Shown: one piece after another, positions 1-64,000 of the stretch
Position numbering within the stretch: position 1 is the first letter of the stretch
How the letters are laid out: each line of letters starts with the position of its first letter
Virus record (IMG/VR): IMGVR_UViG_3300020182_000023
Coordinates: 1-64,000 of that record
Source of the DNA: a virus
Reading direction: 5' to 3' (one strand)
Length of the DNA: 64,000 nucleotides
The notes under the pieces: generated by a model
The model's database searches: none
What the model was told of the DNA's origin: nothing
What the model saw: the letters and a program-made list of their open reading frames with translations, nothing else
Program-made: the position numbers and the translations under genes

Positions 1-245
1 CGGTAGTAAACTTCTTTTTCTTGGTGGATTACTTCTTTTTCCTTGAACTTAAATAACGCCTCTTTTTGCGCCTTAATAGCTTCGTCTTGTTGTTCTATCC
101 TTCGCGCTCGGTTAAGTAGCAGAGAATCGCAGTAAATAGCCTTAATTTGCGACTTTCTTATTGACTTTAGTTCGTCAATTGTGAATTGCCCTTTTAATGA
201 TATTGATAAGGCTGTCAGAATTACTAATAGTATCGACGTTTTCAT
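1..245 (-). CDS. Secreted coiled-coil protein overlapping the upstream spanin-like gene (partial, runs off window)
   Basis: Not in ORF track; manual translation MKTSILLVILTALSISLKGQFTIDELK..., open to the window edge; signal-peptide-like N-terminus; overlaps 175..498 in Rz/Rz1 fashion. Confidence 0.55.
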   Translation of the reverse strand, partial: MKTSILLVILTALSISLKGQFTIDELKSIRKSQIKAIYCDSLLLNRARRIEQQDEAIKAQKEALFKFKEKEVIHQEKEVYY

Positions 246-498
246 ATTGTTTTTGGATATTTTTTTCCAGTTCAAAATAGATAGTATCAATCTTTTGACC
301 TTCCAAACTCAACGAATCTACAAACAAGGCTAAAGAATCAATCTTTTGCTGTTTTAAATCTAGCAAAGAATCATATTTAACTGTGTCTACTTCTTCTACT
401 TTGTTCGGGTTAGTGGTTGCGTAGTATAGAAGGAAAAGCAAACCAATTGAAAGCCCGATTAAAAAAGATAGTACTTGATTATTCACTTTGCCCTCCAT
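175..498 (-). CDS. Spanin-like membrane protein
   Basis: One N-terminal TM helix plus coiled coil, directly after the putative lysin. Confidence 0.5.
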   Translation of the reverse strand: MEGKVNNQVLSFLIGLSIGLLFLLYYATTNPNKVEEVDTVKYDSLLDLKQQKIDSLALFVDSLSLEGQKIDTIYFELEKNIQKQYENVDTISNSDSLINIIKRAIHN

Positions 499-922
499 TG
501 GTTACAAATAAATGAATATTCTCACCGTTTGAAATAGCTTCTTTAATCTTAGCAGTTAAAGGTTTTTCCATTGTTCCTTGAATAGTATCGTCGTTCAACC
601 TATTCTTAGCTACCAACGGGCAACCATGAGTATTAGAATGGTTGTTCCCACCATGAAAGCGAACGCCTTTAAATTGTATTCCATTGCAGTTAATAGTCCA
701 TTTACCGTCAGTAGATAGGATAGGCATTTCTCGCTTAAACCTTGAACTCATTGTAACGTCAACTAGATATTCACCTTCTGGAATTGCTGTCTCGCCTTTT
801 ACTTTAATTGCGTAAGGCCGAACGGTATCTTCTAAGGTTTCACAAAAATAAACCCCGTCAATGTATAGTTTTCCTAACGTTGTTCTTGCGGTGTAGCTGT
901 CTCGTTTTAGTTCAATTTTCAT
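479..922 (-). CDS. DUF5675-family putative cell-wall lysin
   Basis: TLGKLYIDG..FCETLED, AIPEGEY, RFHGGN..THGCPLV motifs typical of this Bacteroidota phage family; lysis context. Confidence 0.75.
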   Translation of the reverse strand: MKIELKRDSYTARTTLGKLYIDGVYFCETLEDTVRPYAIKVKGETAIPEGEYLVDVTMSSRFKREMPILSTDGKWTINCNGIQFKGVRFHGGNNHSNTHGCPLVAKNRLNDDTIQGTMEKPLTAKIKEAISNGENIHLFVTNGGQSE

Positions 923-1250
923 AACTTTTATTTTCGATTTGCCTATCTAGTTTTGTATCAATTCGGTCAAGTCGTTGATTCATTAATTCAATTTTTACAG
1001 CAAGTTCTGAAAGTAATTTAATAGATTCAATTCTGGACGGTTTGCTTTCAGCTTTGTAGGCTTCGACTGACTCCAACCTATGCTCTAATTTTTGAACTTT
1101 TGTAACTGTTGGTAGTTGTTGATTCAGCTTCTTTATTTCGTTAGAATTGGTGCTAATTTGGCCATTCATTCCAGACGTAAAGACAAAGAATGTGAATGCA
1201 CCTCCAAGAAGTGTAAAGAAAAAACCATAAGCCCAATTGATATTCTTCAC
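912..1250 (-). CDS. Membrane-anchored coiled-coil protein (lysis module)
   Basis: N-terminal TM, C-terminal RLDRIDTKLDR coil. Confidence 0.5.
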   Translation of the reverse strand: MKNINWAYGFFFTLLGGAFTFFVFTSGMNGQISTNSNEIKKLNQQLPTVTKVQKLEHRLESVEAYKAESKPSRIESIKLLSELAVKIELMNQRLDRIDTKLDRQIENKSYEN

Positions 1251-1615
1251 AATTCAAATTTTTCAGGTTTAATAATTCCAGTTTTTCTTCCAAGCCAATC
1301 AACAGTAATAGAAAAAATACCTGTTAAGGTATAGCCGCTTACCTCTAGTGTTAAATCTCCTTCGCCAGCTTTATTCAAAGCCCATTGTGTTATCTCTTCA
1401 TTATTAACACCACTATGAATTAGAGTTACAAAAATCGCGCTAAAAGTAAAGCCGATTATCATATTATTCCACCTTTTGGAAAACCATCTATAGAAACTGC
1501 GTTGAAATCCGTTCGGCTTTTTTCCGTAATAGTATTCGTGGTTTTGATAATGTATAAATTCTGAGGCAATTACCCCAACAAAAATTACAACAGCGTAAAT
1601 AAGTATTTCTTTCAT
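1247..1615 (-). CDS. Holin-like membrane protein
   Basis: 2-3 hydrophobic segments, upstream of the lysin. Confidence 0.4.
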   Translation of the reverse strand: MKEILIYAVVIFVGVIASEFIHYQNHEYYYGKKPNGFQRSFYRWFSKRWNNMIIGFTFSAIFVTLIHSGVNNEEITQWALNKAGEGDLTLEVSGYTLTGIFSITVDWLGRKTGIIKPEKFEL

Positions 1616-1627
1616 ATTTTTACGTTA

Positions 1628-2041
1628 ATCTGGTTAAATACCTCCATCTGTAATTGCCCAACCTTTTCCAACTAAACTTGCCCTTGCTGTTGAACTTGCT
1701 GCCGTATATTTAGCCGTTCCAAAACTTATAGTTATTGGAGTTTGGACTGGTCTAGAATCCCAACCATTATAGATAGCATCTAGGTTTGTTGAGCTAAAGG
1801 TAGAAGGAGTTTTAGTGCCCATAAAATTTACAAAATCCGTGACATTCGAAACATTCCAACTTCCTAAATTTTGGTCAAATGCTGGTGCATTATCAAACAT
1901 CCAAAACATATTAGTAACGCTACTTACATCCCACCCACCTATATTACTGTTGAAATTATTGCAACGGCGAAACATTTGACTCATATTTAACGCACTTGTA
2001 GGAGTCCAACTTGATATATTACCATTGAAATTAGTACATTG
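1628..2041. repeat. Copy 1 of a duplicated fibre 3' end (at least 414 bp)
   Basis: Matches 63587..64000 with 5 mismatches by manual alignment. Confidence 0.95.
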
Positions 2042-3901
2042 CTGAAACATCCGTTCAAATGTGGTAACGTTGCTAACATTCCAAGAATTTAAATTTTGAT
2101 TAAATGAAGAGCAACCAAAAAACATATATCTAGTATCCGTTGCACTAGCCATATTCCAAGAATCCAAAGGCTGGTTAAAAGAAGAGGCGCCATTAAACAT
2201 ACTTACGAAAAAAGTAACGTTGGAGACATCCCAGCTGGTAATATTACCGTTAAACGAAGAGCAATTGAAGAATGTTCCATTGAGATTAGTCATATTACTG
2301 ACATCCCAATTATTCATATCTACATTCAAACTGGAACAACCATTAAAAGTATTGGGTAAAGATGTAAGAGTTCCTAAATTTGGAGCATCAGTAAAGCCAC
2401 CCGTAAAATTGGCGCATCCACGAAACGAACTAGTCATGAACTCAAAAACATTATCTCCCCATTGGTCAATTGTAATGAGTTTTAATTTGTCTCCGCCATT
2501 ATTAAAATAAAACCCGCCAAATGAACCAGATATAGTTATTTGATATGTTCCACCGCTTGCGTATGTATGTGAAACGTTTCCTGCTGCTGCTGCGCTAAGA
2601 TTTCCATCACCCCAATCAATAGATGCCGAATAAGTTCCAGTAGAAGAAAAAGGAATTACCATCGTGTCTGATGCAGAGCCTGCTCTCGTAGTATCAACGG
2701 TCATTTTAAATGAAGTAAAATCCGTATGTGGTACCCAACAAGTAGATGTATTGAAATTGTTTAGTGTTCCGTTATAACCGTTAGTAGTTGCGTCAACTGC
2801 TACACTAGAGCCGCTAACTTCGTTTAAGTGGTAGCTGACTCTTGCAGAAGGCATTACTTCTAAAAACGAAGCACCGTTACCGCCATTATATAAATCGCTA
2901 ACTTGTGGTAAAGATGCTGCGGTAGTTACGTCTAAACCAAACTCATCCATAACTCCGTCAAACCATAACCCCGTTCGCCTATAAGAGCCTAGTTGATACA
3001 TGTTTAGGGTGTCATTAGTTGGGAGTTCTCCCGTTACGCTTTCTACGCCATCCCAATACAACCTGACATCATTATTACTATCTTTTGTAACGCATACATG
3101 ATGCCATTGATTTAATGTTACGGTAGGTATGGTAAAATTAAGCCTAGATAAAGCAGCACTTCCACCAGCAAATTGAACTCTAAATAATGTAGAATTTATA
3201 AGGTATAATAAATCGTTTGCTGAAGTATTACCGCCTCCTAAACTTACACCTGTTTTAGTCGGTTTTATCCATAACGAAATAGTCCATTCAAAAGCATTAC
3301 TAAGTATAGCGCCCCCTGACCCTAAATCAACATAATCATTAACCCCGTCAAACTCTAAGGCATTATTAAAAGCGAAAGCCAACTTTGAAACCAACTCTTG
3401 CTCATTCTCAAACTGAATACCTAAAGACTTGAATTTAAGAATCTCTGACTCTAGTTTCATTTTGTTATCGAAGCTTATACCCAACCTGCGAGCTATCTTT
3501 AAGTCAGCGGAGAGTTCTTGTTCATTCTCAAGGCTTATGCCAAGATTACGAGCTATCTTTAAGTCAGCGGAAAGTTCTTGTTCATTCTCAAGCTGAATAT
3601 CTAAAGCTAAAGACTTGAATTTAAGAATCTCTGACTCTAGTTTCATTTTGTTATCGAAGCTTATACCCAACCTGCGAGCTATCTTTAAGTCAGCGGAGAG
3701 TTCTTGTTCATTCTCAAGCTGAATATCTAAAGCTAAAGACTTGAATTTAAGAATCTCTGACTGCAACTCCATTTCATTCTCAAAGCTTATGTCTAGCTTA
3801 TGAACTATCTTATGAACTATCTTAGAGGGCGTAGATATTCCACCCCCTCCACCTAGAGAAGCGCCCGTACTGAATATACCTCTGCGTCCTAGTTTACCCA
3901 A
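1634..3901 (-). CDS. Tail fibre/adhesin: N-terminal repeats + LamG + PKD-like + BspA/DUF285 repeats
   Basis: ALEFDGVNDY..WHHV..GVMDE LamG motifs; IDWGDG..HTY..GTY PKD-like; repeated FNxxLxSWNVSNVT..MF units. Confidence 0.85.
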   Translation of the reverse strand: MGKLGRRGIFSTGASLGGGGGISTPSKIVHKIVHKLDISFENEMELQSEILKFKSLALDIQLENEQELSADLKIARRLGISFDNKMKLESEILKFKSLALDIQLENEQELSADLKIARNLGISLENEQELSADLKIARRLGISFDNKMKLESEILKFKSLGIQFENEQELVSKLAFAFNNALEFDGVNDYVDLGSGGAILSNAFEWTISLWIKPTKTGVSLGGGNTSANDLLYLINSTLFRVQFAGGSAALSRLNFTIPTVTLNQWHHVCVTKDSNNDVRLYWDGVESVTGELPTNDTLNMYQLGSYRRTGLWFDGVMDEFGLDVTTAASLPQVSDLYNGGNGASFLEVMPSARVSYHLNEVSGSSVAVDATTNGYNGTLNNFNTSTCWVPHTDFTSFKMTVDTTRAGSASDTMVIPFSSTGTYSASIDWGDGNLSAAAAGNVSHTYASGGTYQITISGSFGGFYFNNGGDKLKLITIDQWGDNVFEFMTSSFRGCANFTGGFTDAPNLGTLTSLPNTFNGCSSLNVDMNNWDVSNMTNLNGTFFNCSSFNGNITSWDVSNVTFFVSMFNGASSFNQPLDSWNMASATDTRYMFFGCSSFNQNLNSWNVSNVTTFERMFQQCTNFNGNISSWTPTSALNMSQMFRRCNNFNSNIGGWDVSSVTNMFWMFDNAPAFDQNLGSWNVSNVTDFVNFMGTKTPSTFSSTNLDAIYNGWDSRPVQTPITISFGTAKYTAASSTARASLVGKGWAITDGGI
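3385..3800 (-). repeat. Intragenic 60-66 bp tandem repeats (20-22 aa units)
   Basis: ENEQELSADLKIAR x3 and ESEILKFKSL-type units x3, near-identical at DNA level. Confidence 0.9.
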
Positions 3902-3902
3902 A

Positions 3903-4307
3903 CTACGCTATTTTTACCTTATAAACCGCTGCGTTTGCTTCAAACTTAACCTCATCTCCCGTTGTGATTGTTTTAGATGATGTTAATGTATCGTATGATA
4001 AAAGGTTTCCACCCGTTGCAGCGTCATATATAGCAGCATAATCTGCTGTTGCTCCTGCTGATGCACTTAATGTTATAGTTATATCTGATATGTTGTCTGC
4101 TTGGCGGAAGGTACCGCTAGTAGTAACACCACCCAAAGCAATTGCATCTCTAGTTGTTGAACCTTTTATTGTGTTTGTTATTTCTGTACCCGCTCCCGAT
4201 GGGTCGCCATTGAATAAGGCGATGTACACTGTTGTTGGCGCTGTGGGCATATCAGTTCCCTTTACCCAATCAATTAATTCGTCTGCTAAATATTGTGAAA
4301 ATGGCAT
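3903..4307 (-). CDS. Tail-fibre-associated structural protein
   Basis: APTTVYIALF..DP..G.EI and AIYDAATGGNLL motifs of a common phage virion family. Confidence 0.7.
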   Translation of the reverse strand: MPFSQYLADELIDWVKGTDMPTAPTTVYIALFNGDPSGAGTEITNTIKGSTTRDAIALGGVTTSGTFRQADNISDITITLSASAGATADYAAIYDAATGGNLLSYDTLTSSKTITTGDEVKFEANAAVYKVKIA

Positions 4308-4346
4308 AATTTGTTATTTACTTGTTTGTTATTTACTTGTTTGTTT

Positions 4347-4697
4347 TTATATTTTTGATTCTATTATTTCAAGTCTCCTTGAATATTCTTTATGGCGTTC
4401 ATCATCTCTTTTGATTAACATTTCAACCATTGCGTCTATCTTATTAAGCTTCTCCATAGCCGCATCTTTACTTTGATTACTCGCCTCTTTATGTGCTGTA
4501 AGTTCTATTATCTTTTGTTCTCTCACAGCATCTTCCTTATCGTTAGCTTCTAAGCGTTCTAATATTCTTAGCACTGTTTCTTCAAACTTGTCCAATCTAC
4601 CAACAGAACTCTTTACAGTTGTCCTTACATCTGCATACCCCGCAACTATCGCCACAAGCGCTATAAGAAAGTCTATGTGATTTAATAGTTCATCCAT
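4347..4697 (-). CDS. Membrane-anchored coiled-coil protein
   Basis: N-terminal TM plus heptads; next to a holin-like gene. Confidence 0.5.
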   Translation of the reverse strand: MDELLNHIDFLIALVAIVAGYADVRTTVKSSVGRLDKFEETVLRILERLEANDKEDAVREQKIIELTAHKEASNQSKDAAMEKLNKIDAMVEMLIKRDDERHKEYSRRLEIIESKI

Positions 4698-4703
4698 TAC
4701 TCA

Positions 4704-4919
4704 TTACTTCTTTTCTGCGAATTTTTGAAATACTTTAGTTCCCGCTGAATAAGCAAGTAGAGTAACTACCATTGGTAAGGCATCGCCTATTGTTATATTG
4801 CTTACAAATACAGAGCAAATAGATATTAATATACCAGCCATTGCAGCTATAAATGTCTTTAATCTTGTAATGGATTTAACTCCATCGCTCTCTTCAAAAA
4901 ACCCTACTTGTCCGTTCAT
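4704..4919 (-). CDS. Holin-like protein
   Basis: 71 aa, two TM helices, KSITRL and KVFQKFAEK ends. Confidence 0.6.
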   Translation of the reverse strand: MNGQVGFFEESDGVKSITRLKTFIAAMAGILISICSVFVSNITIGDALPMVVTLLAYSAGTKVFQKFAEKK

Positions 4920-5524
4920 TTCTCTTTGGTTATTTTATAGTTAGTTATTATTGAATCACCACAGCTAGTTAACACTGTAATTTCGTATTGTCTTTTACCC
5001 CAACGTGGAGTCCAATTCCAATTGAATAATCTCTTTCTTTCATCTGTAGTCACTATCGCAAGTTCTGTCTTGTCTTTTACGCTGAAATCTCCTATGGTAT
5101 CCATATTAAACCACATAAAATCCACTTCTAAGCCGCAAGTGTTATAAGATGCTCGGTTAAGCATTAAGCCCTCAAAATCGCTTGTAATTATCTTTACGGT
5201 ATCTCTGCTGTATTTCTCTGTTCTTATGTATTGAATTTCCGTTATTGTCTTAGGATTCTTTTTTAAAGAGTCTAATACCCATTGGAGTTCTTTCTTTTCT
5301 TTTAATATTTCTCTAAAGCCCTTCTTGCTTATTGTAGCCTCTTGGGTTGAACGGGAAATATCTAAAGCCATTGACTGCAACTCTCCTTGCGACTTCTGAT
5401 TCTTATTTAGTAAGTCCGTATTCTTATCGCAAGTAAGTAATAATAGCGCAAATAATAGCCCGATTACTATAAAATGCCAATACTTAACTAATATCTTGGC
5501 TACTATGTCAAGTGCAATACTCAC
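4916..5524 (-). CDS. Spanin-like membrane/lipoprotein
   Basis: Hydrophobic N-terminus ending LLLTC, followed by coiled coil and beta-rich domain. Confidence 0.45.
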   Translation of the reverse strand: MSIALDIVAKILVKYWHFIVIGLLFALLLLTCDKNTDLLNKNQKSQGELQSMALDISRSTQEATISKKGFREILKEKKELQWVLDSLKKNPKTITEIQYIRTEKYSRDTVKIITSDFEGLMLNRASYNTCGLEVDFMWFNMDTIGDFSVKDKTELAIVTTDERKRLFNWNWTPRWGKRQYEITVLTSCGDSIITNYKITKEK

Positions 5525-5527
5525 TAC

Positions 5528-5998
5528 TTATTTTTGGTTTCCGTAGTTAGTAACTGTTACTGTACAAGCACCCGTTGTAGAACCTTCTACATATATAGGC
5601 TTTACGAAGTTATATCCTAAGCTTGCTTGTCTGTCTGCTAGAAATCTACTATTATCTGATGTGGTGGAGGTAATTGTAACTCCATCTACTTCTGTATCTA
5701 CCCCTTGGTCAGCCGCAATTCCTATTGCTATAATCTTACAATCTTCTTTGTCGATTACTTTTAATGCTGTTGTAGATAGGTCAGATGTAAATGCAGAATT
5801 AAGTAATCCGCTAACACCATCTCTTTCAACCCATTCCACTCGTCTTGATTCCTTTTGCGTTGAGTCTGTTATATAGTCACCCACCTTTACTTGGTCGGCT
5901 GTGCTTGTTATAAATGAAGCCCCGAATGTATCAACAGTTCCAGTTGCAGCAGCATCGGCTGGAATAAATGTGTCGGTTGTTACGTTAAATGTTGCCAT
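5528..5998 (-). CDS. Putative virion structural protein
   Basis: Thr/Asp/Gly-rich beta protein behind its own late promoter. Confidence 0.45.
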   Translation of the reverse strand: MATFNVTTDTFIPADAAATGTVDTFGASFITSTADQVKVGDYITDSTQKESRRVEWVERDGVSGLLNSAFTSDLSTTALKVIDKEDCKIIAIGIAADQGVDTEVDGVTITSTTSDNSRFLADRQASLGYNFVKPIYVEGSTTGACTVTVTNYGNQK

Positions 5999-6009
5999 AT
6001 TGGTTATTT

Positions 6010-6029
6010 TTTGTTAAATACAAAGATAC
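6010..6029 (-). promoter_or_regulatory. Late promoter GTATCTTTGTATTTAACAAA (Bacteroidota TAnnTTTG -7 element)
   Basis: 20-bp exact copy at 22870..22889; 16-bp copy at 15038..15053. Confidence 0.75.
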
Positions 6030-6043
6030 TAAATTTAAAATTA

Positions 6044-9000
6044 TCACTCCGCTAATTTATCTAGCCCATCAACTAAAGCTCTCTTGGCTTTTATTACATC
6101 TCTATTCTTATCGGCAATTGATAAATATTTCTCTATTAATTCAGACTTTCTCTCTATGTTAGATTCCTTGTAACTAGATTTACTCATTAATTTATCCATC
6201 ATTTTAGCCCTAGACTTGCCTAACACTGCTGCGTATTCATTATATAAAGTGTTATGCTCTTTATCTTTTAATACCTTGTATTTCTTCCCATTATAGGATA
6301 TTATTCTGCTGGGTAAATTAGGCACTACTTTAGTGTTAAGGGTTTGTCTATATACATTATATATCTCTAAAGACTTTTCATCGTGCGGTACGGTTTGAGA
6401 TTTAGATACGTCAAACAATTGATGAAATAATGGGTTCTTACCATCAGGAGTTCTCTTTATTTTCTCGCCCCACATATCTACTCTCACAGGAAAGTCTTTA
6501 TATATATCAATTCCAACTATCTTTTTAGGAGGGTATATTTTACTAACAATAAGTGATTCTAGCATAGAATGAGTATTATCAGAGCGCATATCGTGTAAAT
6601 ACGTTTCCGTTGCTCTGTCTATGGCGGAAAATGTGTTTGGCGCACCAATTACTGATACAGCTCCAAGCGTTTGTTTTACCCATCGCTTGGTTTCATAATC
6701 ACCTCCAGTTATAGCGTCTAGTAGTGATGCTGTACCCGCTAAAAAAGACTGCTCTGTTGCATATTTTGTGGTTGCTGGTACTGCGCCTAGATTTATATAT
6801 TTTCCACCTTCCTTACTTACCTTATCCCAAAAGCCTAAATCATCTTTTATGTTTACATATTTTGACTTTTCAGCTTTATAGGTATCTTCGCTTTGAGAAG
6901 ACCTTATAAGGATAATAGCGCCTAATATTCCTAGCTTTTTTAAGTTTATAACTTCATCGCCCTCTTGAAGTTCCGTTCCTTTACCGTTTAGTAATCTTTT
7001 TAGACCAGATAAATTTAAATGGTCTGGCGGAAAGCCAACTGCCCTTTTTATATTCTGCTCATCTTCTGGGTCATCCCCAAAATCAAAAGGAGAACTTATC
7101 AAGCCCTCTGCTATTAACATTCCAGCTACTTGACTCATTATTATTCCAGTTGTAAAAATTCCAATATTTTTATTACCCTGCTTTACATCACCCTTAGAGT
7201 ATGCGTGTACAGCTTTACCCAGAGCTACTGGCGGCAGTACAAAGTCTATCGTTTGACTTATTATATTTGAAGGAGTTTTAACGTATGGTATCGTTGTTCT
7301 GAATAAGAACGATAAAGCGCCACCTATTCTTGGTACTGATTTAGCTTTCTTCTCTATAAAGTTAGTAATATCTATTGCTGTTTTTGATAATAGACCCTCC
7401 TCCATAAATACAGCCTCAGCAGCACTTTCATTAACATCCTCTAATGTTTTAGCGTCTGGAAGCATTACAAAGTTTCTTAACTGCTGACCGCTCAATCCTT
7501 TCCTTTTACCCTGCGTGTAAAGTTGCTTGTATTGAGTGAAATAATAGAACGGCTTATCGCCTAATGCTAATAACCTAAACATTACTTCTGGGGCAGCGCC
7601 AAAGAATGATTCATATATTTTTTTCAATCTATCATTCCTATCTATTCCAGACTCAGATAAAGCCCTATCTCTTAATTCAGAAGACTTCTCTAAGTCGCCA
7701 TCCATTAGCGCTCTCTTAGACTCCTTCATTAATTCAATACCTTTCTTACTTAATGTCTTTGGAAGTAGCCCAGATTCTATACCAAAAGCATCTCCTAATT
7801 TAGTGTCTGATATTGCTTGAGTAAATGCTGTTAATGGTCTGAACGACTTCTTTACCTCTCCCTTAGCGTAAGAACTATCACCTTTTAACAAGATTCCCCA
7901 AGCCTCTTTAAGTCCTTTTGCAGCTCCAATCCATCCAGCCACATATTTCATAGGGTCTAGCGAACCCGTTCTTTTACCAGTGAATATGGATTGAACTAAA
8001 TCAGACATATTAGATACTATATCAACTGGAATCATTAGTCCTTGCTGCGCTATATTTGCTACTATGTTTGTTGCTTGCGACATAGGCGTAAGTAAATTAC
8101 CTTGTAGTGTCATTTTAGTCATATCACTCCAACTCATAGGTATGAATCCTGATGACTTATCGTAAAATTTCTTGGTGTCTTTTTCTGCTTGTTTCTTTAA
8201 CTCATTTAAAGTTTTTATATCTTCTTTTGTTGCATTACCCCCTTTATCTTTTATAAAGGCATCTAGCTTATTATTCGATTTAAGCATTGATTCGGCTAAC
8301 TTAGTTAAGTCTGCTTTCTGTTTTTTAGTGAAAGCCTTACCTTCTTTTTCGGCAAACTTTTCTAAGGTCATCATTATTCCTGCTGGTGTACTGTTTTTAA
8401 GTGTTGCAAATTGAGCGATTAACTGACCCATTCTAGTACCCTCTTTAGCAAATCTCTCTACTATATCATCTATTGGCTTACCTTCCGCTAACCTTCTGTT
8501 TATAACTTCAACAGCAGCTAATACAGCGTTATTATTATTACCATCTGAAACTATATTAATACCCGTTTGATTCATTGATTCTATCAACTCATCTTCAGAT
8601 AGATTATCTAAATTTTCTTGTATCTCAGCCCAAGTTTGAGGGTCGTAATAGTTTTCTGGATTTTGCTTTATGTTTTCCCTTAGCTTACTTAGTGATTTAA
8701 CTCTCTTATCCCCTAAAACGCTTTCAGCGAAACCTCGTAGTTTTCCTTTTTTACCATCAGATTTTTGGGAATCCTTATTCTGTTCTTTAGATTGAGTGCC
8801 TTCTTCATCTATATTTTTATTCGATTCTAGCGAAACCTTGTCGTATATATTTTTAAGTTCAGGCTCTATGTCCTTTCCTAATACTTTTATCATTTCTTTA
8901 GAGAACTTCTTAAAGTCTCCAACCGCATCCTCTAGCACCATTCCTGCGTACTCATAGAACTCTGGGTCTGCTAATAATGTTGGTATCCTACTAGCGTCAT

Positions 9001-12000
9001 TAAGCGTATTAAAGAATTTATTTCTAAGTTCTTTTTTTCTAGCTTTTCTTAACTCCGCTTCCTTAACCTCTACTTTAGGCTTACTAGCTTTCTCTTTTAC
9101 TGGCGTTTTTTTGGTTTCTACTTTAGGTGGTAATGCTTTGGATGCGTCTTGTTTGGTAGCACCTTTTAAAATAGGCTCTAATGCAGAAGCTAACATCTCA
9201 TTAGCCTTCTCTTTACTATATCCGTCTTTTATAAATTGACTTACATAGCCACTGAATAATTTATCTAAAGGGATACCTCTTTTATTAGCCTCGTTAATAG
9301 CTACTTTAAGTAGGATGCCGTCCCCTAAATCTTTAGTTGGGTCTCCGTTTAATAAAGCTTTTGTTGCTGCTTTAGTTAATTCAGAGTCATCCATATCAAC
9401 TATATCCAAAGCATTTATAGCTGCCCTTATTTCTGATTCTTCGGCAAACTTAAATTCTTTTTTCAGTAATTCTTCTAATGATTTTAAAGGATTATTAGAG
9501 TTCATAATAGACTCCCATTCTCTTTTCTCTAACTCCTTTTCTACTTCATTAAATTCTTTTTTGCGTTCAGGTGAGCTTAAATCAGATTCTAGTTCAGTCC
9601 ATCTATCCTCTAATTCTTTAGTGTCTTTTTGCTGTACTTCTTTACCGCCTTGTTTAGATTTTAACTCAGCTATTTTAGCATCGTATTTTTCATTAATTCT
9701 ATTAATATCATCTTTCCCTACAAGATTACCATTAACAGTAGGAACTTCGCCAGTCTCATTTGATTTAGCAATGGCTAATTCTATTGGCTCTAACTCTGCT
9801 CTACGCAGTTCCTCTATATCTTCTTCTTGCTGTACTTCTTCACTATCTCGTTTACCCTCTTGCATATCTGCTGTGGGTTGCTCAGTTGTTTCTTTTCCAT
9901 TTGTTTCAGTATTTGCCCTTCCTTCGTTATACGCTATAGGATTACTAGGCACTACAATATAACCCTCTTTCCCAATTTGAACTTCGCCTAAATTTAAAGT
10001 TTCACCTTTTATTGATGATTCTAGCATAACATCAAATGCCTTAACGCTATCATTTAAAACCTTCTTTTTAACGGGGTCTTCTTCTCTTTCTGCTGCTCTT
10101 GCTACTTGGTCACGCTTAAACTTTATAGCATTATATTCTTCACTATTATCTGTGTTGTAATTATCTATCTCTTGCCCTAAAAATTCAAGGGTACTTTCGT
10201 CTATATTTCCGTTTTCGTATAGCTGAGATATTTCTAATTTCGCTAAGTCTTTTCCTTTCTTATTTATAATGCGCCCTATTTGCTGCATAGCAATATCTGG
10301 ATTTGACGCTATTGTATTTTGTTCTTTATTTATAGCACCACCCATACCTAATAAGGCTACTGGAAGCATATTAAGACCTGTTTCGACAAAGCTCTCCGTA
10401 GATGCGTAATCAATAAAACCTTCGTAATCACCCGTTTTCTCAATAGATTTCTCCATTAAACCTTGTGGGTATTCTTGCATTAATTCACTTGCATATTCAA
10501 CCGCACCACCCGTTGAGATTCTTAATACGGGGTTAGATATTTTCTTAAATGCACCAACAAACGGAAGCCCCTCAAACATATATAAAGGTGCTAAGGCAAT
10601 TTGACCGTCTATTGTTTCGGAAGCAGCGTTCTTAGCTTGTTCCTTTGAGCCAGTTCGCTCTAAGGCAGACTTATAAGACCTGCCAGCCATATCAACGGTT
10701 TCAGTAGCTAATCCAGACAATCCAGTTGCTATAATTCTAGTAGCCATACTAGCGTTTCTAGTTGCCACACCCGTTGCTATACCAGTCGCAATAGCAGGAA
10801 GCATACTACCCGTTAAATTACCACTACTCTCTACCACAGAATAAAGTGATAGGTCTTTAAATGACTGTATAGAACTAACGTTAGGCTGAAAATATTGCTC
10901 CATCTTCTCACCCCATTCCCCATCTCCACCAAATGAAGTAGACCAACCTTGCATAAGACTTCCGAATGAAGACAATGTTGATGTTACATATCTTTCTTTT
11001 AATGGGTCTAACCGAGCTATACTTCCTAATGAAATTAAGCCCTCTTTGTTTTTATTGGATTCGTCATAAAGTTCTTTTACAGACTTCTTTGTTACCGACT
11101 CTATTTTACCCTGAATGTCTTTACTTACTTTGTATTTTTCAGATAATTCATTAGAGAACTTAGTCGCTAATTCATTATATGCTTTGTTTTTTTCGGCAGC
11201 TAATCTGTTAATCTTAGCGCCATATTCATTCTGTAATTTTGACTGCTCAGATACAATTTCGTCTACGCTTGATACATATTGATTGTATAAGTTTTCTTGT
11301 TTTTTAGTGTATTCTTTTTGGTCGAACGGAATATTGTTAGCAACTAATTGCTCGTATTCAGCTTGAAGGGATAGAGCTGACTCCTTATAGCTATTAGATA
11401 ATCCGTCTACCTCAAACTGACCTTTCTTTGCGAAATCATTTAACACCTTAGTGTATTCAGTATTAACTGAATCTATTTCAGATTTATTTTTAGCAGCAAG
11501 CCCAACTAATGTTTTTCCATATTTGGTTTTAAACTCAGATTGATATTCAGCGCCTATCTCACCTTCGAGAGATTTACCATATTCTTTTTGATAGTTTTCC
11601 TCTACCTTTTTATCTAGTTTTTTGGTAGGTATATCAATAGAGAACTGCATTTCATCCTCTAATGATTTTTTGAATTTAGCCTTTAATCCAGCATCTTTAT
11701 CATCGAAATACTTATCAGCCTCTTCATTTATTTTGTCTAGGTTAGGAACTCTAAGACCGTAATAATTCTCACTTAAATATTCTTCCCTTACTTTTCCGTC
11801 AGTATCATATATCCTAGACTTAGCACTAGCCAATTGAGGATTTATAATTTTATTTACCTTTTCCTCTAACTTCTTTGCCGTTGCTTCTACTTCACTAGTA
11901 GCGGCATCCTTTTGGTCGTTTAGGCTAGTCATCGGGTCGTAGTTAGCCATCATATTAGGGTCATCGCCATAAGCCCTTGACTTAGACGCTTGCTCTAACA

Positions 12001-12451
12001 TATTTTTATTCTCTATCTTCTGACCTAAATCACTCTCAATAGCTAAATACTCGTCATAATCAGATGTTTCATTATATCTAGGCTTTTCACTTTCAGTAGC
12101 TTTAGGTGCTTGCGATAAAAAGTAATCTAAATCAATCCCTTCTCCACTCTGTTCTTGCGTAGGTGATGGCGTTTCCGATGAAGATGTTGTAGTAGTACCT
12201 TCCGACTGCTCTAATGGCTCTTGTGAGCCTTCGGGCTTTCCCATAGAGTCTACCTCCTTAGACTCGAAGTAATCTTTACTGAAGCTAGACTCATCTAAAT
12301 CAGTCATCCCCTCAGAACTTAGGTACGAATAAAGTTTATTTTGCTTTTCTTTGTTTGTTGAATACTCACTAGAAAACTTATCGTAAGATAAATCAGTCAT
12401 TCCTTCAGAAGAAAGGTAATTGTAAAGTTTTTTTCTTTTTTCGTTAGGCAT
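6044..12451 (-). CDS. Large internal virion (ejection/cargo) protein
   Basis: 2135 aa helical protein after the tail genes; duplicated LY.YLSSEGMTDL N-terminus; G/A-rich hydrophobic segments; INEKYDAKIAEL motif. Confidence 0.7.
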   Translation of the reverse strand: MPNEKRKKLYNYLSSEGMTDLSYDKFSSEYSTNKEKQNKLYSYLSSEGMTDLDESSFSKDYFESKEVDSMGKPEGSQEPLEQSEGTTTTSSSETPSPTQEQSGEGIDLDYFLSQAPKATESEKPRYNETSDYDEYLAIESDLGQKIENKNMLEQASKSRAYGDDPNMMANYDPMTSLNDQKDAATSEVEATAKKLEEKVNKIINPQLASAKSRIYDTDGKVREEYLSENYYGLRVPNLDKINEEADKYFDDKDAGLKAKFKKSLEDEMQFSIDIPTKKLDKKVEENYQKEYGKSLEGEIGAEYQSEFKTKYGKTLVGLAAKNKSEIDSVNTEYTKVLNDFAKKGQFEVDGLSNSYKESALSLQAEYEQLVANNIPFDQKEYTKKQENLYNQYVSSVDEIVSEQSKLQNEYGAKINRLAAEKNKAYNELATKFSNELSEKYKVSKDIQGKIESVTKKSVKELYDESNKNKEGLISLGSIARLDPLKERYVTSTLSSFGSLMQGWSTSFGGDGEWGEKMEQYFQPNVSSIQSFKDLSLYSVVESSGNLTGSMLPAIATGIATGVATRNASMATRIIATGLSGLATETVDMAGRSYKSALERTGSKEQAKNAASETIDGQIALAPLYMFEGLPFVGAFKKISNPVLRISTGGAVEYASELMQEYPQGLMEKSIEKTGDYEGFIDYASTESFVETGLNMLPVALLGMGGAINKEQNTIASNPDIAMQQIGRIINKKGKDLAKLEISQLYENGNIDESTLEFLGQEIDNYNTDNSEEYNAIKFKRDQVARAAEREEDPVKKKVLNDSVKAFDVMLESSIKGETLNLGEVQIGKEGYIVVPSNPIAYNEGRANTETNGKETTEQPTADMQEGKRDSEEVQQEEDIEELRRAELEPIELAIAKSNETGEVPTVNGNLVGKDDINRINEKYDAKIAELKSKQGGKEVQQKDTKELEDRWTELESDLSSPERKKEFNEVEKELEKREWESIMNSNNPLKSLEELLKKEFKFAEESEIRAAINALDIVDMDDSELTKAATKALLNGDPTKDLGDGILLKVAINEANKRGIPLDKLFSGYVSQFIKDGYSKEKANEMLASALEPILKGATKQDASKALPPKVETKKTPVKEKASKPKVEVKEAELRKARKKELRNKFFNTLNDASRIPTLLADPEFYEYAGMVLEDAVGDFKKFSKEMIKVLGKDIEPELKNIYDKVSLESNKNIDEEGTQSKEQNKDSQKSDGKKGKLRGFAESVLGDKRVKSLSKLRENIKQNPENYYDPQTWAEIQENLDNLSEDELIESMNQTGINIVSDGNNNNAVLAAVEVINRRLAEGKPIDDIVERFAKEGTRMGQLIAQFATLKNSTPAGIMMTLEKFAEKEGKAFTKKQKADLTKLAESMLKSNNKLDAFIKDKGGNATKEDIKTLNELKKQAEKDTKKFYDKSSGFIPMSWSDMTKMTLQGNLLTPMSQATNIVANIAQQGLMIPVDIVSNMSDLVQSIFTGKRTGSLDPMKYVAGWIGAAKGLKEAWGILLKGDSSYAKGEVKKSFRPLTAFTQAISDTKLGDAFGIESGLLPKTLSKKGIELMKESKRALMDGDLEKSSELRDRALSESGIDRNDRLKKIYESFFGAAPEVMFRLLALGDKPFYYFTQYKQLYTQGKRKGLSGQQLRNFVMLPDAKTLEDVNESAAEAVFMEEGLLSKTAIDITNFIEKKAKSVPRIGGALSFLFRTTIPYVKTPSNIISQTIDFVLPPVALGKAVHAYSKGDVKQGNKNIGIFTTGIIMSQVAGMLIAEGLISSPFDFGDDPEDEQNIKRAVGFPPDHLNLSGLKRLLNGKGTELQEGDEVINLKKLGILGAIILIRSSQSEDTYKAEKSKYVNIKDDLGFWDKVSKEGGKYINLGAVPATTKYATEQSFLAGTASLLDAITGGDYETKRWVKQTLGAVSVIGAPNTFSAIDRATETYLHDMRSDNTHSMLESLIVSKIYPPKKIVGIDIYKDFPVRVDMWGEKIKRTPDGKNPLFHQLFDVSKSQTVPHDEKSLEIYNVYRQTLNTKVVPNLPSRIISYNGKKYKVLKDKEHNTLYNEYAAVLGKSRAKMMDKLMSKSSYKESNIERKSELIEKYLSIADKNRDVIKAKRALVDGLDKLAE

Positions 12452-12453
12452 AC

Positions 12454-13683
12454 TTAGTTGAATTGTGGTTTTTTACTTGATTCTTTTTTACTGTCGCTAT
12501 TTTTAGCAATACCCGCCTTAGAACCAAACATCTCATTTAATTTAGATTCGTCTAGCGTATATTCCCCTAAGATTATTTCTTCATTTCCTTTATACGGAAC
12601 TTCTTCTGTTAAATTATCCCTCCTCTGAATGACTATCATTCTTTTTCCGTTAGGGTATTGCTTCATTTGCCTTATCCTGCCATTTATTAAATCGCCACCT
12701 TCTTCGTAAAAGTCAACCGCTCTTATAGGTGTGTCTCTATTCTCTCTTGATATTGTTACCGTATTAATGTCTCCAGTAGAATTATCTCCCATAGGAACAT
12801 CCTTTTCTACACCTACCGTATATCTATATATATCATCCGCATATCCGCTTCCAGTACGTCTAAATCCTTTTGGTTCTTTATTATCTCTTGGAGTATCTTG
12901 GAACGATGCGCCCCTTACATTGTCTGTAAGCTGATTTGCGTACCCTTCTAATGCACTTGGATTAAGTTGAAAGTATCTACTATGCTGTCCTGCAAAACTC
13001 TCTAATGTAGCTTTATTTAAAGCAGGGTCAACAGCAAAATTCTCATTAACTATCTCTTTTCCGTACATCATTGTACCTGTTCTTTCTAATGTAGCCTCAC
13101 CTTGCTTTGCTAGCTCATCTCTTCTTTTCATTGTGGCTTCCCAATCAGCAGCAGACGGTATAGGCGCAAATTGACTACCCGTTATTCCGTAAGCCTTAGC
13201 CATAGCCTCATTAATATCCATTCCCTTGAAATCAGTTTCTAAGCCTTGTTGTATTAAAGCTTGTGCTTGTTCTCCTGCGAAAATATCACCCTTAGCCGCT
13301 TGAGCGGTTAATGTAGAAAGATTACTACCTATATCATTATAGGCTTTATTAGTAGAGTTTATCTTATTAATATTTAACGCTAACTCTTCGTTAGATAAAT
13401 CAGCGGCATTAGATATTAGTGCTTTGTTTTGAGCCTCAATCTTTGACCTTACAGCGGGCGACCAATTTCCCTTCAAGTCCTCTATCTTGCCTAATAGGCT
13501 CACTCTAGTTTCTCTATCCCTCTGAGCAAAGTTCTTTTGTTGAGCCTCTTGTTGCGCTTCTATACCCTTTTGTTGGTACGCACGCCTGTTTTGGTCATCT
13601 ACAAACGATGTATCTAACTCTACCTTAGGGTCTTGCGCTAATCCGTAACCCCTTAAATTCTGTGGTTTTCTTTCTAATGCCAT
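12454..13683 (-). CDS. Putative ejection/cargo protein
   Basis: Q/A-rich helical protein in the podovirus ejection cluster. Confidence 0.55.
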   Translation of the reverse strand: MALERKPQNLRGYGLAQDPKVELDTSFVDDQNRRAYQQKGIEAQQEAQQKNFAQRDRETRVSLLGKIEDLKGNWSPAVRSKIEAQNKALISNAADLSNEELALNINKINSTNKAYNDIGSNLSTLTAQAAKGDIFAGEQAQALIQQGLETDFKGMDINEAMAKAYGITGSQFAPIPSAADWEATMKRRDELAKQGEATLERTGTMMYGKEIVNENFAVDPALNKATLESFAGQHSRYFQLNPSALEGYANQLTDNVRGASFQDTPRDNKEPKGFRRTGSGYADDIYRYTVGVEKDVPMGDNSTGDINTVTISRENRDTPIRAVDFYEEGGDLINGRIRQMKQYPNGKRMIVIQRRDNLTEEVPYKGNEEIILGEYTLDESKLNEMFGSKAGIAKNSDSKKESSKKPQFN

Positions 13684-13686
13684 ATC

Positions 13687-14565
13687 TTATTGTCCTCTTA
13701 AGCTAATCCCGCCTCCAAAGCCTTTTGATGGTGTTTGATACTGAGTACCCCATCCTTGTTGCAGCCCACCAAATCCTTGTGTTTGCGGAACTTGAAAATA
13801 ACCACTTTGCTGTACGGGCGGCACTTGTGATTGAACGCTTGTAGGCGCTCCACCTCCGCCTAAGCCACCTCCAGCAAGACTTGCTGCAAATGAAGATGCT
13901 TGACCTAGCGTATTTACTACCTCCCCTGCCCCTGAGTACATCATCTGCTCTCCCGCACCTTGTAGTGCCATTGCGTAGTCTTGGTCAAAGTAATTACTGC
14001 TTAAATCCCTTGCGTAGTTTTGTTGTTGGTTTCCTATCTGAAAGTTTAATCCTCTATTCGCATAAGTATCCATCTGACCTATCGCATTACCCTGAAAGCT
14101 CATCGCTGTTCTTTCGTTAGCTAACTTCTGACTAGCATCCATAGAAAGTAATTCCTTATACGCATTTACAGCATTTTGGTCTGCTTGTGCTACACCAACT
14201 AATCCACCTCTACGGCTTGCGTTAGCGTTTAATGTTTGTGCTTGTGAGCCTTGTATATTCTCTAAATATTGTTCCTTTAGTTCTTCTGGAATACCCTCTT
14301 TAGCTGCTTCATCATACCTAGATTGTAAAGAGGATATTTCAGACATTCTTTGATTAGCAAGCGCTTCCATTGTGCCTTGCTGTATTTTCTGCTCCCTTTC
14401 GTTCTGAAGGTTTAATGCCATTTCTTGAACCTCTGCTTTATTAGCCTCAAGTTCTCCTTCTTTCTTTTTCTTTCTTCCGCCTATCATTTTAGATACACCG
14501 ATTCCTGTACTACCAAGTAATGCTGCTGTACCTAAAACTGATGCTGCTGTTACTATTCCTGCCAT
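13687..14565 (-). CDS. Putative ejection (pilot-like) protein
   Basis: G/A-rich hydrophobic N-terminus, Q-rich coil, Gly-rich tail. Confidence 0.6.
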   Translation of the reverse strand: MAGIVTAASVLGTAALLGSTGIGVSKMIGGRKKKKEGELEANKAEVQEMALNLQNEREQKIQQGTMEALANQRMSEISSLQSRYDEAAKEGIPEELKEQYLENIQGSQAQTLNANASRRGGLVGVAQADQNAVNAYKELLSMDASQKLANERTAMSFQGNAIGQMDTYANRGLNFQIGNQQQNYARDLSSNYFDQDYAMALQGAGEQMMYSGAGEVVNTLGQASSFAASLAGGGLGGGGAPTSVQSQVPPVQQSGYFQVPQTQGFGGLQQGWGTQYQTPSKGFGGGISLRGQ

Positions 14566-15038
14566 TATGATTGTTTTTTGTTATGTTCGTCCATTGTTAT
14601 AGAAAAAAAGTTATCCTCCACTTCTTTCATATCTCTTGTGTCTGTTGGGTTAGCTATAACATTTATCCAAACACAATCCTCAATGCACTTTATTAATCTT
14701 TTAGTTCCTTTATTTGAGTGCGACCAACAAGGGGCTATATGCTCTATAACACCGTTATCATCTTCCACTAATACCCTTCCTGATAATAAAAACCAAAAAT
14801 GGTTAGTATTATGAACGGCACTAACAACATATGATTCCGCCTTCATTTTCATTTGTCGCATATAAAGACCATCGGTAAAGTTATTGGTAATAGGAAAATC
14901 CTCGTTATTAACTAGGTTTTTTCCATCACCATAAACGCCATCCAAGTTATTGTTACTTATAATAGCCTCTTGCAACCGCTCAAGTCTATCGTTATAAGTA
15001 GTTATATCCGATGTATTTTTTGTAACCGCAAAGTCCAT
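14565..15038 (-). CDS. Cupin-fold protein
   Basis: FTDGLYMR..VH..NHFWFLLSG..GTKR cupin pattern; start moved to ATG 15038 because the track start overlaps the promoter. Confidence 0.65.
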   Translation of the reverse strand: MDFAVTKNTSDITTYNDRLERLQEAIISNNNLDGVYGDGKNLVNNEDFPITNNFTDGLYMRQMKMKAESYVVSAVHNTNHFWFLLSGRVLVEDDNGVIEHIAPCWSHSNKGTKRLIKCIEDCVWINVIANPTDTRDMKEVEDNFFSITMDEHNKKQS

Positions 15039-15054
15039 TAAATACAAAGATACG

Positions 15055-18000
15055 TTAAATAAAGCTTTTAATATATCTTAATGTAGAGCTAAATACTTTT
15101 ACTAACGATGTAGCTGTATTATTGATTTTAGCAATGAAGTATGTGCCTATCATTAAGTCCCCTTGTGTAATAGGATTTGTTATGCCGCCAACAAGAGGCG
15201 TATTCTCATCCATTAGTATGTTAGCCCATTGCCTTCCTTCTTTTTCCTCGAAATCTCCGTTGATTAAGCTAGTGCTTTGTCCTCTTTCGTTTGTTCCGCT
15301 GTCCAAGTAGAAGTTAGTGTCTGTTGATTCTATCTCTAATGCCCTAGCGTTCTTTGTGTTAGTAGGCTCTGCGGCAAAAGGAATGGTGATATATGATTCG
15401 TGTTGAGCACCGTAAAAGTTTCCATAAGAGGAAACATTAGGGCTGTTATGTAAATAGAATTTGCCATCTTTACTAGAGCATAATCTACTTCTCGCACTAC
15501 CGAATACATCGCCTTTGTAATCAAAGAAAGACATCCATTTATTATTCTTGGGGGAGTAATTAAGAACGTATTGCTGTCCTTGTATTACCTCTACGTCAAC
15601 AGCGGGATTGTATGTCCCCGAACTAGTTACGGTTGCTTGTATTGTAGTTCCACCGCCAAGCTTAGACCAATCTCCACTACTTACTGTTTCTGTTACGAAT
15701 GGCGCTGCTGTAAATGTTTTTAATACTATATCTTCACTTAGGTCAAGTTCCGTTACCTGTGCTTCTGTAAGCGTTATTACTACTGTTGTAGGTGGTGTGG
15801 TTACAACTGTTCCCGTTGATGTTGACTTATTGTTTATTGATAATATAAACGTATCAAACTCTTTATCGTAAACGCTTTGTATTACGGGTTTATTGATTAA
15901 CCTTTGAGAGCGTATAAGAACTTCATCAAAAAAGAATCTCATTCCAGCATCACTAATAGGTTTCACTTCTAATCCACTTGATATTAGTACTGTGTTTTTG
16001 CTTCTATCTACAAACATTGATGCTCCGCCAAAATAGGAAAGGCTCTCTGGATTGTCTGATATACCATAATCTGATACAGAATATCTAGGAGTTCCGAATA
16101 CATCAGTAGTTTTGCCTACGAAATTATTACCGTCTAATGAGTTTATTTCCGTTCTACCCATTGGTAAAAGCCCCATCTTTCTGTCGAATAATACTTTTAG
16201 ATATTCGTTTTCAGAAAATATCTTTCTTATAGTTCCGTATTCGTTCTTTAGTTCCCTAAAGTTTATATCGTAAAAGAAGCCTAATCCGTTTATGTTAGTG
16301 TTTTGTACTAACGGGTCGCTCCATCTTAATGTTGTTTTTAATTCTGGAAGCCTACTATCCTCTAATGCGACTAATGGTCTTTTTAAGCTAATAGACCTAG
16401 AAGGCACTCTAATATCAGCGAACGGTACTTGTAGGAAAAATGCACCACCTACCGCAGTTCTCCCGCCAGATGGTATAGTTTTACTAGGAGGAAAGTTGTT
16501 AGCGTCATAATCTAAGAATGTGTAGCTTAAATACATATCACCTGTATCAGCGGGTTCATATACTAAATCCGCAGGGGGTGATATTACTTGGTTTTGGCTT
16601 GGTGCGTTAGGGTCGCCAAAACCCGAAAGGGTAGTTATTAATGAATCCAATCCTAAATGGGCTAAATCCCCATTAGCATCATACCCAATCTTACAAGGAT
16701 ACCCGTACTCTCTCCATAATGCGTTATTTGAATCTGTGCTTTTTTTGTAAACCTCTAAAATGTCTCTGACAGTTGGCTGTGTATTCCATTGACCGCTATT
16801 TATCTTAATATATTTCTTAAAGTTCATTTTATCCACAACAACAGATGCACCAGAACCGTCCCCCTCTACTATAAGCGTAGGAAATGAAGTATATCCATTT
16901 CCCGAATTAGTTATAGTTACTGTTATTATTGAACCAGAGCCTATTGCAGTTGTAAAAGTCGCCCCACTACCACCTCCGCCAACAGCTTTTATTGTTGGGT
17001 TTGCAGTAAAGCCACTACCTCCGCTAATTATGGTAACGGATGCTATTTCTCCAGAGTCTAGCGTTTCAATAACCTTTGATTCATCGTAATGCGCCCAATA
17101 AGAAGATGCCGAGAAGTCGTAAACCCCTCTTACATAATATTCATCATTAAAGCTAAGAGGGAATTGGCTATCTTCGTTGTCATTATTAAATGTTCTTGGT
17201 ATTTGTAGGCTTATTAATGACTGTCCGCCCGATGCTGCTGGCGTATCAACACCCGCCATAAATTGATAGGCTAAAGGTGTACTTCCCTCATAATCAATCC
17301 CTATTGGTAAGTAACATGGTTGCCAAGTTTTAGCCCAAGATGGCGGTGCGTGACTTATTCTCATATTTAGGCTTACTATTACACTAGGGCTAGTTACTAT
17401 CGAATCGTACCAATCCGTCTCTACTTCTTGGTCAATATTCGTTAATACTGTAGAAAGCCTTCCCTTACCATCCGAGTATCTTATACCCCATTTGTATTTA
17501 GCACCAGTTTTTAGTGTTTTTTGGTAACTCGCAGAAGGGGCTGTAGGTCTAGGTGCATAATATCTGTAAGATGAAATCATATCTAAATCTACGCTACTAA
17601 CATCTAGCCCCTCATCTATATCTCCAAATACTATTCTATTATCTTCTGTTATTGCTAATGTACCCGCTTTTTTAGGCACAAAAGAATATAGCTGATTAGC
17701 CTCATTTTGGTCTAACGGAACTTTAGCTGAATTATTGTCGAATATTACTTCGTAGAATGACTCATATTGAACTCCACCACCCGTTACACCCCAATTATCA
17801 GATGCTGTATTGAACTTTGTAAATGTATATTCGTTTGATGCGCTAATATCAGAGCCGTCTATATCAGCAAACTTATACCAATCTCCAGAGTTTCCATTTC
17901 TACAATCTCTATACGCTACCTCTATCTTTTTTAATCTGTTTACTATTGCTGAATTTCTATACACCCTAAGTCTTAAACCGCCGTAAGATGTTGTTGGGTC

Positions 18001-18873
18001 TGCTAATACATTCTTGTTATAAGTATTCATTTCTGATATAGGCGACCAAGCACCATACATATCATCGTCAAATACCCATCTGTACTTAAACTGAAAATAC
18101 TTACCAAAAAGTGAGTTATTGCTTGTCCCAGTATTAGCCCCATTTATCAATATCTGATGTAATGGCTGTAACGGGCATAAATCAAAATACTCTGCTTGTA
18201 ATGCAGTAGGGTATTCAGACCCAATTAATTTATCTACGTTAATATATTTAGGCTCGTTATGATTGTCAGTCCAAAACAATAACGTTTGACCATCTCTTAT
18301 TAATATAGCTGAATCTATGTAATTATTCTCTTGAAAGTTTAAATAGTTGCCTATCTCCTTCCAAATTAATGAGTTTTTTTCGGGGTCTTTTTCTCCTGCA
18401 TAACTAGCGGATGTAAACCCAACTAAACAAATATAATATTTAGTCTCTGAAGATATACCGCCAATTCTTAATACTACATCACCAGCGGTGTAAGATGTTG
18501 CGTATGTAGGTGTAGCCCCGCCTAATGTACCTACTATTGAGTAAAAGTTATCTCTAACTAATTCTCTAAGAGTTTCATCTAAATAGCTATAATAAAGAAT
18601 TATATGCTTCCCTTCGCTACTCCATAGGAATATATAAGTTCTTTGGTTTTCTTCGTCATCTTGTATCTTAACGCATTTATATCTACCACCAGACGGTAAT
18701 GTATAACTTACTTCAAGTGTACTCTTTACATTTTCTAAGGCGTTATCATTCCCCCCATCAGTACTTGATACATAAAAGTTCTTAGCCTCTATGTACTCAC
18801 CTTCTTTTAGGTATCTAGGGTCGGAATCTTGGTTCATTCCAAGATAAAAAAAACGTCTATCTTCTTGTACCAT
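15055..18873 (-). CDS. Tail stabilisation/nozzle protein (crAss-like)
   Basis: GMNQDSDP..GEY..A.N N-terminus, FQFKYRW..WSPIS, W.SFFDY, FEEKEG..W motifs. Confidence 0.75.
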   Translation of the reverse strand: MVQEDRRFFYLGMNQDSDPRYLKEGEYIEAKNFYVSSTDGGNDNALENVKSTLEVSYTLPSGGRYKCVKIQDDEENQRTYIFLWSSEGKHIILYYSYLDETLRELVRDNFYSIVGTLGGATPTYATSYTAGDVVLRIGGISSETKYYICLVGFTSASYAGEKDPEKNSLIWKEIGNYLNFQENNYIDSAILIRDGQTLLFWTDNHNEPKYINVDKLIGSEYPTALQAEYFDLCPLQPLHQILINGANTGTSNNSLFGKYFQFKYRWVFDDDMYGAWSPISEMNTYNKNVLADPTTSYGGLRLRVYRNSAIVNRLKKIEVAYRDCRNGNSGDWYKFADIDGSDISASNEYTFTKFNTASDNWGVTGGGVQYESFYEVIFDNNSAKVPLDQNEANQLYSFVPKKAGTLAITEDNRIVFGDIDEGLDVSSVDLDMISSYRYYAPRPTAPSASYQKTLKTGAKYKWGIRYSDGKGRLSTVLTNIDQEVETDWYDSIVTSPSVIVSLNMRISHAPPSWAKTWQPCYLPIGIDYEGSTPLAYQFMAGVDTPAASGGQSLISLQIPRTFNNDNEDSQFPLSFNDEYYVRGVYDFSASSYWAHYDESKVIETLDSGEIASVTIISGGSGFTANPTIKAVGGGGSGATFTTAIGSGSIITVTITNSGNGYTSFPTLIVEGDGSGASVVVDKMNFKKYIKINSGQWNTQPTVRDILEVYKKSTDSNNALWREYGYPCKIGYDANGDLAHLGLDSLITTLSGFGDPNAPSQNQVISPPADLVYEPADTGDMYLSYTFLDYDANNFPPSKTIPSGGRTAVGGAFFLQVPFADIRVPSRSISLKRPLVALEDSRLPELKTTLRWSDPLVQNTNINGLGFFYDINFRELKNEYGTIRKIFSENEYLKVLFDRKMGLLPMGRTEINSLDGNNFVGKTTDVFGTPRYSVSDYGISDNPESLSYFGGASMFVDRSKNTVLISSGLEVKPISDAGMRFFFDEVLIRSQRLINKPVIQSVYDKEFDTFILSINNKSTSTGTVVTTPPTTVVITLTEAQVTELDLSEDIVLKTFTAAPFVTETVSSGDWSKLGGGTTIQATVTSSGTYNPAVDVEVIQGQQYVLNYSPKNNKWMSFFDYKGDVFGSARSRLCSSKDGKFYLHNSPNVSSYGNFYGAQHESYITIPFAAEPTNTKNARALEIESTDTNFYLDSGTNERGQSTSLINGDFEEKEGRQWANILMDENTPLVGGITNPITQGDLMIGTYFIAKINNTATSLVKVFSSTLRYIKSFI

Positions 18874-19637
18874 TAGCTTTTAGTAAATGCGCTGCTCTTT
18901 CTAGTCTGATTCATCATTTGGTTTTGCGTCATTGAACTGAATCTTTCAGCCATATGATAGCAAGCCCAAGTGAACTTATGCTCTAAATCTTGTATAACAC
19001 CTCTTGGTGTGCTTTTTCTTCTTCTCTTACTAAACAATTCTATACCCGCCTTAATAGGCTCCCTCATAAACTGATGAACTAGAAACTCTCCGTTTATTGT
19101 AGATATATCTTGAAGGTATATTATCATATACTTGTCAGTAGTGTTTAAGCCTCCATTTACGTTGATAAATCCTCTTTCGTAGTCTATACTCCACTCACCA
19201 TAAACAACGTGTCCATTGCTACCGAAATTGCCTCCTAAGTTCTCTCCGTGTCTGCTTACAGATAGGCTGTTGTTTGAATCTCCGTAACCGTTTGATTCAG
19301 CTAACCTTCCCGTAGAGGTTTGTCTTTCTGTATTGCCTTCACTATCAGTTCCTCTTGCGTTGGCGATTTTATTACCCAACCCTAATGAAATGAAGTGGTT
19401 TGCGCTATTTACAATTCCTAAGTCTATAATTCTTACGCAACCCGCAGGAATTACTATTTGGTCGTTAGAGTTTAACGTAACAAACTTACTTACAGGTATG
19501 CCCGTAAAATCATACTCCATCTCCCTTAATGCTTGTATGGCAAAGTCTAGGTAAAAAGATAAATCGTGTGTAGTCTTTTTGCCTTGCTCTCTAAGGTAGT
19601 CTTTTACTATGGATAATATGGGTAAGTCTCTATTCAT
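18873..19637 (-). CDS. Tail ring/tubular protein
   Basis: Size and position; IPAGCVRI motif shared with neighbouring ring genes. Confidence 0.6.
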   Translation of the reverse strand: MNRDLPILSIVKDYLREQGKKTTHDLSFYLDFAIQALREMEYDFTGIPVSKFVTLNSNDQIVIPAGCVRIIDLGIVNSANHFISLGLGNKIANARGTDSEGNTERQTSTGRLAESNGYGDSNNSLSVSRHGENLGGNFGSNGHVVYGEWSIDYERGFINVNGGLNTTDKYMIIYLQDISTINGEFLVHQFMREPIKAGIELFSKRRRKSTPRGVIQDLEHKFTWACYHMAERFSSMTQNQMMNQTRKSSAFTKS

Positions 19638-20257
19638 TATGAATCTGCTAGGTTGTTATCGCTTAAATCTTCTGGAATGTCTTTTGTCAATACATATTCT
19701 TGAACAGCCATATTAATTATATCCAACTCTAGGTTAGGCGGAAATGGAAAATAATCATCATCCGCTATATCTTCGCTGCTAGATATTGAGTGTACATCTA
19801 ATAATGTTTCTTCTGTCTGTTTTGCTGTAAAGTATATTCTATCTCCACTTAACCAATATCCCGTATTACCTTCTAACTCTTTTGAGGCAGAACCATTAAA
19901 TAAAGAATTAAATGTAGATGGCACTTGGTAGTATTCAAATGTGTTATTACAAGGTGTTATCTGATATATACCCATATTCTTAGGGAGTACTAACGGCTTA
20001 AATGGTAGCTGTAAATACCATCTGTTAGTTCTAGTGTCTTTTGTAGGGGATAATTGCTCATAAGTAGATATACAGCCTTCCCAAACCATATCTTCCATTA
20101 AGTCATTACTCCACGCTTGCCAAGCGAAATCTGCAACAACTTTATCTCTAGCATTACCAACAGCAGCTACCATTTCCCTAAGAGATGTCTTAGCGTCTTG
20201 CGTTAGCTTTGGGTAAAGCTTCTTTAATGCTCTATATGCTAAATCTACTTTTGTCAT
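19637..20257 (-). CDS. Tail ring/tubular protein
   Basis: FPFPPNLELDIINMA C-terminal motif; synteny. Confidence 0.6.
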   Translation of the reverse strand: MTKVDLAYRALKKLYPKLTQDAKTSLREMVAAVGNARDKVVADFAWQAWSNDLMEDMVWEGCISTYEQLSPTKDTRTNRWYLQLPFKPLVLPKNMGIYQITPCNNTFEYYQVPSTFNSLFNGSASKELEGNTGYWLSGDRIYFTAKQTEETLLDVHSISSSEDIADDDYFPFPPNLELDIINMAVQEYVLTKDIPEDLSDNNLADS

Positions 20258-20892
20258 TATTTGTAATTAACTAACGCTTCGTTTCCTATTGAGAAACCAA
20301 AACGTCTAACTATACCTTGTACTATTCTTTCTGTATGCTGCTCTGGTATATCAAAATCAACCGATGTAGACGAATCGTACACTTCTCTACTAGATGATAC
20401 CGTGAAGCCCCAAATAGGGTCTAATGGAAGTCTGTAATAGCTGAGCTTAACGCTACTAAATACAGAGTAAGGTTTAATTTCTACCGTATCTGCATTAATA
20501 ACTGCTATTGGATATGCTGTACTTGCTCTTGAGAAACCGCTAACTTCCGATGCGTCTGCTTCTGACTGACCCATCACTTGAAATTGAACTAGCTTACTCT
20601 GTGTTTGATTAATGTAAACTCTACCCGTTATTGATTGCAATTGCATATAATCACTAGGCTTAGTTACTAAGTTGCTTGAGTTCGGAAAAAGATTAACTGA
20701 CACCTTTAATTCATCAGCTATGTCCATTGTTTGCTGTGAACTTTCAGACACACCTAGCACTTCATTATAAAAAGAAAGTTGTTCTAGCTTTGCGTAGTTA
20801 TTAAAGTCGCTTGTCTTTATATAGCCTCCTGACTGATTCTTCTTTATAATCTCAAAGACTTGCGTCTTTACGGTATTTATATTTGCTCCCAA
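20257..20892 (-). CDS. Tail ring/adaptor protein
   Basis: KNQSGGYI..DFN..A, KPSDY, YYRLP.DP.W, DFDIPE motifs of crAss-like ring proteins. Confidence 0.7.
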   Translation of the reverse strand: MGANINTVKTQVFEIIKKNQSGGYIKTSDFNNYAKLEQLSFYNEVLGVSESSQQTMDIADELKVSVNLFPNSSNLVTKPSDYMQLQSITGRVYINQTQSKLVQFQVMGQSEADASEVSGFSRASTAYPIAVINADTVEIKPYSVFSSVKLSYYRLPLDPIWGFTVSSSREVYDSSTSVDFDIPEQHTERIVQGIVRRFGFSIGNEALVNYK

Positions 20893-20895
20893 TTT

Positions 20896-21642
20896 CTATT
20901 GATTATCGCCACTTGTTGATACGACTGAAAATTGATTCTCGTCTGTGCATATTAATTCTATAACATCAAATTCGCTTAATGTAAGTGAAGCTCCATTAAG
21001 AGTTCTAAGTATTTGTCCGTTTGCGCCAAATTTAGCAGGGTCTAAGTCTAGTGTAGCACCCACTCCAACATAGAATAATAATCTAGTCGCTACTGCGCAT
21101 TTATTAATTTGAACTATCTCACCCGTTCCGTCTACAAAATATGTATTACCATTCTTAGCGTTTAATACTGAATCACCCGTAGTAGGGTTAATATCAGTAG
21201 CTATATTATTGTATTGACCATATAGCTGTAATGCTACGTTCTCTGATTTAGGAATAGCTGCTGATTGAAGCCCTATGAATACAGAATCAGTTGCGGATGT
21301 CTTTGGTGATAAAACCCCTCCCGAATTATTCCAATAAGCACTATCTAATAATTCACTTCTAATCTGTGTTGCTGTATCTGAAATTTCACTTCTTATTTGA
21401 GTTAATGAATCATTAGCCGCATACCCGTCATTTATAAAATACCTGCCATCAGCAGTAGAGTCTATTATAAACAAACTCCCATAAGCTCCGTACATTGATT
21501 CTCCGCTTAAAAACATCGTATCTCCATACGCAATCTTCTTAACTTTAAAGGGCTGATTCTTAGTTACCCAATTAATAGTGTCTTGCGAATATCCTGCTAA
21601 GCAAAACGCAGTAAGTATAAATAATATTACTATCTTTTTCAT
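20896..21642 (-). CDS. Signal-peptide-bearing fibre-like protein
   Basis: Sec signal MKKIVILFILTAFCLAGYSQ followed by a fibre-like body. Confidence 0.5.
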   Translation of the reverse strand: MKKIVILFILTAFCLAGYSQDTINWVTKNQPFKVKKIAYGDTMFLSGESMYGAYGSLFIIDSTADGRYFINDGYAANDSLTQIRSEISDTATQIRSELLDSAYWNNSGGVLSPKTSATDSVFIGLQSAAIPKSENVALQLYGQYNNIATDINPTTGDSVLNAKNGNTYFVDGTGEIVQINKCAVATRLLFYVGVGATLDLDPAKFGANGQILRTLNGASLTLSEFDVIELICTDENQFSVVSTSGDNQ

Positions 21643-21645
21643 TTC

Positions 21646-22860
21646 TTATGGTTTAATTATGTGATAAGCTACCTTTACTCCCGTATATACAATTGTTCCG
21701 AAAGTAATTTCTCCCGTTAAGGAATTTAAACTTATGCTGTATGTGCTAATTGATTCTACGTCATCTCCATCTACGGTTATGATTACATCTCCATCTGCAT
21801 AGTTGTAGTTTATAAGTTCTGTGAATGTATAGCTAGTAACGTCTGCCGTCATTGTAGCTGAACCCATTCTTACTATTGCAGGGGTTGTTCCTATACCTAC
21901 TACTTGAGATACTGTTCCTGAACTACCGCAATCTCCCGTACAACTTAATAAGTCTTTTATTTCAGAGGTATAAGCCGCTGCATCCGATGATTTACCGCAG
22001 TTATATGCGCTTTGTATCAGTTGCCATAGATTAGAAGTTCTATTAAATAACTTCGTTAATCTAGCTTCATCTGTCTTATTGCCCGTATTTATAGCTGCAT
22101 CTAGTTGCTGCTCTAATGCTTTCATACAACAATAAAGGTCGCAACCATCACTTCCACCGCTTACATAGATACCCTTATATCCCGTTACAGCATCTAGTAG
22201 TGTCCAAGTAACATCCGTAGAAGTTGCGTCTGTGTAATACCCGTTAAATGTATATGTAGCATTTGCTGACAAGGCTACTACCGAAGTAATATCAGGGTCA
22301 GTTGAATAGTAAAATACTTTTGTGTTTAATGTCTTTGTAGAACTATCAATGTTAGTTACATAAGAACCTAGACCTTGTGGGTGCGTAAGTGTTAATGTAC
22401 CCGCTATTGTAGGGTCTACTGAATTATAAGCGTAACTTGTTTCGTCTACTGCTTTAAAGAAAATAGGGTTTATTACGCTATAACTAAGGTCTAAATCAGC
22501 CGTTGGTGAAGAATAAGTGTTATCAAACTGAAATGTTCTTTCAAATTTAACCAAAGGTGCTGCTACATCGAAATACGTTAGCGTTATTTGATAAGAACCT
22601 CTAACAACTAATGAATCAGCATCTTTTGGTAGGTTTAGCGTATCGCTAGAGCCACCCGATGTCATATTAGGGTTAGATGTGTCTGTGTTATTATAAAATG
22701 TAGTTCCTTGTGGGTCTACTATCTTAACAAGTATTCTTGAATCTCCCGAAGCCCAACTTAAATCACCAGAACCATAAGTAGATGTATCTGTAAGTGTTAC
22801 GTTTTTGGCTGCGATAGACTCACCTGTTGTGAATGTTATGTCTGTTGATTGAGTTGCCAT
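21646..22860 (-). CDS. Tail hub/fibre attachment protein
   Basis: Thr-rich beta region then Cys-containing helical segment (CDLYCC, CTGDC); position before the ring genes. Confidence 0.5.
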   Translation of the reverse strand: MATQSTDITFTTGESIAAKNVTLTDTSTYGSGDLSWASGDSRILVKIVDPQGTTFYNNTDTSNPNMTSGGSSDTLNLPKDADSLVVRGSYQITLTYFDVAAPLVKFERTFQFDNTYSSPTADLDLSYSVINPIFFKAVDETSYAYNSVDPTIAGTLTLTHPQGLGSYVTNIDSSTKTLNTKVFYYSTDPDITSVVALSANATYTFNGYYTDATSTDVTWTLLDAVTGYKGIYVSGGSDGCDLYCCMKALEQQLDAAINTGNKTDEARLTKLFNRTSNLWQLIQSAYNCGKSSDAAAYTSEIKDLLSCTGDCGSSGTVSQVVGIGTTPAIVRMGSATMTADVTSYTFTELINYNYADGDVIITVDGDDVESISTYSISLNSLTGEITFGTIVYTGVKVAYHIIKP

Positions 22861-22889
22861 TAGTTATAATTTGTTAAATACAAAGATAC

Positions 22890-22922
22890 AAAAAAGGTGG
22901 GAACTGATATGAACCCACCTTT
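22890..22922 (-). terminator. Intrinsic terminator
   Basis: AAAGGTGGG/CCCACCTTT stem with U-run on the minus strand. Confidence 0.75.
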
Positions 22923-22950
22923 AATATAAATTATATGTTTAAATTACTGA

Positions 22951-24072
22951 CTACTCATCAGTTATTTTAGACTGTATGGTAAGTTTTAATTGTCTTACTA
23001 AATAAGCCTTCAAGTTAAACCCCTTAAACTCTAAATCGTTTTCAATCATTTTAACCACACCTTTCTTACCTTTTGCTAATTGGTTTTCTGGTTTTTTGTC
23101 GTCTAGGAATAAATAAGCACCCGATTGAATAAGAATACCTGCGTCTTTAGCCGCTTGTACTAATTCATCTGGAGTAAAGCTATCAATAACGTCTGGATTT
23201 TCATCTACGATATACTCATCGTCTGTTTCTCCCGTTAACTTGTAAAGAATGTCATTGTAAACTTCTTTTCCCGTTCCACCTGATTCACAGCAGTAATTAA
23301 CTAATACATCTTTAGGCATTAGTCCTTTTCTTACTTTTAAGCTGATTACAGGCTCACTTGTGTCATCCCATAGTATTTGCCTAGAAATCTTGTCAAACTT
23401 AATTAAACGTAGCGTAAATGCTCTGTTTATCTGTATTCTAGTTTCTAGTCTAGGGTCATTGATAATCTCTAGTACTTCTTCTGGATTTCTTCTAGCGTGA
23501 GAAATTAAATCCATTTTAAGTTCCTTCTCATTCAATGGAACATTGTTTCTGTCTAAAGTGTTTCTACCTAGTAATTCAGCTAATTGAATTAGGTTTTCTT
23601 CTCTAGCTTCAATAATAAACTGAATTGCTTTGTGAGTTAATTCTTCTGAATCAAATCTTTCTTCCGCATCTTTAGCTTCTGATTCTTCTGTAAAGATTAC
23701 TTCTGCATTTGGGTTTCTTTCTGGATTGCTACCGTTAGAGTTCATTGCTCTTAAATACTCAATAAGCATTGAATTTCTCTTTGGGTCTAAAATCATTATC
23801 TTGTCATTGAATGTTATTTTAGGTGCGGAAATTAATCTGAAGTCTTCTTCTCCCTTGTAGTTATTCCACTCATCCATATATATACTACGCTGCCCGTTAC
23901 TAGGGTTGTAAACTGCTATACGCTTGTTTATAACTCCCGTCTTAGGGTTTTCTATGTTTATAATGTCTTTTGCTGGAATTGATACACCTCTGTTTGCGCC
24001 ACTTCTTCGTGTGTCTAGTGCAACGTGTCTTTTGTCTAGTACGAATGTAACGTACTTCTCTACTTGTGCCAT
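22951..24072 (-). CDS. Conserved head-module protein downstream of MCP
   Basis: Long ORF; ELKMDLI..ARRNP motif; crAss-like synteny. Confidence 0.5.
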   Translation of the reverse strand: MAQVEKYVTFVLDKRHVALDTRRSGANRGVSIPAKDIINIENPKTGVINKRIAVYNPSNGQRSIYMDEWNNYKGEEDFRLISAPKITFNDKIMILDPKRNSMLIEYLRAMNSNGSNPERNPNAEVIFTEESEAKDAEERFDSEELTHKAIQFIIEAREENLIQLAELLGRNTLDRNNVPLNEKELKMDLISHARRNPEEVLEIINDPRLETRIQINRAFTLRLIKFDKISRQILWDDTSEPVISLKVRKGLMPKDVLVNYCCESGGTGKEVYNDILYKLTGETDDEYIVDENPDVIDSFTPDELVQAAKDAGILIQSGAYLFLDDKKPENQLAKGKKGVVKMIENDLEFKGFNLKAYLVRQLKLTIQSKITDE

Positions 24073-24127
24073 AATACTTTATTAAATTAAAATTTGTAAA
24101 TACAAAATTAAACAATTTTTAACAAAC

Positions 24128-24160
24128 AAAAAAAGCCCCAATGTTTCCATCAGGGCTTTT
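24128..24160 (-). terminator. Intrinsic terminator after the major capsid gene
   Basis: AAAAGCCC/GGGCTTTT stem plus U-run. Confidence 0.8.
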
Positions 24161-24182
24161 AATAGTTTATATAAGGTTAATT

Positions 24183-25595
24183 CTAGTTAGCCTTAAAGAT
24201 ACCATATCGGTTAGCAGCGAATCCTTCAAATCCTCTATCACAAGTCATATGAACGTTAAGTTCAGCAACATCTGATGTTGGTATTTGTGCTAATCCACCT
24301 GTTTCCCATTGACGGAATCCCATATTAGAACCTTTTGTCTCTAAGTAGTTTAATCTTAAAGAAGGTACTGAAGATGTTCCTCCACCAAATTGTGGTACGA
24401 TTACGTTATCAGAAGGAATTACTAAGCCCATATTAGTGAACTTTTGTCCTTCAGCTCCTAGACCCCAAGGCTTATCAAAGATAGATAAGTGTTTTTTATC
24501 GAAAGCAAATCCACCATAAGTGATTTCTCCGAATCCAAACGCTACACTTCTTGAATCAGAAGGAGTTCCGTTATAAGAAATACCACCAGAATTTAAGCCA
24601 GTTGTAACTCTCATTAGGTTATCAATCTCTACAGAAAGAGTATGACCAACCCACATTGTGTTTTTTCTACTTCCTTCGTATTTAACCAACTTAGCAGCTA
24701 AACTATCGAAATCATCTAAAGCAAATGAACCAACGTTGTAAGTCTCTACGTTTCCGTAAGCTTCCATCCAAGGAATAAGACCTTGACTTCCTAATACAGT
24801 TCCAAATCCTGATGTGTCAGCCAAAGTAGTGTTAGTTACTTGGTCGCCAATCAACATAGACTGCTCTAATTCTACCATAAGCACTTTGTAAGCGTCATAA
24901 ACAGCTTCGTTGTACCATCCGCTAGAGTTACCATCTTTACCTAAGTTCTCGAACCAAGTTTCAGTAGCAGTTTCTCTGTCTGTTACTTTGTGGTCGTTTC
25001 TTAGAGTTTGGATTGTATTCTTATATTCAAATACAGTCTTACTAGAAGAAGTTCTTTGAGAAGAAGCCTCACCCATTAAGTTGTAAGCGATTATAATAGT
25101 ATCAGTAGTTGCTACCTCTGGAATAGCATCTGCTGGATTCAAAGGAATTACATCGTATGTAGCTCCAACTACATCTGTAACCAAACCTTTTACTCGGTTA
25201 GGAAACATTAATACGTCATTCTTTCTTACAGGGTAAGTAGTTGTGTTTCCAGCTTGTACATAAGCTCCACCGTTATTAGCGGCATCCCACTTATAAGCTG
25301 TTGCAATTGTGTGCGTAACCTCCGCTCCTGCTGCTCCTTCGGAAGCAAGAGATGCTAGTTTTACTACTTCCTTAATGTAATCAGATTCAACGTGAATATA
25401 CTCGTTGTTCTTGATTCCGTTCATAGCCATAGTCATCTCACAAAATCCAGAAATCATCTGGTTTCCGAAAGGATTAACTAAAGTTGGGTCGATGTTTGGT
25501 TTACGAATCGACTGGTCGTATGTCAATGCAAGCGAATCAACGTATGTGTTGTTTGTGTAATTCGCTGTAGTTGCTGGTGTTGTATTAAATCCCAT
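24183..25595 (-). CDS. Major capsid protein
   Basis: 470 aa after portal and scaffold; YKN.IQ..R, E.EQSML.G, G.QGL, TCDRGFEGFAAN pattern; followed by a terminator. Confidence 0.85.
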   Translation of the reverse strand: MGFNTTPATTANYTNNTYVDSLALTYDQSIRKPNIDPTLVNPFGNQMISGFCEMTMAMNGIKNNEYIHVESDYIKEVVKLASLASEGAAGAEVTHTIATAYKWDAANNGGAYVQAGNTTTYPVRKNDVLMFPNRVKGLVTDVVGATYDVIPLNPADAIPEVATTDTIIIAYNLMGEASSQRTSSSKTVFEYKNTIQTLRNDHKVTDRETATETWFENLGKDGNSSGWYNEAVYDAYKVLMVELEQSMLIGDQVTNTTLADTSGFGTVLGSQGLIPWMEAYGNVETYNVGSFALDDFDSLAAKLVKYEGSRKNTMWVGHTLSVEIDNLMRVTTGLNSGGISYNGTPSDSRSVAFGFGEITYGGFAFDKKHLSIFDKPWGLGAEGQKFTNMGLVIPSDNVIVPQFGGGTSSVPSLRLNYLETKGSNMGFRQWETGGLAQIPTSDVAELNVHMTCDRGFEGFAANRYGIFKAN

Positions 25596-25618
25596 TTTTA
25601 TTGTTTAAAAAAATTGTT

Positions 25619-26785
25619 TTACATAATTGTCGGTATATGGGCTTTACTGTATGCATCTGCGTTCCTATCCTTAGCAACCTCATTTGGTTTAGCTGTGGTT
25701 TCGGGCAAAGAGGCATTAGTTAACTCATTAACCGCTTCTTTTTCACTCTTAGCTGAATTATGCTCCAACATCTTATTATGAATACCAGACCTTAACTCTG
25801 GGTTTTGCCAAATTAAATTCTCAACTGTGACTGCTAAACCTTCGTCCTTAACACGATTTTCTATAGAGCCGTTTTCGTCAATTAATAATCTGAAGTCATT
25901 CTTAAAGATATTTCCTAAAGCTTCATTCAATGTGCTTACATTTTCTTTTGAGAACTCGTATTGTATTACGTCATCCCCTACTTTAATATCGTAAGCACTA
26001 TTCTTATTAAAGTAATCATTAACCTTTGCTTTAAACTGTCTCTCCGCTTTTGGAAGGAACGTTTGTAGCCTTTTTTCTTCTTCTTGAGCCGTTATCCTTT
26101 GTTCATCCTGTGGATTCATAGGTGGCTTCGCATTTTCTTGTCTTTCTTTTAGCTTACCTAAGTAAGTTTCAGCCTTTATGTCTAAGTCAGCTTTCGCTCG
26201 TTTATGCTCCTTGTCCTCTGGTGTAGAGTATTCGTCATACAAAGCGTCATAATCATTCTCTAACTTAGCTCTTAGCTTCTCCTCTGATACATTAGGAAAG
26301 TCTAATTTATACCCCTCTAACACAACGTCTAATGCTTGGTTTACATCGTTTAAATCATAATTATTGTAATCTCTAGTTGTTAAAGACCAATAGCTGTTAT
26401 CATTTAAATCGTAACCTTGCGCTTCTAATTCTCTTGCTCTCTTAATAAAATCACTTTCTTCTGTTACATTTGATTGTGATTCTAACCATTCTTGCTTTTT
26501 AGCCTCGAAGTCTTCTTGTGTTAAATAACCTAAGTCTTTGGCTTTAGAGCGCACCAAATCTTCATTTAGTTCTGGTGCTTGCTCCTCAACCGATGGAGGT
26601 TGGGACACGTTATCTTCTACGACAGTTTCTTCCACTATCGTATCTTTTATAGGTTCTTCCGTTTGTGCAACGGGAGTTTCGTTTTCTACTACTTCAGTTG
26701 CCTCTTGTGCAACCTCTTCTGATTTCAAAGAACTATATTCGTCCTTGCTTTTTCCTAAGCTAGTGTTTATTTCTATTCCGTCCAT
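25619..26785 (-). CDS. Capsid scaffolding protein
   Basis: Acidic low-complexity N-terminus, helical; between portal and MCP. Confidence 0.7.
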   Translation of the reverse strand: MDGIEINTSLGKSKDEYSSLKSEEVAQEATEVVENETPVAQTEEPIKDTIVEETVVEDNVSQPPSVEEQAPELNEDLVRSKAKDLGYLTQEDFEAKKQEWLESQSNVTEESDFIKRARELEAQGYDLNDNSYWSLTTRDYNNYDLNDVNQALDVVLEGYKLDFPNVSEEKLRAKLENDYDALYDEYSTPEDKEHKRAKADLDIKAETYLGKLKERQENAKPPMNPQDEQRITAQEEEKRLQTFLPKAERQFKAKVNDYFNKNSAYDIKVGDDVIQYEFSKENVSTLNEALGNIFKNDFRLLIDENGSIENRVKDEGLAVTVENLIWQNPELRSGIHNKMLEHNSAKSEKEAVNELTNASLPETTAKPNEVAKDRNADAYSKAHIPTIM

Positions 26786-26835
26786 AATAAATTAAATTGA
26801 TATATACAAAATTAATAAGATTTTTTAACAAAAAC

Positions 26836-29373
26836 CTAAGCCTGTGTTTGACCCGTTGATGCGGCTCTTTTCTGTGCGTCATCTGCTGGTCTAGGTGTGC
26901 TTCTAAAAGGCTGTGGTATTCCCCTCTTACCGCCACCACCGCTAGGCGTAGAGCTAGGAGTAGATGTTAATGAAGAAGATGGTGAGCCGCTAGGGGTGTT
27001 GTTTAATACCTCTGTTTTTGCGTTTGTGTCCATGCTTGTTTTTATCAAGTCTTGGTCTACTTCACCCTTTAAAACAGTTCCTAATCTTCCTTCTCCTGCT
27101 TTTACTTTCTCTAACTCAGCCTTAAATTGATACTCAGCTTGCATTTTTTGCATAGCGAAACTATGCTCTATTTTCATTAATTCTAAGTCTGCTGCTTTTG
27201 CCGCTTGATTACTTTGAATCTGAATTTGACCATTAGCTTGCTGTAATTCAATAGAGCGTTGGTGCGCCTTCTGCATAAAATTGTCTGCCGCTCTAGCTAG
27301 ATATTCGTTAGCTGCTTTATAGCTTCCCGCTTCTAATACCTCTCTTGACCTATTAGCTTCTGCCACTGATATTTGCCCTTGTTGTATCGCAATTTTAACA
27401 GACTCTTCAAACAATGCTTTTTGTTGTTCTGACGGCTTAAACTTAATTGATATGCCTAATTCAGCATTTGTAAGTTCTTTACTTGCTTTAAGCACTTCTA
27501 CTCGCAAGCTACCCATAGCCATTTTATAGCCGTTAACTTTTATGCCTCTAGCTATATTATGCTTAATCATTAAGGCTATCCTATCTGATGTACGCTCTAT
27601 GATATTAGTGTATGCGTCTGTAAGTTGTTTTGTTGCGGAGTTATAAGCAGATTCTCTCTTTTCTTCTACGCCTACTAATGCGCCTTTAGCTGCTGCTGTT
27701 CCATCTATTGTAGGGTTAATACCACTCACTTGATACATTTGAGATACCCAATGATTGTATATGCCTACTAATCTCTCTACGTCTGATGATAATCCGTTTT
27801 CTAATTCTTTTATAGGAGGCTGACCCGTTAAGGTTTGAGGTCTACCATTCTTATCGTGAGAGCGGTAGTATATTCTACCCGTCTTATCGTAAATCTCTGC
27901 TAGTCCCTTATCGTCTACCAAACCGCTACCCATTCCAGATGTAACCCCTTGTAGGGCGGAAATATCTATTGCAACGTTCTTTGGTCTTGCCTGACTAATT
28001 AAGTGCTGTATCTTTTGCTCTATATTAATCATTTGACGTACATAAGGAATCATTGATTCAGTCATCCCTTGACTCATAGTATCTTGTACGTTAGGTGTGT
28101 AGAACACTAAGTCAAATTCTGCATTAGTGTCAATTACCTTGTCCTTAATGCGTCTTACTATGTCGTTTTTCTTTTTGTACCCGAAACATTTATTTGTATC
28201 ACATACTAAGTAGCCTTCGTAAATGTCTATAACAGACTTTCTGATTACTTCTGTTACGCCTCTTTTCTTAACTTTCTTTCCTTCTTCATCCTCGTAATAC
28301 TCTTTGTAATTACTAGGTACTTTATCAAATGATACGCTATTTCCCTTCTTAGACTTTTTCTCTCTCCATACCTTGTGGTTTTCAGACTTGAATTGCCCAA
28401 ACATAACAAGAACATTAAAGTTATCATATTCATTTGAAGTTATCCCTTCTTGGTAGTAAGAACCAAATGACCAACTCTGATTAGATACGCTTCCTTTATT
28501 TCCTGCATATCTCTTTGCTATGTCAAATAGTTCTGATTCTGATAACTCTCCGTTTGAACGTTGTCTTAGTTCATTTATAGTCATCTCTAGCACTATGCCT
28601 ACATAGGTTGCGTCTGATGCGTCTGGCTTAGTGAAATAAGAGTATATTAAGTTTTTTCTGTCTATTGCTTCTGTTATAATGTTACCGTTTCTATCGAACC
28701 TAGTCCAAGTTCCTGCGCTGTCTAAAACGTGCAAATCCCTTGATATAGTTTTCTTTATTTCCTCGAAACTATTGTTTGCGTAAACATATCGTATTCCATT
28801 TTCAATAGACTCTTCTTCTTCTGTTTTCCAATTTAATTCTGCATCAAATTGTACTTCGTCTATTGTGTCTGGAGCGTCTTTTACCTCTTCTTTTATCTTG
28901 TCTAAGCCCGATGTGTCTTGACCTTGCGCTTCCATCTTAGCGATAGCGGCTTTAATCTTAACCTTACCGAACATCTCTTTCATTCGGTTGTCTAACTTAT
29001 CTGTGCTGTCTTTGTCTATTGCCGTAGCAATTACATCGTAAGGTCTGTCTATTAGCTTGTTAGAAGAAATGTTGATTAGGTTCTTTAATACCCCTGCTGC
29101 TGCGGGAGTGAAATCCTTAGATAATAATGATGTATTACCATCTTCTAAAGTATCTCTGTCTTTATACTCCTCAATTGAAGGCGTACCCATAGCAAAGTTC
29201 CGTAAAGTAACGAACTTCTTTCTTTGGTCGAAAAAGTTATTAGCATCCTTACTATGCTCACCCCACATAGCCCTAAGATAAGCTAGACCATACTCTCGTG
29301 TAGCTTTCTTCTCTTCAGAATCAAATGGGTTTGGGAATCCTCTAAAGGATTTTTGAGCTTTTATATTATCCAA
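26836..29373 (-). CDS. Portal protein
   Basis: 845 aa after the terminase; SGINPTIDG, ALVGV motifs; helical C-terminus. Confidence 0.85.
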   Translation of the reverse strand: MDNIKAQKSFRGFPNPFDSEEKKATREYGLAYLRAMWGEHSKDANNFFDQRKKFVTLRNFAMGTPSIEEYKDRDTLEDGNTSLLSKDFTPAAAGVLKNLINISSNKLIDRPYDVIATAIDKDSTDKLDNRMKEMFGKVKIKAAIAKMEAQGQDTSGLDKIKEEVKDAPDTIDEVQFDAELNWKTEEEESIENGIRYVYANNSFEEIKKTISRDLHVLDSAGTWTRFDRNGNIITEAIDRKNLIYSYFTKPDASDATYVGIVLEMTINELRQRSNGELSESELFDIAKRYAGNKGSVSNQSWSFGSYYQEGITSNEYDNFNVLVMFGQFKSENHKVWREKKSKKGNSVSFDKVPSNYKEYYEDEEGKKVKKRGVTEVIRKSVIDIYEGYLVCDTNKCFGYKKKNDIVRRIKDKVIDTNAEFDLVFYTPNVQDTMSQGMTESMIPYVRQMINIEQKIQHLISQARPKNVAIDISALQGVTSGMGSGLVDDKGLAEIYDKTGRIYYRSHDKNGRPQTLTGQPPIKELENGLSSDVERLVGIYNHWVSQMYQVSGINPTIDGTAAAKGALVGVEEKRESAYNSATKQLTDAYTNIIERTSDRIALMIKHNIARGIKVNGYKMAMGSLRVEVLKASKELTNAELGISIKFKPSEQQKALFEESVKIAIQQGQISVAEANRSREVLEAGSYKAANEYLARAADNFMQKAHQRSIELQQANGQIQIQSNQAAKAADLELMKIEHSFAMQKMQAEYQFKAELEKVKAGEGRLGTVLKGEVDQDLIKTSMDTNAKTEVLNNTPSGSPSSSLTSTPSSTPSGGGGKRGIPQPFRSTPRPADDAQKRAASTGQTQA

Positions 29374-29428
29374 GTTGCTGAATTTCTTTTTACAAAGATA
29401 CTAAAATTAAGATTAATTAACTATAAAG

Positions 29429-31492
29429 TTATTTAACCTTATATATCTTATGAAAACTCATTACATTAAAGTCTGCGGGAGCGGATAATTCTGACGTATC
29501 TATATTCATTCTACTCATTTTACACGCTAGTATTGCTATCATATATGCCACCGTTGCATCGTAGGGAGTCCAATTGTCTACCTCGAAATCTTGTAAATCT
29601 TCTATTAGGTTAGGGAATGGCATTGAGCCGTAAGTAGGGCTACCCGTTTGGTCTACTTCAATATAACCTATATCATCTACAATATGCGCTCTAGTAACGT
29701 TTACTAGGTTCTCTCGTATTCCTCCATTAGTTGCGTTATAAAAGCCTCTCTCTTTAAACTTTTTCTTTTGGTCTTTCTCTAGTTCGTTATACATTAGGTA
29801 TTCTTCACATCTCTTATTCTCGAAATGACGAATCAATACTGACCCTGCGTTATTTTCTACGAAAACTCTAGCTGAATAGAATACAGCCATCATTATCATA
29901 TCCTCTGCAAAGTCTGTTGGGTGGTCTTGTCTATATAGATATTCGCATACAGCTTTAGGTGTTTTATTTCCCATATAACCTATATCAAGAACTGCGTAAG
30001 CTGCGTTATCTGAGCCGCTTCCTGCTACGGGTGCTTTAAGGTTTGTAGGGTCAATACCTATTCTAACGTGTTCTCTTGTTGGTTCTCTACCATATTCTGA
30101 TATTCTGTATTGGTTTCTATCTTCTGTTGGCGGCATCCACGCAACAGTCCATCTACCGTTTTCTTTATCTTCTTGAAAACCTACTTCGTTTTCTTCTCCG
30201 TTCTTCCAATAGAAGTTACCTCGTCTGTTTTCTGCGTAAATACCTTCATCTTCGTTATATTGTGATTGCTGCTGTATCTTAGCTAACGCCCAAGGACTTG
30301 CTGTTGATTCCATTAACCACATATCAGATTCTCTTAATGGATATTTCCTTCTGTATGATATAAGCTCAGAGCCACTTAATCTAGCCATTTCAGCTTCGTG
30401 AAACCTTCTAGCGTACTCTCTGTCTGAATACCCCCACTCATCAACCTTATACCCGTAATCAGCAGGTATAAAGAGTTTTCTTAATCCACTTATAGTTCTA
30501 CCAAGTAAAGGGTCTAATGTCTTAACATTTGAGTTATCCCAAATATTTTTAAATCTAGCACCTCCAAATCTCTCCATATCCTCTACGGTTGTAGTATGCA
30601 AGGACTTACCTACCACCTTATCCCTAGACATAAAGCATTTAGAGTTTACCTCCCAACGCTCATCTACTTCTGCTACACCTTTCTCTACCTTACCTTCCTC
30701 ATCGTAATACCCAAATCTAAACCCTAATCCATCTTGAGCCATATTGTTAGCGGGGAACGGCTTAATCCAAGAGTCTAATACATATTGGTATTCCTTTACT
30801 TCGCCCTTAGAACTTTTCTTTTGTGGTGCGGTAAAATATATAGCGTTACTTCTTTTTGTTTCACCCGTATCAATAGGCTTAAAGAAGTCTGGTAGCCTTT
30901 GCCAAGATTCTTGTATTTTTAAGAATACCTCTACGGCATCTTTATTTGTTTTAGATTGTATAGCGCACTTAGCACCCTCTAACATCATTGCTGTTGTATA
31001 GCATATAGCCCCGCCAACAGATGTTTTCCCGAATCTTCTACAAGTCCCCCAAACCGCACCCAATGAACTTTTGTCCTTCTCTGTACAATCCCAATGGTAG
31101 AAAGTATCTCTCTGTGCATCAATGAAATCTGGAGTTGTGTATGTACCATCATTAACGGATGGTATTATCCACCATTGAAGCATAAAGTAATGCTTACCCG
31201 TTACATATTCTAGTTGGTTGCCATTATAGAAGTGTATGCCCTCGTCTAGCCTTCGCTGTTCTTCTGCTACAAATTCTATTAATTCGCTTTCGGATAGCGT
31301 GTCTATTATATCCCTATCGTGTAGCGGAAACTTTCTATCATCCTTCTCTAAACCAAAATTAAATACATCGCCAACATCTGGCGGGTCGGGTCTTACATAA
31401 TCATAGTCACCTACTCGTATGTTTGTTTGGAAATCATAGTAAATTTCGTGACATTCCTCTATGCCCTTACTTGTCTTTTCTTTGTTGGGCAT
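29429..31492 (-). CDS. terL: Terminase large subunit
   Basis: RRFGKT Walker A, YYDEEGK Walker B, TTT motif III, IGIDP and YD..VA RNase H-like nuclease. Confidence 0.9.
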   Translation of the reverse strand: MPNKEKTSKGIEECHEIYYDFQTNIRVGDYDYVRPDPPDVGDVFNFGLEKDDRKFPLHDRDIIDTLSESELIEFVAEEQRRLDEGIHFYNGNQLEYVTGKHYFMLQWWIIPSVNDGTYTTPDFIDAQRDTFYHWDCTEKDKSSLGAVWGTCRRFGKTSVGGAICYTTAMMLEGAKCAIQSKTNKDAVEVFLKIQESWQRLPDFFKPIDTGETKRSNAIYFTAPQKKSSKGEVKEYQYVLDSWIKPFPANNMAQDGLGFRFGYYDEEGKVEKGVAEVDERWEVNSKCFMSRDKVVGKSLHTTTVEDMERFGGARFKNIWDNSNVKTLDPLLGRTISGLRKLFIPADYGYKVDEWGYSDREYARRFHEAEMARLSGSELISYRRKYPLRESDMWLMESTASPWALAKIQQQSQYNEDEGIYAENRRGNFYWKNGEENEVGFQEDKENGRWTVAWMPPTEDRNQYRISEYGREPTREHVRIGIDPTNLKAPVAGSGSDNAAYAVLDIGYMGNKTPKAVCEYLYRQDHPTDFAEDMIMMAVFYSARVFVENNAGSVLIRHFENKRCEEYLMYNELEKDQKKKFKERGFYNATNGGIRENLVNVTRAHIVDDIGYIEVDQTGSPTYGSMPFPNLIEDLQDFEVDNWTPYDATVAYMIAILACKMSRMNIDTSELSAPADFNVMSFHKIYKVK

Positions 31493-31805
31493 AGAACTCT
31501 GGTTTTAATTCGCTTGGCTTTAGTCTTTCTTTCTTTGCTCTCGCAAGTTCCGTGGGGTCAATTCTAGTTTCTAATTTATATATAGCATCGGTAAGCTTCT
31601 CCATTTTATCGCCCCACTTTATAAACTCATCGAAAGCGTCATCATCTTGACCGAATATTATCTTCACTTTACTAATTTGCCTAGATATATCATCCATTTG
31701 ACTTTTCAGCGCAACATATCCCTCTAAATAAGGGCTTTCAAATACCTTTTTAAGTATTCGTTTTGCTTCAGGTAAATCAAGTTTATCTATATAACTATGC
31801 TTCAT
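31467..31805 (-). CDS. Possible terminase small subunit
   Basis: Small helical ORF overlapping the terL start; position only. Confidence 0.4.
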   Translation of the reverse strand: MKHSYIDKLDLPEAKRILKKVFESPYLEGYVALKSQMDDISRQISKVKIIFGQDDDAFDEFIKWGDKMEKLTDAIYKLETRIDPTELARAKKERLKPSELKPEFYAQQRKDK

Positions 31806-32635
31806 AATTCTGCTAGTACGTTATCTTTTTTTACAGCGTAATACTTATTACCATTAAACTCAAATGAGTTATACCCTCGCTTCATATAAATAAGCTGCGT
31901 GTCTTTCTTATATGCGTTTGAATATACTACCTTACCTAAGCCTTTTGTTACCTTTTCTTTTCTAGGTAAATAAATGCCGTTAAAGTCTACCCACTCTTCG
32001 TCATCATCCATAGCTTCCATTATAATCCAATCACCAAAAGGAATCAATTCATCCCCATTGATTACAGCAAAAATATAGCTAGAATGTGTGAATATAACAT
32101 CCTTACCGTCTACTTGCATCCACTCACCTTCAAATTGGTCTGATGGATAGTCGTTATCCTCTGCGTAGATTATGGTATCACCTTTCTTTAATCCGTAGCA
32201 ATCAATTACGATTACACCCCTGTCATTAGGCTGCTCTACGGTTTGCGGAATATATATACCGCTATCGGTAGTTTCTTTCTTAGGCAGTTTCTTAATACCT
32301 ACAAAACCATTCGTAGGCACTTCGTTTATCGCTCTTACATACTGAACGTATTCTGAGTCTCGTAAAAGATAATAGAATATACCTTTTTCAGTTGTACCAT
32401 TCCAATCTTCGCTAGAAAACTTTCTGTCATCTAGCCAACACATTCTATGGTCAAACCAAATCTTACCGTTAAGTTCTACATCTAACTTTGTTGAGTTTTC
32501 TACGACAATGCCATCGTGTGTCATATGCTTACCCTCGTGACCCCAATTAGAGTCGATTATAAGCCCGTTTAACATATTAGCCTTATCATCGTCTACTTTT
32601 ACAGCGATGTAGTTTAAAATGCCTCCTTTAAGCAT
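31802..32635 (-). CDS. Tandem (three-domain) GroES-like co-chaperonin
   Basis: Three roughly 90-aa units: NYIAVK..NGLII..GIVV; PTNGFVGIK..ETTDSGIYIP..RGVIV..KKGDTIIY..IFAV; PFGDWIIME..NGIYLP..GKVV..NGNKY..DNVLA. Confidence 0.7.
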   Translation of the reverse strand: MLKGGILNYIAVKVDDDKANMLNGLIIDSNWGHEGKHMTHDGIVVENSTKLDVELNGKIWFDHRMCWLDDRKFSSEDWNGTTEKGIFYYLLRDSEYVQYVRAINEVPTNGFVGIKKLPKKETTDSGIYIPQTVEQPNDRGVIVIDCYGLKKGDTIIYAEDNDYPSDQFEGEWMQVDGKDVIFTHSSYIFAVINGDELIPFGDWIIMEAMDDDEEWVDFNGIYLPRKEKVTKGLGKVVYSNAYKKDTQLIYMKRGYNSFEFNGNKYYAVKKDNVLAEL

Positions 32636-32909
32636 TTGGCAATATAAGATTGCTAGGTGGTTTTACCGTTGGTTCTGGTGCGTGATAATTTACAGCAGAA
32701 AATGAATCTGTCTTAGCTACAATTGTATCTGCGAACTCTATTAATTCGTTAGGTTCTGTTACTCCTGCTCGAATAGCTAAGTCTAATGCAAATCTATAAG
32801 AACCCTCTAATGCTGATGCTTTTTGTAATTCTGCTTGAAATTCTTGCTGTGCGCCTTGCGCTAATTGCTGATAAGCCATATTAGCTTCTCGCTCTTTCTT
32901 GTCTGTCAT
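32628..32909 (-). CDS. Hypothetical protein
   Basis: ORF in operon, promoter upstream. Confidence 0.55.
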   Translation of the reverse strand: MTDKKEREANMAYQQLAQGAQQEFQAELQKASALEGSYRFALDLAIRAGVTEPNELIEFADTIVAKTDSFSAVNYHAPEPTVKPPSNLILPNA

Positions 32910-32942
32910 ATCTATTAAATTAAAGTTTTAACAAATATAAAC

Positions 32943-32971
32943 AAAAAAACCCCCGATTATGGCAGGGGCTT
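32943..32971 (-). terminator. Probable intrinsic terminator
   Basis: CCCC/GGGG stem with 7-U run on the minus strand. Confidence 0.55.
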
Positions 32972-33001
32972 CTTAGATAACATGAAAAAAGATGTTCTTT
33001 A

Positions 33002-33421
33002 TTATAGAGCGTTTACTAAGGCTCTAAATTCGCCTACGCTTATGCTTAGTTCGTATCGCTTATCTTGATTGCCTTCACTGTAAAATAACGTACAAGCCGT
33101 ATCGCTTACTCTAACTACTCCCGTAATTTGATTTACATTAATTACAAAGCCTAATCCAGTTCCTTCTAGCAATTGAGTTCCGTATGTTGAAAACAACGAA
33201 TCTTCTACATTAATGATTGCTGATTTTCTCTGACCTCTGTAAAAATACTTTACTTCTGAAGTTGTATCTCCCGTTTGAGGTGTTACTTTATAAATATCAC
33301 CTTCCATTACAGTTGCGATTGTGTCGCTACTTGCGAATGATACAAGTACCATTGCCTTTTCTTGTGAGAATACAAATGATGTGCTAATCGCTAATATAAA
33401 TAATGCTATAATTTTTTTCAT
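33002..33421 (-). CDS. Secreted hypothetical protein
   Basis: Sec signal peptide; two similar small beta domains. Confidence 0.55.
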   Translation of the reverse strand: MKKIIALFILAISTSFVFSQEKAMVLVSFASSDTIATVMEGDIYKVTPQTGDTTSEVKYFYRGQRKSAIINVEDSLFSTYGTQLLEGTGLGFVINVNQITGVVRVSDTACTLFYSEGNQDKRYELSISVGEFRALVNAL

Positions 33422-33457
33422 TTCTTTTGGTTTAGTTTTCTTTTTACAAAGGTAATA

Positions 33458-33778
33458 TTATTTTTTAACTTTTTTTCTTTTCTTGGCTTTACCGCCTCTA
33501 GCGTTTTTATCGCCTTTTGTATCGCTCTTACTTCCCCTGTTAGCTTTTACGGACTTTAATCTTAGTCCGTTCTTTGTGTGGCTTAAGTCACCCGTATCTT
33601 TACTTACAATGTTTCGCTTACGCCTAGCTTTTGATAGTTCGGCTCTTTTTTTCTTTTGCTCAGGACGAGAATTTATCTCCTTATCCTTAGCCGCCTTAAC
33701 CCTTCTAGCTTTTTTAGAATTTCTGTAATACTTTGCGCTATCACTTAATTGGCTATATGGTTTCTTTCTTGGTGCGAT
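33458..33778 (-). CDS. Basic degenerate HNH-like protein with ATC at the start position
   Basis: 106-codon open frame absent from track: (I)APRKKPYSQLSDSAKYY..RAELSKARR..DLSHTKNGLRLKSVKANRG; begins 4 nt after TATCTTTG. Confidence 0.65.
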   Translation of the reverse strand: MAPRKKPYSQLSDSAKYYRNSKKARRVKAAKDKEINSRPEQKKKRAELSKARRKRNIVSKDTGDLSHTKNGLRLKSVKANRGSKSDTKGDKNARGGKAKKRKKVKK

Positions 33779-33903
33779 GCTACAAAGATAAGCATTTTAT
33801 AACTTTAGATAAAGTCACATTAAAACGTGGCTGAGCCTTTTGTTATAAACAATAAAAATTACTTGGTTAGTGCCTTAAGTATATTTTGATAAATTCAATT
33901 TCT

Positions 33904-34098
33904 TTATTCATAAGGACATATTTCTTTATAAAACTCCTCGTCTATTTCTTTGATAGCTTTCTCTAGTCTATCCTTCTCTAAAATAGACTGCTTTATCTCG
34001 TGTTTTGTAGCCGTTTTACCTAAATCGGATGCTATGTGCATTTCGTGTAATAAAGCGTCTATATCCTCTCTATCTTGGTCGTCTGTATAATATCCCAT
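33904..34098 (-). CDS. Hypothetical protein
   Basis: ORF coupled to the upstream gene. Confidence 0.6.
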   Translation of the reverse strand: MGYYTDDQDREDIDALLHEMHIASDLGKTATKHEIKQSILEKDRLEKAIKEIDEEFYKEICPYE

Positions 34099-34481
34099 TA
34101 TCTAAATAGTTTTTGTGCTGTATGATTATTTAACCTTACTTTTATTCCGTGTGCTAAACACATTGACCTAAATTCCTCTATGTCTTGCGGAAATGGAATT
34201 ACAATATCATCTCCTATTATAATTTCAGTTGGGTATATATAGTCGTTTAAATCTTTTGAGTATTCAATGCAAGGAATATATGCTATACCATCTCCGTTCT
34301 TTTCTTCTCGCAAAGTTCCTTCAGCTAAATGCCGCATCACAGTATCGGAGTCAAATACATCGCAATAAACTGACGTTATGGATATAAGCTGCTCCTTAAA
34401 TAGCGGATTATTTGGTCTTAACCGATTTAACATTTTACTTAAAGAATCCATTACTTGTACATTTTGTATTTTTGTTTCCAC
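34098..34481 (-). CDS. Hypothetical protein
   Basis: ORF track. Confidence 0.55.
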   Translation of the reverse strand: METKIQNVQVMDSLSKMLNRLRPNNPLFKEQLISITSVYCDVFDSDTVMRHLAEGTLREEKNGDGIAYIPCIEYSKDLNDYIYPTEIIIGDDIVIPFPQDIEEFRSMCLAHGIKVRLNNHTAQKLFR

Positions 34482-34513
34482 AAATATATAAGTAAAATCA
34501 ATCGAAATACATT

Positions 34514-34783
34514 ATGGATGAATTAATTTTTGGTAAAATACGCTCCATATCTTACGATAAGTATAATGGTGGGGATATTAGAACGTTTACATTTACCGCT
34601 GGTCAGCATATACGCTCTATGAGTGCTACGGTTACAAGAATAACATTTGACGAACTACACTTCATAAATACCAACACTCCTAGATACATTATATTTATTC
34701 AAAAGGATAATGAGAGTTATGAAGAACAATGGAAGGGTGTTCCTGCTTACAAGGCTTTAATTGAACAAGACCTGTCTATTTAG
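34514..34783 (+). CDS. Hypothetical protein
   Basis: ORF; RSIS..F..GQ..Y.I.I..WK pattern seen in Bacteroidota phage small proteins. Confidence 0.55.
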   Translation: MDELIFGKIRSISYDKYNGGDIRTFTFTAGQHIRSMSATVTRITFDELHFINTNTPRYIIFIQKDNESYEEQWKGVPAYKALIEQDLSI

Positions 34784-35240
34784 CTTCTTCTCTTTCTTTT
34801 GCTAGTTTATATTGGTAGGGGTTAATTTTTAGCCTTCTCATTCTTTTTTCGGGGTGGTTGTCTAGGTATTCTAATATCATTTCTTGTACGTCAATACCTT
34901 TTCCCATAGCCCAAGATAGGTTTCTTCTTACGTCTGACTCTAATGGCTCTGTTCCTAGTCTATGTATCCACATATTGTAAGACTTCTCATCCATCTGTAT
35001 TAAGTCTTTTCCGCCAAATTGCGCTGCATCAATAACGTATGAAGGGGATTTATTTAAAGCTAATGCAATAGCTATCACTTGACTTATGTTTAGTCTGTAT
35101 AGAGGTGCTGATAATATCTCCCTTATTTCGTTTGTGCTAGTAGTTTTAGGTAAACTAAGCAGCAATTTAATGTCTTTAAATATAAGCCCTGTTTGTAATA
35201 GCTTATCTAGTAGAAATATTTTACTGTCGTCTTTTATCAT
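34776..35240 (-). CDS. Putative HTH regulator
   Basis: LNISQVIAIALALNKSP resembles an XRE C-terminal helix; divergent from the rep-like gene. Confidence 0.4.
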   Translation of the reverse strand: MIKDDSKIFLLDKLLQTGLIFKDIKLLLSLPKTTSTNEIREILSAPLYRLNISQVIAIALALNKSPSYVIDAAQFGGKDLIQMDEKSYNMWIHRLGTEPLESDVRRNLSWAMGKGIDVQEMILEYLDNHPEKRMRRLKINPYQYKLAKEREEAK

Positions 35241-35400
35241 TTAACAGCAAAGATATTAAATTTAACTGCTGTATTTTGATTGAAATTGTCGCTTATATGC
35301 TACATTAATAGCTGTTTTTTTAGTTAATGATGGAATATTCATTCATCTGCTATATGTTTTTTTTTATCTCTTTTACTGTGTTTGTATAAAAAAAAATGTT

Positions 35401-35495
35401 TATGTTTGCATTAACAACGAGTGCAGTCGTTAGAAAATATTTAAAATCCTTCCGTTAGTAGGCTCTGCACAGCCGAAAGCGTGAAGGATTTTTTT
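35401..35495 (+). promoter_or_regulatory. Promoter + kissing-loop 5' leader (copy 1)
   Basis: TATGTTTG; hairpin AACGA-GTGCAG-TCGTT; second hairpin apical loop CTGCAC inside AAAATCCTTC/GAAGGATTTT. Confidence 0.7.
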
Positions 35496-35509
35496 ATACA
35501 TAATAATTT

Positions 35510-36130
35510 ATGAAAACAGGAAACATTGTAAAAGCTAAATTTACTGACGAGTTTGTTAGAATACATAACTCAATAGCTAGAAATCCGAAAATGTCAATGA
35601 AGGAGAAGGGTCTGTTATTGATAATAATGTCATTACCCGAAAACTGGACATTACACATAAGTCAGCTTCCCGCTTTTTGCGGAGAAGGGAAAACCGCTGT
35701 CAGAAATGCGTTTAAGTCCTTGAAAGAAAAAGGCTTTATTATTGAAGTTGAAATGAGGGCTTCCGATGGGAGGTTTAACGGGAAAAATTATATGGCTTAC
35801 TACGAAAGTCAAACCATTGAAGAATTTATGGTAAAACGCTCTACAACCAAGGCAGATTCACCGCGTGCGGGTTTTCGGGATGCGGATAAACGGGATGCGG
35901 ATAACAGGACACTACAAAGAAAGAACGTTACACTTAATAAAAAGAAAGAAAACAAAAAAGAAAAAAAAGAAAAAGAGCAGTTAGATTTTTCTTTTTTTCT
36001 TTTTAAGCTTAAGCAAGGTCAGCGCATACCAAAAACAGAAGTACCTAATCATTTATTAAATGAATTTAATTCTTCAACAGAAGTTTTGTATAATCAAGAA
36101 GAATCATATTACTTTATGCTACCATTTTAA
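35510..36130 (+). CDS. Replication initiator-like winged-helix protein
   Basis: F..I.N..MS.KEKGLL..SLPENW..AF..LKEKGFI HTH; internal repeats followed by a K/E-rich linker. Confidence 0.7.
   Translation: MKTGNIVKAKFTDEFVRIHNSIARNPKMSMKEKGLLLIIMSLPENWTLHISQLPAFCGEGKTAVRNAFKSLKEKGFIIEVEMRASDGRFNGKNYMAYYESQTIEEFMVKRSTTKADSPRAGFRDADKRDADNRTLQRKNVTLNKKKENKKEKKEKEQLDFSFFLFKLKQGQRIPKTEVPNHLLNEFNSSTEVLYNQEESYYFMLPF
35861..35905 (+). repeat. Iteron-like 15-bp repeats
   Basis: CCGCGTGCGGGTTTT / CGGGATGCGGATAAA / CGGGATGCGGATAAC, followed by A-rich then T-rich tracts. Confidence 0.6.
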
Positions 36131-36430
36131 TAACAGCGAATTAAACAAAAGATTATATGGAACTAGTGTATATCGAATTAAAATGTATAATAATTAAATA
36201 TTAAAACAATGGGAAGATTAACAGAAACAATGGCGTATTTAACAGCAGAACCCAATAAGTTTAGTAAGCTAACTAAGCAAGTGAACGGAGGATTCTTTTA
36301 TTTATCATATATAACTCCAAATGATGATTTAAAAAAAGTTAGAAGTAAAATGAAGCTATATAAGAAGGATTAACTTATATTAACCTTTACGTTAGGATGT
36401 TTTATTTATGTTTGACTTAAATAAAGAATT

Positions 36431-36712
36431 ATGGAAAAAGAAGATAACCTTCAAACATTAAAAACTAAAGCTGAACTAGACTTAATATTCAGTAAAAATA
36501 GTAATACGGATAGATACATTTCTAAATGGATTGAGGTTAAAGGCGTTTCTAGCGATGTAATATGTTCTGCTATGTATTTAGATGGTAAGCCTCATACGAT
36601 TACGTTTGACGAGGTTACAGTAGGCGAAAACAGACACCATAACTCAATAAGCATAAACATAAAAGAAGTAAAGCCATTATTTGATTTTATCTCTAATATT
36701 TTAAATAAGTGA
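36431..36712 (+). CDS. Hypothetical protein
   Basis: ORF with TATGTTTG upstream. Confidence 0.6.
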   Translation: MEKEDNLQTLKTKAELDLIFSKNSNTDRYISKWIEVKGVSSDVICSAMYLDGKPHTITFDEVTVGENRHHNSISINIKEVKPLFDFISNILNK

Positions 36713-36779
36713 AGAATTATGGCTGAATATAATTATTAGTCAATAATCTCCGCCTAAACAAAAAGTCTATATTTGATAT

Positions 36780-36998
36780 ATGGAATTTTCACTATTTTTA
36801 AACAACGGAGAACAAATAAATATAAACACAGAAGATTATACAGACCCTACTAGAACGGTTATGGAATACCTTATATCAATGCTAGAATATTATGAAACAG
36901 AATTATCCTTCTGTGATGAAGAAAATGAATTACTGTATCAGCAAGTGGAATATTGTAAACTACTTACTGATTTGTTGAAGCCAGAGATAAAGAATTAA
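36780..36998 (+). CDS. Acidic hypothetical protein
   Basis: ATG 4 nt after TATATTTG; stop codon is the TAA of the following TAAC. Confidence 0.6.
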   Translation: MEFSLFLNNGEQININTEDYTDPTRTVMEYLISMLEYYETELSFCDEENELLYQQVEYCKLLTDLLKPEIKN

Positions 36999-37041
36999 CA
37001 CCAAGCTAAGAAGCGTTTTAATGCTTTCTTAGCGGCTGTTA
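36996..37041 (+). repeat. attC-like palindrome, short type
   Basis: TAAC-ACC-AA-GCTAAG-AAGCGTT-TT-AATGCTT-T-CTTAGC-GGCT-GTTA. Confidence 0.75.
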
Positions 37042-37114
37042 TGCAACGTTTTAATGTTGCAATTTTTAACCCTTATTAACATTAACCAATAGATAATATT
37101 AATACATTTGAATT

Positions 37115-37546
37115 ATGATACAAATAGATAATATAGAAATAGACCCCACTGCATTAGTAGTGTTAGGAGGGTTTGCATTAGGGATGATTATAGCCCCTTT
37201 TGATTCCGCATTAATAAAAAGAGAATACAGGCTAGAATGGCTGTATCACACAGCTAAGTTTATGCTTATGTTCTTGTTAGGTGGTGCGTTATTACACCAC
37301 GTTCTACCTAAAGATGGATACTTCGTTCCAAGACTTATAGCTTGCTCATTATCATACAGCATTTCCTTTGACTTGTTTTTAAACTTTTTAAGAGGCAAGG
37401 AGATATTTTACATAGGACAAACTGCTTTTCTTGATAAGATGGCTAGAAAGTACCTTAAAACGGGTTTAAACTATATTTTCGTAAGGTTATTAGCTGTGTT
37501 TTTGATTGGAGTAGGAATAGTAATACATATTTTATTAAATAATTAA
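37115..37546 (+). CDS. Multi-pass membrane protein
   Basis: Four hydrophobic segments; FD..LN..RG..FYIG.TA..D motif. Confidence 0.65.
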   Translation: MIQIDNIEIDPTALVVLGGFALGMIIAPFDSALIKREYRLEWLYHTAKFMLMFLLGGALLHHVLPKDGYFVPRLIACSLSYSISFDLFLNFLRGKEIFYIGQTAFLDKMARKYLKTGLNYIFVRLLAVFLIGVGIVIHILLNN

Positions 37547-37549
37547 GAT

Positions 37550-37735
37550 ATGAATACAACTAAAATAACATATGAGGGTTACGGTAAGAAAATTTCCGTT
37601 GAATTAGACCACGAAGATGTATCTATACAAGAAGTATTAGACGCTGTTGTTTCAATGCTTTACGGAAGTGGATTTCATAAGCAGACAGTAGATAACGGAA
37701 TAATAGAATTAGCAGAAGAATTAAACGATAAATAA
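37550..37735 (+). CDS. Hypothetical protein
   Basis: ORF, plausible phage small protein. Confidence 0.6.
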   Translation: MNTTKITYEGYGKKISVELDHEDVSIQEVLDAVVSMLYGSGFHKQTVDNGIIELAEELNDK

Positions 37736-37744
37736 TTAAATAGA

Positions 37745-37945
37745 ATGGATAAGAGATACATTATAGAAGATTTAGGCTTAAAGAAAGCTAAGGATTACAA
37801 GGGAGAGGTTTATTTTTACCCTGACGAAGAAGATTTTGTTGGGTTCTTTATAGAATCAGAAGATAAAACTCACTTTGTGTTTATACCGTCAGAGCCAATA
37901 GACAGCTTATCAAGTAAAACGGCTTTTGAAAGAATATTTAAGTAG
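37745..37945 (+). CDS. Hypothetical protein
   Basis: ORF track. Confidence 0.55.
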   Translation: MDKRYIIEDLGLKKAKDYKGEVYFYPDEEDFVGFFIESEDKTHFVFIPSEPIDSLSSKTAFERIFK

Positions 37946-38063
37946 ATATGAAAGATATGGTTTTATTGGTACTGTTAGCTGTATGTATAGTTGAATACAG
38001 AGAAAGACCTAGAATAGACTTCTGAGGGAATGTTTATTTGTGGTACGGTAGATATAATCGTAA

Positions 38064-38714
38064 ATGTATAAATATATTATAATGGAATATAAGATAGAAA
38101 AACAAGCTAAAGGCACTCGAATACTTTTCGGGGATGAGGTAAGAGATAGATACACGCTATTAAATAAAATGATAGCTACCGTTGAGTCTTACGGGTTTCA
38201 AGGAATACAACTGCCTAGCATAGAGCCGTCTGAAATATACATAGACAAAGCAGGGAGAGAAGTGCTTAATCAAATGTGGGTGTTTCCAGATAAAAAAGGA
38301 AGGAATGTATGCTTACGCCCAGAGGCAACGGCTACCGTTCAGCTAATCGCTAATCATTTCTGGCAAGCTAAAAAAGAAATAAGAGTTTGGTATTTTGAGA
38401 AATGCTGGAGATACGAAAAACCGCAAAGGGGCAGATACAGAGAATTTTGGCAGTTCGGTTGCGAAGTAATAAACCCATCTACTGATTTAATAAAAGAAGA
38501 ATTAATAGACATATCTAAAGAACTTTGTGAACTTCAAACAAAGGATATAACGATAGATTATTCCGTAACAAGGGGATTGGGCTATTATACAGATAAAGGC
38601 TTTGAATTACGCTGTAAGCAACTAGGAGCGCAAGAACAGATATGCGGAGGTGGTTCTTATGATAGAGGAATTGGGTTTGCCATTGGGTTTGATAGATTAA
38701 TGCTTTGTAAATAA
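38064..38714 (+). CDS. Histidyl-tRNA synthetase-like protein, catalytic core only
   Basis: KGTR, LRPE.T, motif 2 RYEKPQRGRYREFWQ, RGLGYY, GGGSYD, motif 3 GFAIGFDRL then stop; likely start 38082. Confidence 0.85.
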   Translation: MYKYIIMEYKIEKQAKGTRILFGDEVRDRYTLLNKMIATVESYGFQGIQLPSIEPSEIYIDKAGREVLNQMWVFPDKKGRNVCLRPEATATVQLIANHFWQAKKEIRVWYFEKCWRYEKPQRGRYREFWQFGCEVINPSTDLIKEELIDISKELCELQTKDITIDYSVTRGLGYYTDKGFELRCKQLGAQEQICGGGSYDRGIGFAIGFDRLMLCK

Positions 38715-38720
38715 ATAATT

Positions 38721-38951
38721 ATGAAAACAAAATTGATTAGAAACAGTACGCTCCAAGACTTAATGGATGCTGCGGAGTATTCTTCTTACTCAGAAACACT
38801 AGAAGGTGTTAAACGGGCTAAAATAGGCTTAGATATATACGAGAAAGTAAAGGGTGGCTGGAAGCAAATCAGCGATTCGGGTATTATACCTAAGAAGTGT
38901 AACGTTATATCTCTTGATGCTAATGGCGCAAGCAGAATGAAGCGGAGGTAA
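38721..38951 (+). CDS. Hypothetical protein
   Basis: ORF ending in the TAAC of an attC-like site. Confidence 0.55.
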   Translation: MKTKLIRNSTLQDLMDAAEYSSYSETLEGVKRAKIGLDIYEKVKGGWKQISDSGIIPKKCNVISLDANGASRMKRR

Positions 38952-39043
38952 CGGTTTGTGTATGAGTAGTGTGGCTTTGCTCTTATTTTCAACTTACAGA
39001 TAAACTTATTTAGCCACATTACTTATACACTTTTTTATAGGTA
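38949..39043 (+). repeat. attC-like palindrome, long type (right GTT mutated to TTT)
   Basis: TAAC; arms GTGTATGAGTAGTGTGGCT / AGCCACATTACTTATACAC (17 Watson-Crick + 2 G:T). Confidence 0.7.
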
Positions 39044-39060
39044 TGTAAAATTTACGGAAT

Positions 39061-39207
39061 ATGAATAAAGAAAATAATTATTGGAAAGGAATAATGGTTG
39101 GATTTGCAGTAAGCACAATTGTTTGGTGTACTTTATGGGCATTTGTTATTGGAAAAATAGATAAGGTTCACAAACAAGAACTTGATTATATAATAGAAAA
39201 ACACTAA
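39061..39207 (+). CDS. 48-aa single-TM cassette protein
   Basis: Manual translation MNKENNYWKGIMVGFAVSTIVWCTLWAFVIG..; fills the space between two attC-like sites. Confidence 0.6.
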   Translation: MNKENNYWKGIMVGFAVSTIVWCTLWAFVIGKIDKVHKQELDYIIEKH

Positions 39208-39236
39208 ACAAAGTAGGTAGTAAATTTTATTACCTA

Positions 39237-39283
39237 TAACACCCGTCTAAGAAACGCTTTAATGTTTCTTTTGGCGGCTGTTA
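39237..39283 (+). repeat. attC-like palindrome, short type
   Basis: TAAC-ACCCGTCTAAGAAAC..GTTTCTTTTGGCGGCT-GTTA; homologous to 36996. Confidence 0.7.
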
Positions 39284-39350
39284 GATAAAGTTTAACAACC
39301 ATTTTACCCGACAGGGGAAATTGGTTAAGGAACATTAATAGATTTGAATT

Positions 39351-39725
39351 ATGAAACTACACAAAGACATATTATACTCCGTAGGAGATGAAATTGAGAT
39401 AGATAACATTAAATACACCATAGAACTCGCAGGATGGGGTAAAATACGACTACATAAGAAATGCTGTGGTGATATGTCCGCTGCCAAAGAAGTAGATGAC
39501 GTAACAGCTATACGGGGCTTAGATATAATAATAGCACTTAATGAAGAAGGTGCTACTGAAGAGGTAGAGGAAATTAAAAATAACTTAGAATGTCATTTTA
39601 ATGAAATTGAGTGTAAATTTAAATCTGAAGAATCTAACCTTAATGACAAAATCCGCATATTAGAAGCGCAGAATAAAGATTTAAAGAATGAACTAGAGGA
39701 TGATAAGTCTTGGTGGATATGGTAG
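39351..39725 (+). CDS. Hypothetical coiled-coil protein
   Basis: ORF track. Confidence 0.55.
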   Translation: MKLHKDILYSVGDEIEIDNIKYTIELAGWGKIRLHKKCCGDMSAAKEVDDVTAIRGLDIIIALNEEGATEEVEEIKNNLECHFNEIECKFKSEESNLNDKIRILEAQNKDLKNELEDDKSWWIW

Positions 39726-39726
39726 C

Positions 39727-39756
39727 GATACGATAAGATACGATAAGATACGATAA
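39727..39756. repeat. 10-bp tandem repeat GATACGATAA x3
   Basis: Directly visible. Confidence 0.85.
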
Positions 39757-39805
39757 TAATACGAAAAAGAGTTTAAGAAATGAAAACAACAGAAAGCTCG
39801 GTTAA

Positions 39806-40252
39806 CTACTGGGCTTTTTTGTTTCGCCCCCTTAAGGCTCTTTGCACCGTACTCAAGCTAACATCCAACTCATTCGCCAACTCCTGCTTAGAATATTCTG
39901 GAAATAATTTATTTAACTCCAAAATCTTATTAACCATAGCCTTCCTTAAACTCTTCTTAATTAACCTAGCTTTCCTATTCTTAGATGTCCTTAGCCTAAT
40001 AGCACGGCATTCTCGCTGCTTCAACTCCTTCAACCACATAGCTAACCAAAAATGTAAATAAGCAGAAGGCTTCCTATAATCATCAAACACCCATATACTA
40101 TGAACCTCCCAACTGCCACCCAACTTGTGATACCACCTGTAATTAGAGTCCCTATCCCTTACAATTTTATGATTCTCTATCCTACATAAAGAAGCTAAAT
40201 CATCATCAGACCAACTCGTACTTAAATTAACATCTTCCATATTCAAAAACAA
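39806..40252 (-). CDS. HTH DNA-binding protein
   Basis: SKQELANELDVSLSTVQRAL C-terminal HTH. Confidence 0.7.
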   Translation of the reverse strand: MFLNMEDVNLSTSWSDDDLASLCRIENHKIVRDRDSNYRWYHKLGGSWEVHSIWVFDDYRKPSAYLHFWLAMWLKELKQRECRAIRLRTSKNRKARLIKKSLRKAMVNKILELNKLFPEYSKQELANELDVSLSTVQRALRGRNKKAQ

Positions 40253-40358
40253 ATATACCTAAACCATAAGGCTATAAAAAACAAAATAACACTCCTTAAC
40301 ATCTATCAATAAGATAATTAATTACTTTAGCTGTATGAAAAATAAAAAGTAAATAATT

Positions 40359-40706
40359 ATGAACTCAGTAGAAGAATACGAAAAAGAAGAACGGGAAATA
40401 AAAAAACTAATAGATGAGCTTAAAACAAGAAAGCCTACTATAAAAGAGATAAAAAAAGTATTGGACTTTAAAATACTACATAAGGACTCTAAGCAAAAAT
40501 GGGTAATAAACGAATACTTCCCGTTAGAACACCACGAAAAACATTCAACATCATACCTAGTGCTTAAACCTTACAATAAGGGGTGGTTTTATAGAAATGA
40601 ATCATCGCACGACTACGGTATGCAAATAAACCCAGAGGTGTTTGAGGTGAAAATGACAGAACAAGAGGTAGTAGATAAGTATGTTATTAGTGATTATGGA
40701 TTGTAG
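40359..40706 (+). CDS. Hypothetical protein
   Basis: ORF track. Confidence 0.6.
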   Translation: MNSVEEYEKEEREIKKLIDELKTRKPTIKEIKKVLDFKILHKDSKQKWVINEYFPLEHHEKHSTSYLVLKPYNKGWFYRNESSHDYGMQINPEVFEVKMTEQEVVDKYVISDYGL

Positions 40707-40857
40707 TTTAATCCCCCGCAATACACAAAGGAAATAATATGAAACACATAGGATATATACCAAAAGAAACAGAAAAGAAACTACATAGAGAAGTATGCAG
40801 TGAACTTACAGAACAAGACTACAACGGAAAAGATACTTACCACTTATACATAGAACA

Positions 40858-41202
40858 ATGGAATATAACTCAGACTTTAAATACGACCTAAAAGTAGGGC
40901 AAATAAAAGAAAAAGAACTAGCACATATACTCCAAAATGAAAAAATAGAAGTAAAAACAGACCTGCAAGCTCACAAAACAGGAAATATATTTATAGAATA
41001 CCACTCAAGAGGTAAACCATCAGGACTAGCAACATCAGAAGCTAAATACTACTGCATAGCTATACAAGAAATACTAATAATACTACCAGCCAAAAAACTT
41101 AAAAAACTATGCAGAAAATACCTAAACACCAACAGAGATAAAAAAGGCGGAGATAGCAACTCCTCAAAAGGAATACTCCTGCCAGTAAAAGATTTATTTT
41201 AA
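40858..41202 (+). CDS. PD-(D/E)XK-like nuclease family protein
   Basis: GQ..E..IEVKTD..TGNIFIEY..SG..S.A.YY. Confidence 0.65.
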   Translation: MEYNSDFKYDLKVGQIKEKELAHILQNEKIEVKTDLQAHKTGNIFIEYHSRGKPSGLATSEAKYYCIAIQEILIILPAKKLKKLCRKYLNTNRDKKGGDSNSSKGILLPVKDLF

Positions 41203-41277
41203 AAATTTTGTATGTATGTAGAAGTGGGGGATAATATAATATTCAACCCCGCCACCTCCAACAAACCAAACCCGAAT

Positions 41278-42375
41278 CTATTCTGCTTTATTACCGTGAC
41301 CACCAATACCATTCTCTTTCTTGTATTTTGAAATCTTAATCGCTATGTTAGATTGGGATGTTCCTAACTTCTCTGCTATTTTCCATTGTGGCATTGTCTT
41401 ATTCATTTCGTACAATTCTTTATAGTCGTATTTTCTGTTTCTTTTATCTAAGCCGTTAAGCCTAGCGCCAAATCTTTTTATAGCTGTTTCAACAGCCCCG
41501 TCACCACAATTATAATACTCAGTTAGCATTTTTAGCGTGTACCTCTTTTCTACTAAGCTTAAAAACTCATCTTTATCTGCTATACCATAGGGCTTAACAT
41601 AAATATCTTCACTTCTAAGCTCACCATACTTAATAATAATCCTTTTAACAGCACCAACACTAATCTGATACTTATCAGAAATAAACTCTATGCTATTACC
41701 AGATTCGTAGGACTTAGAAAAAACCTTACCCCTACAATCTTTGTAGTTGATATTTCGAGTTATCCGTACAATAGTAGGAGGAGATACATTAAACATATCA
41801 GCTATTTCCGTATTACTAACCAACTCTTCAGAATAAAGCCTTTTAATTTCCCGCTGCTCATCATAGGAGAAATTAGTAAACTTATCCTTAATAACCCTAT
41901 TACTCCTACCATCAAATACGCCTAGTTCAACCAACAGTGATTTAATAACAGCGCTTGATACATTATACTGATTAGCTATATAAGTTATAGGGTAAGACTC
42001 ATACATATCAACTATATTCTTCTTGTCAGAATCACTAAACGAATACTTAGTCCCAGATAAGTAACCAGCATCTTTCTGCCTTTTTCTATTTTCCTCTGGA
42101 GTAACCCACTCTAAGTTACTAGAGGCATTATTAAGCCTATTAAAGTCCTTATGGTCAACTTCGTGTCTATCGCTAGGAGGTAGCCCATTAAAAGCTAGAC
42201 AAACAAGTCTATGTACATACTGAGAGTGCCTGCCCTTTTCATTATGCCTAACTCCAACGGATAAGTACTTACCACCCTTTAATTGAGGCTTTAGTACATT
42301 ACCTCTCTTCTTATTATAAACATTTCCTAATTCATCTACTTGGTACTTATCGTACATTGGTATATTCTTTTTCAT
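41278..42375 (-). CDS. HNH homing endonuclease with multiple HTH repeats
   Basis: VHRLV..F..VDHKD.NRLNN..NLEWVT..EN; five HTH-like units. Confidence 0.85.
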   Translation of the reverse strand: MKKNIPMYDKYQVDELGNVYNKKRGNVLKPQLKGGKYLSVGVRHNEKGRHSQYVHRLVCLAFNGLPPSDRHEVDHKDFNRLNNASSNLEWVTPEENRKRQKDAGYLSGTKYSFSDSDKKNIVDMYESYPITYIANQYNVSSAVIKSLLVELGVFDGRSNRVIKDKFTNFSYDEQREIKRLYSEELVSNTEIADMFNVSPPTIVRITRNINYKDCRGKVFSKSYESGNSIEFISDKYQISVGAVKRIIIKYGELRSEDIYVKPYGIADKDEFLSLVEKRYTLKMLTEYYNCGDGAVETAIKRFGARLNGLDKRNRKYDYKELYEMNKTMPQWKIAEKLGTSQSNIAIKISKYKKENGIGGHGNKAE

Positions 42376-42708
42376 ATATTATATTTTTGTAGGTACAAAT
42401 ATAAGAAAAATAATTTAAATTTTGTGTGTATAGAGGGGTGTGGTATAATAAATAGTTCAATGCCCGCCTCAAACCCAATAAAAAACGGCTCAATATTACC
42501 CGAGTGGGTCAATATTTCAACTTCAAAAACATAACCACCACCACTACATTACACCACGTTACACCATAGCATTTATATCTACATTCCTTGCCTATGCTAT
42601 GCGCTTGATGCTATTGTATTTAACATTTATTAACAATGTATGTATCTTTTTTATATTACATTTGTCGCAGTATCCGATGTTGGATGCTACAATTTAATAC
42701 TATATATT

Positions 42709-42960
42709 ATGAATATTGAAATAGAATACTTGAGAACGGACAAATCGCCTTGTTACGGTGGATTCAATGTACAGAACGTTTACGAAGTGAACACCGTGAC
42801 AAATGGCTTTAGTAACCGATATACCGTATTTTGCAGGATTGCAGGCTTAAACGGTGGTCAAATATGGAATGAGCCAGTAAGCTACGAAGCGCACGGCAAT
42901 AACGAAGAGACGCTTATCGAAAGTGCTGTATTTGATATTTTCGAAGATAACATAGGGTAA
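42709..42960 (+). CDS. Early hypothetical protein
   Basis: Start moved to ATG 42709, after promoter TACATTTG and a hairpin. Confidence 0.55.
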   Translation: MNIEIEYLRTDKSPCYGGFNVQNVYEVNTVTNGFSNRYTVFCRIAGLNGGQIWNEPVSYEAHGNNEETLIESAVFDIFEDNIG

Positions 42961-43013
42961 ACAAACACAAAGCCCCGTTCATATTGTTCGGGGCTAATTT
43001 AATACTAAACAAG

Positions 43014-43220
43014 ATGACAAATTCAAAAGGACAACCGTTAACCTTTGGTTTCAGGTCAAACACAAAGGTATTGAAGTACAAAAGCAAAAGAGCTACAAAC
43101 AAGCTGGTAGACTCTTACAATGAAGCTAAAATAGACGCATACAAGGCGCATTGGGATAGCTTTAATACTGACCTATATAAGGAATTAATTGCAATTAAAT
43201 TAAATAGTTTAAACAGATAG
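43014..43220 (+). CDS. Early hypothetical protein
   Basis: ORF after hairpin AGCCCCG/CGGGGCT; start at MTNSKG. Confidence 0.5.
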   Translation: MTNSKGQPLTFGFRSNTKVLKYKSKRATNKLVDSYNEAKIDAYKAHWDSFNTDLYKELIAIKLNSLNR

Positions 43221-43381
43221 GATTATGAAAACTTATTATTTCAAAGTAACGAATAACGGATTGACAAAATTAGTAGGGATGTGCGCTAGCTCTAAAAAGA
43301 AAGCAATGAAGTATGTATTAAGACATCCTTCGTTCAACAATCCAATAGTAAAACATATGTAAACCCCTAAACACTAAAAAC

Positions 43382-43416
43382 AAAAGCCTTGCTATTAATT
43401 TAGCAGGGCTTTTTTT
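43382..43416 (+). terminator. Intrinsic terminator
   Basis: AAAAGCCTTGCTA/TAGCAGGGCTTTTTTT. Confidence 0.85.
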
Positions 43417-43983
43417 ATGCGCTAAACTTTCTGTTCATACATTCTATTTAGTAAACAAATTAGCCGTAAAAATATCTCTTATTCAATATCTAATATTTGA
43501 CACGATGACTTTTTTAAGGGGCTAAAATAGTCATGCATAATTTTAAAATAACCGTCAAACCTATGCTGTCATTGGTCTGTAGAAGGTTTTGGGTTTTGAC
43601 TTTTGTTACGACCTTATATAGGTAGTAAAAGTTTTTTTTGTTTGTTGATGTGTTTAGGTGTAAATAGGGTATAATTCCACACACACAAACTACTCACATT
43701 TAAACCAAATACAATATTTAGCCAAGTCAAGAATATAATTATTTTGTCCTATGTTTAGTACATTATGTTAAGTAGAGTAACTCTATTGAGTATATTATTA
43801 TTCATTAGATTGGTTATTTTTATTGCTATTTATAGCGTATTCTATTAGTTTAATTCTAGTTTAGAATATAAACCAAGTGAATAACAGCAAGTTAGATGTT
43901 TATATGTTAACGAATGTTAAAAAGTATTGCGTATTGAAATATTGGTTGTAGTATTGCTTTCGTAAACAAATAAACAAAACAAG

Positions 43984-44163
43984 ATGAAAAAGTATAAACA
44001 AAATTTAAGAGTAGAAAACAAAAAAGTGTTTAGTTACAATACGCACGTTGCAACAATTGAGAGTGATAATTTAATGCAGTTGGGCTATTGGTCTATGACT
44101 ACTCAGAAGCACATTAACTATGTGGCAAACGAATTTAATTTAAATTTAGTTAAGCCTAGTTAA
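43984..44163 (+). CDS. Small early protein
   Basis: Manual: MKKYKQNLRVENKKVFSYNTHVATI..YWSMTTQKHIN; SY.T.VA..S.TT.KH pattern common in phage early genes. Confidence 0.7.
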   Translation: MKKYKQNLRVENKKVFSYNTHVATIESDNLMQLGYWSMTTQKHINYVANEFNLNLVKPS

Positions 44164-44208
44164 ACACTTTATAGCCTTATTAGGCGCAAAATATTAAAAA
44201 CTATAATA

Positions 44209-44436
44209 ATGAAAACACTAGTTGACGAAATGACGGGGCGAAAAGATTTTCCAATATTCAATGGAAGTGATGAAAATATTTGTAAATGGGTTAATTCAAA
44301 CATTGATTCAATGGAAGGCTTAAATGAACCTCATTCATGTACTGCTGAGTTAATAGACGGTACTATATGCATAATCGGAGATGAAGATTTAAGAGAACTA
44401 AGAATTGTAAGAGTAGAAACTATTGATGTTAATTAA
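44209..44436 (+). CDS. Acidic early protein
   Basis: ORF track. Confidence 0.6.
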   Translation: MKTLVDEMTGRKDFPIFNGSDENICKWVNSNIDSMEGLNEPHSCTAELIDGTICIIGDEDLRELRIVRVETIDVN

Positions 44437-44502
44437 CAATTTTTAACACTAACATACAAAACAAATAAACTACATTTGAATAATTAAACAAAATAAAAGA
44501 TT

Positions 44503-45165
44503 ATGAAAACTTATATTCAAAAAAAGATTGAGAAAATAATGCAAACGTCAACGGGTAAATCAATGTGCGACAGCGGAGGCGAAAACGGTAGACACTGGCA
44601 AAGGAATCAAAACAGAAAGCTAAACTTTAATGAGGATATAAAGTTAGATGAGTACGGGGCAATTATTCCTATTCATGTTTATATGAATACAATGTTTGAG
44701 TGTGATGATGTTACGGCTATGTTCAACCGTAAATTAAGCAAGGGTTATTTTTGGGTTCAAGATGCGTTTGATGTATTGTCTGAGTCTTTTGAATTAGATG
44801 CTGATGGATATTTATGTTCAAGTGAGGCTAACAACACTTACAACAGCGAAAACAACCTTTCGCAAAACTTTCAGTACCAATTAATAGGCTTTAACGGTGA
44901 TGTATATTGCTTATTTCAATTGCATCAAGGTGCGGATATTAGAGGCGGATATACAAGCACGCAAGTATTCAAAGTTAACGACCCTGACTACTTTTTTATA
45001 GGTTGGTCGGTTGACTTTTACGATAATAGTAACGATGAGCAATTTGAATGTTTTTATTCAATTGGTGATGATGAAAGGTACGAACTGAACGAATCAAAAC
45101 AATGCTTTATAAATAAAGAAACAAGTGAAGAGGTTTATCCTTATTCATCCGCAACGGGTTATTAA
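44503..45165 (+). CDS. Conserved acidic early protein
   Basis: DSGG..GRHWQRNQ, NTYN.E..LSQ.FQ, H.GADIRGGYT motifs. Confidence 0.7.
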   Translation: MKTYIQKKIEKIMQTSTGKSMCDSGGENGRHWQRNQNRKLNFNEDIKLDEYGAIIPIHVYMNTMFECDDVTAMFNRKLSKGYFWVQDAFDVLSESFELDADGYLCSSEANNTYNSENNLSQNFQYQLIGFNGDVYCLFQLHQGADIRGGYTSTQVFKVNDPDYFFIGWSVDFYDNSNDEQFECFYSIGDDERYELNESKQCFINKETSEEVYPYSSATGY

Positions 45166-45233
45166 TATAATTTAACTTTTCAATACATAAACAATTATAT
45201 ACATTTGAATTATTAATTTTAAAACAAAACAAA

Positions 45234-45584
45234 ATGAAAACAATTAAAGAATTTTTAGGAACACTTACAACAGAATTAGACCTTCAATATAATTATCAAG
45301 ATGATATGACCTTTGGAGAATTTGAAGAGGCTATTGATACCTATATTAGAGAATCAAGCGATGTTATTTACTACTCTAAAGCGATGGAGTTTTTACAGGA
45401 ACATGACCCTAGTTTGAGAGAAAGTTTAGGGCTTGCATCGGATTTAGGATATGACCCTAGCGACTTAAATAGCGAAATTTTAGCCACGCTATTAAACCAA
45501 CAGAAACTATTTGAAGAGTGGAGCGAATTATCCAGCGAAATAGAAGAGTATTTTGATGAATATAAAAAATACCTTGAATTATAA
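45234..45584 (+). CDS. Ocr-like acidic DNA-mimic candidate
   Basis: 116 aa, strongly acidic, helical; central VIYYSKAM resembles T7 Ocr VPHYYADIF. Confidence 0.45.
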   Translation: MKTIKEFLGTLTTELDLQYNYQDDMTFGEFEEAIDTYIRESSDVIYYSKAMEFLQEHDPSLRESLGLASDLGYDPSDLNSEILATLLNQQKLFEEWSELSSEIEEYFDEYKKYLEL

Positions 45585-45700
45585 GGGGAGAAGGAAGAAA
45601 TTTAAAACTTTTGTTTTGTTTATATCCGTCTAACATTGGGATGTTCTGTCCCTTTGTTTTAGGCGGGGAATTAACAAGGCAAGTAAATAAAATAAAGATT

Positions 45701-46204
45701 ATGAAAACAAATATTAGAATATCAACAGACTATTACGGTCAAGGCGCATACAACGAATTTAGAGACGAAATAAACTACTTAGTCAATGAATGTATTGAAT
45801 GTTATTGCGAAGTAAAAAACAATTCGCTTGTTAATCAAGTTGAAGAAGAAAAAAACTACATGACCTACAAAGGGCAGTTTAAAAACAAAACTATCGTGGA
45901 GGCGAAGGGATACTCTCAAGGAAACTGGCAAACATACACTTTGCATCATAACCTAGATGAAAATAACGATGATTTAATGCGCTTAGTTGATGAGCTTGAA
46001 AAAAGCTTTACGCATATGAACGACTACACGGTCGAAAAGTTTGAAAGCGAAGAAATAAATGGCAAAGTATTCAATGCAGAACCACACGACTACACAAACT
46101 TTTCAATAAGGCACATTGAGTTTCCTGATGAAGATGACGTATTGAAGGAATATTTAGAAATATATGGAAAAGATTTTGACGAATGTATAACTGATTTAAA
46201 ATGA
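45701..46204 (+). CDS. Acidic early protein
   Basis: GYSQG.W motif; start moved to ATG 45701. Confidence 0.65.
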   Translation: MKTNIRISTDYYGQGAYNEFRDEINYLVNECIECYCEVKNNSLVNQVEEEKNYMTYKGQFKNKTIVEAKGYSQGNWQTYTLHHNLDENNDDLMRLVDELEKSFTHMNDYTVEKFESEEINGKVFNAEPHDYTNFSIRHIEFPDEDDVLKEYLEIYGKDFDECITDLK

Positions 46205-46482
46205 AAGCAAGAATTACTAAACACGGTCAACACTTAAACGGTTGGTATATATACCTAGAAAATTGTGATGATTGGTTAAATTATAATCCTCACTTCGGAA
46301 AGGAATTTAATGTGTATTCCAGCGATGGAATTATTTACATAGAGAAACCATTTTTAAATTTTTCAGGAACATTAAGGAAACTATCAAAAAAAGGAAGGTT
46401 TTATTTAACATCAGACGAATTAGAAGAAGGAATATATACAATAATAGAAATTGACAGCGAAACACTAGAAATAGATTTATGA
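46201..46482 (+). CDS. Hypothetical protein
   Basis: ORF coupled to the upstream gene. Confidence 0.6.
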   Translation: MKARITKHGQHLNGWYIYLENCDDWLNYNPHFGKEFNVYSSDGIIYIEKPFLNFSGTLRKLSKKGRFYLTSDELEEGIYTIIEIDSETLEIDL

Positions 46483-46605
46483 AAACATTTAACAGACTAA
46501 GCATATTAACATTTATTATTTTGGTAGGTGGATTTATTGCAATAAGTTTGTGTTTGTTATAACGTTGAGTGTAGTGCGGATTATTAACAAATAAATTTAA
46601 TTGAA

Positions 46606-46882
46606 ATGGCTGAAATTAATTATAGTAAAGAGAATTGTTGGAGAATAAAATACATTCCCAATAGATTGCACTAAAGAAAAAAATAGACATGGTGATTGGC
46701 GAATTGTAGTACCCAAAATGGCAATGAGTTATGACGTTTTTATTGATATAGAAACATCTATTACACACATGGAAAGTTATGGTATTAGATACAATTACAT
46801 AGAGGGTGTCGCTAGTATGAATGTAACGGATAAAGGACTAAAAGAATTACAAGAAATGACTGACGTTATACGCATAGTTTAG
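46606..46882 (+). pseudogene. Frameshifted cassette ORF
   Basis: MAEINYSKENCWRI.. continues in another frame as ..FPIDCTKEKNRHGDWRIVV..VIRIV*; could be a sequencing error. Confidence 0.5.
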
Positions 46883-46891
46883 CATTACACA

Positions 46892-46981
46892 AAACGGGTA
46901 GGTATATGATTAGTGTGCGATTGCACTAACCTTTGAATTAAAACAAATATTAACTAAGCACATTAACTATATACATTGTTA
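46892..46981 (+). repeat. attC-like palindrome, long type
   Basis: AAAC; arms GTATATGATTAGTGTGC / GCACATTAACTATATAC; ATT-GTTA. Confidence 0.75.
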
Positions 46982-47004
46982 GGGTGCGTTTAAATTAAAT
47001 TATT

Positions 47005-47208
47005 ATGACTTACGAAGACTTTTTATTCTCACAATTATTTATGAACCACGTTGAGAATAACGAAACACAATATCAAGAACTTGAATATGACTTGATATTC
47101 CCCGAAGTATTAAAGCACCAAAATCTATTCTTAAAATCTAATTACAATTTAGACGTTTGTAGCGAATACGATTGCATAGTAAACTACCTTCTTAATGAAG
47201 TGAAGTAA
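47005..47208 (+). CDS. Acidic cassette protein
   Basis: ORF bounded by GTTAGGGT and ACCCTAAC. Confidence 0.7.
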   Translation: MTYEDFLFSQLFMNHVENNETQYQELEYDLIFPEVLKHQNLFLKSNYNLDVCSEYDCIVNYLLNEVK

Positions 47209-47215
47209 TGAACCC

Positions 47216-47303
47216 TAACGTTTAGTATAAGATTAGTGCGCTAAACTATAAACTTTGAATTAAGCACTAACATAACCAAGCGCATTAATTTTATACATTG
47301 TTA
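47216..47303 (+). repeat. attC-like palindrome, long type
   Basis: TAAC; arms GTATAAGATTAGTGCGCT / AGCGCATTAATTTTATAC; ATT-GTTA; homologous to 46892. Confidence 0.8.
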
Positions 47304-47324
47304 TGCGCTTTTAATTAAATTATT

Positions 47325-47510
47325 ATGGACTACAAATTAATTGACAACATTGAAGTAGATGGAATAGACACTAAAGACTATCCAGATTTTTGTGACGCAT
47401 TTATAGCAAGTGCGAAATATAATGGAAAACCAATGACTGACGAGCAATTAGATGAATTAAATGAGGATGGCGGATTTGTTTATAAATGTGTGGAAAATCA
47501 TTTGTTCTAA
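47325..47510 (+). CDS. Acidic cassette protein
   Basis: GID..DYPDFCDAFI..A..G..MTDEQLD family; bounded by GTTATGCGC and GCGCATAAC. Confidence 0.75.
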   Translation: MDYKLIDNIEVDGIDTKDYPDFCDAFIASAKYNGKPMTDEQLDELNEDGGFVYKCVENHLF

Positions 47511-47517
47511 TTGCGCA

Positions 47518-47604
47518 TAACACCAAGCTAAGAAACGTAAAGCGCAGCACAATGTTTAATCTTAGCACAATACTATATTGCTTTATGGTGTATAGGTTGT
47601 GTTA
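47518..47604 (+). repeat. attC-like palindrome, hybrid
   Basis: First 27 nt identical to the 54107 element; ends GTGTTA. Confidence 0.65.
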
Positions 47605-47720
47605 GCAAATCGTTTAATTATGAATTTACAAGCAACAGATATATTATTAGCAGTATTTAAAGCAATAGCAATTACATTTTACATTTGCTCAATGGTTTTA
47701 TTTTTAATATACTTAGCATT

Positions 47721-47912
47721 ATGAATGATTTAAACAAGGCAGATATTATTTCGCACGGCGAGATATTGAAGAAGGAACTAGAACAACAAGGAGCAAAAGA
47801 ATTAACAGCTCACAGCGATTTAGGAGTGGCTTTAACGGCTAAACAAATGGATTTGGTGTGTGAGTATAAAGAAGTAATTAAAACGCTTAAACAATTAAAA
47901 AAAAAGATATGA
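47721..47912 (+). CDS. Hypothetical protein
   Basis: ORF; start moved to ATG 47721. Confidence 0.5.
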   Translation: MNDLNKADIISHGEILKKELEQQGAKELTAHSDLGVALTAKQMDLVCEYKEVIKTLKQLKKKI

Positions 47913-48036
47913 TATACAAATTTATATATTGGTTAATGCTTGCTTCATTAGGAGCATTAGCTTGGGGAGTTATTATAGGGTTTATTTATACCGTCCTTTG
48001 TGGGATGGCGGAATTTATAGGATTAATTTAAATACC

Positions 48037-48136
48037 TATATTTGCAACCTAAGAGCGTGAGACCTCAACTTAAAACATTTAGATAATTCCTTGCCGAGAA
48101 CCCTTCGGTCTCACGCCTTCTTGGTGGGGGATTATC
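48037..48136 (+). promoter_or_regulatory. Promoter + kissing-loop 5' leader (copy 2)
   Basis: TATATTTG; GAG-CGTGAGAC-CTC hairpin; loop TCTCACG inside a 19-bp stem with 5 G:U. Confidence 0.7.
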
Positions 48137-48154
48137 GACTTTATTATAATTATT

Positions 48155-48640
48155 ATGGCTGATAGAACACACGGAATGTCTAGCACTAGGGAATACAAGG
48201 TATGGAAGACTATAAAAGATAGGTGCTATGGAATTAATAGCGATTGCTATGACAGATACGGAGGCAGAGGTATAGTTATGCAGTATAATTGGATTAACAA
48301 CTACATAGAATACTATAATTATGCAAGTAAGATAGATGGATTCTCAGACCCTAATAAATCAATAGATAGAATAGATTCTAATGGAAACTACGAAGAGGGT
48401 AATATTAAATTCTCTACCCCTAGTCAACAATGCGCTAATAGAAGGCTATTCAAGAACTCTAAATCAGGCTACACTGGCGTAGTTAAAAAAGGAAAGAAAT
48501 ACGAGGCTACCATAAGCGTTAACGGTAAAAGGATATATATAGGAAGGCATAAAGACCCTAAAGTATTGGCTATAATGAGAGACGAATATATAATCAAAAA
48601 CAATCTTACCGAGTACCCACTTCAAATTTTAAATAGATGA
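48155..48640 (+). CDS. HNH-AP2 homing endonuclease
   Basis: W..IKDRC..YGGRGI, SIDRID.NGNYE.GN, SGY.GV..YIG AP2 domain. Confidence 0.85.
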   Translation: MADRTHGMSSTREYKVWKTIKDRCYGINSDCYDRYGGRGIVMQYNWINNYIEYYNYASKIDGFSDPNKSIDRIDSNGNYEEGNIKFSTPSQQCANRRLFKNSKSGYTGVVKKGKKYEATISVNGKRIYIGRHKDPKVLAIMRDEYIIKNNLTEYPLQILNR

Positions 48641-50595
48641 ATAAAGTATCAGTATTCAAGCACTATAAAGACACTCACAGCCCTATACACGCAGATGTAT
48701 TTGGTATCTTAGAAAAGATAAAGACTGGAGGTAACGAGAAAGAACTAATCGAACACATAAGAACCTTAGAAGGTGATGAATATAAGAAAGAGAAACTAAA
48801 ACTGCCGTTAATTTGCTTTGGTGGTACGTTTGGGAATAGAAGTAAAGACGGAATTATTAACGGTTCGGGTATGATTCCATTAGATTTTGATGAAGGCACT
48901 GAGGATGAACTTAATGAACTTAGAAAAACATTAGAGTCTCAGCCATACACAATAGCAGTATTCTCTTCGCCACGTTTAAGAGGTAGATTTAAAGCTCTTA
49001 TACGCATCCCTGTTACATCTTCGGATGAAGAGTTCAAAAAGTATTTTGCCGCCTTAAAAAAGGAGTATAAGACCATAGACCCTAGTGGTAAAGATATTTC
49101 CAGAGCATCGTTCTTCACCTACGACCCTGATATTTACATTAACAAAGATGCTACGGTGTGGGATATTAAATACGAAACACCTAAGCAAAAGAAAACAACA
49201 GAAAGATATACAGTTAGAGATTGGGATTCTGTTACCAATGCACTAAAGAAAATCGAGACAGCAGAAGATGGGTATAAGCATTTAGCTAGAACTAAGATTG
49301 CATATTTAATGGGAGGTTGGATTAGCGCAAAGCAAATTAACTACCAAGAGGCAATGAAATTATTAGAGGATGCCGTTGCTAAGAATACAACAGACCTTGA
49401 TGCTGCAATGAAAACCGTTAAGGATTGTGTACAAGCAGGAATGAACGCCCCACTTAATATGTCAGAGCAAAGAGAGGTATTAAAACTATCCGTTGCAGCC
49501 CCTAGAAGGTATAAGCCTATGTCTGAGGTATGGGATGATGTACAGAATTTCTATGAAACGGGCTATAAGCGTGGTTGGGATGTTGGGTTTAATTGTGCTA
49601 AAGAATATCTTAGCATCTTAGAGGGTAGTACTAGTTATGTTTATGCTGCGCCTGCTGCTGGTAAAACTCAGGTTTGGATGGAGATACTTATGAATATAAC
49701 CATTGACAGAGTTAGGAGTGGGGAAGATTTTTACAATCAAATATTCACGCCCGAAACGGGAGATGTAGCACAAGTGTATGGGGAGTTAATTAGTATTCAC
49801 GCTAAGAAATCTTTTGTTGGTAAATATAAGATGTCGGAAGATGAAATGAAAGCATCTGCTGATTTTGTATCTAAGTACTTTTTGATATTAGACTACGAAG
49901 GAGATACGGCTGATATGAAAGGAATATTAACACAAGTGGAGGCTGCTGAAAGAGAATTTGGAATACATATTAATACGGTTACTATTGACCCGTTAAACTA
50001 CCTATCTTTTGATGAGGGTAGATATAGTAGAAGGGATTTATCCATTGCTAAGGATTTAGATTTATTCCTTGCTGATGCCCGAAAAAATAAAAGGCATAAC
50101 TGTATAATAACCCATGCACGCGACCAGCAAGCAATTAAAAATAATGATGGTCAATGGTATTATCCGTTAGTCAGCCCTAGAATGATTTTAGATGGGCAAC
50201 AGTTTTTTAGAAAAGGTATGTTAATGATTAGTATATACAGACCATTAGATATAAAGAATGAGCCTTTAGCTGATGATAACGGTTATCCCGCAGAGCAGAA
50301 CGAAACCCAAGTATGGATACAGAAAGCTAAACCTAAAGGCTGCGCTAAGGTAGGTATGTTTAAATTATTCTACGACTTTAAGGCTAATAGATATTACGAG
50401 AAAGACGAACAAGGTAGAGAGTTCTTTGCTTGGGGAGTACCTAGACAGCAAGAAGATAAATTTCCGCCAATACAAAAGGAGATAAAGCAAATACCCCCCG
50501 TTAAGAAAGAAGAGGACTCATTAAAAGCTAACACAAGTTTTGATGAGCCAACCCCAATAATAGATGATATTGAAATAATGGAATCCCCATTTTAA
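48637..50595 (+). CDS. Primase-helicase (VirE/BT4734-like N-terminus + SF4 helicase)
   Basis: K.KLP..GTF..LDFD..F.SP..KAL..D.SG.D.SR..DP; Walker A AAPAAGKT, IDP Walker B, ITH, QKAKP. Confidence 0.85.
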   Translation: MNKVSVFKHYKDTHSPIHADVFGILEKIKTGGNEKELIEHIRTLEGDEYKKEKLKLPLICFGGTFGNRSKDGIINGSGMIPLDFDEGTEDELNELRKTLESQPYTIAVFSSPRLRGRFKALIRIPVTSSDEEFKKYFAALKKEYKTIDPSGKDISRASFFTYDPDIYINKDATVWDIKYETPKQKKTTERYTVRDWDSVTNALKKIETAEDGYKHLARTKIAYLMGGWISAKQINYQEAMKLLEDAVAKNTTDLDAAMKTVKDCVQAGMNAPLNMSEQREVLKLSVAAPRRYKPMSEVWDDVQNFYETGYKRGWDVGFNCAKEYLSILEGSTSYVYAAPAAGKTQVWMEILMNITIDRVRSGEDFYNQIFTPETGDVAQVYGELISIHAKKSFVGKYKMSEDEMKASADFVSKYFLILDYEGDTADMKGILTQVEAAEREFGIHINTVTIDPLNYLSFDEGRYSRRDLSIAKDLDLFLADARKNKRHNCIITHARDQQAIKNNDGQWYYPLVSPRMILDGQQFFRKGMLMISIYRPLDIKNEPLADDNGYPAEQNETQVWIQKAKPKGCAKVGMFKLFYDFKANRYYEKDEQGREFFAWGVPRQQEDKFPPIQKEIKQIPPVKKEEDSLKANTSFDEPTPIIDDIEIMESPF

Positions 50596-50606
50596 AACAA
50601 ATAATT

Positions 50607-50846
50607 ATGAAAAAATTAACAAAAATACATTACGAAAAGAACATCCTACCAACGTATTCAGTCGAATGGAAGGAAGTTCTTAAGGATGACGAAACAAACA
50701 AAAAGTTTATAGAAATAGCTAATGAATCAGTAGTAAATGAACTTAAGATTAAAATAAAATTACTGAAATTAATGCCAACTCCAGATGAGTATAAAAAGGA
50801 AGCATTGAGCTACTTGGAATCAATGTTAAATGAGTATACTATTTAG
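50607..50846 (+). CDS. Hypothetical protein
   Basis: ORF track. Confidence 0.55.
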   Translation: MKKLTKIHYEKNILPTYSVEWKEVLKDDETNKKFIEIANESVVNELKIKIKLLKLMPTPDEYKKEALSYLESMLNEYTI

Positions 50847-50918
50847 ATTACATTAATAAATGTTAAAAAGCTTGTCAATCAGAAAGTTAAATAATATATT
50901 TGAGTAAAATTTAGAGAT

Positions 50919-51143
50919 ATGAGCTTAACTAAAAGAAACATAGAGCAATTTAATTCTGGCTACGATGGAATGGATGATGAATACTTCTATCGCAAAGCAC
51001 AAGAAGCAGAATACAGAGAAATGACAAATGAAATACCGTACTTACAGCGACTTAGGATTGAAGATGGAAAGCTTAAACAAGCTATCGAAGCATCAGCTAG
51101 AGCAGCTACTGGAAGTAATGACAAGGCATCACGGTTACATTAA
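50919..51143 (+). CDS. Hypothetical protein
   Basis: ORF after TATATTTG. Confidence 0.5.
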   Translation: MSLTKRNIEQFNSGYDGMDDEYFYRKAQEAEYREMTNEIPYLQRLRIEDGKLKQAIEASARAATGSNDKASRLH

Positions 51144-51334
51144 TAGTGAGTTTACAGAGAAAAGAAAGAAAGTAATTGAACATTTAATAAAAGAAAGATG
51201 AACTACGATGATTACAAGCTATCTAATCCTTACGATGACGAGGATGTATTTGGAAATACAATTGATAGTGAAGAAGAGGAAAACGAAGCTGCTGATAGAG
51301 CAGATGATTATAATGATGAATTAAAACTAGAAGA

Positions 51335-51406
51335 ATGAAAAATATATACAAAGCATTAGCTGATTTTCAGCAAGAAGTCAAGTATAACATACCAGTTTTT
51401 ATATAA
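51335..51406 (+). pseudogene. Orphan ERF-family N-terminus
   Basis: MKNIYKALADFQQEV resembles an ERF start and the downstream MKNLAKAV. Confidence 0.6.
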
Positions 51407-51425
51407 TACTACTTACATTTGTTGT

Positions 51426-51533
51426 ATGGAAAAATGGAAAAATATAAAAAATTTTGAAGGTATTTATAAGGTTTCAAATAAAGGTAATGTAAAAAGCCTA
51501 AAAAGAAAGAGAATTATTTTTATTAAACATTAA
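51426..51533 (+). pseudogene. Truncated NUMOD4-HNH endonuclease
   Basis: MEKWKNIKNFEGIYKVSNKGNVKSL then premature end; compare 52146. Confidence 0.75.
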
Positions 51534-51541
51534 ACAAAAAA

Positions 51542-52144
51542 ATGAAGAATTTAGCTAAAGCGGTACTAGCCGTAATGAAAGACGTTAAGGGCGTTGAAAA
51601 GAGTATGACTGTTGGTAGCGGAAACTACTCTTATAAAGGGGTATCGGACTACGAGGTAAAGAAGATTTACAATAAGTCTATGGCGGCTAATGGGCTGTGT
51701 ATTTTGCCTATTGGAATAGTAGACGATGTAGATATTAATAGATATGAAGACCAATACGGTAAGCAGAAAATGAATGTGTTTACTAGGGTTACTTCTACAT
51801 ATCTTTTACTACACGAAAGCGGGGAATCTCAAGAGTTGGTAGGTTACGGTCACGGAGTAGATACGGGAGATAAAGCAGCGGGAAAGGCTACTACATACGC
51901 AATGAAGTACGCTTTATTATACACATTTATGACTCCTACGGGCGCAATAGATGATTCCGATACAACCCATTCAAATGACCACGAAGCACCCGTTGTTGCA
52001 CCTAAGAAAGAAGCGTTAACAGAATCTCACCCACGCTATGAAGGGGCAAAGAAAGCGTTAAGCGAAGGTAAAACTACATTAGAAGTAATTAAACAAACAT
52101 TCACCGTAAGTAAAGCGGTAGAAAAACTATTAACAAGTAAATAA
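51542..52144 (+). CDS. ERF-family ssDNA annealing protein
   Basis: LLHESGE, D.GDKA.GKA.TYAMKY.L..DD.D. Confidence 0.85.
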   Translation: MKNLAKAVLAVMKDVKGVEKSMTVGSGNYSYKGVSDYEVKKIYNKSMAANGLCILPIGIVDDVDINRYEDQYGKQKMNVFTRVTSTYLLLHESGESQELVGYGHGVDTGDKAAGKATTYAMKYALLYTFMTPTGAIDDSDTTHSNDHEAPVVAPKKEALTESHPRYEGAKKALSEGKTTLEVIKQTFTVSKAVEKLLTSK

Positions 52145-52145
52145 A

Positions 52146-52679
52146 ATGGAAGAATGGAGGGATGTTTCGGGGTATGATGGCAGGTATCAAGTTAGTAATT
52201 TAGGTAGAGTAAAGAGTCTTGATATGATTATAAATAATAGGCATAATAGTACATCTAAAAAGAAAGGAAGGATATTAAAACAGCAACCTAACAAGAAGGG
52301 TTATCTTCAGGTAAGATTATGCTACAAAAAAACACATAAAAGCTGTAGGGTGCATAGATTAATTACTGAAGCTTTTATCCCTAATCCAGAGAATAAGCCT
52401 CAAGTAAACCATATAAATGGAGTTAAGGATGATAATAGGGTTGAAAATTTAGAATGGTGTACAAATAAGGAAAATCAAATACACGCAACAAAAAATGGGC
52501 TATTTAATCCTAATTTTGGAGAAGAGCATCATATGTCTAAGTTGACAAATAATCAAGCCAAGCACATTAGGCTACTTAAATCAAGAGGTTTTACGCTAAA
52601 TAAATTATCTAAAAAATACAAACTGTCAATGACAGCGATAAGCAACATAGTAAATAATAAAACTTATATAAATATCTAA
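52146..52679 (+). CDS. NUMOD4-HNH homing endonuclease
   Basis: EEWRDV.GY.G.YQVSNLGRVKS; VHRL..AFIPNP..VNHING.K.DNRV.NLEW. Confidence 0.9.
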   Translation: MEEWRDVSGYDGRYQVSNLGRVKSLDMIINNRHNSTSKKKGRILKQQPNKKGYLQVRLCYKKTHKSCRVHRLITEAFIPNPENKPQVNHINGVKDDNRVENLEWCTNKENQIHATKNGLFNPNFGEEHHMSKLTNNQAKHIRLLKSRGFTLNKLSKKYKLSMTAISNIVNNKTYINI

Positions 52680-52698
52680 CAAGTAAATAATAAATAAG

Positions 52699-53070
52699 AT
52701 GAGTGAATTAGTAATGAAGGGTACAATAGAGAAAATCGGAAGCCTTGAACAAATATCCGATAAGTTTAAGAAGGTTGATTGGGTGCTTGATACGGGTGGA
52801 GATTATCCGCAGAAAATAGCGTTCCAAACCATTCAAAAAAACGCCGACAGCTTCGTTAAGCATAATAAAGTTGGTGACGTAGTTGAAGTTAAGTTCAACG
52901 TAAAAGGCAGAAAATGGGTCAACCCACAAGGAGAGGCTAAGTATTTCAATACACTTGAGGCTTGGTTTATCTCAAAGGCTGATGGTCAAAGTGGAGCAAG
53001 TACGCCTAACAAGGAGTTCGAGAAGCAAACGGCAGCGCCAATAGCTGAGGATAATTCACTCCCATTTTAA
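52699..53070 (+). CDS. DUF3127-family single-stranded DNA-binding protein
   Basis: YPQ.I.F, V.V.FN..GR.W..YFN.L.AW, acidic LPF tail. Confidence 0.85.
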   Translation: MSELVMKGTIEKIGSLEQISDKFKKVDWVLDTGGDYPQKIAFQTIQKNADSFVKHNKVGDVVEVKFNVKGRKWVNPQGEAKYFNTLEAWFISKADGQSGASTPNKEFEKQTAAPIAEDNSLPF

Positions 53071-53163
53071 TCTATGATTAACAATTACACAAGCAAAGCA
53101 GAGGAGGTTCTAATTGAGCCTTCTTCTGCATTGTCTTTAGCTGTTTAAAATATATTTAAAATT

Positions 53164-53343
53164 ATGAAAGAAGAAATAGAAAGTAAACTATCCCCGCAAC
53201 AGATGGTAGTAATAGACTCTTTAAGAGAGCAATTAGGAGATGACACAGTTAATATACTCCTAGAGTTTGGTTATGAAATAGGTAAGGCAGATGGAGTAGA
53301 GATGTTCTTTCAGCAGACTAAAGATATTTTAAAGGAAGCATAA
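53164..53343 (+). CDS. Hypothetical protein (59 aa)
   Basis: Manual ORF MKEEIESKLS..; stop is the TAA of TAAC. Confidence 0.6.
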   Translation: MKEEIESKLSPQQMVVIDSLREQLGDDTVNILLEFGYEIGKADGVEMFFQQTKDILKEA

Positions 53344-53441
53344 CGTTGAGTATAAACGGTCGTTACGGATGTGTAGATATGTTTCACAACGTTTAGAGTA
53401 AAAACTGCATAGCGTAGCGGAGTTGTTTTTAAACTTTGTTA
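53341..53441 (+). repeat. Two adjacent attC-like sites (truncated 53341-53365; fuller 53387-53441)
   Basis: TAACGTTGAGT start shared with 46560; CAAC..AGAGTAAAAAC..GCGTAGC..GTTTTT..ACTTT-GTTA. Confidence 0.6.
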
Positions 53442-53463
53442 TGCGTTGCGTAAAATTAAGATT

Positions 53464-53691
53464 ATGACACCAAAAGAAAAAGCAAAAGAATTACAGAATA
53501 AACACCTTTACTGCTATTTAAACCCTGCTTACCCATTACACGATAGATTTGATGTTATTCAAGCGTCTGAGCAAGCATTGGTAACAGTAAATGAAATACT
53601 TGAAAGTTTTTTAATAGATATTCCAGACCACCAATTTAAGTTTTGGGAAGAAGTTAAGAGCGAATTAAACACCATAATATTAGGAGAATGA
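53464..53691 (+). CDS. Hypothetical protein (MTPKEKA family)
   Basis: MTPKEKAKEL..AL..V.EI..FW.EVK.E pattern common in Bacteroidota phages. Confidence 0.7.
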   Translation: MTPKEKAKELQNKHLYCYLNPAYPLHDRFDVIQASEQALVTVNEILESFLIDIPDHQFKFWEEVKSELNTIILGE

Positions 53692-53935
53692 AAACACCAC
53701 TACAGGAATTAATGGAGTATATGGAGCAAAACCAATATTTCATAGGAATGATTTATTGGCTAAGTATAATGAACTTATTGAAAAAGAGAAACAAGAGTTT
53801 ATAAGTTGTTATATTAGAGCTATGACAAAAGAATATCTAAACCCTATGCCGAGAAAATATTATTATGAAGTTGCCGAAGATTATTATTATACTTTTATTA
53901 ACCCATTAGGCAAAAATGAGAAATCCTATAAATAG
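53688..53935 (+). pseudogene. Frameshifted small gene
   Basis: MKTPLQELMEY..FIG continues in another frame as DLLAKYNELIEKEKQ..AEDYY. Confidence 0.5.
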
Positions 53936-53970
53936 CCACTAAACGGTAATTAGTGGCAAAATATAGAACT

Positions 53971-54099
53971 ATGAAAAAGAAACTAATTGAGATACCCGAA
54001 GAAGTATTTAATCAAATAGAATTATCCGCAAAAAAGAATGTAAGGAGTGTAAATAAAGAGATAGTGTTTCTTCTTACGAGTGCGGTGGGTAAAAAATAA
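53971..54099 (+). CDS. Arc-like ribbon-helix-helix protein (42 aa)
   Basis: Manual: MKKKLIEIPEEVFNQIELSAKKNVRSVNKEIVFLL; P.E..A..N.RS.N.EI pattern. Confidence 0.75.
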   Translation: MKKKLIEIPEEVFNQIELSAKKNVRSVNKEIVFLLTSAVGKK

Positions 54100-54106
54100 T
54101 TGCATA

Positions 54107-54160
54107 TAACACCAAGCTAAGAAACGTAAAGCGAAGCGTATGTTTCCTTAGCGACTGTTA
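54107..54160 (+). repeat. attC-like palindrome, short type
   Basis: TAAC-ACCAA-GCTAAG-AAAC..GCGAAGC..GTTT-C-CTTAGC-GACT-GTTA. Confidence 0.75.
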
Positions 54161-54203
54161 ACGCACGTTTTAATGTGCGGAATATTAAAAACTTAAAAAT
54201 ACA

Positions 54204-54407
54204 ATGGAACAAATAACAGAAGAAGAAAGAGATTTATTATTTAACACTTGGACTAGTAGAGATAAAGTTTCATTTCTTAATGACATAATTCTTAACTCTA
54301 ATGAGCCTATTGCAACAGAGAGATTATTGTATGAGGTAGCTCAGAATATATGGGAGAACTGCATAGACAGAAAGTTAGATTTAATGAGTAAAAATGAAAT
54401 AGTATGA
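54204..54407 (+). CDS. Hypothetical protein
   Basis: ORF track. Confidence 0.55.
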   Translation: MEQITEEERDLLFNTWTSRDKVSFLNDIILNSNEPIATERLLYEVAQNIWENCIDRKLDLMSKNEIV

Positions 54408-54856
54408 TTAGTTCAAATGATTGGTTCGAGGTTATTAATACACCTAAGTCGCTATCTCCATTCGAGCAAGTGCTACTTAAAATTGGAGTCGAGGCGGAAA
54501 GAGTAAATGCAAAAAAAGATTACCTAGAACTAAAGGATAGGCTTCTTTTTTACTTTGAAAATCATCACCATATAGATAGAGATAAGCTATTGACTAAAAC
54601 TAAGACTAGAAAGGCGGAGATTGTAGAAACTAGGCAAATGATAATGCACTGCTTGAGACTTAATACAAACGCTTCATTAAGAATTATAGGCGATTTATTT
54701 GATAAAGACCACTCTACATCATCCCACTCGGTTAAGGTTATAAATAATTTATTAGAGATAGACCCCGTATTAAGGATTAAGTATTGTGATATGCTTAAAC
54801 ATTGTGGAATGGAAACTAAAGCTAGCAGATTAGTAAAAAAATACAATAGAAAATGA
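54404..54856 (+). CDS. DnaA C-terminal HTH domain protein
   Basis: RK.EIVE.RQ..M..SL..IG..F.KDHST. Confidence 0.8.
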   Translation: MISSNDWFEVINTPKSLSPFEQVLLKIGVEAERVNAKKDYLELKDRLLFYFENHHHIDRDKLLTKTKTRKAEIVETRQMIMHCLRLNTNASLRIIGDLFDKDHSTSSHSVKVINNLLEIDPVLRIKYCDMLKHCGMETKASRLVKKYNRK

Positions 54857-55302
54857 ATTACGAATTAACATTAACGACACACGAAAAGAGAACTGCGGAA
54901 CTCTTTGGAGATATAGATACCCTAGAACTTCATACCGTTCCTATTGAAACGTTAGAGGCTATGAAGAACCATTACCTTGTATCACTATCATATTTAGGGG
55001 AACTCAAAACCACTAGGGGAAATGCTTTAAACGAATCTAAAACAGCCTTAAAAATAATCCTAACCGAAAAGAAAATAGAACACTTAAAGGACTTAACGGG
55101 TTCTGATAAAGCTAGAATAGCTACGTTATACGCAGAAAGAGATTGCGAGACAGAAATTAAAGGCATAGCTATACTAGAAAACGAATACAAAGAAGTAAGC
55201 AATAGGTATTCTGTATATGATACTATTATACGCTCTCTTACGCAGACAATAAGCGTAGTTAAGAATGAAATACAATCACAGCAATTTATAAAAGGGAAAT
55301 AA
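54853..55302 (+). CDS. Helical coiled-coil protein
   Basis: ORF in the recombination cluster. Confidence 0.55.
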   Translation: MNYELTLTTHEKRTAELFGDIDTLELHTVPIETLEAMKNHYLVSLSYLGELKTTRGNALNESKTALKIILTEKKIEHLKDLTGSDKARIATLYAERDCETEIKGIAILENEYKEVSNRYSVYDTIIRSLTQTISVVKNEIQSQQFIKGK

Positions 55303-55306
55303 GATT

Positions 55307-55675
55307 ATGGATTTTATAGGTAAGTATTGGTTAGATTACTATAAAATAAGACACTCTAAGCCATTTTATAACGGCTCTTTAAAGGTGGGTTATCCAATAA
55401 ACATAAAAGACATAATAAACAGCGACCTAAAACGGGTTATTCCAGAATCATTAGGAATATACCACTTATTTAAAGATGGTGAGTTAGTTTATATAGGTAT
55501 GAGTAAGTGTATAAAAAAAAGAATATCAGAACATTACGATAATAATGACATTGACTTTAATGAGGTATTATGGTTCTGCGCTGAAATTGCAAATAAAAAC
55601 ATAAAAGATATATTTAGAATAGAGAGGCTAATGATTATAAAGCATAAACCTAAATTTAATACAGCATACCTATAA
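55307..55675 (+). CDS. GIY-YIG nuclease domain protein
   Basis: GIY..VYIGMS..KRI.EH..E..I..KP.FN. Confidence 0.85.
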   Translation: MDFIGKYWLDYYKIRHSKPFYNGSLKVGYPINIKDIINSDLKRVIPESLGIYHLFKDGELVYIGMSKCIKKRISEHYDNNDIDFNEVLWFCAEIANKNIKDIFRIERLMIIKHKPKFNTAYL

Positions 55676-56022
55676 TGATTCCCGCCACAGAAAGAGAATA
55701 TAACTACTTCAAACGCAACGGACATTGCTTTGATTTAGGCTCATTAGCATACAATGAACTAACAACCGAAGGTAAGATACCAAAGAAAGCTAAAGACCCG
55801 TCAAAAGGCTTGGAATACGCTAAAGACTCACTCGTAGAGGTATATGAGATAGATAAAGAATTAGCCAACGAACAAATGACTAAATACTGGCAAGACAGAA
55901 TAGATAATATAGATGAATTAGTTAACAGAGCGATTAAGTTAAAAGGGAGTAGCGTGTTAAGGGATGCTGTATTTATCTATTTCAAGCGATATATAGTTAA
56001 TGAATATTTTAAAACATTATAA
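55675..56022 (+). CDS. Hypothetical protein
   Basis: ORF track. Confidence 0.6.
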   Translation: MIPATEREYNYFKRNGHCFDLGSLAYNELTTEGKIPKKAKDPSKGLEYAKDSLVEVYEIDKELANEQMTKYWQDRIDNIDELVNRAIKLKGSSVLRDAVFIYFKRYIVNEYFKTL

Positions 56023-56300
56023 TGAAATCAGATAACGACTTATTTAAAATAGGGGCTAGATTAGCTCTACACGGACAAAGCTTCATAGAAGTGTTAGATG
56101 ATATAAAAGGCACTAAGCTGTACAATAAGAAGCCTAAGATGCTACTCAATCAGTTAATGAAAGAGTTAGAGAAGGATGTAAGTATAAGTGGTGTATTTAC
56201 AGAAGGTCAAGATGTAATTACTAATTTATCACAAAAGATTGATAAAATAGTTGATAAGGAATTAGATGACACTATATTTGAGTTGAAGGATGGTAAGTAA
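56022..56300 (+). CDS. Hypothetical protein
   Basis: ORF track. Confidence 0.6.
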   Translation: MKSDNDLFKIGARLALHGQSFIEVLDDIKGTKLYNKKPKMLLNQLMKELEKDVSISGVFTEGQDVITNLSQKIDKIVDKELDDTIFELKDGK

Positions 56301-56715
56301 AAAGAAACCCTGTAAAGACCCTAACAACACAGAAGAGGGTAAGATGTGTTATTACTTTACTAAAAAATTTGGTTGTGCCTCGTGCAGCGCTAAATACAAG
56401 CCTAAGACAAAAACTAAGAAGGTAAAACAGAAGATTAAGCAAGTTAGTTCTAAAAGAGCTAGGATGAATCAGGCTTATTCTGTTATGAGAAAGTTGTTTT
56501 TAAAGGATAAGACTTGTGAATTTCCTAGTTGTTCCCGCAAACACACAGAGGATAATCAACTAACCATACACCACAAGAGAGGAAGAAACGGAGAAAGATT
56601 ACTAGATACAACCTATTGGATGGCTGTATGTATGGAACATCATAAATACATAGAAGAACACCGAGAAGAAAGTTTCAAGAAGGGTTGGTTAATAAATAGA
56701 AATAAAGAGATATGA
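56290..56715 (+). CDS. Zn-binding HNH-like nuclease
   Basis: CE..C..IHHKRGR..W.AVC..HH..I. Confidence 0.7.
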   Translation: MVSKKKPCKDPNNTEEGKMCYYFTKKFGCASCSAKYKPKTKTKKVKQKIKQVSSKRARMNQAYSVMRKLFLKDKTCEFPSCSRKHTEDNQLTIHHKRGRNGERLLDTTYWMAVCMEHHKYIEEHREESFKKGWLINRNKEI

Positions 56716-56768
56716 CATATAGTTTCAGTAGAATAAGTTCGTTTCATAATTGCCCTAGTGGATGGTTT
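56712..56768 (+). pseudogene. Orphan N-terminus of a PD-(D/E)XK exonuclease
   Basis: MTYSFSRISSFHNCPSGWF is the typical S.S....CP start of this family. Confidence 0.65.
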
Positions 56769-56777
56769 ATTTTTATT

Positions 56778-56870
56778 TATATTTGTATAGTAGAGTTACG
56801 GCTACTTTTAAATATTTTTACAAAGCCCTGTCAAGAGTAGAGTCCGTAACCTCGAAATTGATGGGGTTTA
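56778..56870 (+). promoter_or_regulatory. Promoter + kissing-loop 5' leader (copy 3)
   Basis: TATATTTG; AGTAG-AGTTACGG-CTACT; GAG-TCCGTAAC-CTC inside a 12-bp stem with 3 G:U. Confidence 0.7.
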
Positions 56871-56875
56871 TTTTT

Positions 56876-57661
56876 ATGCAAGAGTTTACAAAAGAAGAAT
56901 TAAAAAACGAAGAGTGGAGAGATGTAGTTGGATACGAAGGATTGTATCTGGTTAGTGATTTAGGGAGAGTAAAAAGCAGTTACATTGTTAGTAGGGCTAA
57001 AGATGGAATCATTAAAATGGGGAGCGATAAGAATGGGTATTGCAGTTTCGCTTTATGGAAAGACAAATCACAAATTACCAAGAATGGACATCGTGTAGTC
57101 GCTAAAGCATTTTTACCTAATCCAAAAAACAAACCGTGCGTGAATCATATAGATGGTGATAAAAGGAATAATCGAACAACCAACCTAGAATGGGTTACAT
57201 ATAAAGAAAATTCCCGACACGCGATTGAAACTGGTCTGTATAGACACCCTGAAATGAAGAAGGGGTACGACTCGCCACACAGTAAAGAGGTGTATCAGCT
57301 TACGGTAGAGGGTGTTTTTATAAAAGCGTTTGGTTCATCTATCGAGGCGGCTATAAGTTTATTTGGAGATATTAATAGAGGCTCTATTATACGCAAATGC
57401 TGTAGAGATAAATCAAGTTCTTATAAGGGTTTTCTATGGAGATACCCTAAAGACGTTAATAAAGATGCGATTTCAAAACATAAAAGAATAATACAACAGT
57501 TTTCTTTAGAGGGGATTCTTATTAAAGAGTATACTGGTACTAGTGCAGCCCAAAAAGCCACTGGAGTCTTGGCTACTGGTATAGGGAACAATGCAAACGG
57601 GAGGACAAATACCGCTGGGGGGTTTGTCTGGAAATATAAATATGATTACAATTCAATATGA
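56876..57661 (+). CDS. NUMOD4-HNH-NUMOD1 homing endonuclease
   Basis: EEWRDV.GYEG.Y; HRVVA.AF.PNP..VNHIDG; two NUMOD1-like repeats; start moved to MQEF. Confidence 0.9.
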   Translation: MQEFTKEELKNEEWRDVVGYEGLYLVSDLGRVKSSYIVSRAKDGIIKMGSDKNGYCSFALWKDKSQITKNGHRVVAKAFLPNPKNKPCVNHIDGDKRNNRTTNLEWVTYKENSRHAIETGLYRHPEMKKGYDSPHSKEVYQLTVEGVFIKAFGSSIEAAISLFGDINRGSIIRKCCRDKSSSYKGFLWRYPKDVNKDAISKHKRIIQQFSLEGILIKEYTGTSAAQKATGVLATGIGNNANGRTNTAGGFVWKYKYDYNSI

Positions 57662-58527
57662 AAGAAACAATATATTCTTGGAGTAGGGTTAACTATACTT
57701 GTTTAGCCGCTTGGTATCAAAATTATGTACTAGAAAAGAAGGGTGAGGACAACATCTGGAATGTCGGAGGTTTATTCGAGCATAACCTAATGGAACACGC
57801 AGCTAAAGGCGCAATGACACAAGAGGATTGCCTAGAAGCTGTTAAGAATACTTGGTACGATGCTGTTGATGGATTAGACAACCCATTTGGGTACTACGGT
57901 AAAGAAGGTAATTACATTGAAGCCGCTGAACATTACTACAACAAAACACTTCCGTTCTTCACTAAGGAGAATACTAATTGGTTATTAGGTAAAACAGTTT
58001 CAGTAGAAGAGCATTTAGAATTTACCCTTCCTTCGGGCAAAAAATTTCAAGGCTTTGTAGATAGAGTAAGTGTTGATAGTGATGGAAAGAGCAACCTAGC
58101 CATCAGAGATTATAAAATAAGCAAACGCTTTACAAGAAAAAACGTAAAAGAAAAGGCTAGACAGCTATACATTTACGCTTATGGCTATCATCAGAAACAC
58201 GGAGTATATCCAGAGCAATTAGTTTTTGAGTTCTTTCAATTTTGGGACAAACCAAAGGTTATTAAGTTCAAGAAAACTGATATGGATGAGGCTATTGAGT
58301 TTGCTGAAAGTAGAATAAGAGAGATTGAAGGTAGATTAAAGGTAGAGAGAATGGGTATGAAGGGAATGTTTAACCCTGACTATAAAGAACTATTAGATGA
58401 TAACGGAGAGCGTAATATGTTCTGTAAGTCTGTCTGTGGGTATCGTAATGTCTGTCCTTTCATAGACGGAAACCACCTCAAAATGTTTAAAACAAAAGAG
58501 TTACAAGATATAGAAATAAAAAAATAG
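57658..58527 (+). CDS. Cas4/AddB-like PD-(D/E)XK exonuclease
   Basis: G..EH, E..L, G.VDR, DYK, QL.IY, C-terminal C..C..C plus N-terminal Cys. Confidence 0.85.
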   Translation: MKETIYSWSRVNYTCLAAWYQNYVLEKKGEDNIWNVGGLFEHNLMEHAAKGAMTQEDCLEAVKNTWYDAVDGLDNPFGYYGKEGNYIEAAEHYYNKTLPFFTKENTNWLLGKTVSVEEHLEFTLPSGKKFQGFVDRVSVDSDGKSNLAIRDYKISKRFTRKNVKEKARQLYIYAYGYHQKHGVYPEQLVFEFFQFWDKPKVIKFKKTDMDEAIEFAESRIREIEGRLKVERMGMKGMFNPDYKELLDDNGERNMFCKSVCGYRNVCPFIDGNHLKMFKTKELQDIEIKK

Positions 58528-58558
58528 AGTATATTCGTAAAAACTAAAATCAAATGTT

Positions 58559-59845
58559 ATGAGTAAGTGGTTTAAATATGACACTAAAATAGATAGACTT
58601 TTAGGTTTTGGTAGGTCTGATTGGAGTCAAATGGCAAGAGAAATACTAGGAGATGTAGAGTATAGTAAAGTAGATGCTCTAAGGAAGTATATTAAGAGGA
58701 GGAGTAAGAAAGAAACTGAAGTAACCAACACCTCAACAACTAAATCAAATGAATATTCAACACCGTTTCAATTATCCGCTTGGGATGAGGATGGTACTAT
58801 AATGGATATTGATAAATACTGTGAACATCACGGCTTACCAAGAGAAGATATTACTTCTTATAAGCTGATTACGCATAGTAAAAATCCCTTCTATAATACT
58901 GTATTTAAGGAGATTAAGGGTGTAATAGACGAATCATTTGATTTATCTGGAGCAATAGAGGATGCACTGACCTCGCTCAATATATCTGTTAGTAATAAGT
59001 TAAGCAGAACTCCTAGTAATAAAGTTGGAGATGAGGTTACTAGACTTATATATACAGATACCCATATAGCAATGGATACTGACAGCGAAGGAACATCAAT
59101 GTATCCTACCGTATGGAATAGAGAGTCTATATTAGAAACATTTGAATTAATGTGCGCTCATACCATAGCGAATAGAAACGGTACTACATTATATATAGAT
59201 GATTTAGGCGACTTTTTAGACGGATGGAATGGAGAGACGACACGGAAAAGTCATCCCCTTCCGCAGAATATGAATAACAAAGAAGCGTTTTCACTAGGAT
59301 TAGAAGTTAAAATGCTTATGCTTGAAAGACTAACCCCATACTTCAATGAAATAGTATGTACTAACGTATGCAACGATAATCACGCTGGAGATTTCGCTTC
59401 TATACTTAATCATTCTTTTATGATGTTAGCGCACTCTAAATATGAGAATGTAATTATAAGAAACTATAATAAGTTTATAGAGCATTACTATATAGGTAAA
59501 CACGCTATTGTTTTAACTCACGGTAAGGATAAGAAGTCTTTGAAGTTTGGTTTCAAGCCTAAGCTAGACCCTGTTCAAATAGAAAAGATTGAGGTTTACT
59601 TAAAGCATAATGAGCATGGCAGTGTACATAAAGAGGCAGAGTTTATAGAGTTTAGTAAGGGAGATTCGCATTTAATGCTTTTTGATTATTCTTCAGCGCA
59701 AGATTTTTTTTACTTCAATTACCCTGCAATATCGCCTAGCTCAGAATGGGTGCAAAGCAATTTTAAGAAAGGACAAAGAGGATTTGTAATTCAGTTATTT
59801 AATTCAGAAGAAATAAATAAAACTATAATACCAATATTATTATGA
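58559..59845 (+). CDS. Calcineurin-like metallophosphoesterase
   Basis: TDTH, LGDFLDG, NDNH, THG, GDSH. Confidence 0.8.
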   Translation: MSKWFKYDTKIDRLLGFGRSDWSQMAREILGDVEYSKVDALRKYIKRRSKKETEVTNTSTTKSNEYSTPFQLSAWDEDGTIMDIDKYCEHHGLPREDITSYKLITHSKNPFYNTVFKEIKGVIDESFDLSGAIEDALTSLNISVSNKLSRTPSNKVGDEVTRLIYTDTHIAMDTDSEGTSMYPTVWNRESILETFELMCAHTIANRNGTTLYIDDLGDFLDGWNGETTRKSHPLPQNMNNKEAFSLGLEVKMLMLERLTPYFNEIVCTNVCNDNHAGDFASILNHSFMMLAHSKYENVIIRNYNKFIEHYYIGKHAIVLTHGKDKKSLKFGFKPKLDPVQIEKIEVYLKHNEHGSVHKEAEFIEFSKGDSHLMLFDYSSAQDFFYFNYPAISPSSEWVQSNFKKGQRGFVIQLFNSEEINKTIIPILL

Positions 59846-60131
59846 AGCAGTGTAGTAAATGTAAGGAGGTTAAAAGTATTATACTAAAAATGATAGAGAT
59901 TATTACACTAAAATAAAAAGACAATGAAGAAATACACAGCAGAAGTAGCAACGGGAATACTAATGATTATTATGTTTGCAATTATATTTTTAGGATTATG
60001 AAAGAAAAATTTATTATAGCAAATATTGCCTAATGGAGTAATACCGCACTCTAAGTATAGACCTGATAATAAATAACCCCCCTTTTATATTGCGGAAATT
60101 AAATACAGAAAAGAACATAATATTAAAACAG

Positions 60132-60392
60132 ATGAGTAAAGACCCAAACGTAGAAAGCGTAATAGAGCTTATTAAAGCTCGTTCTGAGAAAGGATTAAAG
60201 GAATACGGTACTGACACCACCAGACAAGATTATAACGCCTTAGATTGGCTTAATGAAGCTCAAGCAGAGGCATTAGATTTAGCCATTTACTTAGAGGTAA
60301 TAAAGAAAGACTATGTTAAGTTTAAGGAGTTGATTAAGTCTACGCCTAATGATAAGATTTTGGGCGGTAAGATAAGGAAGATATATGGGTGA
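60132..60392 (+). CDS. Small all-alpha (MazG-like) phage protein
   Basis: RS.KG..EYG..R.D..DWL..AQ.E..D...Y; start moved to ATG 60132. Confidence 0.6.
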   Translation: MSKDPNVESVIELIKARSEKGLKEYGTDTTRQDYNALDWLNEAQAEALDLAIYLEVIKKDYVKFKELIKSTPNDKILGGKIRKIYG

Positions 60393-60519
60393 TTAACTTG
60401 GTTAGGGGGTTATTTTTTTTGTCACAATTATATGATAAATTTGTGACGAGATTCCGTATTTATAGGAACGTGTTTTATGGAATAGGAGTAACCAACCTAT
60501 AAAGAAGTTCGAGGTCTGT

Positions 60520-61176
60520 TTAATCAGTTAATTCGTAAGAGTACATAAACCCATCTCTAGTCACCCCATTTCGTTTTATGCAACCACACACAGTTCCTCC
60601 GCTATACCCCATTTCCCTTTCACATTCAGCCGCACTACCAAACTCTTTAATAAACACACCATCACTGAACTGATACACCGTCTTAGACCTATTGTGTTTA
60701 TACCCTGATTTACCTAACCAACTTGGGGGCTTACGGTTTAACCCGTTATCTATAGCGTGTTTTATTTGCTCGGACTGCGTGTACCATTCTAGATTTGATA
60801 TATGGTTATTAGTTTTATTACCGTCTATATGATTTACTGTTTCTTTTTTTTCTGGGTTTGGAATAAAACCTAAAGCCACTAGTCTATGTACGGAGATTTG
60901 AACAGATTTATTGCCGACCCTTAACGTTACAAACAAATAACCACTATTCCAATACGATTGCTTAAGCTCTTTTCTTGATTTCGTTGAGAATATGCGCCCG
61001 TCATCATAGATTAAATATCCTTTATAGAGTTCTGTGTAATTTCCCTTCAGCGGGGTATATGATTTATCTATGTTACGACAATCCTTACAGGTTGAGTTCC
61101 TTATACCATTAGCTTTGTTTTTCCAATGAAAACTAGAATCAACCTTCTTTATTTTACATTTGTTACATTTTTTCAT
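60520..61176 (-). CDS. HNH homing endonuclease
   Basis: CxxC..CxxC N-terminus, VHRLVA..VNHIDGNK.NN..NLEW, NUMOD1-like tail. Confidence 0.9.
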   Translation of the reverse strand: MKKCNKCKIKKVDSSFHWKNKANGIRNSTCKDCRNIDKSYTPLKGNYTELYKGYLIYDDGRIFSTKSRKELKQSYWNSGYLFVTLRVGNKSVQISVHRLVALGFIPNPEKKETVNHIDGNKTNNHISNLEWYTQSEQIKHAIDNGLNRKPPSWLGKSGYKHNRSKTVYQFSDGVFIKEFGSAAECEREMGYSGGTVCGCIKRNGVTRDGFMYSYELTD

Positions 61177-61217
61177 ATAACAAAGATAATAAAAAATATC
61201 TATATGTGGGCTACCAA

Positions 61218-61673
61218 TTAAATCAGCTCCAGATGCGGCATATCGAGAAACCTTTGGTCATAGACTAATGTTCCGTCCATATCCCAATTAGCGCCACTCC
61301 TAGTTCTGTGTGTTATTTCACATTCGTTCAATAAATGCTTACCGCAAGCAGTGAATACGCCCACTAAATACATTAAGTGGTTCTTATCAAACGCCAAATC
61401 CTTTCTATTTGGTACTGCCGCAATAAAATCAAATGCTAAAGAGGGTGAGTAGTTATGCTTACCCTTCTTATTAATTCCATCTATCTTTGACTTACCTTCA
61501 TTAAACAGCTTTTGCTGGCGCTCTACGGTTCTTTCTCCTTCTATAATGGTAAAGTCTACTTGAGATACTTTAAGCGCCATATCAATTATCTTCTGCAAGT
61601 CTGGGTGCAGTGTATTATAATTATCCTTACTTCTCTTTCCTAGTTTAAAACTCATAATAATTCTTTTTTCCAT
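61218..61673 (-). CDS. Endolysin, peptidase M15 (L-Ala-D-Glu type)
   Basis: EG.RT.ERQ..L, KH..AFD, D.PH.EL. Confidence 0.9.
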   Translation of the reverse strand: MEKRIIMSFKLGKRSKDNYNTLHPDLQKIIDMALKVSQVDFTIIEGERTVERQQKLFNEGKSKIDGINKKGKHNYSPSLAFDFIAAVPNRKDLAFDKNHLMYLVGVFTACGKHLLNECEITHRTRSGANWDMDGTLVYDQRFLDMPHLELI

Positions 61674-62074
61674 TCAGAAGGCAATGACTTATCCGCAAAT
61701 TTAAAGCCGTTCTTCTTGCTCCAAATAGCGTATGTAGTCTTACTACCTTTTATTATTTTCTTTTGGCTATCCCCGAATATAAATCGTATATCTAAATCAG
61801 GGTTCTGTTTCTTTACAGCGAGCATCTTCCTGCGGTCACTAGAATCTAAAAAACCTTTTACCTCTATTATCATAGTAGTACCATCTTTCTTCTCTAAAAT
61901 AAAGTCAGGACAATACTTATGGTCTATAACGTAACTTATCTTTTCGGTTTCATACCCAAAGTCTACACTCCTTGCTTTAAGGTTCTTTGCAAACTCACGC
62001 TCTAAATTAGAACGGTAAGGGTCTTTATTACTTCGTTTTCCTTTTCCACCTTTACTTCTTCTGCCTCTTGCCAT
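61652..62074 (-). CDS. T7 endonuclease I-like Holliday junction resolvase
   Basis: YRS.LE, Y.PDF, IEVKG, DIRFIF, TTY..W. Confidence 0.9.
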   Translation of the reverse strand: MARGRRSKGGKGKRSNKDPYRSNLEREFAKNLKARSVDFGYETEKISYVIDHKYCPDFILEKKDGTTMIIEVKGFLDSSDRRKMLAVKKQNPDLDIRFIFGDSQKKIIKGSKTTYAIWSKKNGFKFADKSLPSEWKKELL

Positions 62075-62092
62075 TATGTAAAGATACTATTT

Positions 62093-62326
62093 TTATGCAC
62101 GAAACTCTTCTTGCTTATCTGGAGTAATGCCGAATTTTAGAAGTCTAGCTAAATATGCAGCTTCAGTATCATACTCTTCGCAAGTCCAATATGAATCCTC
62201 AAATGTGGTTAGTTGATATAAGGCACTATCAAAGTAGTGAGATGGGAAACCATCATCGAAGAAGATTAACCATTTATTTTCAGTTGTTGTTATGTTTACT
62301 ATAGCCATAATTTTATTTTTATGCAC
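62093..62326 (-). CDS. Small fibre-associated protein
   Basis: ORF; likely start MAIVN; ends KQEEFRA. Confidence 0.55.
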   Translation of the reverse strand: MHKNKIMAIVNITTTENKWLIFFDDGFPSHYFDSALYQLTTFEDSYWTCEEYDTEAAYLARLLKFGITPDKQEEFRA

Positions 62327-62534
62327 GAAACTCTTCTTGCTTTAGGTTTTCTTTAGCCCAAGCATTAAATGTTTTATTGTCTCCAATTATTTCAACGTTA
62401 GCATCTGATGTTGATTGCTTTCCCTCATAGCCTTCTAAAGTGCTATTGTCGTTTAAAATAATAGTTCTGCCGCTTGTCCAGACGTTATCGGCTGGCGTTG
62501 TTCCGTTTGTTTTTATGTATCCGTAATAGTTCAT
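62319..62534 (-). CDS. Small fibre-associated protein
   Basis: Follows the LamG gene; ends KQEEFRA. Confidence 0.6.
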   Translation of the reverse strand: MNYYGYIKTNGTTPADNVWTSGRTIILNDNSTLEGYEGKQSTSDANVEIIGDNKTFNAWAKENLKQEEFRA

Positions 62535-62543
62535 AGTTTTATT

Positions 62544-63266
62544 TTAATGTGGTACCCATGCGCTTGGCAGGGTGAAGTTGTTTAAAGCAAAATCAATAGC
62601 ATTGCCGCTTGAATCTACCGCTATACTATCTGTGCCTGATTCGTCTAATCTTAAATAAAATTTCGGAGATGCTATTACGTTTGTCGCTAAATCTCCAGAA
62701 CCGCTATTATAAAATGCAGATAGTTCCGATGGCGTAGCTTGATGATTGTCATAGTAAGCGATTTCATCTAAAATAACTGGCGACTTGTAATTGTTGTTAG
62801 ACGCATAACCTATTCTTGTAGTGTTTGGCATTGTCCCATAGCCACCCGCGCCTCTATTAGATAAGGTCACGCCATTTAGATTGCATATGAATCCAGTTGA
62901 CCCTGAGTTCGTTTTCAATCCAGTAATAGCAACGTGATTCCATTGATTTGCGGTAGGCTGTGTTTGAGCGCCAAACCCAATGCTATTAGATGAGAAATTA
63001 ACTGTTATTCCAGAGTAAAGTCCCCTAGAACTATTAGCAGTACCAATTACCATACTTTGACCAATTGTAGACTTCAAATTGATAAAATGCAAAAAAGTAT
63101 TAATGTCGCCTTGTAGATAAAACCAAAACGATATTGTAAAATAATTACTTGTATCATATAAAGTATTGTCGTTTGAATCGCTCAAATGGTCGTTTACCCC
63201 GTCAAAGTCCAAAGCATTACCAAAGGAAAAAGAGGGTGTTCCTGATTCTATTCTTATATATTTCAT
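62544..63266 (-). CDS. LamG/concanavalin-like virion adhesin
   Basis: NALDFDGVND, WNHV, LDEIA, ends WVPH; paralog of the LamG domain in 1634..3901. Confidence 0.85.
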   Translation of the reverse strand: MKYIRIESGTPSFSFGNALDFDGVNDHLSDSNDNTLYDTSNYFTISFWFYLQGDINTFLHFINLKSTIGQSMVIGTANSSRGLYSGITVNFSSNSIGFGAQTQPTANQWNHVAITGLKTNSGSTGFICNLNGVTLSNRGAGGYGTMPNTTRIGYASNNNYKSPVILDEIAYYDNHQATPSELSAFYNSGSGDLATNVIASPKFYLRLDESGTDSIAVDSSGNAIDFALNNFTLPSAWVPH

Positions 63267-63394
63267 TAAGCTAAGTTTCTAATTCCTGTTAATAAAATAC
63301 TTAAATTCTCGCAGCTTGAATTACTTGAAACTGTTATTTCTACGTTGTCCCCAATTGATACAGCGTTGTCTGTTGTATATCCGTAGTATTGCAT
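63266..63394 (-). pseudogene. Chimeric 42-aa fibre fragment
   Basis: MQYYGY (compare MNYYGY of 62534) fused to TTDNAVSIGDNVEITVSS.. Confidence 0.45.
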
Positions 63395-63592
63395 AGTCTC
63401 CTTTTAATTTAAAATGAACCAATCACTACTTAATGACTGAGTTTCTTTTAGCCTATCTGATGAATAGCTAAAATGTTTAATAATATAATACTTATTTTCT
63501 GTAGGATGTTTTGTTGGGTTACTCCAATTATCACCTTTAAAGTAACCTTCTGATAAAGGTACGGTTTCATCATAATCTTTACATTCATCTGG

Positions 63593-64000
63593 TTAAATAC
63601 CCCCATCTGTAATTGCCCAACCTTTTCCAACTAAACTTGCCCTTGCTGTTGAACTTGCTGCCGTATATTTAGCCGTTCCAAAACTTATATTTATTGGAGT
63701 TTGGACTGGTCTAGAATCCCAACCATTATAGATAGCATCTAGGTTAGCTGCGCTAAAGGTAGAAGGAGTTTTAGTGCCCATAAAATTTACAAAATCCGTG
63801 ACATTCGAAACATTCCAACTTCCTAAATTTTGGTCAAATGCTGGTGCATTATCAAACATCCAAAACATATTAGTAACGCTACTTACATCCCACCCACCTA
63901 TATTACTGTTGAAATTATTGCAACGGCGAAACATTTGACTCATATTTAACGCACTTGTAGGAGTCCAACTTGATATATTACCATTGAAATTAGTACATTG
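63593..64000 (-). CDS. Second BspA/DUF285 fibre gene, 3' part (partial)
   Basis: 409/414 nt identical to the end of 1634..3901; frame open to the window edge. Confidence 0.85.
   Translation of the reverse strand, partial: QCTNFNGNISSWTPTSALNMSQMFRRCNNFNSNIGGWDVSSVTNMFWMFDNAPAFDQNLGSWNVSNVTDFVNFMGTKTPSTFSAANLDAIYNGWDSRPVQTPINISFGTAKYTAASSTARASLVGKGWAITDGGI

Follow-up and report, generated by a model that had tools for sequence, protein, structure and literature searches.

Introduction

A sequence-only reading of a 64,000-nt stretch of viral DNA (the window) drew attention to position 35401, where a promoter appeared to be followed by two hairpins with complementary loops ahead of a replication gene, and so raised the question of whether such a leader is a genuine RNA element and what the pairing of its two tips would do. 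Here, we describe the analysis of this leader (site 1), of two leaders of similar layout at 48037 (site 2) and 56778 (site 3), and of homologous leaders from viral and metagenome contigs. The complementary words carried by the two tips of a leader are referred to as its code, and the loop-loop helix that they can form as the kiss.

The phage and its promoters

The window comprises the first 64 kb of a 78.7-kb IMG/VR record that is estimated to be 74% complete. Its primase/helicase has only distant relatives (~25% identity), in Maribacter, Flavobacterium, Riemerella and Cellulophaga phages, and the sequencing runs that contain the phage are chiefly marine, with some freshwater; the window is therefore read, from these sequence comparisons, as an uncultured phage of the marine Flavobacteriia type. 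Large structural genes run leftward to the left of 35.2 kb, and small early and replication genes run rightward from 35.5 kb. No integrase or repressor was found in the part of the phage seen, and judged on this part the phage looks virulent. Two regions outside the leaders were also recorded. A gene-free divergent region of 260 nt (42376-42640), lying between an HNH endonuclease gene and the next rightward gene, holds ACCAC-rich repeats and folds strongly (-42 kcal/mol), and is a possible origin or regulatory region. A 1.1-kb direct repeat (window 1612-2718 and genome 63570-64677, 98.3% identity) lies inside two leftward genes ~62 kb apart, and could be a tail-fibre/receptor module in common or the mark of a chimeric or wrapped assembly.

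The total count of TAnnTTTG in the genome is close to the composition expectation, yet the boxes are concentrated before genes. Using start sites taken from the sequence (first ATG of ORFs of at least 60 aa), an ORF start lies 0-40 nt downstream of 26 of the 106 boxes in this genome, compared with 3-9 for five control motifs. With this enrichment before gene starts, TAnnTTTG behaves as the -7 box of a predicted Bacteroidota sigma-A promoter. The distance from box to ATG is 101, 110 and 90 nt at sites 1, 2 and 3, respectively; these three leaders of ~100 nt are exceptional, because the other early genes have only 4-33 nt. Many early genes (36768, 37103, 39339, 51414 and others) have a box 4-9 nt from the ATG, just 4 nt in five cases, so that many early mRNAs would be leaderless or near-leaderless. 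In the largest leader subfamily (L084 and L011, with 19 related loci), a hairpin, TTGACA-ACCTCGCGTGGTTGT, is conserved shortly before the TATGTTTG box (~30 nt ahead of this -7 element) and may be an operator.

Three leaders with complementary hairpin tips

All three leaders (Table 1) present, after the promoter box, a small hairpin, an A/U linker and then a long hairpin that ends 6-18 nt short of the ATG, with tips complementary over 6, 8 and 7 nt at sites 1, 2 and 3, so that three different codes occur within one genome.

Table 1. Coordinates of the leader elements and of associated genes, numbered by position in the window.
Feature	Position	Strand	Basis or remark
Site 1 promoter -7 box TATGTTTG (TAnnTTTG)	35401-35408	+	Read directly
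Site 1 hairpin 1, AACGA-GTGCAG-TCGTT; 5-bp stem, 6-nt loop GTGCAG (35421-35426)	35416-35431	+	Sequence and fold
Site 1 linker, A/U-rich, 11 nt	35432-35442	+	Sequence and fold
Site 1 long terminator-like hairpin, stem 35443-35492, basal stem AAAATCCTTC/GAAGGATTTT	35443-35495	+	Sequence and fold
Site 1 internal loop AGTA/GAA, within long hairpin	35457-35460/35475-35477	+	Sequence and fold
Site 1 apical hairpin GGCT-CTGCAC-AGCC, loop CTGCAC (35465-35470)	35461-35474	+	Sequence and fold
Site 1 U7	35489-35495	+	Followed by 14 nt, then ATG at 35510
HTH_36/DnaD-like replication initiation protein, 206 aa, behind site 1	35510-36130	+	Pfam PF13730; PHROG 186, 4707, 428
HNH endonuclease, 365 aa	41278-42375	minus	Fourth HNH gene; ordinary short leader
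Site 2 promoter box TATATTTG	48037-48044	+	Sequence
Site 2 first code GCGTGAGA, in weak 3-bp hairpin (GAG/CTC)	48055-48062	+	Sequence and fold
Site 2 long hairpin, 22 pairs, several G-U	48082-48136	+	Fold; no canonical U-run after it
Site 2 second code TCTCACGC, in 17-nt apical region	48109-48116	+	Fold
Operon behind site 2 (48155-50595): HNH endonuclease, ATGA overlap with primase/helicase	48155-48640; 48637-50595	+	PHROG 374, PHROG 18375, Pfam PF08800
Site 3 promoter box TATATTTG	56778-56785	+	Sequence
Site 3 hairpin 1; 5-bp stem, 8-nt loop AGTTACGG, code 56795-56801	56789-56806	+	Fold; aligned with homologues
Site 3 long hairpin (stem 56823-56869) with AGTA/GAA internal loop, then UUUAUUUUU	56823-56875	+	Fold
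Site 3 apical GAG-TCCGTAAC-CTC, within long hairpin	56844-56850 (code)	+	Kissing helix covaries with homologues
Operon behind site 3 (56876-58527): NUMOD4-HNH endonuclease overlapping PD-(D/E)XK nuclease	56876-57661; 57658-58527	+	Domain searches
AGUA/GAA module	35457-35477; 56837-56857		Also in L126, L153 and L008

The layout first claimed for site 1, namely promoter box, hairpin 1, A/U linker and long hairpin with complementary loops, is borne out by direct reading and by folding (-27 kcal/mol, z = -3.2). The two 6-nt loops are exact reverse complements (duplex -7.8 kcal/mol), and CTGCAC occurs a single time in the 78.7-kb record, as the apical loop of site 1, where its composition-based chance is ~1e-4. 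Because the relatives of site 1 are only near-identical, its 6-bp kiss is without direct covariation. Reading of the sequence found no ATG-initiated ORF inside the site 1 leader. A frame of 10 codons opening with GTG (35481-35513) starts within the 3' arm of the terminator stem, and its TGA stop shares bases with the ATG of the initiator (ATGA), an arrangement that may be coincidental; positions 35932-36014 inside the initiator gene were treated as a repeat in read placement. One metatranscriptome has parts of the phage, in contigs that span 34920-35255 and 36015-36157 and leave the site 1 leader uncovered; a second run has nothing of the phage.

Site 3 also has the structure first claimed for it, with GTTACGG in hairpin 1 and CCGTAAC in the long hairpin, giving a 7-nt match (GUUACGG/CCGUAAC), followed by the U-run and the ATG at 56876. 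The 9-mer of its second tip, TCCGTAACC, has two further copies in the genome (13642 and 19281), inside leftward structural genes, where ~0.3 are expected; no pattern was seen among them.

Site 2 is the weakest of the three copies. Sequence and fold uphold the shared layout with complementary tips, but the match is 8 nt (GCGUGAGA/UCUCACGC, duplex -12.4 kcal/mol), hairpin 1 is weak, no clean U-run follows, and local UCUC/GAGA pairing in the apical region competes with the kiss. The word TCTCACGC has one copy in the 78.7-kb record. Three related contigs have an identical site 2 leader and flanks of 98-99% identity, while from the ATG on they carry an unrelated HNH gene and a primase/helicase allele of 25% identity, the last ~27 residues of which are identical; homology is back at 50515. 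The mosaic junction is thus the start codon behind the leader (window 48155-50514 versus L205:2232-4615), and since the leader is unchanged while the nuclease is swapped, it belongs to the operon position and not to the nuclease cassette. Homology of site 2 to the leader of L116 and L204 was considered and rejected, as only the box plus 3 nt and a 12-nt tail are common and the middle is not alignable; the two are alike in layout, and nothing beyond that is claimed. The genes behind the leaders form whole replication/recombination operons (initiator; HNH and primase/helicase; HNH and PD-(D/E)XK nuclease) and are not nucleases alone; the role first suggested for the leaders, that of limiting potentially toxic DNA-acting proteins, is conjectural.

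Homologous leaders and covariation

The initiator behind site 1 was aligned with four relatives, leading to ~160 loci from viral and metagenome contigs with 102 distinct upstream regions. In minimum free energy folds, loop-loop complementarity of at least 6 nt is present in 39 of the 102 leaders of HTH_36 genes, and of at least 7 nt in 36. Controls gave 3 of 510 shuffles, none above 6 nt, and 2 of 102 coding regions of the same loci. A terminator-centred scan of all retrieved DNA returned 60 partners compared with 14-20 for control words, in a set that is biased to HTH_36 leaders and with an "in loop" filter that is too lax. Reading of the sequences shows more than 20 different codes among the leaders, including CCUUCGAC/GUCGAAGG, GGUCUCAG/CUGAGACC, GAGCUACAC/GUGUAGCUC, GAGCAAC/GUUGCUC, GAACCAC/GUGGUUC and UUCGCGG/CCGCGAA. 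Related leaders contain many code variants that are off by one or two letters, and the L085 group has two codes in mosaic combination with other leader parts. Leaders L061, L126 and L149 have sigma-70-type promoters and Shine-Dalgarno sites, so the design extends beyond Bacteroidota phages. Most GenBank phages that encode a homologous initiator are without the leader: Bacteroides phage BK649P1 has an unstructured 130-nt spacer, and in Maribacter phage Panino the replication operon is preceded by a leader that bears a terminator but lacks complementary tips.

An AGUA/GAA internal loop, resembling loop-E or sarcin-ricin motifs, adjoins the apical kissing hairpin in five independent lineages and in both orientations. 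It is present in 13 of 105 sequences, compared with 4.3 in shuffles and 1 on the reverse strand, and may be a protein or tertiary contact site.

The three copies had been described as fully covaried. They are not mutually alignable, so that this description is a loose one; true covariation exists with homologues, directly so for site 3. The site 3 leader can be aligned with seven leaders of HTH_36 genes in other phages (alignment A4, n = 8), which have in common AGCCCUGU...GGGGUUUAUUUUU and the loop frames AG.....G and UC.....AC. In this alignment all 8 sequences form the kissing helix, with 4 of its 7 pairs changed on both sides, and hairpin 1 covaries as well. The score is equalled by none of 500 shuffles, and pairing falls to 20-54% when the partner is slid by 1-3 columns. 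An alignment of the homologues minus site 3 was also examined for covariation, and the kiss is supported there too. In two haplotypes of one phage, which differ at ~50 of 3,300 positions (~1.5%), the 130-nt leaders differ solely by TCTCACC/GGTGAGA versus TGCGACC/GGTCGCA, that is, by 3 adjacent and 3 compensating substitutions. The earlier idea that the loops could act as orthogonal codes is compatible with this switch of code between near-identical haplotypes.

In 24 of 27 leaders, folding is more favourable for the sense strand than for its complement (mean -34.5 versus -28.1 kcal/mol, p = 2e-5), and the stems contain G-U pairs, which together place the structure in RNA of the coding strand and not in duplex DNA. 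Searches against Rfam 15 gave no match at gathering score (window), at E <= 10 (35000-57200) or at E <= 1 (20 homologous loci), the guanidine-IV and C4 models included; this was the check that the sequence-only reading had proposed for novelty. A trpB-motif match on one homologous leader (36 bits against a cut-off of 59) was dismissed as noise. The survey and the covariation, with no existing family matched, support the proposal of a real, recurrent class of sense-strand cis RNA leaders, and on these sequence comparisons we consider it highly probable that the element is a genuine kissing-loop leader RNA.

Proposed mechanism

The sequence-only reading had left open an attenuator or a translational switch. 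Hairpin 2 has the anatomy of a canonical intrinsic terminator: a U5-U8 run follows it directly in 18 of 25 lineages when scored automatically and in 21 of 25 when judged by eye, the difference arising because spurious outer pairs masked three cases. A stable stem with a U-run between promoter and start is found at sites 1 and 3 and is lacking at site 2; a canonical U-run is missing at site 2 and in 3 of 22 other lineages. Across lineages the stem of hairpin 2 ends 6-31 nt before the start codon, and the hairpin leaves free the start codons beyond it, as it does the Shine-Dalgarno sites that the non-Bacteroidota members have there. The element therefore has the look of an attenuator, and the notion of a translational switch does not fit. 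A simple terminator scan missed all three long hairpins, and its one match at site 3 is another small hairpin (56848-56868) sharing the same U-run; the scan is uninformative for sites 1 and 2 because its loop limit excludes branched stems.

In the mechanism that we propose, a TAnnTTTG-type Bacteroidota promoter would start the transcript, the first structure of which would be the small hairpin. Some 40-60 nt later, the polymerase would make the long hairpin, a predicted intrinsic terminator (U5-U8) in most lineages, 6-30 nt before the start codon and with a tip that is Watson-Crick complementary over 6-9 nt to that of the first hairpin. The kissing helix would then set the share of polymerases that read through the terminator and reach the replication/recombination genes. 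We infer both the actual termination at the U-run and the direction in which the kiss acts. That the element is a ligand-free kissing-loop attenuator gating transcription at the terminator is, on the sequence evidence, a reading to which we give even odds.

As to direction, a kiss forming as the terminator tip emerges would strain the short linker, hinder closure of the basal stem and promote read-through, and anything that blocks the kiss would restore termination, so that the kiss would serve as a built-in antiterminator, one open to being switched off by a competitor. Linkers measure 11-16 nt, compared with stacked helices of ~31-34 bp, and by rough estimate a linker is only just long enough; with the precedent of the guanidine-IV riboswitch described below, this favours antitermination, which by analogy we propose tentatively. 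Kissing complexes can coexist with both stems, and the kiss might therefore stabilise the terminator instead of opposing it. A constitutive built-in antiterminator would also need an input signal, and none was identified in this analysis, which speaks against it.

Alternative explanations

Resemblance by chance at site 1, site 2 or both would have to be considered in an AT-rich genome, since site 1 pairs over just 6 nt, hairpin 1 of site 2 is weak, and ~100 chance matches per strand come up when this genome is scanned loosely for two hairpins whose 6-nt loops are complementary; for this last reason the significance of the leaders rests on comparative data. The probability of finding the exact complementary word in the second tip is, however, 6e-5 to 1e-4 per site, the single-copy words CTGCAC and TCTCACGC lie in these tips, and site 1 precedes the very gene family whose leaders carry the motif in more than 20 lineages, all of which leaves coincidence barely credible. 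A feature of the DNA itself, such as operator half-sites in inverted repeat that would bind the HTH protein, a site that folds as single-stranded DNA, or a conserved linker at which modules recombine, is hard to reconcile with words that always lie in hairpin tips, with G-U pairs in stems of leaders that fold better as the sense strand (24 of 27), with the same design before unrelated proteins, and with a promoter-to-start position and U-run that are typical of RNA. The site 2 leader does end exactly at a mosaic junction, with the HNH and primase block replaced from the ATG on, and the site 1 gene encodes a DNA-binding initiator; even so, a DNA-level explanation seems very improbable.

Among RNA-level alternatives, the kiss could act after transcription by locking the mRNA's 5' end in a compact, rod-like form, which would protect against 5'-end-dependent RNases, make an RNase III-type processing site or adjust how ribosomes load on the A/U-rich segments, the U-run being incidental. 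Hairpin 1 lies ~10-20 nt from the presumed 5' end, the linker is unpaired and rich in A/U, as is the sequence ahead of the ATG, the kiss is kept at site 2 and in a few lineages that have no good terminator, and the AGUA/GAA module beside the apical hairpin in five independent lineages could be a protein or tertiary contact site; textbook terminators with a GC-rich stem and U5-U8 in most lineages are nevertheless hard to call incidental, and start sites that are never sequestered offer no obvious translational switch, so we regard such a role as quite unlikely. The tips could also be addresses, as in P4 CI/P1 c4 RNAs or plasmid copy control. A terminated leader would accumulate and pair by its tip with nascent leaders of the same code, acting as an RNA-only, dosage-sensing brake with feedback on replication-gene transcription, or as a code-specific exclusion of co-infecting close relatives, and codes would diversify to escape cross-talk. 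Complementary tips on one strand recall the P4 seqA/B/C and P1 a/b sites, but an intramolecular kiss would sequester both tips of the free leader. The 3+3 adjacent compensating substitutions in otherwise identical leaders of haplotypes 1.5% apart, the many one- and two-letter code variants, the mosaic combination of two codes in the L085 group and the three codes in this one genome would all suit addresses, yet independent cis elements would show different codes too. Accumulation of a short RNA is without support, the metatranscriptome contigs having left the leader uncovered; neither C4 nor any other Rfam family is matched; and the phage looks virulent in the part seen, with no integrase or repressor found there and with an HNH endonuclease encoded at 41278-42375. 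Action in trans is thus, in our judgement, rather unlikely. If it were true, the change from TCTCACC/GGTGAGA to TGCGACC/GGTCGCA would be an escape event, and the codes would be the phage equivalent of plasmid incompatibility groups, made of nothing but sense-strand RNA.

Comparison with known systems

We found no description of the element in the literature, and the main text of a catalogue of more than 10,000 candidate viral RNAs is silent on kissing loops. What we rate as new, from the sequence comparisons, is a putative kissing-loop-gated terminator that has neither a ligand site nor conserved letters and is missing from Rfam. Matching tips are its sole conserved feature, which would explain its absence from sequence-based catalogues. 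If the attenuator reading is right, phages of several bacterial phyla have in common a protein-free, ligand-free RNA gate on their replication/recombination genes, which would add a layer to phage early gene control and supply designers of RNA circuits with dozens of natural kissing pairs that are orthogonal to one another.

In the lambda PR'-6S RNA-tR' unit, a strong promoter is followed by a terminator within ~100-200 nt, and the downstream genes depend on read-through. The leaders resemble it as promoter-proximal terminator units, but in lambda the Q protein is required and kissing tips are absent; a search of the 74%-complete record for a Q-family antiterminator protein found none. The phi29 pRNA has two mutually complementary loops on one phage RNA, with letters that covary between relatives. 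Unlike the tips described here, pRNA loops pair between molecules to form the ring of the packaging motor, and the pRNA is free-standing and not a terminator-bearing leader.

The P4 CI RNA (seqB with seqA/seqC) and the P1/P7 c4 RNA (a'/b' with a2/b2) derive from promoter-proximal leaders that are complementary to their own transcript; they are tRNA-like, processed and trans-acting, with a conserved fold (Rfam C4). As in these systems, the leaders carry mutually complementary segments on one transcript, ahead of genes whose expression they would control; such genes are of the early, replication or antirepressor kind, and the specificity letters differ between relatives. Unlike them, the leaders have no C4 match, and the partner is the tip of a predicted intrinsic terminator.

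In antisense control of plasmid rep leaders, loop letters set specificity, and loops are exchangeable as orthogonal codes (PMC3753616). The leaders resemble pT181/pIP501 and IncI-alpha/IncB repZ in having loop-loop recognition in the leader of a rep gene, which in the plasmids decides termination or expression. The loop partner in the plasmids comes from a countertranscript of the opposite strand, so that complementarity is automatic, whereas here both partners are on the sense strand and must co-evolve. An antisense promoter as in IncI-alpha/IncB would require a minus-strand TAnnTTTG box, and none occurs inside the three leaders; unlike IncI-alpha/IncB, no leader peptide is needed.

The closest mechanistic precedent, by analogy, is the platform of the guanidine-IV riboswitch, in which the tips of P1 and of the terminator hairpin form a kissing loop and, as the linker is shortened, this contact and the completed terminator stem are in steric competition (PMC11611296). 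As in guanidine-IV (mepA motif), the tip of a 5' hairpin here kisses the tip of a terminator hairpin, as indicated by fold, covariation and anatomy, and the outcome, read-through or termination there, would be the same here. The conserved loop nucleotides of guanidine-IV form a ligand pocket and its weak kiss needs guanidine, whereas the loops here are without conserved sequence and form 6-9 ordinary Watson-Crick pairs that differ in every lineage. The genes also differ: guanidine-IV precedes guanidine exporter and detoxification genes, and the leaders described here precede genes for the initiator, HNH endonuclease, primase/helicase and PD-(D/E)XK nuclease.

What the first reader, a model, noticed from the sequence alone, without database searches (positions are those of the whole stretch)
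36996..39283. Second cluster of attC-like sites, with a single-gene cassette and a block containing the mini-HisRS
Seen: three sites (36996, 38949, 39237). The 48-aa TM ORF 39061..39207 is bounded by TTATAGGTATGTAAAATTT (39035) and AAATTTTATTACCTATAAC (39222-39240), a roughly 19-bp inverted pair whose left G of GTT is mutated to T, which might lock the cassette in place. In 36996 and 38949 the TAA of TAAC is the stop codon of the upstream gene, as in many integron cassettes. The multi-gene block 37115-38951 lies between two sites but its ends are not complementary, so it is at most an eroded or fused cassette.
Basis: partly seen in the sequence, partly recalled or inferred. Interest (0 to 1): 0.7.

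Follow-up and report, generated by a model that had tools for sequence, protein, structure and literature searches.

The report
Phage hairpin-bounded mobile gene cassette
A tiny phage gene and the DNA hairpin in front of it form a 288-base unit that is present, absent or placed among other neighbours in related marine phages, always cut at the same four letters, which points to an integron-like gene-swapping system in phages of Bacteroidota.

Summary
The three sites exist. 36996 and 39237 are copies of one 45-nt hairpin (hp1). 38949 is a second, ~87-nt type (hp2) found in over 100 viral and metagenome contigs.

The unit is 38953-39240: the upstream hairpin, GTT-x, the ORF and x'-TAAC. One relative lacks exactly this unit (TAAC junction). 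Two unrelated contigs carry exactly 38949-39240 among other neighbours. Both forms occur together in marine metagenomes.

Family-wide, the bases after GTT pair with those before the next AAC (74% against 6% permuted). The letter beside the core agrees in 34 of 34 cassettes. All four hairpin indels break at the AAC foot on the sense strand. This is integron logic with reversed polarity.

No recombinase lies in this record. In 45 related loci with full flanks, such hairpins pile up just upstream of a short Xer-like recombinase that lacks the IntI insert.

The block 37115-38951 is backbone, not a cassette.

One family member (P12002L_attC1) was called an attC in Qi et al. 2023 and was not recombined by IntI1. 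Earlier notes of this scan describe similar arrays on other phage DNA.

The parts
36996..37041 (+). hp1-type hairpin site S1. TAAC (36996-36999, which holds the stop codon of ORF 36780..36998), a stem, the loop GTTTTAAT, a stem, then GTTA.
   Evidence: In relatives G002 and G003 and in three metagenome runs, everything right of TAAC (36999) is replaced by a short different hairpin.
37042..37067 (+). Small second hairpin (TGCAAC, loop GTTTTAAT, GTTGCA) followed by a run of T. It looks like a terminator, or like an 'empty' x/x' stem.
   Evidence: (terminator-like scan). The same arrangement follows the hp1 copy at 54161-54179.
37115..38951 (+). Multi-gene backbone block: ORFs 37115..37546, 37550..37735, 37745..37945, the mini-HisRS at 38082..38714 (the ORF list starts it at 38064) and 38721..38951. 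It is not a cassette.
   Evidence: The ends are not complementary. Gene-level differences inside it do not lie at hairpins: 37117-37536 is replaced in G003, and contigs join 37162 to 37559 and 38071 to 38720. Pfam tRNA-synt_His matches with E 1.9e-27.
38949..39037 (+). hp2-type hairpin site S2: TAAC (the stop of ORF 38721..38951), 19-nt arms at 38958-38976 and 39012-39030, then the right foot TTTA (39034-39037), where relatives read GTTA.
   Evidence: G at this place in L202-L205.
38953..39240 (+). The mobile unit (288 nt): the hairpin of S2, the right foot, x, ORF48, x' and TAAC. The limits are uncertain by the 4 shared letters TAAC.
   Evidence: Absent from G001, which has a clean TAAC junction. 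Contigs of runs X3 and X17 skip 288 nt (38948 to 39237) while the same runs also hold the insert. In L202 and L203 the homology runs exactly 38949-39240, with unrelated DNA on both sides.
39038..39053 (+). x: the start of the cassette body (TAGGTATGTAAAATTT), complementary to x'.
39061..39207 (+). ORF48, a 48-aa protein with one predicted membrane helix. Function unknown.
   Evidence: Relatives at 90-100% identity lie in 5 viral contigs.
39222..39240 (+). x' plus the TAAC core (AAATTTTATTACCTA + TAAC), the end of the unit.
39237..39283 (+). hp1-type hairpin site S3, the target site that stays when the unit is absent. It stays linked to the downstream gene 39351..39725.
46892..47604 (+). Other family sites in the window: 46892-46981 and 47216-47303 (hp2), and 47518-47604 (hp1 left half). 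They bound the cassettes ORF 47005..47208 and ORF 47325..47510.
53341..54160 (+). Further sites 53341-53447 and 54107-54160. The stretch 53345-54104 is missing from relative G002, again with a TAAC junction.

Best explanation
The sites belong to a family of folding recombination sites. Each has an AAC foot, an imperfect hairpin and a GTT foot, and together they divide the early-gene arm of this marine Bacteroidota phage into cassettes.

A cassette is [hairpin, GTT, x, short leader, ORF, stop, x', AAC]. Exchange takes place in the AAC foot at the 5' end of the hairpin on the sense strand, between two such sites. In an excised circle, x'-AAC and GTT-x would pair and lengthen the cassette's own hairpin.

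This is integron logic, with single-strand folding and cassette ends that complement each other. The difference is polarity: the hairpin lies upstream of its gene. On this reading the sense strand plays the part of the attC 'bottom' strand.

What is shown:
- the unit limits,
- the presence/absence forms and the change of neighbours,
- the end covariation,
- the strand asymmetry.

What is inferred:
- the enzyme is a tyrosine recombinase of the Xer/IntI clade,
- in this phage, which has none, it is supplied in trans by a co-infecting phage or the host, or the array is a relic,
- the hairpins are also transcribed and may act on the RNA.
For: 1. Unit limits. G001 lacks 38953-39236 and has a TAAC junction. 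Contigs of two metagenome runs from different studies join 38948 to 39237, while the same runs also hold the insert. L202 and L203 share only 38949-39240 with the window (292 nt, 92%), and the flanks are unrelated.

2. Breakpoints. All 4 hairpin-linked indels found among 153 loci break at the AAC foot on both sides: 288, 760, 1821 and 142 nt.

3. End covariation. For 50 hp2 sites, the reverse complement of the 7 nt after GTT lies next to an AAC 60-700 nt downstream at 6 of 7 or better in 74%, against 6% when permuted. The letter after GTT and the letter before the next AAC agree in 34 of 34 cassettes (A/T 18, G/C 16). Within one site the same two positions combine nearly at random.

4. Linkage. 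The right flank follows the hairpin type: all 10 GTACGC-type hairpins aligned in A1 are followed by GTTGTACGC. The left flank does not follow it.

5. Folding of the sense strand. The hp2 alignment of 41 sequences gives 23 pairs, 7 of them with compensatory changes, and 3 near-invariant G:T wobbles. Of the hairpins upstream of recombinase genes, 173 fold better on the sense strand and 4 on the other.

6. Enzyme lead. A 263-271 aa Xer-like recombinase sits at the downstream end of such arrays in 4 of 4 records that have one. In 45 loci with full flanks, hairpins per kb rise 25, 30, 38, 44, 47 towards the gene. The gene bin holds 5, the bins after it 8, 12, 17 and 18, and shuffles give 1-11 per bin.

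7. Cultured phages carry the same architecture: Gundel_1 and P12002L.
Against: - No tyrosine, serine or Y1 recombinase lies in the 78.7-kb record, which is estimated 74% complete. None lies in the complete genomes of Gundel_1 and P12002L either. The enzyme for this phage is therefore unknown.
- No excised circle or recombination event has been observed directly. Contigs show alternative forms, not a reaction.
- The link between recombinase and array could reflect shared placement at the end of an early or accessory region.
- Hp1 sites fold about equally well on both strands.
- Some differences between relatives start inside a hairpin arm (L204/L205 at 39018; G002 at 46569/47274). Homologous or illegitimate recombination therefore also shapes these regions.
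- Family member P12002L_attC1 gave no recombinants with IntI1.
Confidence: 0.7

Rival explanations
1. These are ordinary integron cassettes with true attC sites, picked up from bacterial integrons and moved by a bacterial IntI. On this reading the array is a CALIN (a cluster of attC sites lacking an integrase) in the sense of Qi et al. 2023.
For: The AAC...GTT cores, the imperfect palindrome with bulges and the complementary cassette ends are all present. HattCI called the family member P12002L_attC1 an attC. Hp1 resembles PH101_attC2, which IntI1 did recombine.
Against: - The polarity is reversed: the hairpin upstream of the ORF travels with it, and the breaks are at AAC, not at G|TT after the ORF.
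- The hp1 motif gave 20 hits in the one-per-species bacterial and archaeal genome collection (596 billion bases). My own estimate for uniform base composition is about 35 chance hits. None of the 20 has the matching arm.
- P12002L_attC1 was the one site of six that IntI1 did not recombine.
- The recombinase found beside related arrays scores 158 bits or less against the integron-integrase model, whose cut-off is 265, and its match to IntI4 ends near residue 180.
Confidence: 0.07
2. The hairpins are regulatory elements (terminators, RNA stabilisers or processing sites), like the PeSL promoter-terminator cassettes of T4-type phages. On this reading the mosaicism comes from homologous recombination between repeated copies, helped by the phage's ERF annealing protein and PD-(D/E)XK nuclease.
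For: - The sites are intergenic, lie on the sense strand and have conserved G:U-compatible wobbles.
- In Gundel_1, hp2 starts right after a TAnnTTTG promoter box, so it is probably transcribed.
- The phage encodes ERF, a DUF3127 protein (possibly SSB-like; my own inference, not tested) and a PD-(D/E)XK nuclease.
- Some breakpoints lie inside hairpin arms.
- PeSL shuffling and mini-circles are documented (PMC2839356, PMC4122927).
Against: - The 288-nt unit is flanked by unrelated hairpins (hp2 and hp1) that share only TAAC and GTTA, so there is no homology to recombine through.
- Pairing across the ORF (x with x') instead of across the hairpin is not expected of a regulatory repeat.
- There is no TAnnTTTG box between hp2 and the ATG in the cassettes.
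- The hairpins are strongly enriched next to a tyrosine recombinase.
Confidence: 0.13
3. The unit is a small transposable element. Either it is a MITE with a 4-bp TAAC (or TA) target duplication, or it is an IS200/IS605-type single-strand element that inserts 3' of TAAC.
For: One TAAC stands in the empty site and two flank the insert, which looks like a target duplication. Insertion 3' of a fixed tetranucleotide next to a hairpin recalls IS608; this comparison rests on my own knowledge.
Against: - The two ends of the insert are not inverted repeats of each other.
- No Y1 transposase is present.
- There is one hairpin per unit, not two subterminal ones.
- In every case seen, the target is the foot of another hairpin of the family.
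Confidence: 0.06

Closest known systems
Integrons, and clusters of attC sites lacking an integrase (CALINs) reported in virulent phages (Qi et al. 2023, PMC9892861)
   Same: - Folding sites with AAC/GTT cores stand between co-oriented small ORFs.
- Each cassette's two ends complement each other.
- No integrase is nearby.
- DNA methyltransferase genes occur as cargo in relatives.
- The paper's P12002L_attC1 is a member of this very hairpin family.
   Different: - The hairpin lies upstream of its ORF and moves with it.
- The exchange maps to the AAC foot on the sense strand.
- The hp1 motif was not found as a hairpin in the bacterial genome collection.
- The tested member was not an IntI1 substrate.
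- The recombinase found beside related arrays lacks the IntI insert and points the same way as the cassettes.
PeSL mobile regulatory cassettes of T4-type phages (PMC2839356, PMC4122927)
   Same: Repeated intergenic stem-loops in hyperplastic phage regions bound small accessory genes that differ between close relatives. Circular intermediates have been proposed.
   Different: PeSLs are homologous promoter-terminator repeats that recombine by homology. Here the flanking hairpins may be unrelated in sequence, the breaks sit at a 3-4 nt core, and the cassette ends covary.
Xer-dependent elements: CTX phage, whose folded single strand mimics dif, and the pdif modules of Acinetobacter plasmids (from my own knowledge, not tested here)
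   Same: A short Xer-type recombinase is involved, a folded single strand serves as substrate (CTX), and gene modules are bracketed by inverted half-sites (pdif). The consensus x'-TAAC (GCGCATAAC) shares GCGCATAA with the left arm of the dif-like motif seen in Bacteroidia genomes.
   Different: The sites are 45-90 nt hairpins, not 28-bp dif sites. The x/x' sequences vary freely, which argues against a fixed binding arm. No link to host dif was shown.

Membership tests
Integron attC site / gene cassette | An imperfect palindrome with ...AAC at the left end and GTT... at the right end, with unpaired or bulged bases between an outer and an inner stem | tested here: met
   The AAC:GTT pairs are invariant in 41 hp2 copies, and 2 to 5 unpaired bases follow the foot.
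Integron attC site / gene cassette | The outer core of a site pairs with the start of its own cassette, not with the bases that follow the site in the array | tested here: met
   74% against 6% permuted; 34 of 34 across the cassette, and near-random within a site.
Integron attC site / gene cassette | The site lies downstream of its ORF and moves with it, with the crossover at G|TT at the 3' end of the site on the coding strand | tested here: not met
   The upstream hairpin moves with the ORF, and all four indels break at the 5' AAC foot.
Integron attC site / gene cassette | Recombined by an integron integrase | not testable with these tools
   In published work the family member P12002L_attC1 gave no verified IntI1 x attI1 recombinants, while five other phage sites did.
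Integron (complete) | An IntI integrase carrying the IntI-specific insert, next to the array | tested here: not met
   There is no PF00589 match in the record. The recombinases of relatives are 263-271 aa and score at most 158 bits on TIGR02249 (cut-off 265). The nearest solved structure is XerA, and the match to IntI4 stops near residue 180. The need for the insert is stated in PMC8138268.
CALIN (cluster of attC sites lacking an integrase) | Two or more attC sites called by IntegronFinder or HattCI within a few kb, with no intI | not tested
   The layout fits (three sites in 2.3 kb and no integrase), but neither program could be run here.
PeSL regulatory cassette | A strong promoter joined to a terminator stem-loop, with exchange by homology between copies | tested here: not met
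   The units are flanked by unrelated hairpins, and no TAnnTTTG box lies between hp2 and the ATG. Terminator activity was not tested.
IS200/IS605-type element | A Y1 (HUH) transposase and two subterminal hairpins | tested here: not met
   There is no PF01797 match, and each unit has one hairpin.

The most novel reading that the evidence does not exclude
Marine Bacteroidota phages may have their own counterpart of the integron. Small accessory genes would travel as 'hairpin-first' cassettes, exchanged on the folded sense strand at an AA|C foot by a short Xer-like recombinase that lacks the IntI insert and sits at the downstream end of the array. Phages without the gene, like this one, would then hold arrays that are served in trans during co-infection, or arrays that are frozen.
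Probability: 0.5. Interest if true: 0.9.

Novelty: new variant of a known kind. Interest (0 to 1): 0.78.

Why it matters
- Phage mosaicism is usually put down to illegitimate or homology-driven recombination. A site-specific cassette system inside phage genomes would be a distinct and testable route by which small accessory genes (membrane peptides, methyltransferases and others) spread between phages.
- The system appears to use a plain Xer-type enzyme and the opposite cassette polarity. That bears on how integrons arose from Xer recombinases, and on whether the IntI insert is really needed for hairpin-site recombination.
- Standard integron tools caught only one such site in a cultured phage, so the family is probably overlooked in viromes.

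Tried and rejected
- Rfam scan of the whole window at E up to 1: no hit. No tRNA.
- blastn of 36.0-40.5 kb against deposited phages: no match.
- Sigma-70 promoter scan: no more sites than in shuffles, so uninformative for a Bacteroidota phage.
- My first two generic hairpin finders were too permissive. One gave 315 hits. The other gave 53 against 33-45 in shuffles. A stricter version gives 17 in the record against 3-15 in shuffles, so it is useful only for enrichment tests.
- The hp1 motif in the bacterial genome collection: 20 hits, about what chance gives by my own estimate, and none with a matching arm.
- A dif-type reading of the sites. A Bacteroidia dif-like motif (GCnCATAATTTATATTATGTTAA) turned up. 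It shares only GCGCATAA with the consensus cassette end, and x/x' vary freely, so this stays inconclusive.
- Bacterial relatives of the recombinase are common: 167 of 301 Bacteroidia genomes at E 1e-40 or better. The 30 best loci show no hairpin enrichment within 1.5 kb, at 0.09 per kb upstream and 0.26 per kb downstream. The flanks were short and many of the genes sit at contig ends.
- Strand preference of hp1 folding: none seen.
- RNA runs held too little of the stretch to be laid.
Full report
**What the window is.** The window is bases 1-64000 of a 78,696-bp IMG/VR virus record, estimated 74% complete. It is AT-rich and has TAnnTTTG boxes just before many start codons, the promoter type of Bacteroidota (the promoter consensus is from my own knowledge). 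The plus-strand arm from 35 to 60 kb holds these genes:
- a primase-helicase-like gene,
- an ERF annealing protein,
- a DUF3127 protein,
- a PD-(D/E)XK nuclease,
- three HNH/NUMOD4 endonucleases,
- many small ORFs.

The nearest cultured phage that shares the hairpin element is Tenacibaculum phage Gundel_1, a 78.8-kb podovirus with no integrase.

**Check of the observation.**
- Sites 36996 and 39237 are two copies of one roughly 45-nt hairpin, here called hp1. A 34-nt pattern finds both, with none expected by chance. Two more copies lie at 47518 and 54107.
- Site 38949 is a second type, hp2, with 19-nt arms.
- The inverted pair around ORF48 is real but is not exceptional on its own in this AT-rich DNA.
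- The T at 39034 replaces a G that four related contigs keep.

**The family is large and lives in phages.**
- The hp1 left half occurs in 13 further stretches of viral contigs.
- In the bacterial and archaeal genome collection (one genome per species) it gave 20 hits. That is about the number I estimate from chance, and none has a matching arm.
- The hp2 right arm occurs in 19 more viral contigs, in Gundel_1, and in at least 120 metagenome stretches.
- An alignment of 41 different hp2 copies gives 23 consensus pairs. Seven of them show compensatory changes. Three G:T wobbles are nearly invariant, and on the other strand these would be C:A mismatches.

**The cassette is real, and its limits can be read from relatives.**
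- Three related contigs were fetched and mapped. G001 goes from the stop codon TAAC of ORF 38721..38951 straight into the hp1 hairpin of site 39237. It therefore lacks 38953-39236 plus one TAAC.
- G003 has the unit.
- G002 has an unrelated 86-nt spacer there.
- In marine metagenomes from several years, contigs of runs X3 and X17 join 38948 to 39237 (skipping 288 nt) while the same runs also hold the insert. Run X6 has a contig that ends at 38952 and continues into hp1.
In L202 and L203 the similarity to the window runs exactly 38949-39240 (292 nt, 92%). To the left lies the end of another cassette, and to the right lies another hairpin.
- In L204 and L205 only 39018-39208 is shared, and no x'-TAAC follows.

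The unit that moves is therefore hairpin plus ORF, 38953-39240. It is not ORF plus the downstream hairpin.

**The general rule.**
- For 50 independent hp2 sites, the reverse complement of the 7 nt after GTT is found against an AAC 60-700 nt downstream. It matches at 6 of 7 or better in 74% of cases, against 6% when queries are permuted. That AAC is nearly always followed by another hairpin.
- At least ten different sequence classes covary in this way.
- The letter next to the core agrees across the cassette in 34 of 34 cases (A with T 18 times, G with C 16 times). Within one site the same two positions combine almost at random.
- The hairpin type predicts the right flank but not the left flank.
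- All four hairpin-linked indels found among 153 loci break at the AAC foot on both sides.

Together these results place the exchange inside the AAC foot at the 5' end of the hairpin on the sense strand. In an integron the cleaved strand is the bottom strand, cut at AA|C near its 5' end (from my own knowledge). On that basis the phage sense strand corresponds to the attC bottom strand, and the ORFs are inverted relative to classical cassettes.

**The other two sites of the finding.**
- Site 39237 is the target site that remains when the unit is absent. It stays linked to the downstream gene 39351..39725.
- Site 36996 is itself variable. In G002, G003 and three metagenome runs, everything right of its TAAC is replaced by a short, different hairpin.
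- The block 37115-38951 has no complementary ends. The differences inside it do not lie at hairpins. ORF 37115..37546 is replaced or shortened in G003 and in three runs. Some contigs of two runs join 38071 to 38720 and so appear to lack the mini-HisRS gene, although the tool could not tell whether other letters lie between. I read the block as backbone.

**Which enzyme.**
- The record has no tyrosine recombinase, serine recombinase or Y1 transposase.
- Four of 20 other hairpin-bearing records encode a 263-271 aa tyrosine recombinase with Phage_integrase and SAM_4 domains. It scores below the cut-offs of the XerA, XerC, XerD and integron-integrase models. Its nearest solved structure is archaeal XerA, and its match to IntI4 ends near residue 180.
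- In all four records the gene follows a hairpin-cassette array on the same strand. One complete 78-kb genome has at least 11 cassettes in a row before it.
- Among 80 viral loci that encode relatives of this enzyme, AAC...GTT hairpins reach 0.81 per kb upstream and 0.24 per kb downstream.
- In the 45 loci with full flanks, counts per kb rise 25, 30, 38, 44, 47 towards the gene. The gene bin holds 5 and the bins after it hold 8, 12, 17 and 18. Shuffles give 1-11 per bin. Of the upstream hairpins, 173 fold better on the sense strand and 4 on the other.

This is a strong association but not proof of function. Shared placement at the end of an accessory region could explain part of it.

**Bacterial relatives of the enzyme.** They are common in Bacteroidia. 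The 30 best loci show no hairpin enrichment within 1.5 kb.

**What was already known.** Qi et al. 2023 reported CALINs in phages, including Polaribacter phage P12002L. Their P12002L_attC1 primer sequence is a member of this family, of the type with the loop GTTTTAAT. It lies after a methyltransferase gene. It was the one site of six that gave no verified IntI1 recombinants. The paper describing Gundel_1 does not mention hairpins or cassettes. PeSL cassettes of T4-type phages are the nearest phage precedent, but they work by homology.

**Earlier notes of this scan.** They describe integron-like arrays with Xer-type recombinases in other Bacteroidota phages. They also describe the neighbouring array of this genome. 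I tested the shared claims myself, as set out above.

**Verdict.**
- The cassette reading is right in kind but wrong in limits and polarity.
- The 'locked by mutation' idea is unsupported.
- The multi-gene block is backbone.
- The mechanism (site-specific exchange at the AAC foot of a folded sense strand) is well supported by comparison.
- The enzyme is inferred.

Noticed in passing
window 38071-38720: Contigs of two metagenome runs join 38071 to 38720, so some variants appear to lack the whole mini-HisRS gene (the tool could not tell whether other letters lie between). The junction lies in similar AT-rich leaders before two start codons, not at a hairpin.
   Followed up: partly
L202:1645-1800 (and L203): The hairpin downstream of the ORF48 unit in these contigs holds two stretches that look like tRNA T-arms (GGTTCGATTCC and GGTTCGACTCCCAC) between its arms.
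   Followed up: no
window 1616-1915 and 63575-63874: A 300-nt direct repeat at 97% identity, 61,959 nt apart, inside minus-strand ORFs at the two ends of the window. It could mark duplicated tail-fibre-like genes or an assembly feature.
   Followed up: no
L199 (reverse strand 4208-4250) and L198:3800-3856: Just upstream of the Xer-like recombinase gene, two records share TAAC followed by TAYTATATAT with no hairpin. This might be a terminal, attI-like site.
   Followed up: no
window 47542, 53412, 54131; The hairpin loops carry GCGNAGC mini-hairpin motifs. The same GCGAAGC stands in the loop of the classical attC of aadA7, as printed in the supplement of Qi et al. 2023.
   Followed up: no
G062:C1:3998653-3998675 and about ten other Bacteroidia genomes: A single-copy motif GCnCATAATTTATATTATGTTAA recurs across Bacteroidia genomes. 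It is probably their dif site.
   Followed up: partly
window 37038-37061 and 54157-54179; L090, L105, L107, L126, L152: The loop GTTTTAAT recurs in many short hairpins of the family and in the small second hairpins after hp1. It reads like the two ends of a cassette body (GTTT... and ...TAAT) joined with no ORF between them.
   Followed up: no

Follow-up and report, generated by a model that had tools for sequence, protein, structure and literature searches.

Integrons in the strict sense carry an integron integrase, i.e. a tyrosine recombinase with the IntI-specific additional domain, and attC (59-be) sites, imperfect palindromes of 57-141 nt with the layout R''(..AAC)-spacer-L''...L'-spacer-R'(GTT..), in which the bases outside the core are complementary across the cassette but not across the site. 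Clusters of attC sites lacking an integrase (CALINs) are also known, including those in virulent phages (Qi et al. 2023, PMC9892861), although phage CALINs are reported as rare curiosities. Integrons are thought to be nearly absent from Bacteroidota, as IntegronFinder 2.0 reports one complete integron, in Salinibacter (PMC9024848), and none was found in a Tenacibaculum genome (PMC10013915). Two further systems are pertinent here: the rAID-1 (recombinase-associated acquired interbacterial defence) arrays of gut Bacteroidales with immunity-gene cargo, in which co-directional genes follow a XerD-like recombinase and the intergenic repeats are 'reminiscent of integrons' (Ross et al. 2019; bioRxiv 10.1101/471110), and the PeSLs (promoter-early stem-loops) of T4-type phages, which consist of a sigma70 promoter plus a terminator, flank small ORFans in hyperplastic early regions and are exchanged by homologous recombination (Arbiol et al. 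2010, PMC2839356; Comeau et al. 2014, PMC4122927).

To investigate a putative cassette array in a marine phage, we analysed a 64,000-nt stretch (the window; positions 1 to 64,000 of the 78.7-kb IMG/VR record IMGVR_UViG_3300020182_000023). An earlier note made from the sequence alone had proposed an attC-like cassette array served by a recombinase encoded elsewhere, and this core reading is supported by the analyses below. The same site family was found in arrays next to a dedicated recombinase in Flavobacteriaceae, the likely host family, suggesting that phage and host share an integron-like gene-swapping system that standard integron tools appear to miss, although recombination itself is inferred.

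Structured sites bracket small ORFs in the phage window

Direct reading of the sequence confirmed that small ORFs are separated by palindromic sites with AAC and GTT cores (Table 1). Of the three palindromes that the earlier note had described as roughly 90 bp, two are copies of a ~105-nt structured site (type 1) and the third (47518-47606) is a shorter relative (type 2), while the site at 46560 is a junction without a hairpin. A covariance model (R1) scored the first two highly but 47512-47617 at only 14 bits, and by this model the window has three type-1 sites plus type-2 sites. The third palindrome shares TAAC-ACCAAG-CTAAGAAACG...CTTAG-CGRCT-GTTA with the sites at 36996, 39237 and 54107 and with P12002L_attC1 of Polaribacter phage P12002L. 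The latter was called an attC site by HattCI (PMC9892861), so the statement that such arrays are not described in Bacteroidota phages is only partly true. Infernal's attC model, as used by Qi et al., did not call P12002L_attC1, and it was the one site that failed to recombine with IntI1.

Table 1. Coordinates of the sites, flanks and cassette ORFs in the window (D, right flank of the preceding cassette; F, left flank of the following cassette)
Position	Strand	Feature	Description
36996..37044	+	Type-2 site	TAAC overlaps the stop codon of ORF 36780..36998; followed by a GTTTTAAT-loop hairpin with a T run, then a TACATTTG promoter box
38943..39048	+	Type-1 site	GTT mutated to TTT (39034); F TTTATAGGTA at 39034-39043; R1 58 bits, E 6e-10, with compensatory arm changes
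39061..39207		Single-gene cassette
39230..39285	+	D and type-2 site	D TTACCTATAAC at 39230-39240; ends at GTT 39280-39282
46560..46577	+	Collapsed junction	TAAC (46560-46563) abuts GTT (46564-46566); F GTTGAGTGTAGTGC at 46564-46577
46608..46882	+	Cassette ORF-A	Frameshifted in the window (a 22-aa ORF plus ORF 46718..46882); a metagenome variant with AG inserted after 46649 reads through as about 92 aa
46887..46993	+	Type-1 site	D GCATTACACAAAAC at 46882-46895; left arm 46901-46918; right arm 46958-46974; GTT 46978-46980; F GTTAGGGTGC at 46978-46987; R1 83 bits, E 3e-15
47005..47208	+	Cassette ORF-B	67 aa, no known family
47210..47314	+	Type-1 site	D GAACCCTAAC at 47210-47219; 18-bp helix; GTT 47300-47302; F GTTATGCGC at 47300-47308; R1 110 bits, E 5e-21
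47325..47510	+	Cassette ORF-C	61 aa, phrog_28889, function unknown
47513..47606	+	D and type-2 site	D GCGCATAAC at 47513-47521; short family, here extended; ends at GTTAGC, 47601-47606
54107..54163	+	Type-2 site	GCGAAGC loop

Each small ORF is bracketed by 8-14 nt that are complementary across the gene. Around ORF-B, GTTAGGGT(GC) is the exact reverse complement of (GA)ACCCTAAC; around ORF-C, GTTATGCGC matches GCGCATAAC; and around ORF-A, GTTGAGTGTAGTGC matches GCATTACACAAAAC at 11 of 14 positions, one of the mismatches being a G:T. A fourth pair, TTTATAGGTA and TTACCTATAAC, was found around ORF 39061..39207, outside the region described by the note. This is more than chance: over distinct phage copies, the exact complement anchored at GTT/AAC averaged 8.04 nt against 5.61 +/- 0.14 for permuted pairings, and 30 of 52 pairs reached 8 nt or more across the gene, against 0 of 42 across the palindrome itself. 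Nevertheless, in phages the flanks fall into a few types tied to the site type rather than one per gene, e.g. GTTGTGTGCC/GGCACACAAC brackets more than ten unrelated ORFs and goes with one arm type, and the flanks also pair with the site's own right arm (93% paired), so part of the signature is type-level conservation.

The site family shows a strand bias and occurs in many phages

Single-sequence DNA folds were weak and not significant (z -1.0, -1.25 and -0.37), and the structure therefore rests on covariation in 41 distinct full copies aligned from IMG/VR. RNAalifold found an 18-bp helix plus AAC:GTT, with 7 covarying pairs. A site comprises AAC, a 5-7 nt spacer, a left arm, a variable loop, a right arm, a 3-nt spacer and then GTT, matching the 1L-2L...2R-1R layout of integron attC sites. 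Type-2 sites are 50-70 nt and type-1 sites 105-145 nt, the latter having 10-12-nt paired spacers, longer than in canonical attC, and R boxes extended to 10-14 bp. The family occurs 1-17 times per genome in many IMG/VR phages, always on one strand; the site at 47210-47314 gave the only blastn hit of a 7-kb query to a cultured phage, Gundel_1. Non-Watson-Crick cells in the helix were 92 G:T against 5 A:C, and those in the flank pairs 21 G:T against 0 A:C, indicating a strong strand bias.

These features could alternatively suggest an RNA-level element, i.e. an attenuator/terminator switch or a processing stem enclosing each ORF in the polycistronic early mRNA, with the flank pairing stabilising or processing each message. 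In phages the foldable strand is always the mRNA-sense strand and G:U is tolerated; mutually exclusive helices (designated S4:S6, S4:S8, S8:F and F:D) each covary, with 92.7% paired for S2:S5, 87.7% for S4:S6 and 93.4% for right arm:flank; the right arm:flank hairpin is followed by a T run; and the Gundel_1 copy lies just after a promoter box. However, no Rfam family matched at gathering or E<=10, helices of invariant sequence are unusual for RNA switches, and the host arrays described below speak against this reading, which we regard as very unlikely. As far as they were considered, no supporting feature was found for CRISPR-repeat mimicry, IS200/RAYT-type hairpins or invertible segments, there being no transposase and every module lying in one orientation.

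The same sites form arrays downstream of a tyrosine recombinase in Flavobacteriaceae

The same site family forms arrays in Flavobacteriaceae chromosomes downstream of a homologous 375-420-aa Xer/IntI-like tyrosine recombinase, which is co-directional with the host cassettes. The arrays lie 0.3-8 kb downstream of it in seven genomes (G004, G008, G006, G038, G019, G058 and G016) and 25-35 kb downstream in three others (G099, G116 and G129), with the same strand relation in all; in the host array L212 about 1 kb lies between the recombinase stop codon and the first site. Genes of XerC/D size are encoded separately; the enzyme beside the arrays is a third, dedicated Xer-like paralogue, and the sites are 60-145-nt hairpins. 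In a Hwangdonia array, four near-identical sites carry different, perfectly matched cassette-specific ends, namely GTTGTACAAT/ATTGTACAAC, GTTGTAGCAA/TTGCTACAAC and GTTGTAATTA/TAATTACAAC. In the host arrays the foldable strand is antisense to large, certain genes, as for the attC bottom strand, so that a transcript there would carry A:C mismatches; the RNA-level reading explains neither the recombinase adjacency nor the breakpoints at AAC/GTT. The opposite orientation of sites relative to genes in phages and hosts is unexplained.

The host recombinase scored 196 bits on TIGR02249, below the NCBIfam integron-integrase cut-off of 265, and matched VchIntIA (2a3v) at 9e-33. It aligned to VchIntIA in two stretches, with about 26 residues in place of the 69-residue IntI-specific segment (IntI4 residues 179-247), so the system is integron-like but not an integron. 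The host arrays L212, L213 and L114 share the architecture of rAID-1, i.e. a 5' XerD-like recombinase, co-directional downstream genes, GC lower than the flanks (0.31 against 0.33-0.39) and repetitive intergenic sequence; no site structure, cassette-end signature or phage-borne arrays were reported for rAID-1 in the text that we read. The phage window itself has no recombinase.

Arrays were found in at least 31% of the sampled Flavobacteriaceae species and the recombinase family in 74% of them. Co-occurrence across 121 genomes was only weakly informative, with the recombinase in 32 of 38 site-positive against 57 of 83 site-negative genomes; site detection was limited to 32 candidates per genome, and even G004 scored 0 in that mode. 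Among phages, contigs L058 and L074 encode a 267-268-aa homologue of the recombinase, 36-38% identical, while no PF00589 hit was found in the 78.7-kb record, in Gundel_1 or in three other phage genomes (G001, rated 100% complete, G002 and G003).

Homology between phages ends at AAC or GTT

Comparison with related phage contigs revealed that the homology of L082, L007, L090 and L063 to the window ends at 47220 or 47521-47522, one base after AAC, whereas L072 matches 47216-47304 at 97.8% and diverges after GTTAT. In one metagenome (run X7), both the window form (depth 108) and a form lacking the GTT(46564)...AAC(47219) block (depth 66) were present, and other contigs diverge right after 47521. 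Truncated and hybrid sites show that other recombination also acts, as the L063 and X7 form has a 48-nt internal deletion, and L007 (from 46962) and L032 have breakpoints inside the site.

The latter breakpoints, together with the absence of a recombinase in the five phage genomes searched and the invariant blocks of 19 nt or more that could serve as homology, would fit PeSL-like boundary elements, i.e. conserved regulatory or structural modules between which cassettes are shuffled by relaxed homologous recombination, the resemblance to host arrays then reflecting only shared ancestry of the repeat. As in PeSLs, repeated intergenic modules flank small ORFs and mark insertion, deletion and replacement boundaries, and mini-circles have a precedent in T4-type phages (PMC2839356). 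However, homologous exchange explains neither the complementarity across the gene at non-conserved positions nor the strand-specific G:T bias, and it leaves the recombinase adjacency in hosts unexplained; moreover, four homology blocks end within one base of AAC, where conserved sequence continues only if the next site is of the same type. Also, no Bacteroidota TAnnTTTG with a -33 TTG at proper spacing was found within the aligned element, such boxes lying outside it, as in Gundel_1 (TACATTTG just upstream). This alternative is thus considered unlikely, though not negligible.

The mutated core at 39034, the collapsed site at 46560, the frameshifted ORF-A, the truncated sites in relatives and the lack of a recombinase in the genome could also mean that the sites are inert scars kept only by linkage, left from captured pieces of host arrays or from a recombinase since lost. 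This appears improbable, since compensatory changes keep the helices across dozens of diverged phages, copy number varies from 1 to 17 with strict co-orientation, a cassette block is polymorphic within one sample, and the opposite gene orientation of phage and host cassettes indicates that they are not simple copies of host arrays.

A possible trans-acting cassette exchange between phage and host

Collectively, we favour, with some reservation, that window 46560-47620, with the further sites at about 36996, 38943, 39237 and 54107, is a recombinase-less array of attC-like, structure-specific recombination sites, each bounding one small protein-coding cassette. In the inferred mechanism, a Xer/IntI-like tyrosine recombinase supplied by the Flavobacteriaceae host or by a co-infecting relative would exchange strands at or next to the AAC/GTT core, and a cassette would leave as a circle in which its own right flank (D-AAC) and left flank (GTT-F) pair to extend the site stem, which explains why the two flanks of one gene are complementary while those of one palindrome are not. 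That the recombinase acts on these sites, and on the phage copies in particular, remains an inference, as does the exact cleavage point.

More tentatively, the host enzyme could work in trans on phage DNA, so that phages encoding no recombinase could gain, lose and reorder early-gene cassettes during infection and possibly trade DNA with host arrays, the mirror orientation of the phage cassettes keeping the two gene pools functionally distinct; this would be an integron-like gene-capture network running without a canonical IntI and invisible to IntegronFinder. If the recombinase acts on these sites, this would provide a mechanism by which lytic marine phages renew their hypervariable early genes, extend integron-like gene capture to a recombinase without the IntI domain, and link the Bacteroidales rAID-1 arrays to phage genome plasticity.

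Cassette ORFs are without annotated function

The earlier note had inferred acidic host-takeover or anti-defence cargo, but this was not supported, as the ORFs gave no Pfam hit and only one PHROG of unknown function; the host cassette ORFs in L212 had no hits either, and the Hwangdonia cassettes each have two convergent candidate ORFs. An 87-aa ORF sits inside a site loop in L035, which does not fit the cassette reading. ORF-B is under purifying selection, with 7/1/25 differences against L082 by codon position, and ORF-C was found 85-95% identical in at least four different neighbourhoods (L090, L063, L122 and the window).

Organization of the cassette region

The region 46560-47620 consists of small ORFs alternating with hairpin elements, and the coordinates of these and of the other features are compiled in the table below. 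The three flank pairs that the earlier note had claimed to be complementary across a gene were found exactly as described, with the third matching at 11 of 14 positions, and a fourth cassette outside this region, around ORF 39061..39207, behaves in the same way, so the observation is confirmed. ORF-A is split by a frameshift in the window, whereas the abundant variant in metagenome run X7 (depth 108) has AG inserted after 46649, which joins 46608..46882 into one ORF of about 92 aa; this is caused by either a pseudogene here or an assembly error. Folding of each spacer alone was unimpressive (z −0.4 to −1.3), so the single sequences do not prove a structure.

Coordinates of the features in the window, related phage contigs and bacterial genomes
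Sequence	Position	Strand	Feature
Window	46560-46563		TAAC ending a small membrane ORF, followed directly by GTT
Window	46564 against 46882		Flank pair GTTGAGTGTAGTGC and GCATTACACAAAAC
Window	46608..46676 plus 46718..46882		ORF-A, frameshifted
Window	46887-46993		~105-nt hairpin element
Window	46978 against ending at 47219		Flank pair GTTAGGGT(GC) and (GA)ACCCTAAC
Window	47005..47208		ORF-B
Window	47210-47314		Second copy of the element
Window	47300 against 47513		Flank pair GTTATGCGC and GCGCATAAC
Window	47325..47510		ORF-C
Window	47513-47606		Different, shorter-family hairpin
Window	39034-39043 against 39230-39240		Flank pair of the fourth cassette
Window	36996, 39237 and 54107		Recurrences of the shorter subfamily
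Window	37044-37066 and 54160-54180		ORF-less hairpins with the loop motif GTTTTAAT
Window	48037-48135		Structured 5′ leader before an HNH endonuclease gene (48155..48640, phrog_374)
L001	6900-7020		Structured 5′ leader before the Gundel_1 antirepressor gene
L035 (phage contig)	2569-2900	+	87-aa ORF inside the terminal loop of a type-1 site (the long type, 105-145 nt)
L035	2886-3066		Next unit, an 18-bp ORF-less flank hairpin
L074 (phage contig)	7223-7361 (about rc 6790-6830)	−	'Empty cassette' between two full sites
L058 (phage contig) and L074	6257-6469 and rc 10664-10835		Region preceding the phage-encoded recombinase gene
L212 (Hwangdonia array)	5213-8300		Cassettes of ~490 nt
G018 and G051 (bacterial genomes)	C7:93016-98769 and C29:77534-82870		Second arrangement of site and recombinase
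L214 (Polaribacter phage P12002L)	29997-30061		Identical to the P12002L_attC1 primer sequence
L214	38868-38941, 38024-38095, 39504-39563, 32212-32286 (−)		Further short family members

The element is a large, undescribed family

A 7-kb blastn query against cultured phages yielded only one hit, namely the 90 nt of the second element, in Tenacibaculum phage Gundel_1, where the copy lies in an unannotated spacer after a terminator and a TACATTTG promoter box and has its own matched flanks, GTTGTACGC and GCGTACAAC, around Gundel1_61. Both structured 5′ leaders listed in the table lie directly after perfect TATATTTG promoter boxes, but they are unrelated to the attC-like sites. By searching IMG/VR with a 19-nt degenerate pattern derived from the right arm, 86 loci were found, and 41 distinct full copies could be aligned. 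RNAalifold predicted an 18-bp helix between the arms closed by AAC:GTT, in which seven pairs show compensatory changes and three G:U pairs are conserved, while no Rfam family was matched. All four arms of a site, e.g. at window 47278-47308, fit one consensus (GGCRCAYWAAC, or its complement starting GTT).

A covariance model (R1) found three copies in the window, with 110, 83 and 58 bits, whereas the third palindrome of the earlier note scored only 14 bits and belongs to a shorter subfamily, TAAC-ACCAAG-CTAAGAAACG-loop-...CTTAG-CGRCT-GTTA, which recurs elsewhere in the window. Other phage genomes carry 1 to 17 copies, all on one strand.

The flank signature is general

Over the distinct phage copies, the exact complement anchored at GTT (left of a gene) and AAC (right of it) averaged 8.04 nt, compared with 5.61 ± 0.14 for permuted pairings. 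Among 52 pairs, 30 reached 8 nt or more, typically 10-14 nt and often covering the stop codon, while the two flanks of one palindrome never reached 8 nt (0 of 42, mean 4.1). Mismatches were one-sided, with 21 G:T and 0 A:C in the flank stems and 92 G:T and 5 A:C in the arm helix, indicating that one particular strand folds.

In phages this strand is the mRNA-sense strand, and several mutually exclusive helices all covary, i.e. S2:S5, the left arm with an internal segment, and the right arm with the downstream flank, the last hairpin being followed by a T run. In addition, the flank sequences in phages come in a few types that go with the arm type, and one pair brackets more than ten unrelated ORFs. 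Flank hairpins also exist with no ORF at all in L074 and L035, such as the empty cassette of L074, which comprises GTTGTGGTG, 19 nt and then CACCACAAC, and whose loop motif recurs in P12002L_attC1 as well as in the window; in L035, moreover, an ORF sits inside the loop of the element itself, with the left arm upstream of the gene and the right arm plus GTT downstream. All this suggested at first an RNA switch or processing element, with PeSL-like shuffling (PMC2839356).

The same sites form arrays in Flavobacteriaceae chromosomes

By using the same pattern followed by model R1, the family was found in Flavobacteriaceae assemblies, including Winogradskyella, Formosa, Hwangdonia, Lacinutrix, Mesoflavibacter, Hyunsoonleella, Tenacibaculum, Salegentibacter and others, where the sites stand in arrays. 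In Formosa (G004) the array spans 1,648-1,684 kb and a tyrosine recombinase gene lies 1.4 kb beyond it; in Hwangdonia (G008) six sites about 600 bp apart end 1.1 kb from a homologous gene; and in Winogradskyella (G006) a 41%-identical homologue lies 2.5 kb from an array. In a sample of 121 species of the family, 38 had a site even under restricted scoring, and 89 had the recombinase. Further genomes show the same pairing, with the recombinase upstream of, and on the strand opposite to, the modelled strand of the sites, within 0.3-8 kb in G038, G019, G058 and G016 and within 25-35 kb in G099, G116 and G129. In many genomes, array-type recombinase genes very often lie within 0.1-2 kb of a contig end, consistent with assemblies breaking in the repeated sites, so array sizes in draft genomes are underestimated. 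A second arrangement was observed in bacteria (G018 and G051), with a shorter recombinase on the same strand as the site and the site 4-5 kb on its 5′ side; phage contigs L058 and L074 have the same layout, so these may be prophages.

The genes of the host arrays are large, certain and co-directional with the recombinase, and are antisense to the foldable strand of the sites, which speaks against an RNA role for the fold; this role is now regarded as the least likely of the readings considered. Sites 2-5 of the Hwangdonia array are nearly identical, yet each cassette has its own ends that are perfectly complementary across the cassette, i.e. GTTGTACAAT/ATTGTACAAC, GTTGTAGCAA/TTGCTACAAC and GTTGTAATTA/TAATTACAAC. 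This is the cleanest evidence obtained, and the classical signature of cassettes that were circles closed at a folded site. Each Hwangdonia cassette carries two convergent ORFs (about 80 aa on + and 90-110 aa on −), each starting about 5-25 nt inside a cassette end, and none has a Pfam hit.

The array-associated recombinase is Xer/IntI-like

The Hwangdonia protein (376 aa) matched the NCBIfam models of integron integrase (TIGR02249, 196 bits) and XerA/integron-integrase (197.6 bits), both below their cut-offs. Against solved structures it is closest to archaeal XerA (2e-36), then Vibrio IntI4 (9e-33), and it has about 26 residues where IntI4 has its 69-residue specific segment; thus it is Xer/IntI-like but not a canonical IntI. 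Separate XerC/D-sized genes exist elsewhere in the genomes with these arrays. Two phage contigs that carry the sites, L058 and L074, encode a 267-268-aa homologue with PF00589 plus the SAM_4 N-domain, and in both the gene is preceded by a right-arm remnant, GTT, a long ORF-less flank hairpin, AAC and a TAYTATATATAAA box, which may be an attI-like or regulatory region. In contrast, the window's genome, Gundel_1 and three other site-bearing phage genomes (two with 15-17 sites) encode no tyrosine recombinase.

Gain and loss at the core

Homology of the related sequences L082 and L007 (ORF-B) ends at 47220, and that of L090 and L063 (ORF-C) at 47521-47522, both one base after AAC, while L072 is 97.8% identical over 47216-47304 and then carries a different cassette with its own matched flanks after GTTAT. 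ORF-C occurs at 85-95% identity in four different neighbourhoods, one of them a Lacinutrix MAG contig with a site and a recombinase. ORF-B and ORF-C are real genes, as differences by codon position are 7/1/25 and 8/1/12, respectively. The stretch was found in runs from at least 14 studies, mostly marine metagenomes. In run X7, contigs of the window form (depth 108) coexist with a form that skips 46566 to 47274 (depth 66), namely that it lacks the block from GTT 46564 to AAC 47219 and has an extra 48-nt deletion inside the next site, which is the L063 arrangement; other contigs diverge right after 47521. The internal deletion and a few breakpoints inside sites show that ordinary recombination also acts. 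PeSL-like homologous shuffling remains a rival explanation, although an unlikely one, and it is improbable that the sites are merely inert relics.

Comparison with integrons, phage CALINs and rAID-1

The site layout appears to match the 59-be/attC description of Stokes et al. 1997 (1L RYYYAAC, 2L, 2R, 1R GTTRRRY). Taken together, an integron-like reading, in which the array would work like an integron with the enzyme supplied in trans, is the best supported, with moderate confidence, although on the integrase criterion the array does not qualify as a canonical integron. IntegronFinder 2.0 reports essentially no integrons in Bacteroidetes, and we found no paper that links phage arrays to such host arrays or describes the site family. 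Ross et al. 2019 (10.1101/471110) described rAID-1 in Bacteroidales, with a 5′ XerD-like recombinase, co-directional low-GC genes and integron-like intergenic repeats, and the Flavobacteriaceae arrays conform to these architectural criteria (GC 0.31 against 0.33-0.39).

CALINs in virulent phages, including Polaribacter phage P12002L, were reported by Qi et al. 2023 (PMC9892861), and the primer sequence of their P12002L_attC1 is identical to a stretch of L214 that our model hits; in their assay this site was called by HattCI only and failed with IntI1. Beyond the two attC sites reported by Qi et al., further short copies lie between the methylase genes of that phage, beside its DNA methylase and modification genes.

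Follow-up and report, generated by a model that had tools for sequence, protein, structure and literature searches.

The hairpins found in the early region of this phage are probably recombination sites that are recognised by their structure, delimit mobile gene cassettes and work like attC/attI sites, a reading that we place at a probability of about 0.62. Their description as attC-like, put forward by an earlier sequence-only reading of this DNA, is borne out by three features: a hairpin with AAC/GTT feet, complementarity between the cassette ends across the ORF, and the gain or loss of whole cassettes directly after AAC.

The window (the whole 64-kb stretch of DNA that was analysed) is the first part of a 78.7-kb IMG/VR phage record with an estimated completeness of 74%, and it comes from a marine Flavobacteriaceae phage. 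The + strand genes at 34-60 kb constitute the early/replication module, in which a primase-helicase (48637-50595, + strand) is accompanied by a replication initiator, Erf, SSB, a DnaA_C-like HTH protein, a PD-(D/E)XK nuclease and several NUMOD4-HNH endonucleases, and a replication origin is likely near 34-35 kb. Intergenic regions of the window contain TAnnTTTG boxes, which we take to match the -7 element of Bacteroidota promoters. A megablast search of 46-56 kb against phage records returned HNH gene fragments only.

One family of these sites, here called class I, was captured by a covariance model (R1) built from 13 distinct elements, which finds exactly four copies in the window (36996, 39237, 47518 and 54107), all on the + strand. 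About 20 further copies were found in other viral contigs, a class I site is present in the cultured relative Maribacter phage Panino, which infects Maribacter, and a degenerate minus-strand copy lies near 33.8 kb among minus-strand genes. In class I hairpins an internal loop separates the outer stem (TAACA/TGTTA) from a second stem (GCTAAG/CTTAGC), which is topped by a paired tip stem of variable sequence, and the conserved sequence is TAACACCAAGCTAAG...CTTAGCRRCTGTTA; the tip stems differ in sequence with pairing kept, and include AAGAAGCG/TGCTTTCTT, GGTGCG/GCACC and GGCGAGTG/CATTCGCTT. The hairpin at 54107-54160 (+ strand, 67.2 bits with R1) carries GCGAAGC (54131-54137) in its variable tip and is followed immediately 3' of GTTA by a second hairpin, CGCAC-GTTTTAAT-GTGCG (54162-54179, + strand). 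Such a second hairpin often stands directly 3' of GTTA in class I copies, its loop GTTTTAAT conserved and its stems changed on both sides (TGCAAC/GTTGCA, CGCAC/GTGCG, TCCGCC/GGCGGA, GCTGC/GCAGC). Copy A (36996-37061, + strand) has the second hairpin TGCAAC-GTTTTAAT-GTTGCA and a TAcaTTTG promoter box at about 37103, copy B spans 39237-39283 (+ strand), and copy C (47518-47604, + strand) has an interrupted 3' arm. An alignment of class I elements with MAFFT and RNAalifold contained no compensatory pairs because the variable tip was misaligned, and single folds were used instead.

Several class I copies are closely related in sequence, sharing 17-28 identical nt, and identical elements have different flanks in different contigs. 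Specifically, the 27-nt run TAACACCAAGCTAAGAAACGTAAAGCG is common to 54107 and 47518, and 17 nt are common with 36996, exactly as the sequence-only reading had reported, and its positions for GCGCAGC (47542), GCGTAGC (53412) and GCGAAGC (54131) were likewise exact. The weight that it gave to GCGNAGC as a telling feature was misplaced: the motif occurs in the window about as often as expected (11 matches versus 9.8), and its occurrences at 47542 and 54131 belong to homologous copies and are therefore not independent cases. Among homologs, the C-GNA-G mini-hairpin does recur in other phage contigs (GCGAAGC in several contexts, GCGCAGC in L035 and GCCGGAGGC in L054), yet the GTTTTAAT loop is commoner; GCGNAGC is a minor loop variant and not a defining feature.

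The position of class I elements relative to genes is equally regular. Across at least a dozen viral contigs, the element trails a co-oriented ORF that ends no more than 46 nt before it in 19/19 cases and no more than 11 nt before it in 16/19, and in 10 of the 19 elements the stop codon is the TAA of TAAC. Metagenome contigs show a depth spike over the conserved half of the 54107 element and further alternative joins at 54095-54108, both read on assembled contigs from three DNA runs and one run guessed to be RNA; among these contigs there was neither a circular form of a cassette nor a read across such a junction. Eighty viral loci encoding relatives of the ORF at 53464-53691 had a class I element in none, and a 15-mer scan of contigs gave 120 matches of which none had the 3' half of the hairpin; these were therefore set aside as chance matches.

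The region upstream of the 54107 element holds a different kind of site. Earlier described as two sites (53341 and 53387), neither of which R1 finds, it folds as one composite site of about 100 nt, from TAAC at 53341 to GTTA at 53438-53441. Its 5' box, GCATAAC (53338-53344, + strand), pairs with the 3' box, GTTATGC (53438-53444, + strand), as an outer stem around a hairpin body (53345-53437, + strand) that contains GCGTAGC (53412-53418), and the stop codon of the preceding 59-aa ORF (53164-53343, + strand), at 53341-53343, is the TAA of TAAC. Folded with RNA parameters, the composite site has an energy of -30.0 kcal/mol on the + strand and of -15.8 kcal/mol on the - strand. The 766-bp cassette at 53345-54110 (+ strand) comprises this hairpin body, the three small ORFs that follow it and TAAC at its end. 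The first ORF (53464-53691, + strand) encodes 75 aa of PHROG 21441, function unknown; the second (53688-53935, + strand) is interrupted in this record by a frameshift, and other contigs from metagenomes have an extra T behind 53746; and the third (53971-54099, + strand) encodes a 42-aa Arc-like ribbon-helix-helix protein. The 3' box is an imperfect match to the cassette end, GCAT(AT)AAC, at 54102-54110.

Comparison with two related phages supports the movement of this segment as a unit. One of them (G001) is a mosaic with 92-95% identity to the window, and the other (G002) has 96-99%. In G002 the two flanking genes overlap at TAATG and there is no 54107 element; in G001 a 54107-type element stands alone, with the cassette 53345-54110 absent; and in the window this cassette is placed before the 54107 element, with ATAAC at both sides. 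Divergence between G001 and the window starts directly after AAC, between 53344 and 53345. Indels at the same point, directly after AAC, were also seen for a methyltransferase cassette in G002, for 46570-47273, and for a 1.8-kb block that distinguishes L007 from L005 between flanks that are 99.7% identical. The ends of each insertion have only TAAC or ATAAC in common. Two observations count against a cassette model: most mosaic junctions between the window and G002 fall at ordinary gene boundaries and not at AAC, and the sites are kilobases apart and do not stand behind every ORF. Homing endonucleases were rejected as an explanation of these indels because HNH insertions have other junctions, and invertible segments because the repeat sequences beyond GTTA differ per cassette.

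A second line of evidence comes from the flanks of the sites. Rather than with the far side of their own hairpin, the bases that precede TAAC pair with a GTTA box on the other, upstream side of the ORF. When the 6 nt before TAAC together with TAAC were compared with GTTA+6 boxes for 20 class I elements, a perfect upstream partner was found 150-620 nt away for 6/20; four records, representing three distinct cassettes, have a partner 200-260 nt away with a single mismatch. The downstream control gave one perfect match. The partner of copy C at 47300 (9/9) was spotted by eye and in an inverted-repeat count; here GTTATGCGC at 47300 pairs with the 5' flank GCGCATAAC at 47521. Within the window, a single-ORF cassette (46978-47219, + strand) is bounded by GTTAGGGT at 46978 and ACCCTAAC at 47219, and the 5' flank of copy B, TACCTATAAC, pairs with TTTATAGGTA near 39034 (9/10). 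The cassette ending at 54110 obeys the rule loosely, with GTTATGC at its 53438 end against GCAT(AT)AAC. In the general inverted-repeat count by 4-mer core GTTA did not stand out, since AT-rich repeats dominate such a count, and the targeted comparison of upstream and downstream boxes was used instead.

The upstream partner is the 3' foot of a second type of hairpin, class II, which starts with AAC|G (the bar marks the exchange point) and has arms of about 18 nt. A class II loop can contain a promoter-like box and a start codon, and ORFs that start in such loops cross GTTA in different frames, so that on the sense strand the crossover cannot lie between G and TT and has to be at the 5' AAC, as the indels also indicate. 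Compact class II sites were modelled separately (covariance model R2), with 18 pairs, of which eight are changed on both sides; three G.U positions in the model vary little or not at all. In the window R2 has a sole, weak match (47213-47308, 27 bits), and the composite site at 53341-53441 is not found by it. The two classes are linked by their AAC/GTT feet, by GTTTTAAT loops and by chimeric sites such as L007b.

The G:T bias that had been noted on the + strand is real. A census of 1x1 mismatches in 24 sites gave 68 G.U and 0 A.C for the sense strand, versus 39 G.U and 18 A.C for the antisense strand, so that the gene-sense strand is the one under selection for pairing. Under DNA parameters the + strand has no advantage, both strands being equal (mean difference -0.2 kcal/mol, + strand better in 9/17). 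Equally good folding of the bottom strand had been named in advance as evidence against top-strand folding, and for DNA energies the equality of the strands is therefore formally just that. With RNA parameters the + strand is better in 14/17 sites, by a mean of -3.6 kcal/mol. We infer that the sense strand would fold as ssDNA, for example as the lagging-strand template to the right of the likely origin. The proposed reversal of polarity relative to classical integrons proved half right: the orientation of gene to site is indeed opposite, while the geometry of the site itself is unreversed. Judged from the indel junctions, crossover takes place in the folded strand's 5' AAC, just as it does in the bottom strand of attC, and ORF orientation alone is flipped.

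These energies bring in the main rival, in which the hairpins have a role as sense-strand RNA and cassettes are lost by hairpin-promoted slippage. The elements would punctuate early transcripts through 3'-end formation, RNase processing or mRNA protection, with a promoter downstream, and the indels would arise by slippage or template switching between TAAC repeats brought together by the hairpin, with no recombinase; we regard this as unlikely, if still deserving of serious weight. RNA structure explains the G.U bias (68 G.U, 0 A.C) equally well, and RNA parameters favour the sense strand in 14/17 sites where DNA parameters do not. Equally in keeping with it are the tie to stop codons, the co-orientation in 19/19 elements, the minus-strand copy among minus-strand genes, and the TAnnTTTG boxes after many copies. 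Termination itself fits poorly: a U-tract follows the hairpin in some copies only, and the pattern of an intrinsic terminator, a GC-rich hairpin with a U-tract behind it, is not seen, as a T-run follows copy A only and not 54107 or most homologs. A search of Rfam at gathering and permissive thresholds gave nothing relevant, with no score at or near the gathering threshold, and the absence of a family match speaks against an RNA element as well. Moreover, where a class II loop holds the promoter-like box and ATG, the cassette's own mRNA would be without the 5' arm.

The same sites also occur in bacterial chromosomes. R2 has matches in 32/151 Flavobacteriaceae genomes, and in the six regions that were read the sites form arrays with a tyrosine recombinase gene within about 1-10 kb, as an intact ORF of 355-410 aa in 4/6 regions and an apparently broken copy in 2/6. 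The best family matches of these array recombinases are to XerA/integron-integrase and IntI models; they fall below the cut-offs, and the IntI match is in two pieces. An example of a Flavobacteriaceae Xer/IntI-like recombinase is encoded at L288:785-1852 (minus strand). The array cassettes follow the same end complementarity, with complementary runs of 10, 7, 10, 10, 9 and 10 nt from one end of a cassette to the other, versus 3 for the site's own flank. In the arrays the folded (modelled) strand lies antisense to the ORFs, as in classical integrons, whereas in the phages it is sense; sites that lie antisense to ORFs and beside a recombinase argue against a sense-strand RNA role. We found no published description of Flavobacteriaceae arrays beside an Xer/IntI-like recombinase. 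R1 has a match in 1/151 Flavobacteriaceae genomes (G087), in a prophage-like stretch, and the contig with this class I-like match contains no tyrosine recombinase.

Experimental evidence on a member of the family is available from Polaribacter phage P12002L, in which Qi et al. 2023 described a CALIN (PMC9892861). Reading of this genome showed that its intergenic sites are of the same family, and that its methyltransferase and Mom-like cassettes obey the rule of complementary ends (GTTACCTA/TAGGTAAC and GTTACCCA/TGGGTAAC). One P12002L site was recombined with attI1 by IntI1, through the bottom strand only (PMC9892861), a result that again weighs against the RNA reading and for recombination sites.

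The phage and bacterial records also differ in the enzyme. No tyrosine recombinase (PF00589) and no Y1 transposase (Y1_Tnp) was found in eight phage records with estimated completeness of 60-85%, serine recombinases were found in only one of five phage records, a provirus, and an all-versus-all protein comparison of the eight records gave no protein common to all. This lack of a recombinase of the searched families in the window's phage and most relatives is also in favour of the RNA rival. Among 201 Flavobacteriaceae genomes, none reached the TIGR02249 integron-integrase cut-off (0/201). The suggestion of a distinct recombinase family is supported on the array side, where the enzyme is Xer/IntI-like and below integron-integrase cut-offs; in this phage and most relatives no recombinase of the three searched families was found.

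Under the recombination-site reading, a cassette would read on the sense strand as hairpin body, GTTA with a flank Y, usually a TAnnTTTG box, the ORF or ORFs, a flank X complementary to Y, and TAA-C, the final TAA often serving as a stop codon. Exchange on the sense strand would take place directly after the AAC that forms the 5' foot of the hairpin, as the indel junctions suggest. On excision and closure, X-TAAC and GTTA-Y would come together as the long basal stem of a complete site; for the cassette 53345-54110, closure would join ...TTGCATATAAC to GTTGAGTATAAACGG (54110 to 53345). The class I hairpins (54107, 47518, 39237 and 36996) may act as resident docking sites, before which cassettes headed by a hairpin of the more variable kind (53341-53441, for example) would be inserted. 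Given that no recombinase of the searched families was found in this phage and most relatives, a host Xer/IntI-like recombinase would presumably act in trans. A more far-reaching version, in which the phages run an exchange system of their own with a phage-specific, attI-like class I docking site, self-expressed cassettes that enter at its AAC foot on the sense strand and a host recombinase acting in trans during infection, is tentative, and we would bet somewhat against it. If true, it would provide a defined mechanism by which phages gain morons and anti-restriction methyltransferases.

Cassettes of the PeSL type, in which repeated units of promoter and stem-loop supply homology for general recombination (Erf, SSB, exonuclease), offer another account of the indels, which we consider improbable. 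The 17-28 identical nt shared by class I copies and the identical elements beside different flanks in different contigs would suit it, the phage encodes Erf, SSB and a PD-(D/E)XK nuclease, and PeSL mini-circles in the absence of an integrase have been described (PMC2839356). In the clean indels, however, a class I site and the hairpin joined to it are unrelated and have TAAC or ATAAC alone in common, which is too short for homologous exchange; junctions directly after AAC between sites without extended homology were seen in four cases, and PeSLs are without X/Y complementarity across the ORF. Least probable, and very much so, are non-autonomous IS200/IS605- or PATE-type single-strand transposons that insert 3' of TAAC with an HUH Y1 transposase in trans: they would account for insertion just 3' of a fixed tetranucleotide, strand specificity, a left-end hairpin and no target duplication beyond TAAC, but Y1_Tnp has no match in the eight phage records, TAAC belongs to the hairpin stem, there is no separate hairpin at the right end, and the bacterial arrays adjoin an Xer/IntI-type tyrosine recombinase.

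How phages gain and swap small accessory genes such as morons, anti-defence genes and methyltransferases is a long-standing question, and the answer is usually laid to rare illegitimate recombination. Here, the units that are swapped end in defined folded sites and are joined at a fixed point, and a family of host enzymes is a candidate for the reaction, which makes the question testable in the cultured P12002L and Panino systems. These findings would also widen integron-like biology, which would come to include Flavobacteriaceae chromosomes, a recombinase without the IntI hallmark and a reversed orientation of gene to site. The standard attC finders would catch such sites only partly.

Overall, the closest parallel is with attC sites and CALINs. 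Shared features are an imperfect hairpin that has AAC/GTT at its foot, then an unpaired spacer or internal loop, and above this another stem with a variable tip; a flank before AAC that pairs with the start of the same cassette; and whole-cassette indels directly after AAC, with DNA methyltransferases as cargo. There are also differences. Few boxes fit the 7-nt RYYYAAC/GTTRRRY consensus (about 3/15 5' boxes and 2/13 3' boxes), the class I hairpin is highly conserved in the phages, and the phage sites are sparse, with no IntI in the phage records, although IntI is not required for a CALIN. Phage ORFs are sense to the folded strand, and their start codons and promoter-like boxes stand within the site or behind it, whereas attC ORFs are opposite, promoterless and upstream of the site. 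The Flavobacteriaceae arrays resemble the phage sites in belonging to the R2 family, in their GTTTTAAT loops and in the X/Y rule; they differ in having a recombinase within 1-10 kb, none being found in the phage records.

Among mobile elements of other kinds, CTX-phi and similar elements exploit Xer recombinases via a folded single-strand hairpin, and CTX-phi integrates its whole genome at dif. The likeness lies in a phage ssDNA hairpin that mimics the core site of a tyrosine recombinase and is served by a host enzyme, the part of Xer here being a proposal; the difference is that the units moved here are small cassettes, exchanged within and between the genomes of dsDNA phages. The PeSLs of T4-like phages (PMC2839356, PMC4122927) are likewise intergenic hairpin-plus-promoter units that flank variable small ORFs with no integrase and mark indels between close relatives, but they exchange by homology, whereas the phage-site junctions share AAC/TAAC only and the cassettes have complementary ends. 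Finally, phage morons are also self-contained units of promoter and gene between conserved genes; morons have no defined recombination site, whereas the cassettes of this phage and its relatives have one.

The window carries four HNH endonuclease genes, at 41278-42375 on the minus strand and at 48155-48640, 52146-52679 and 56762-57661, and Pfam assigns NUMOD4 and HNH_3 domains to three of them. Comparison with the close phage relatives G001 and G002 reveals presence/absence differences for three of the four, while the gene at 48155-48640 lies within a segment that is replaced in both relatives. None of the junctions of these genes falls at AAC, the proposed exchange point of the integron-like hairpin sites. 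The variation in presence between relatives fits free-standing homing endonucleases.

A 14-nt perfect inverted repeat, GTTAATTTGCTTTG ... CAAAGCAAATTAAC, with GTTA/TAAC ends, was observed at 48807-49341 within the primase-helicase ORF (48637-50595), with one arm on either side of the BT4734-like N-terminal domain. Such an arrangement could reflect exchange of the domain via the cassette-site route, or chance. Within the cassette at 53345-54110, ORF 53688-53935 is split by a frameshift into 53688-53804 and 53756-53935, and contigs from two other metagenomes contain an extra T behind position 53746, which would join the two frames.

Among the single ORFs, the 216-aa product of 38064-38714 matches histidyl-tRNA synthetase in the catalytic (class II) core only and is about half the usual length. 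At 37103-37117 and 39337-39353, the promoter-like TAnnTTTG box is followed by a start codon after just 4-8 nt, and because of this close spacing the mRNAs of the genes starting there may have no leader or almost none. Directly 3' of the stop codon of ORF 39351-39725, GATACGATAA occurs in short tandem repeats (39730-39765).

A degenerate element, TAAC...GTTTTAAT...GTTA followed by a TAtcTTTG box, is located at 33800-33845 on the minus strand and runs in the same direction as the minus-strand genes. At ~34000-35500, the GC skew switches sign at a divergent gene junction adjoining the replication initiator gene (35510-36130). This interval is a likely replication origin, in which case the lagging-strand template would be the sense strand in each arm.

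In the Flavobacteriaceae chromosome regions L287-L292, AAC...GTT sites whose loops are GTTTTAAT form arrays next to Xer/IntI-like recombinases of 355-410 aa that carry an N-terminal extension of ~100 aa, the recombinase gene being divergent from the cassettes in one array and co-directional in the others.
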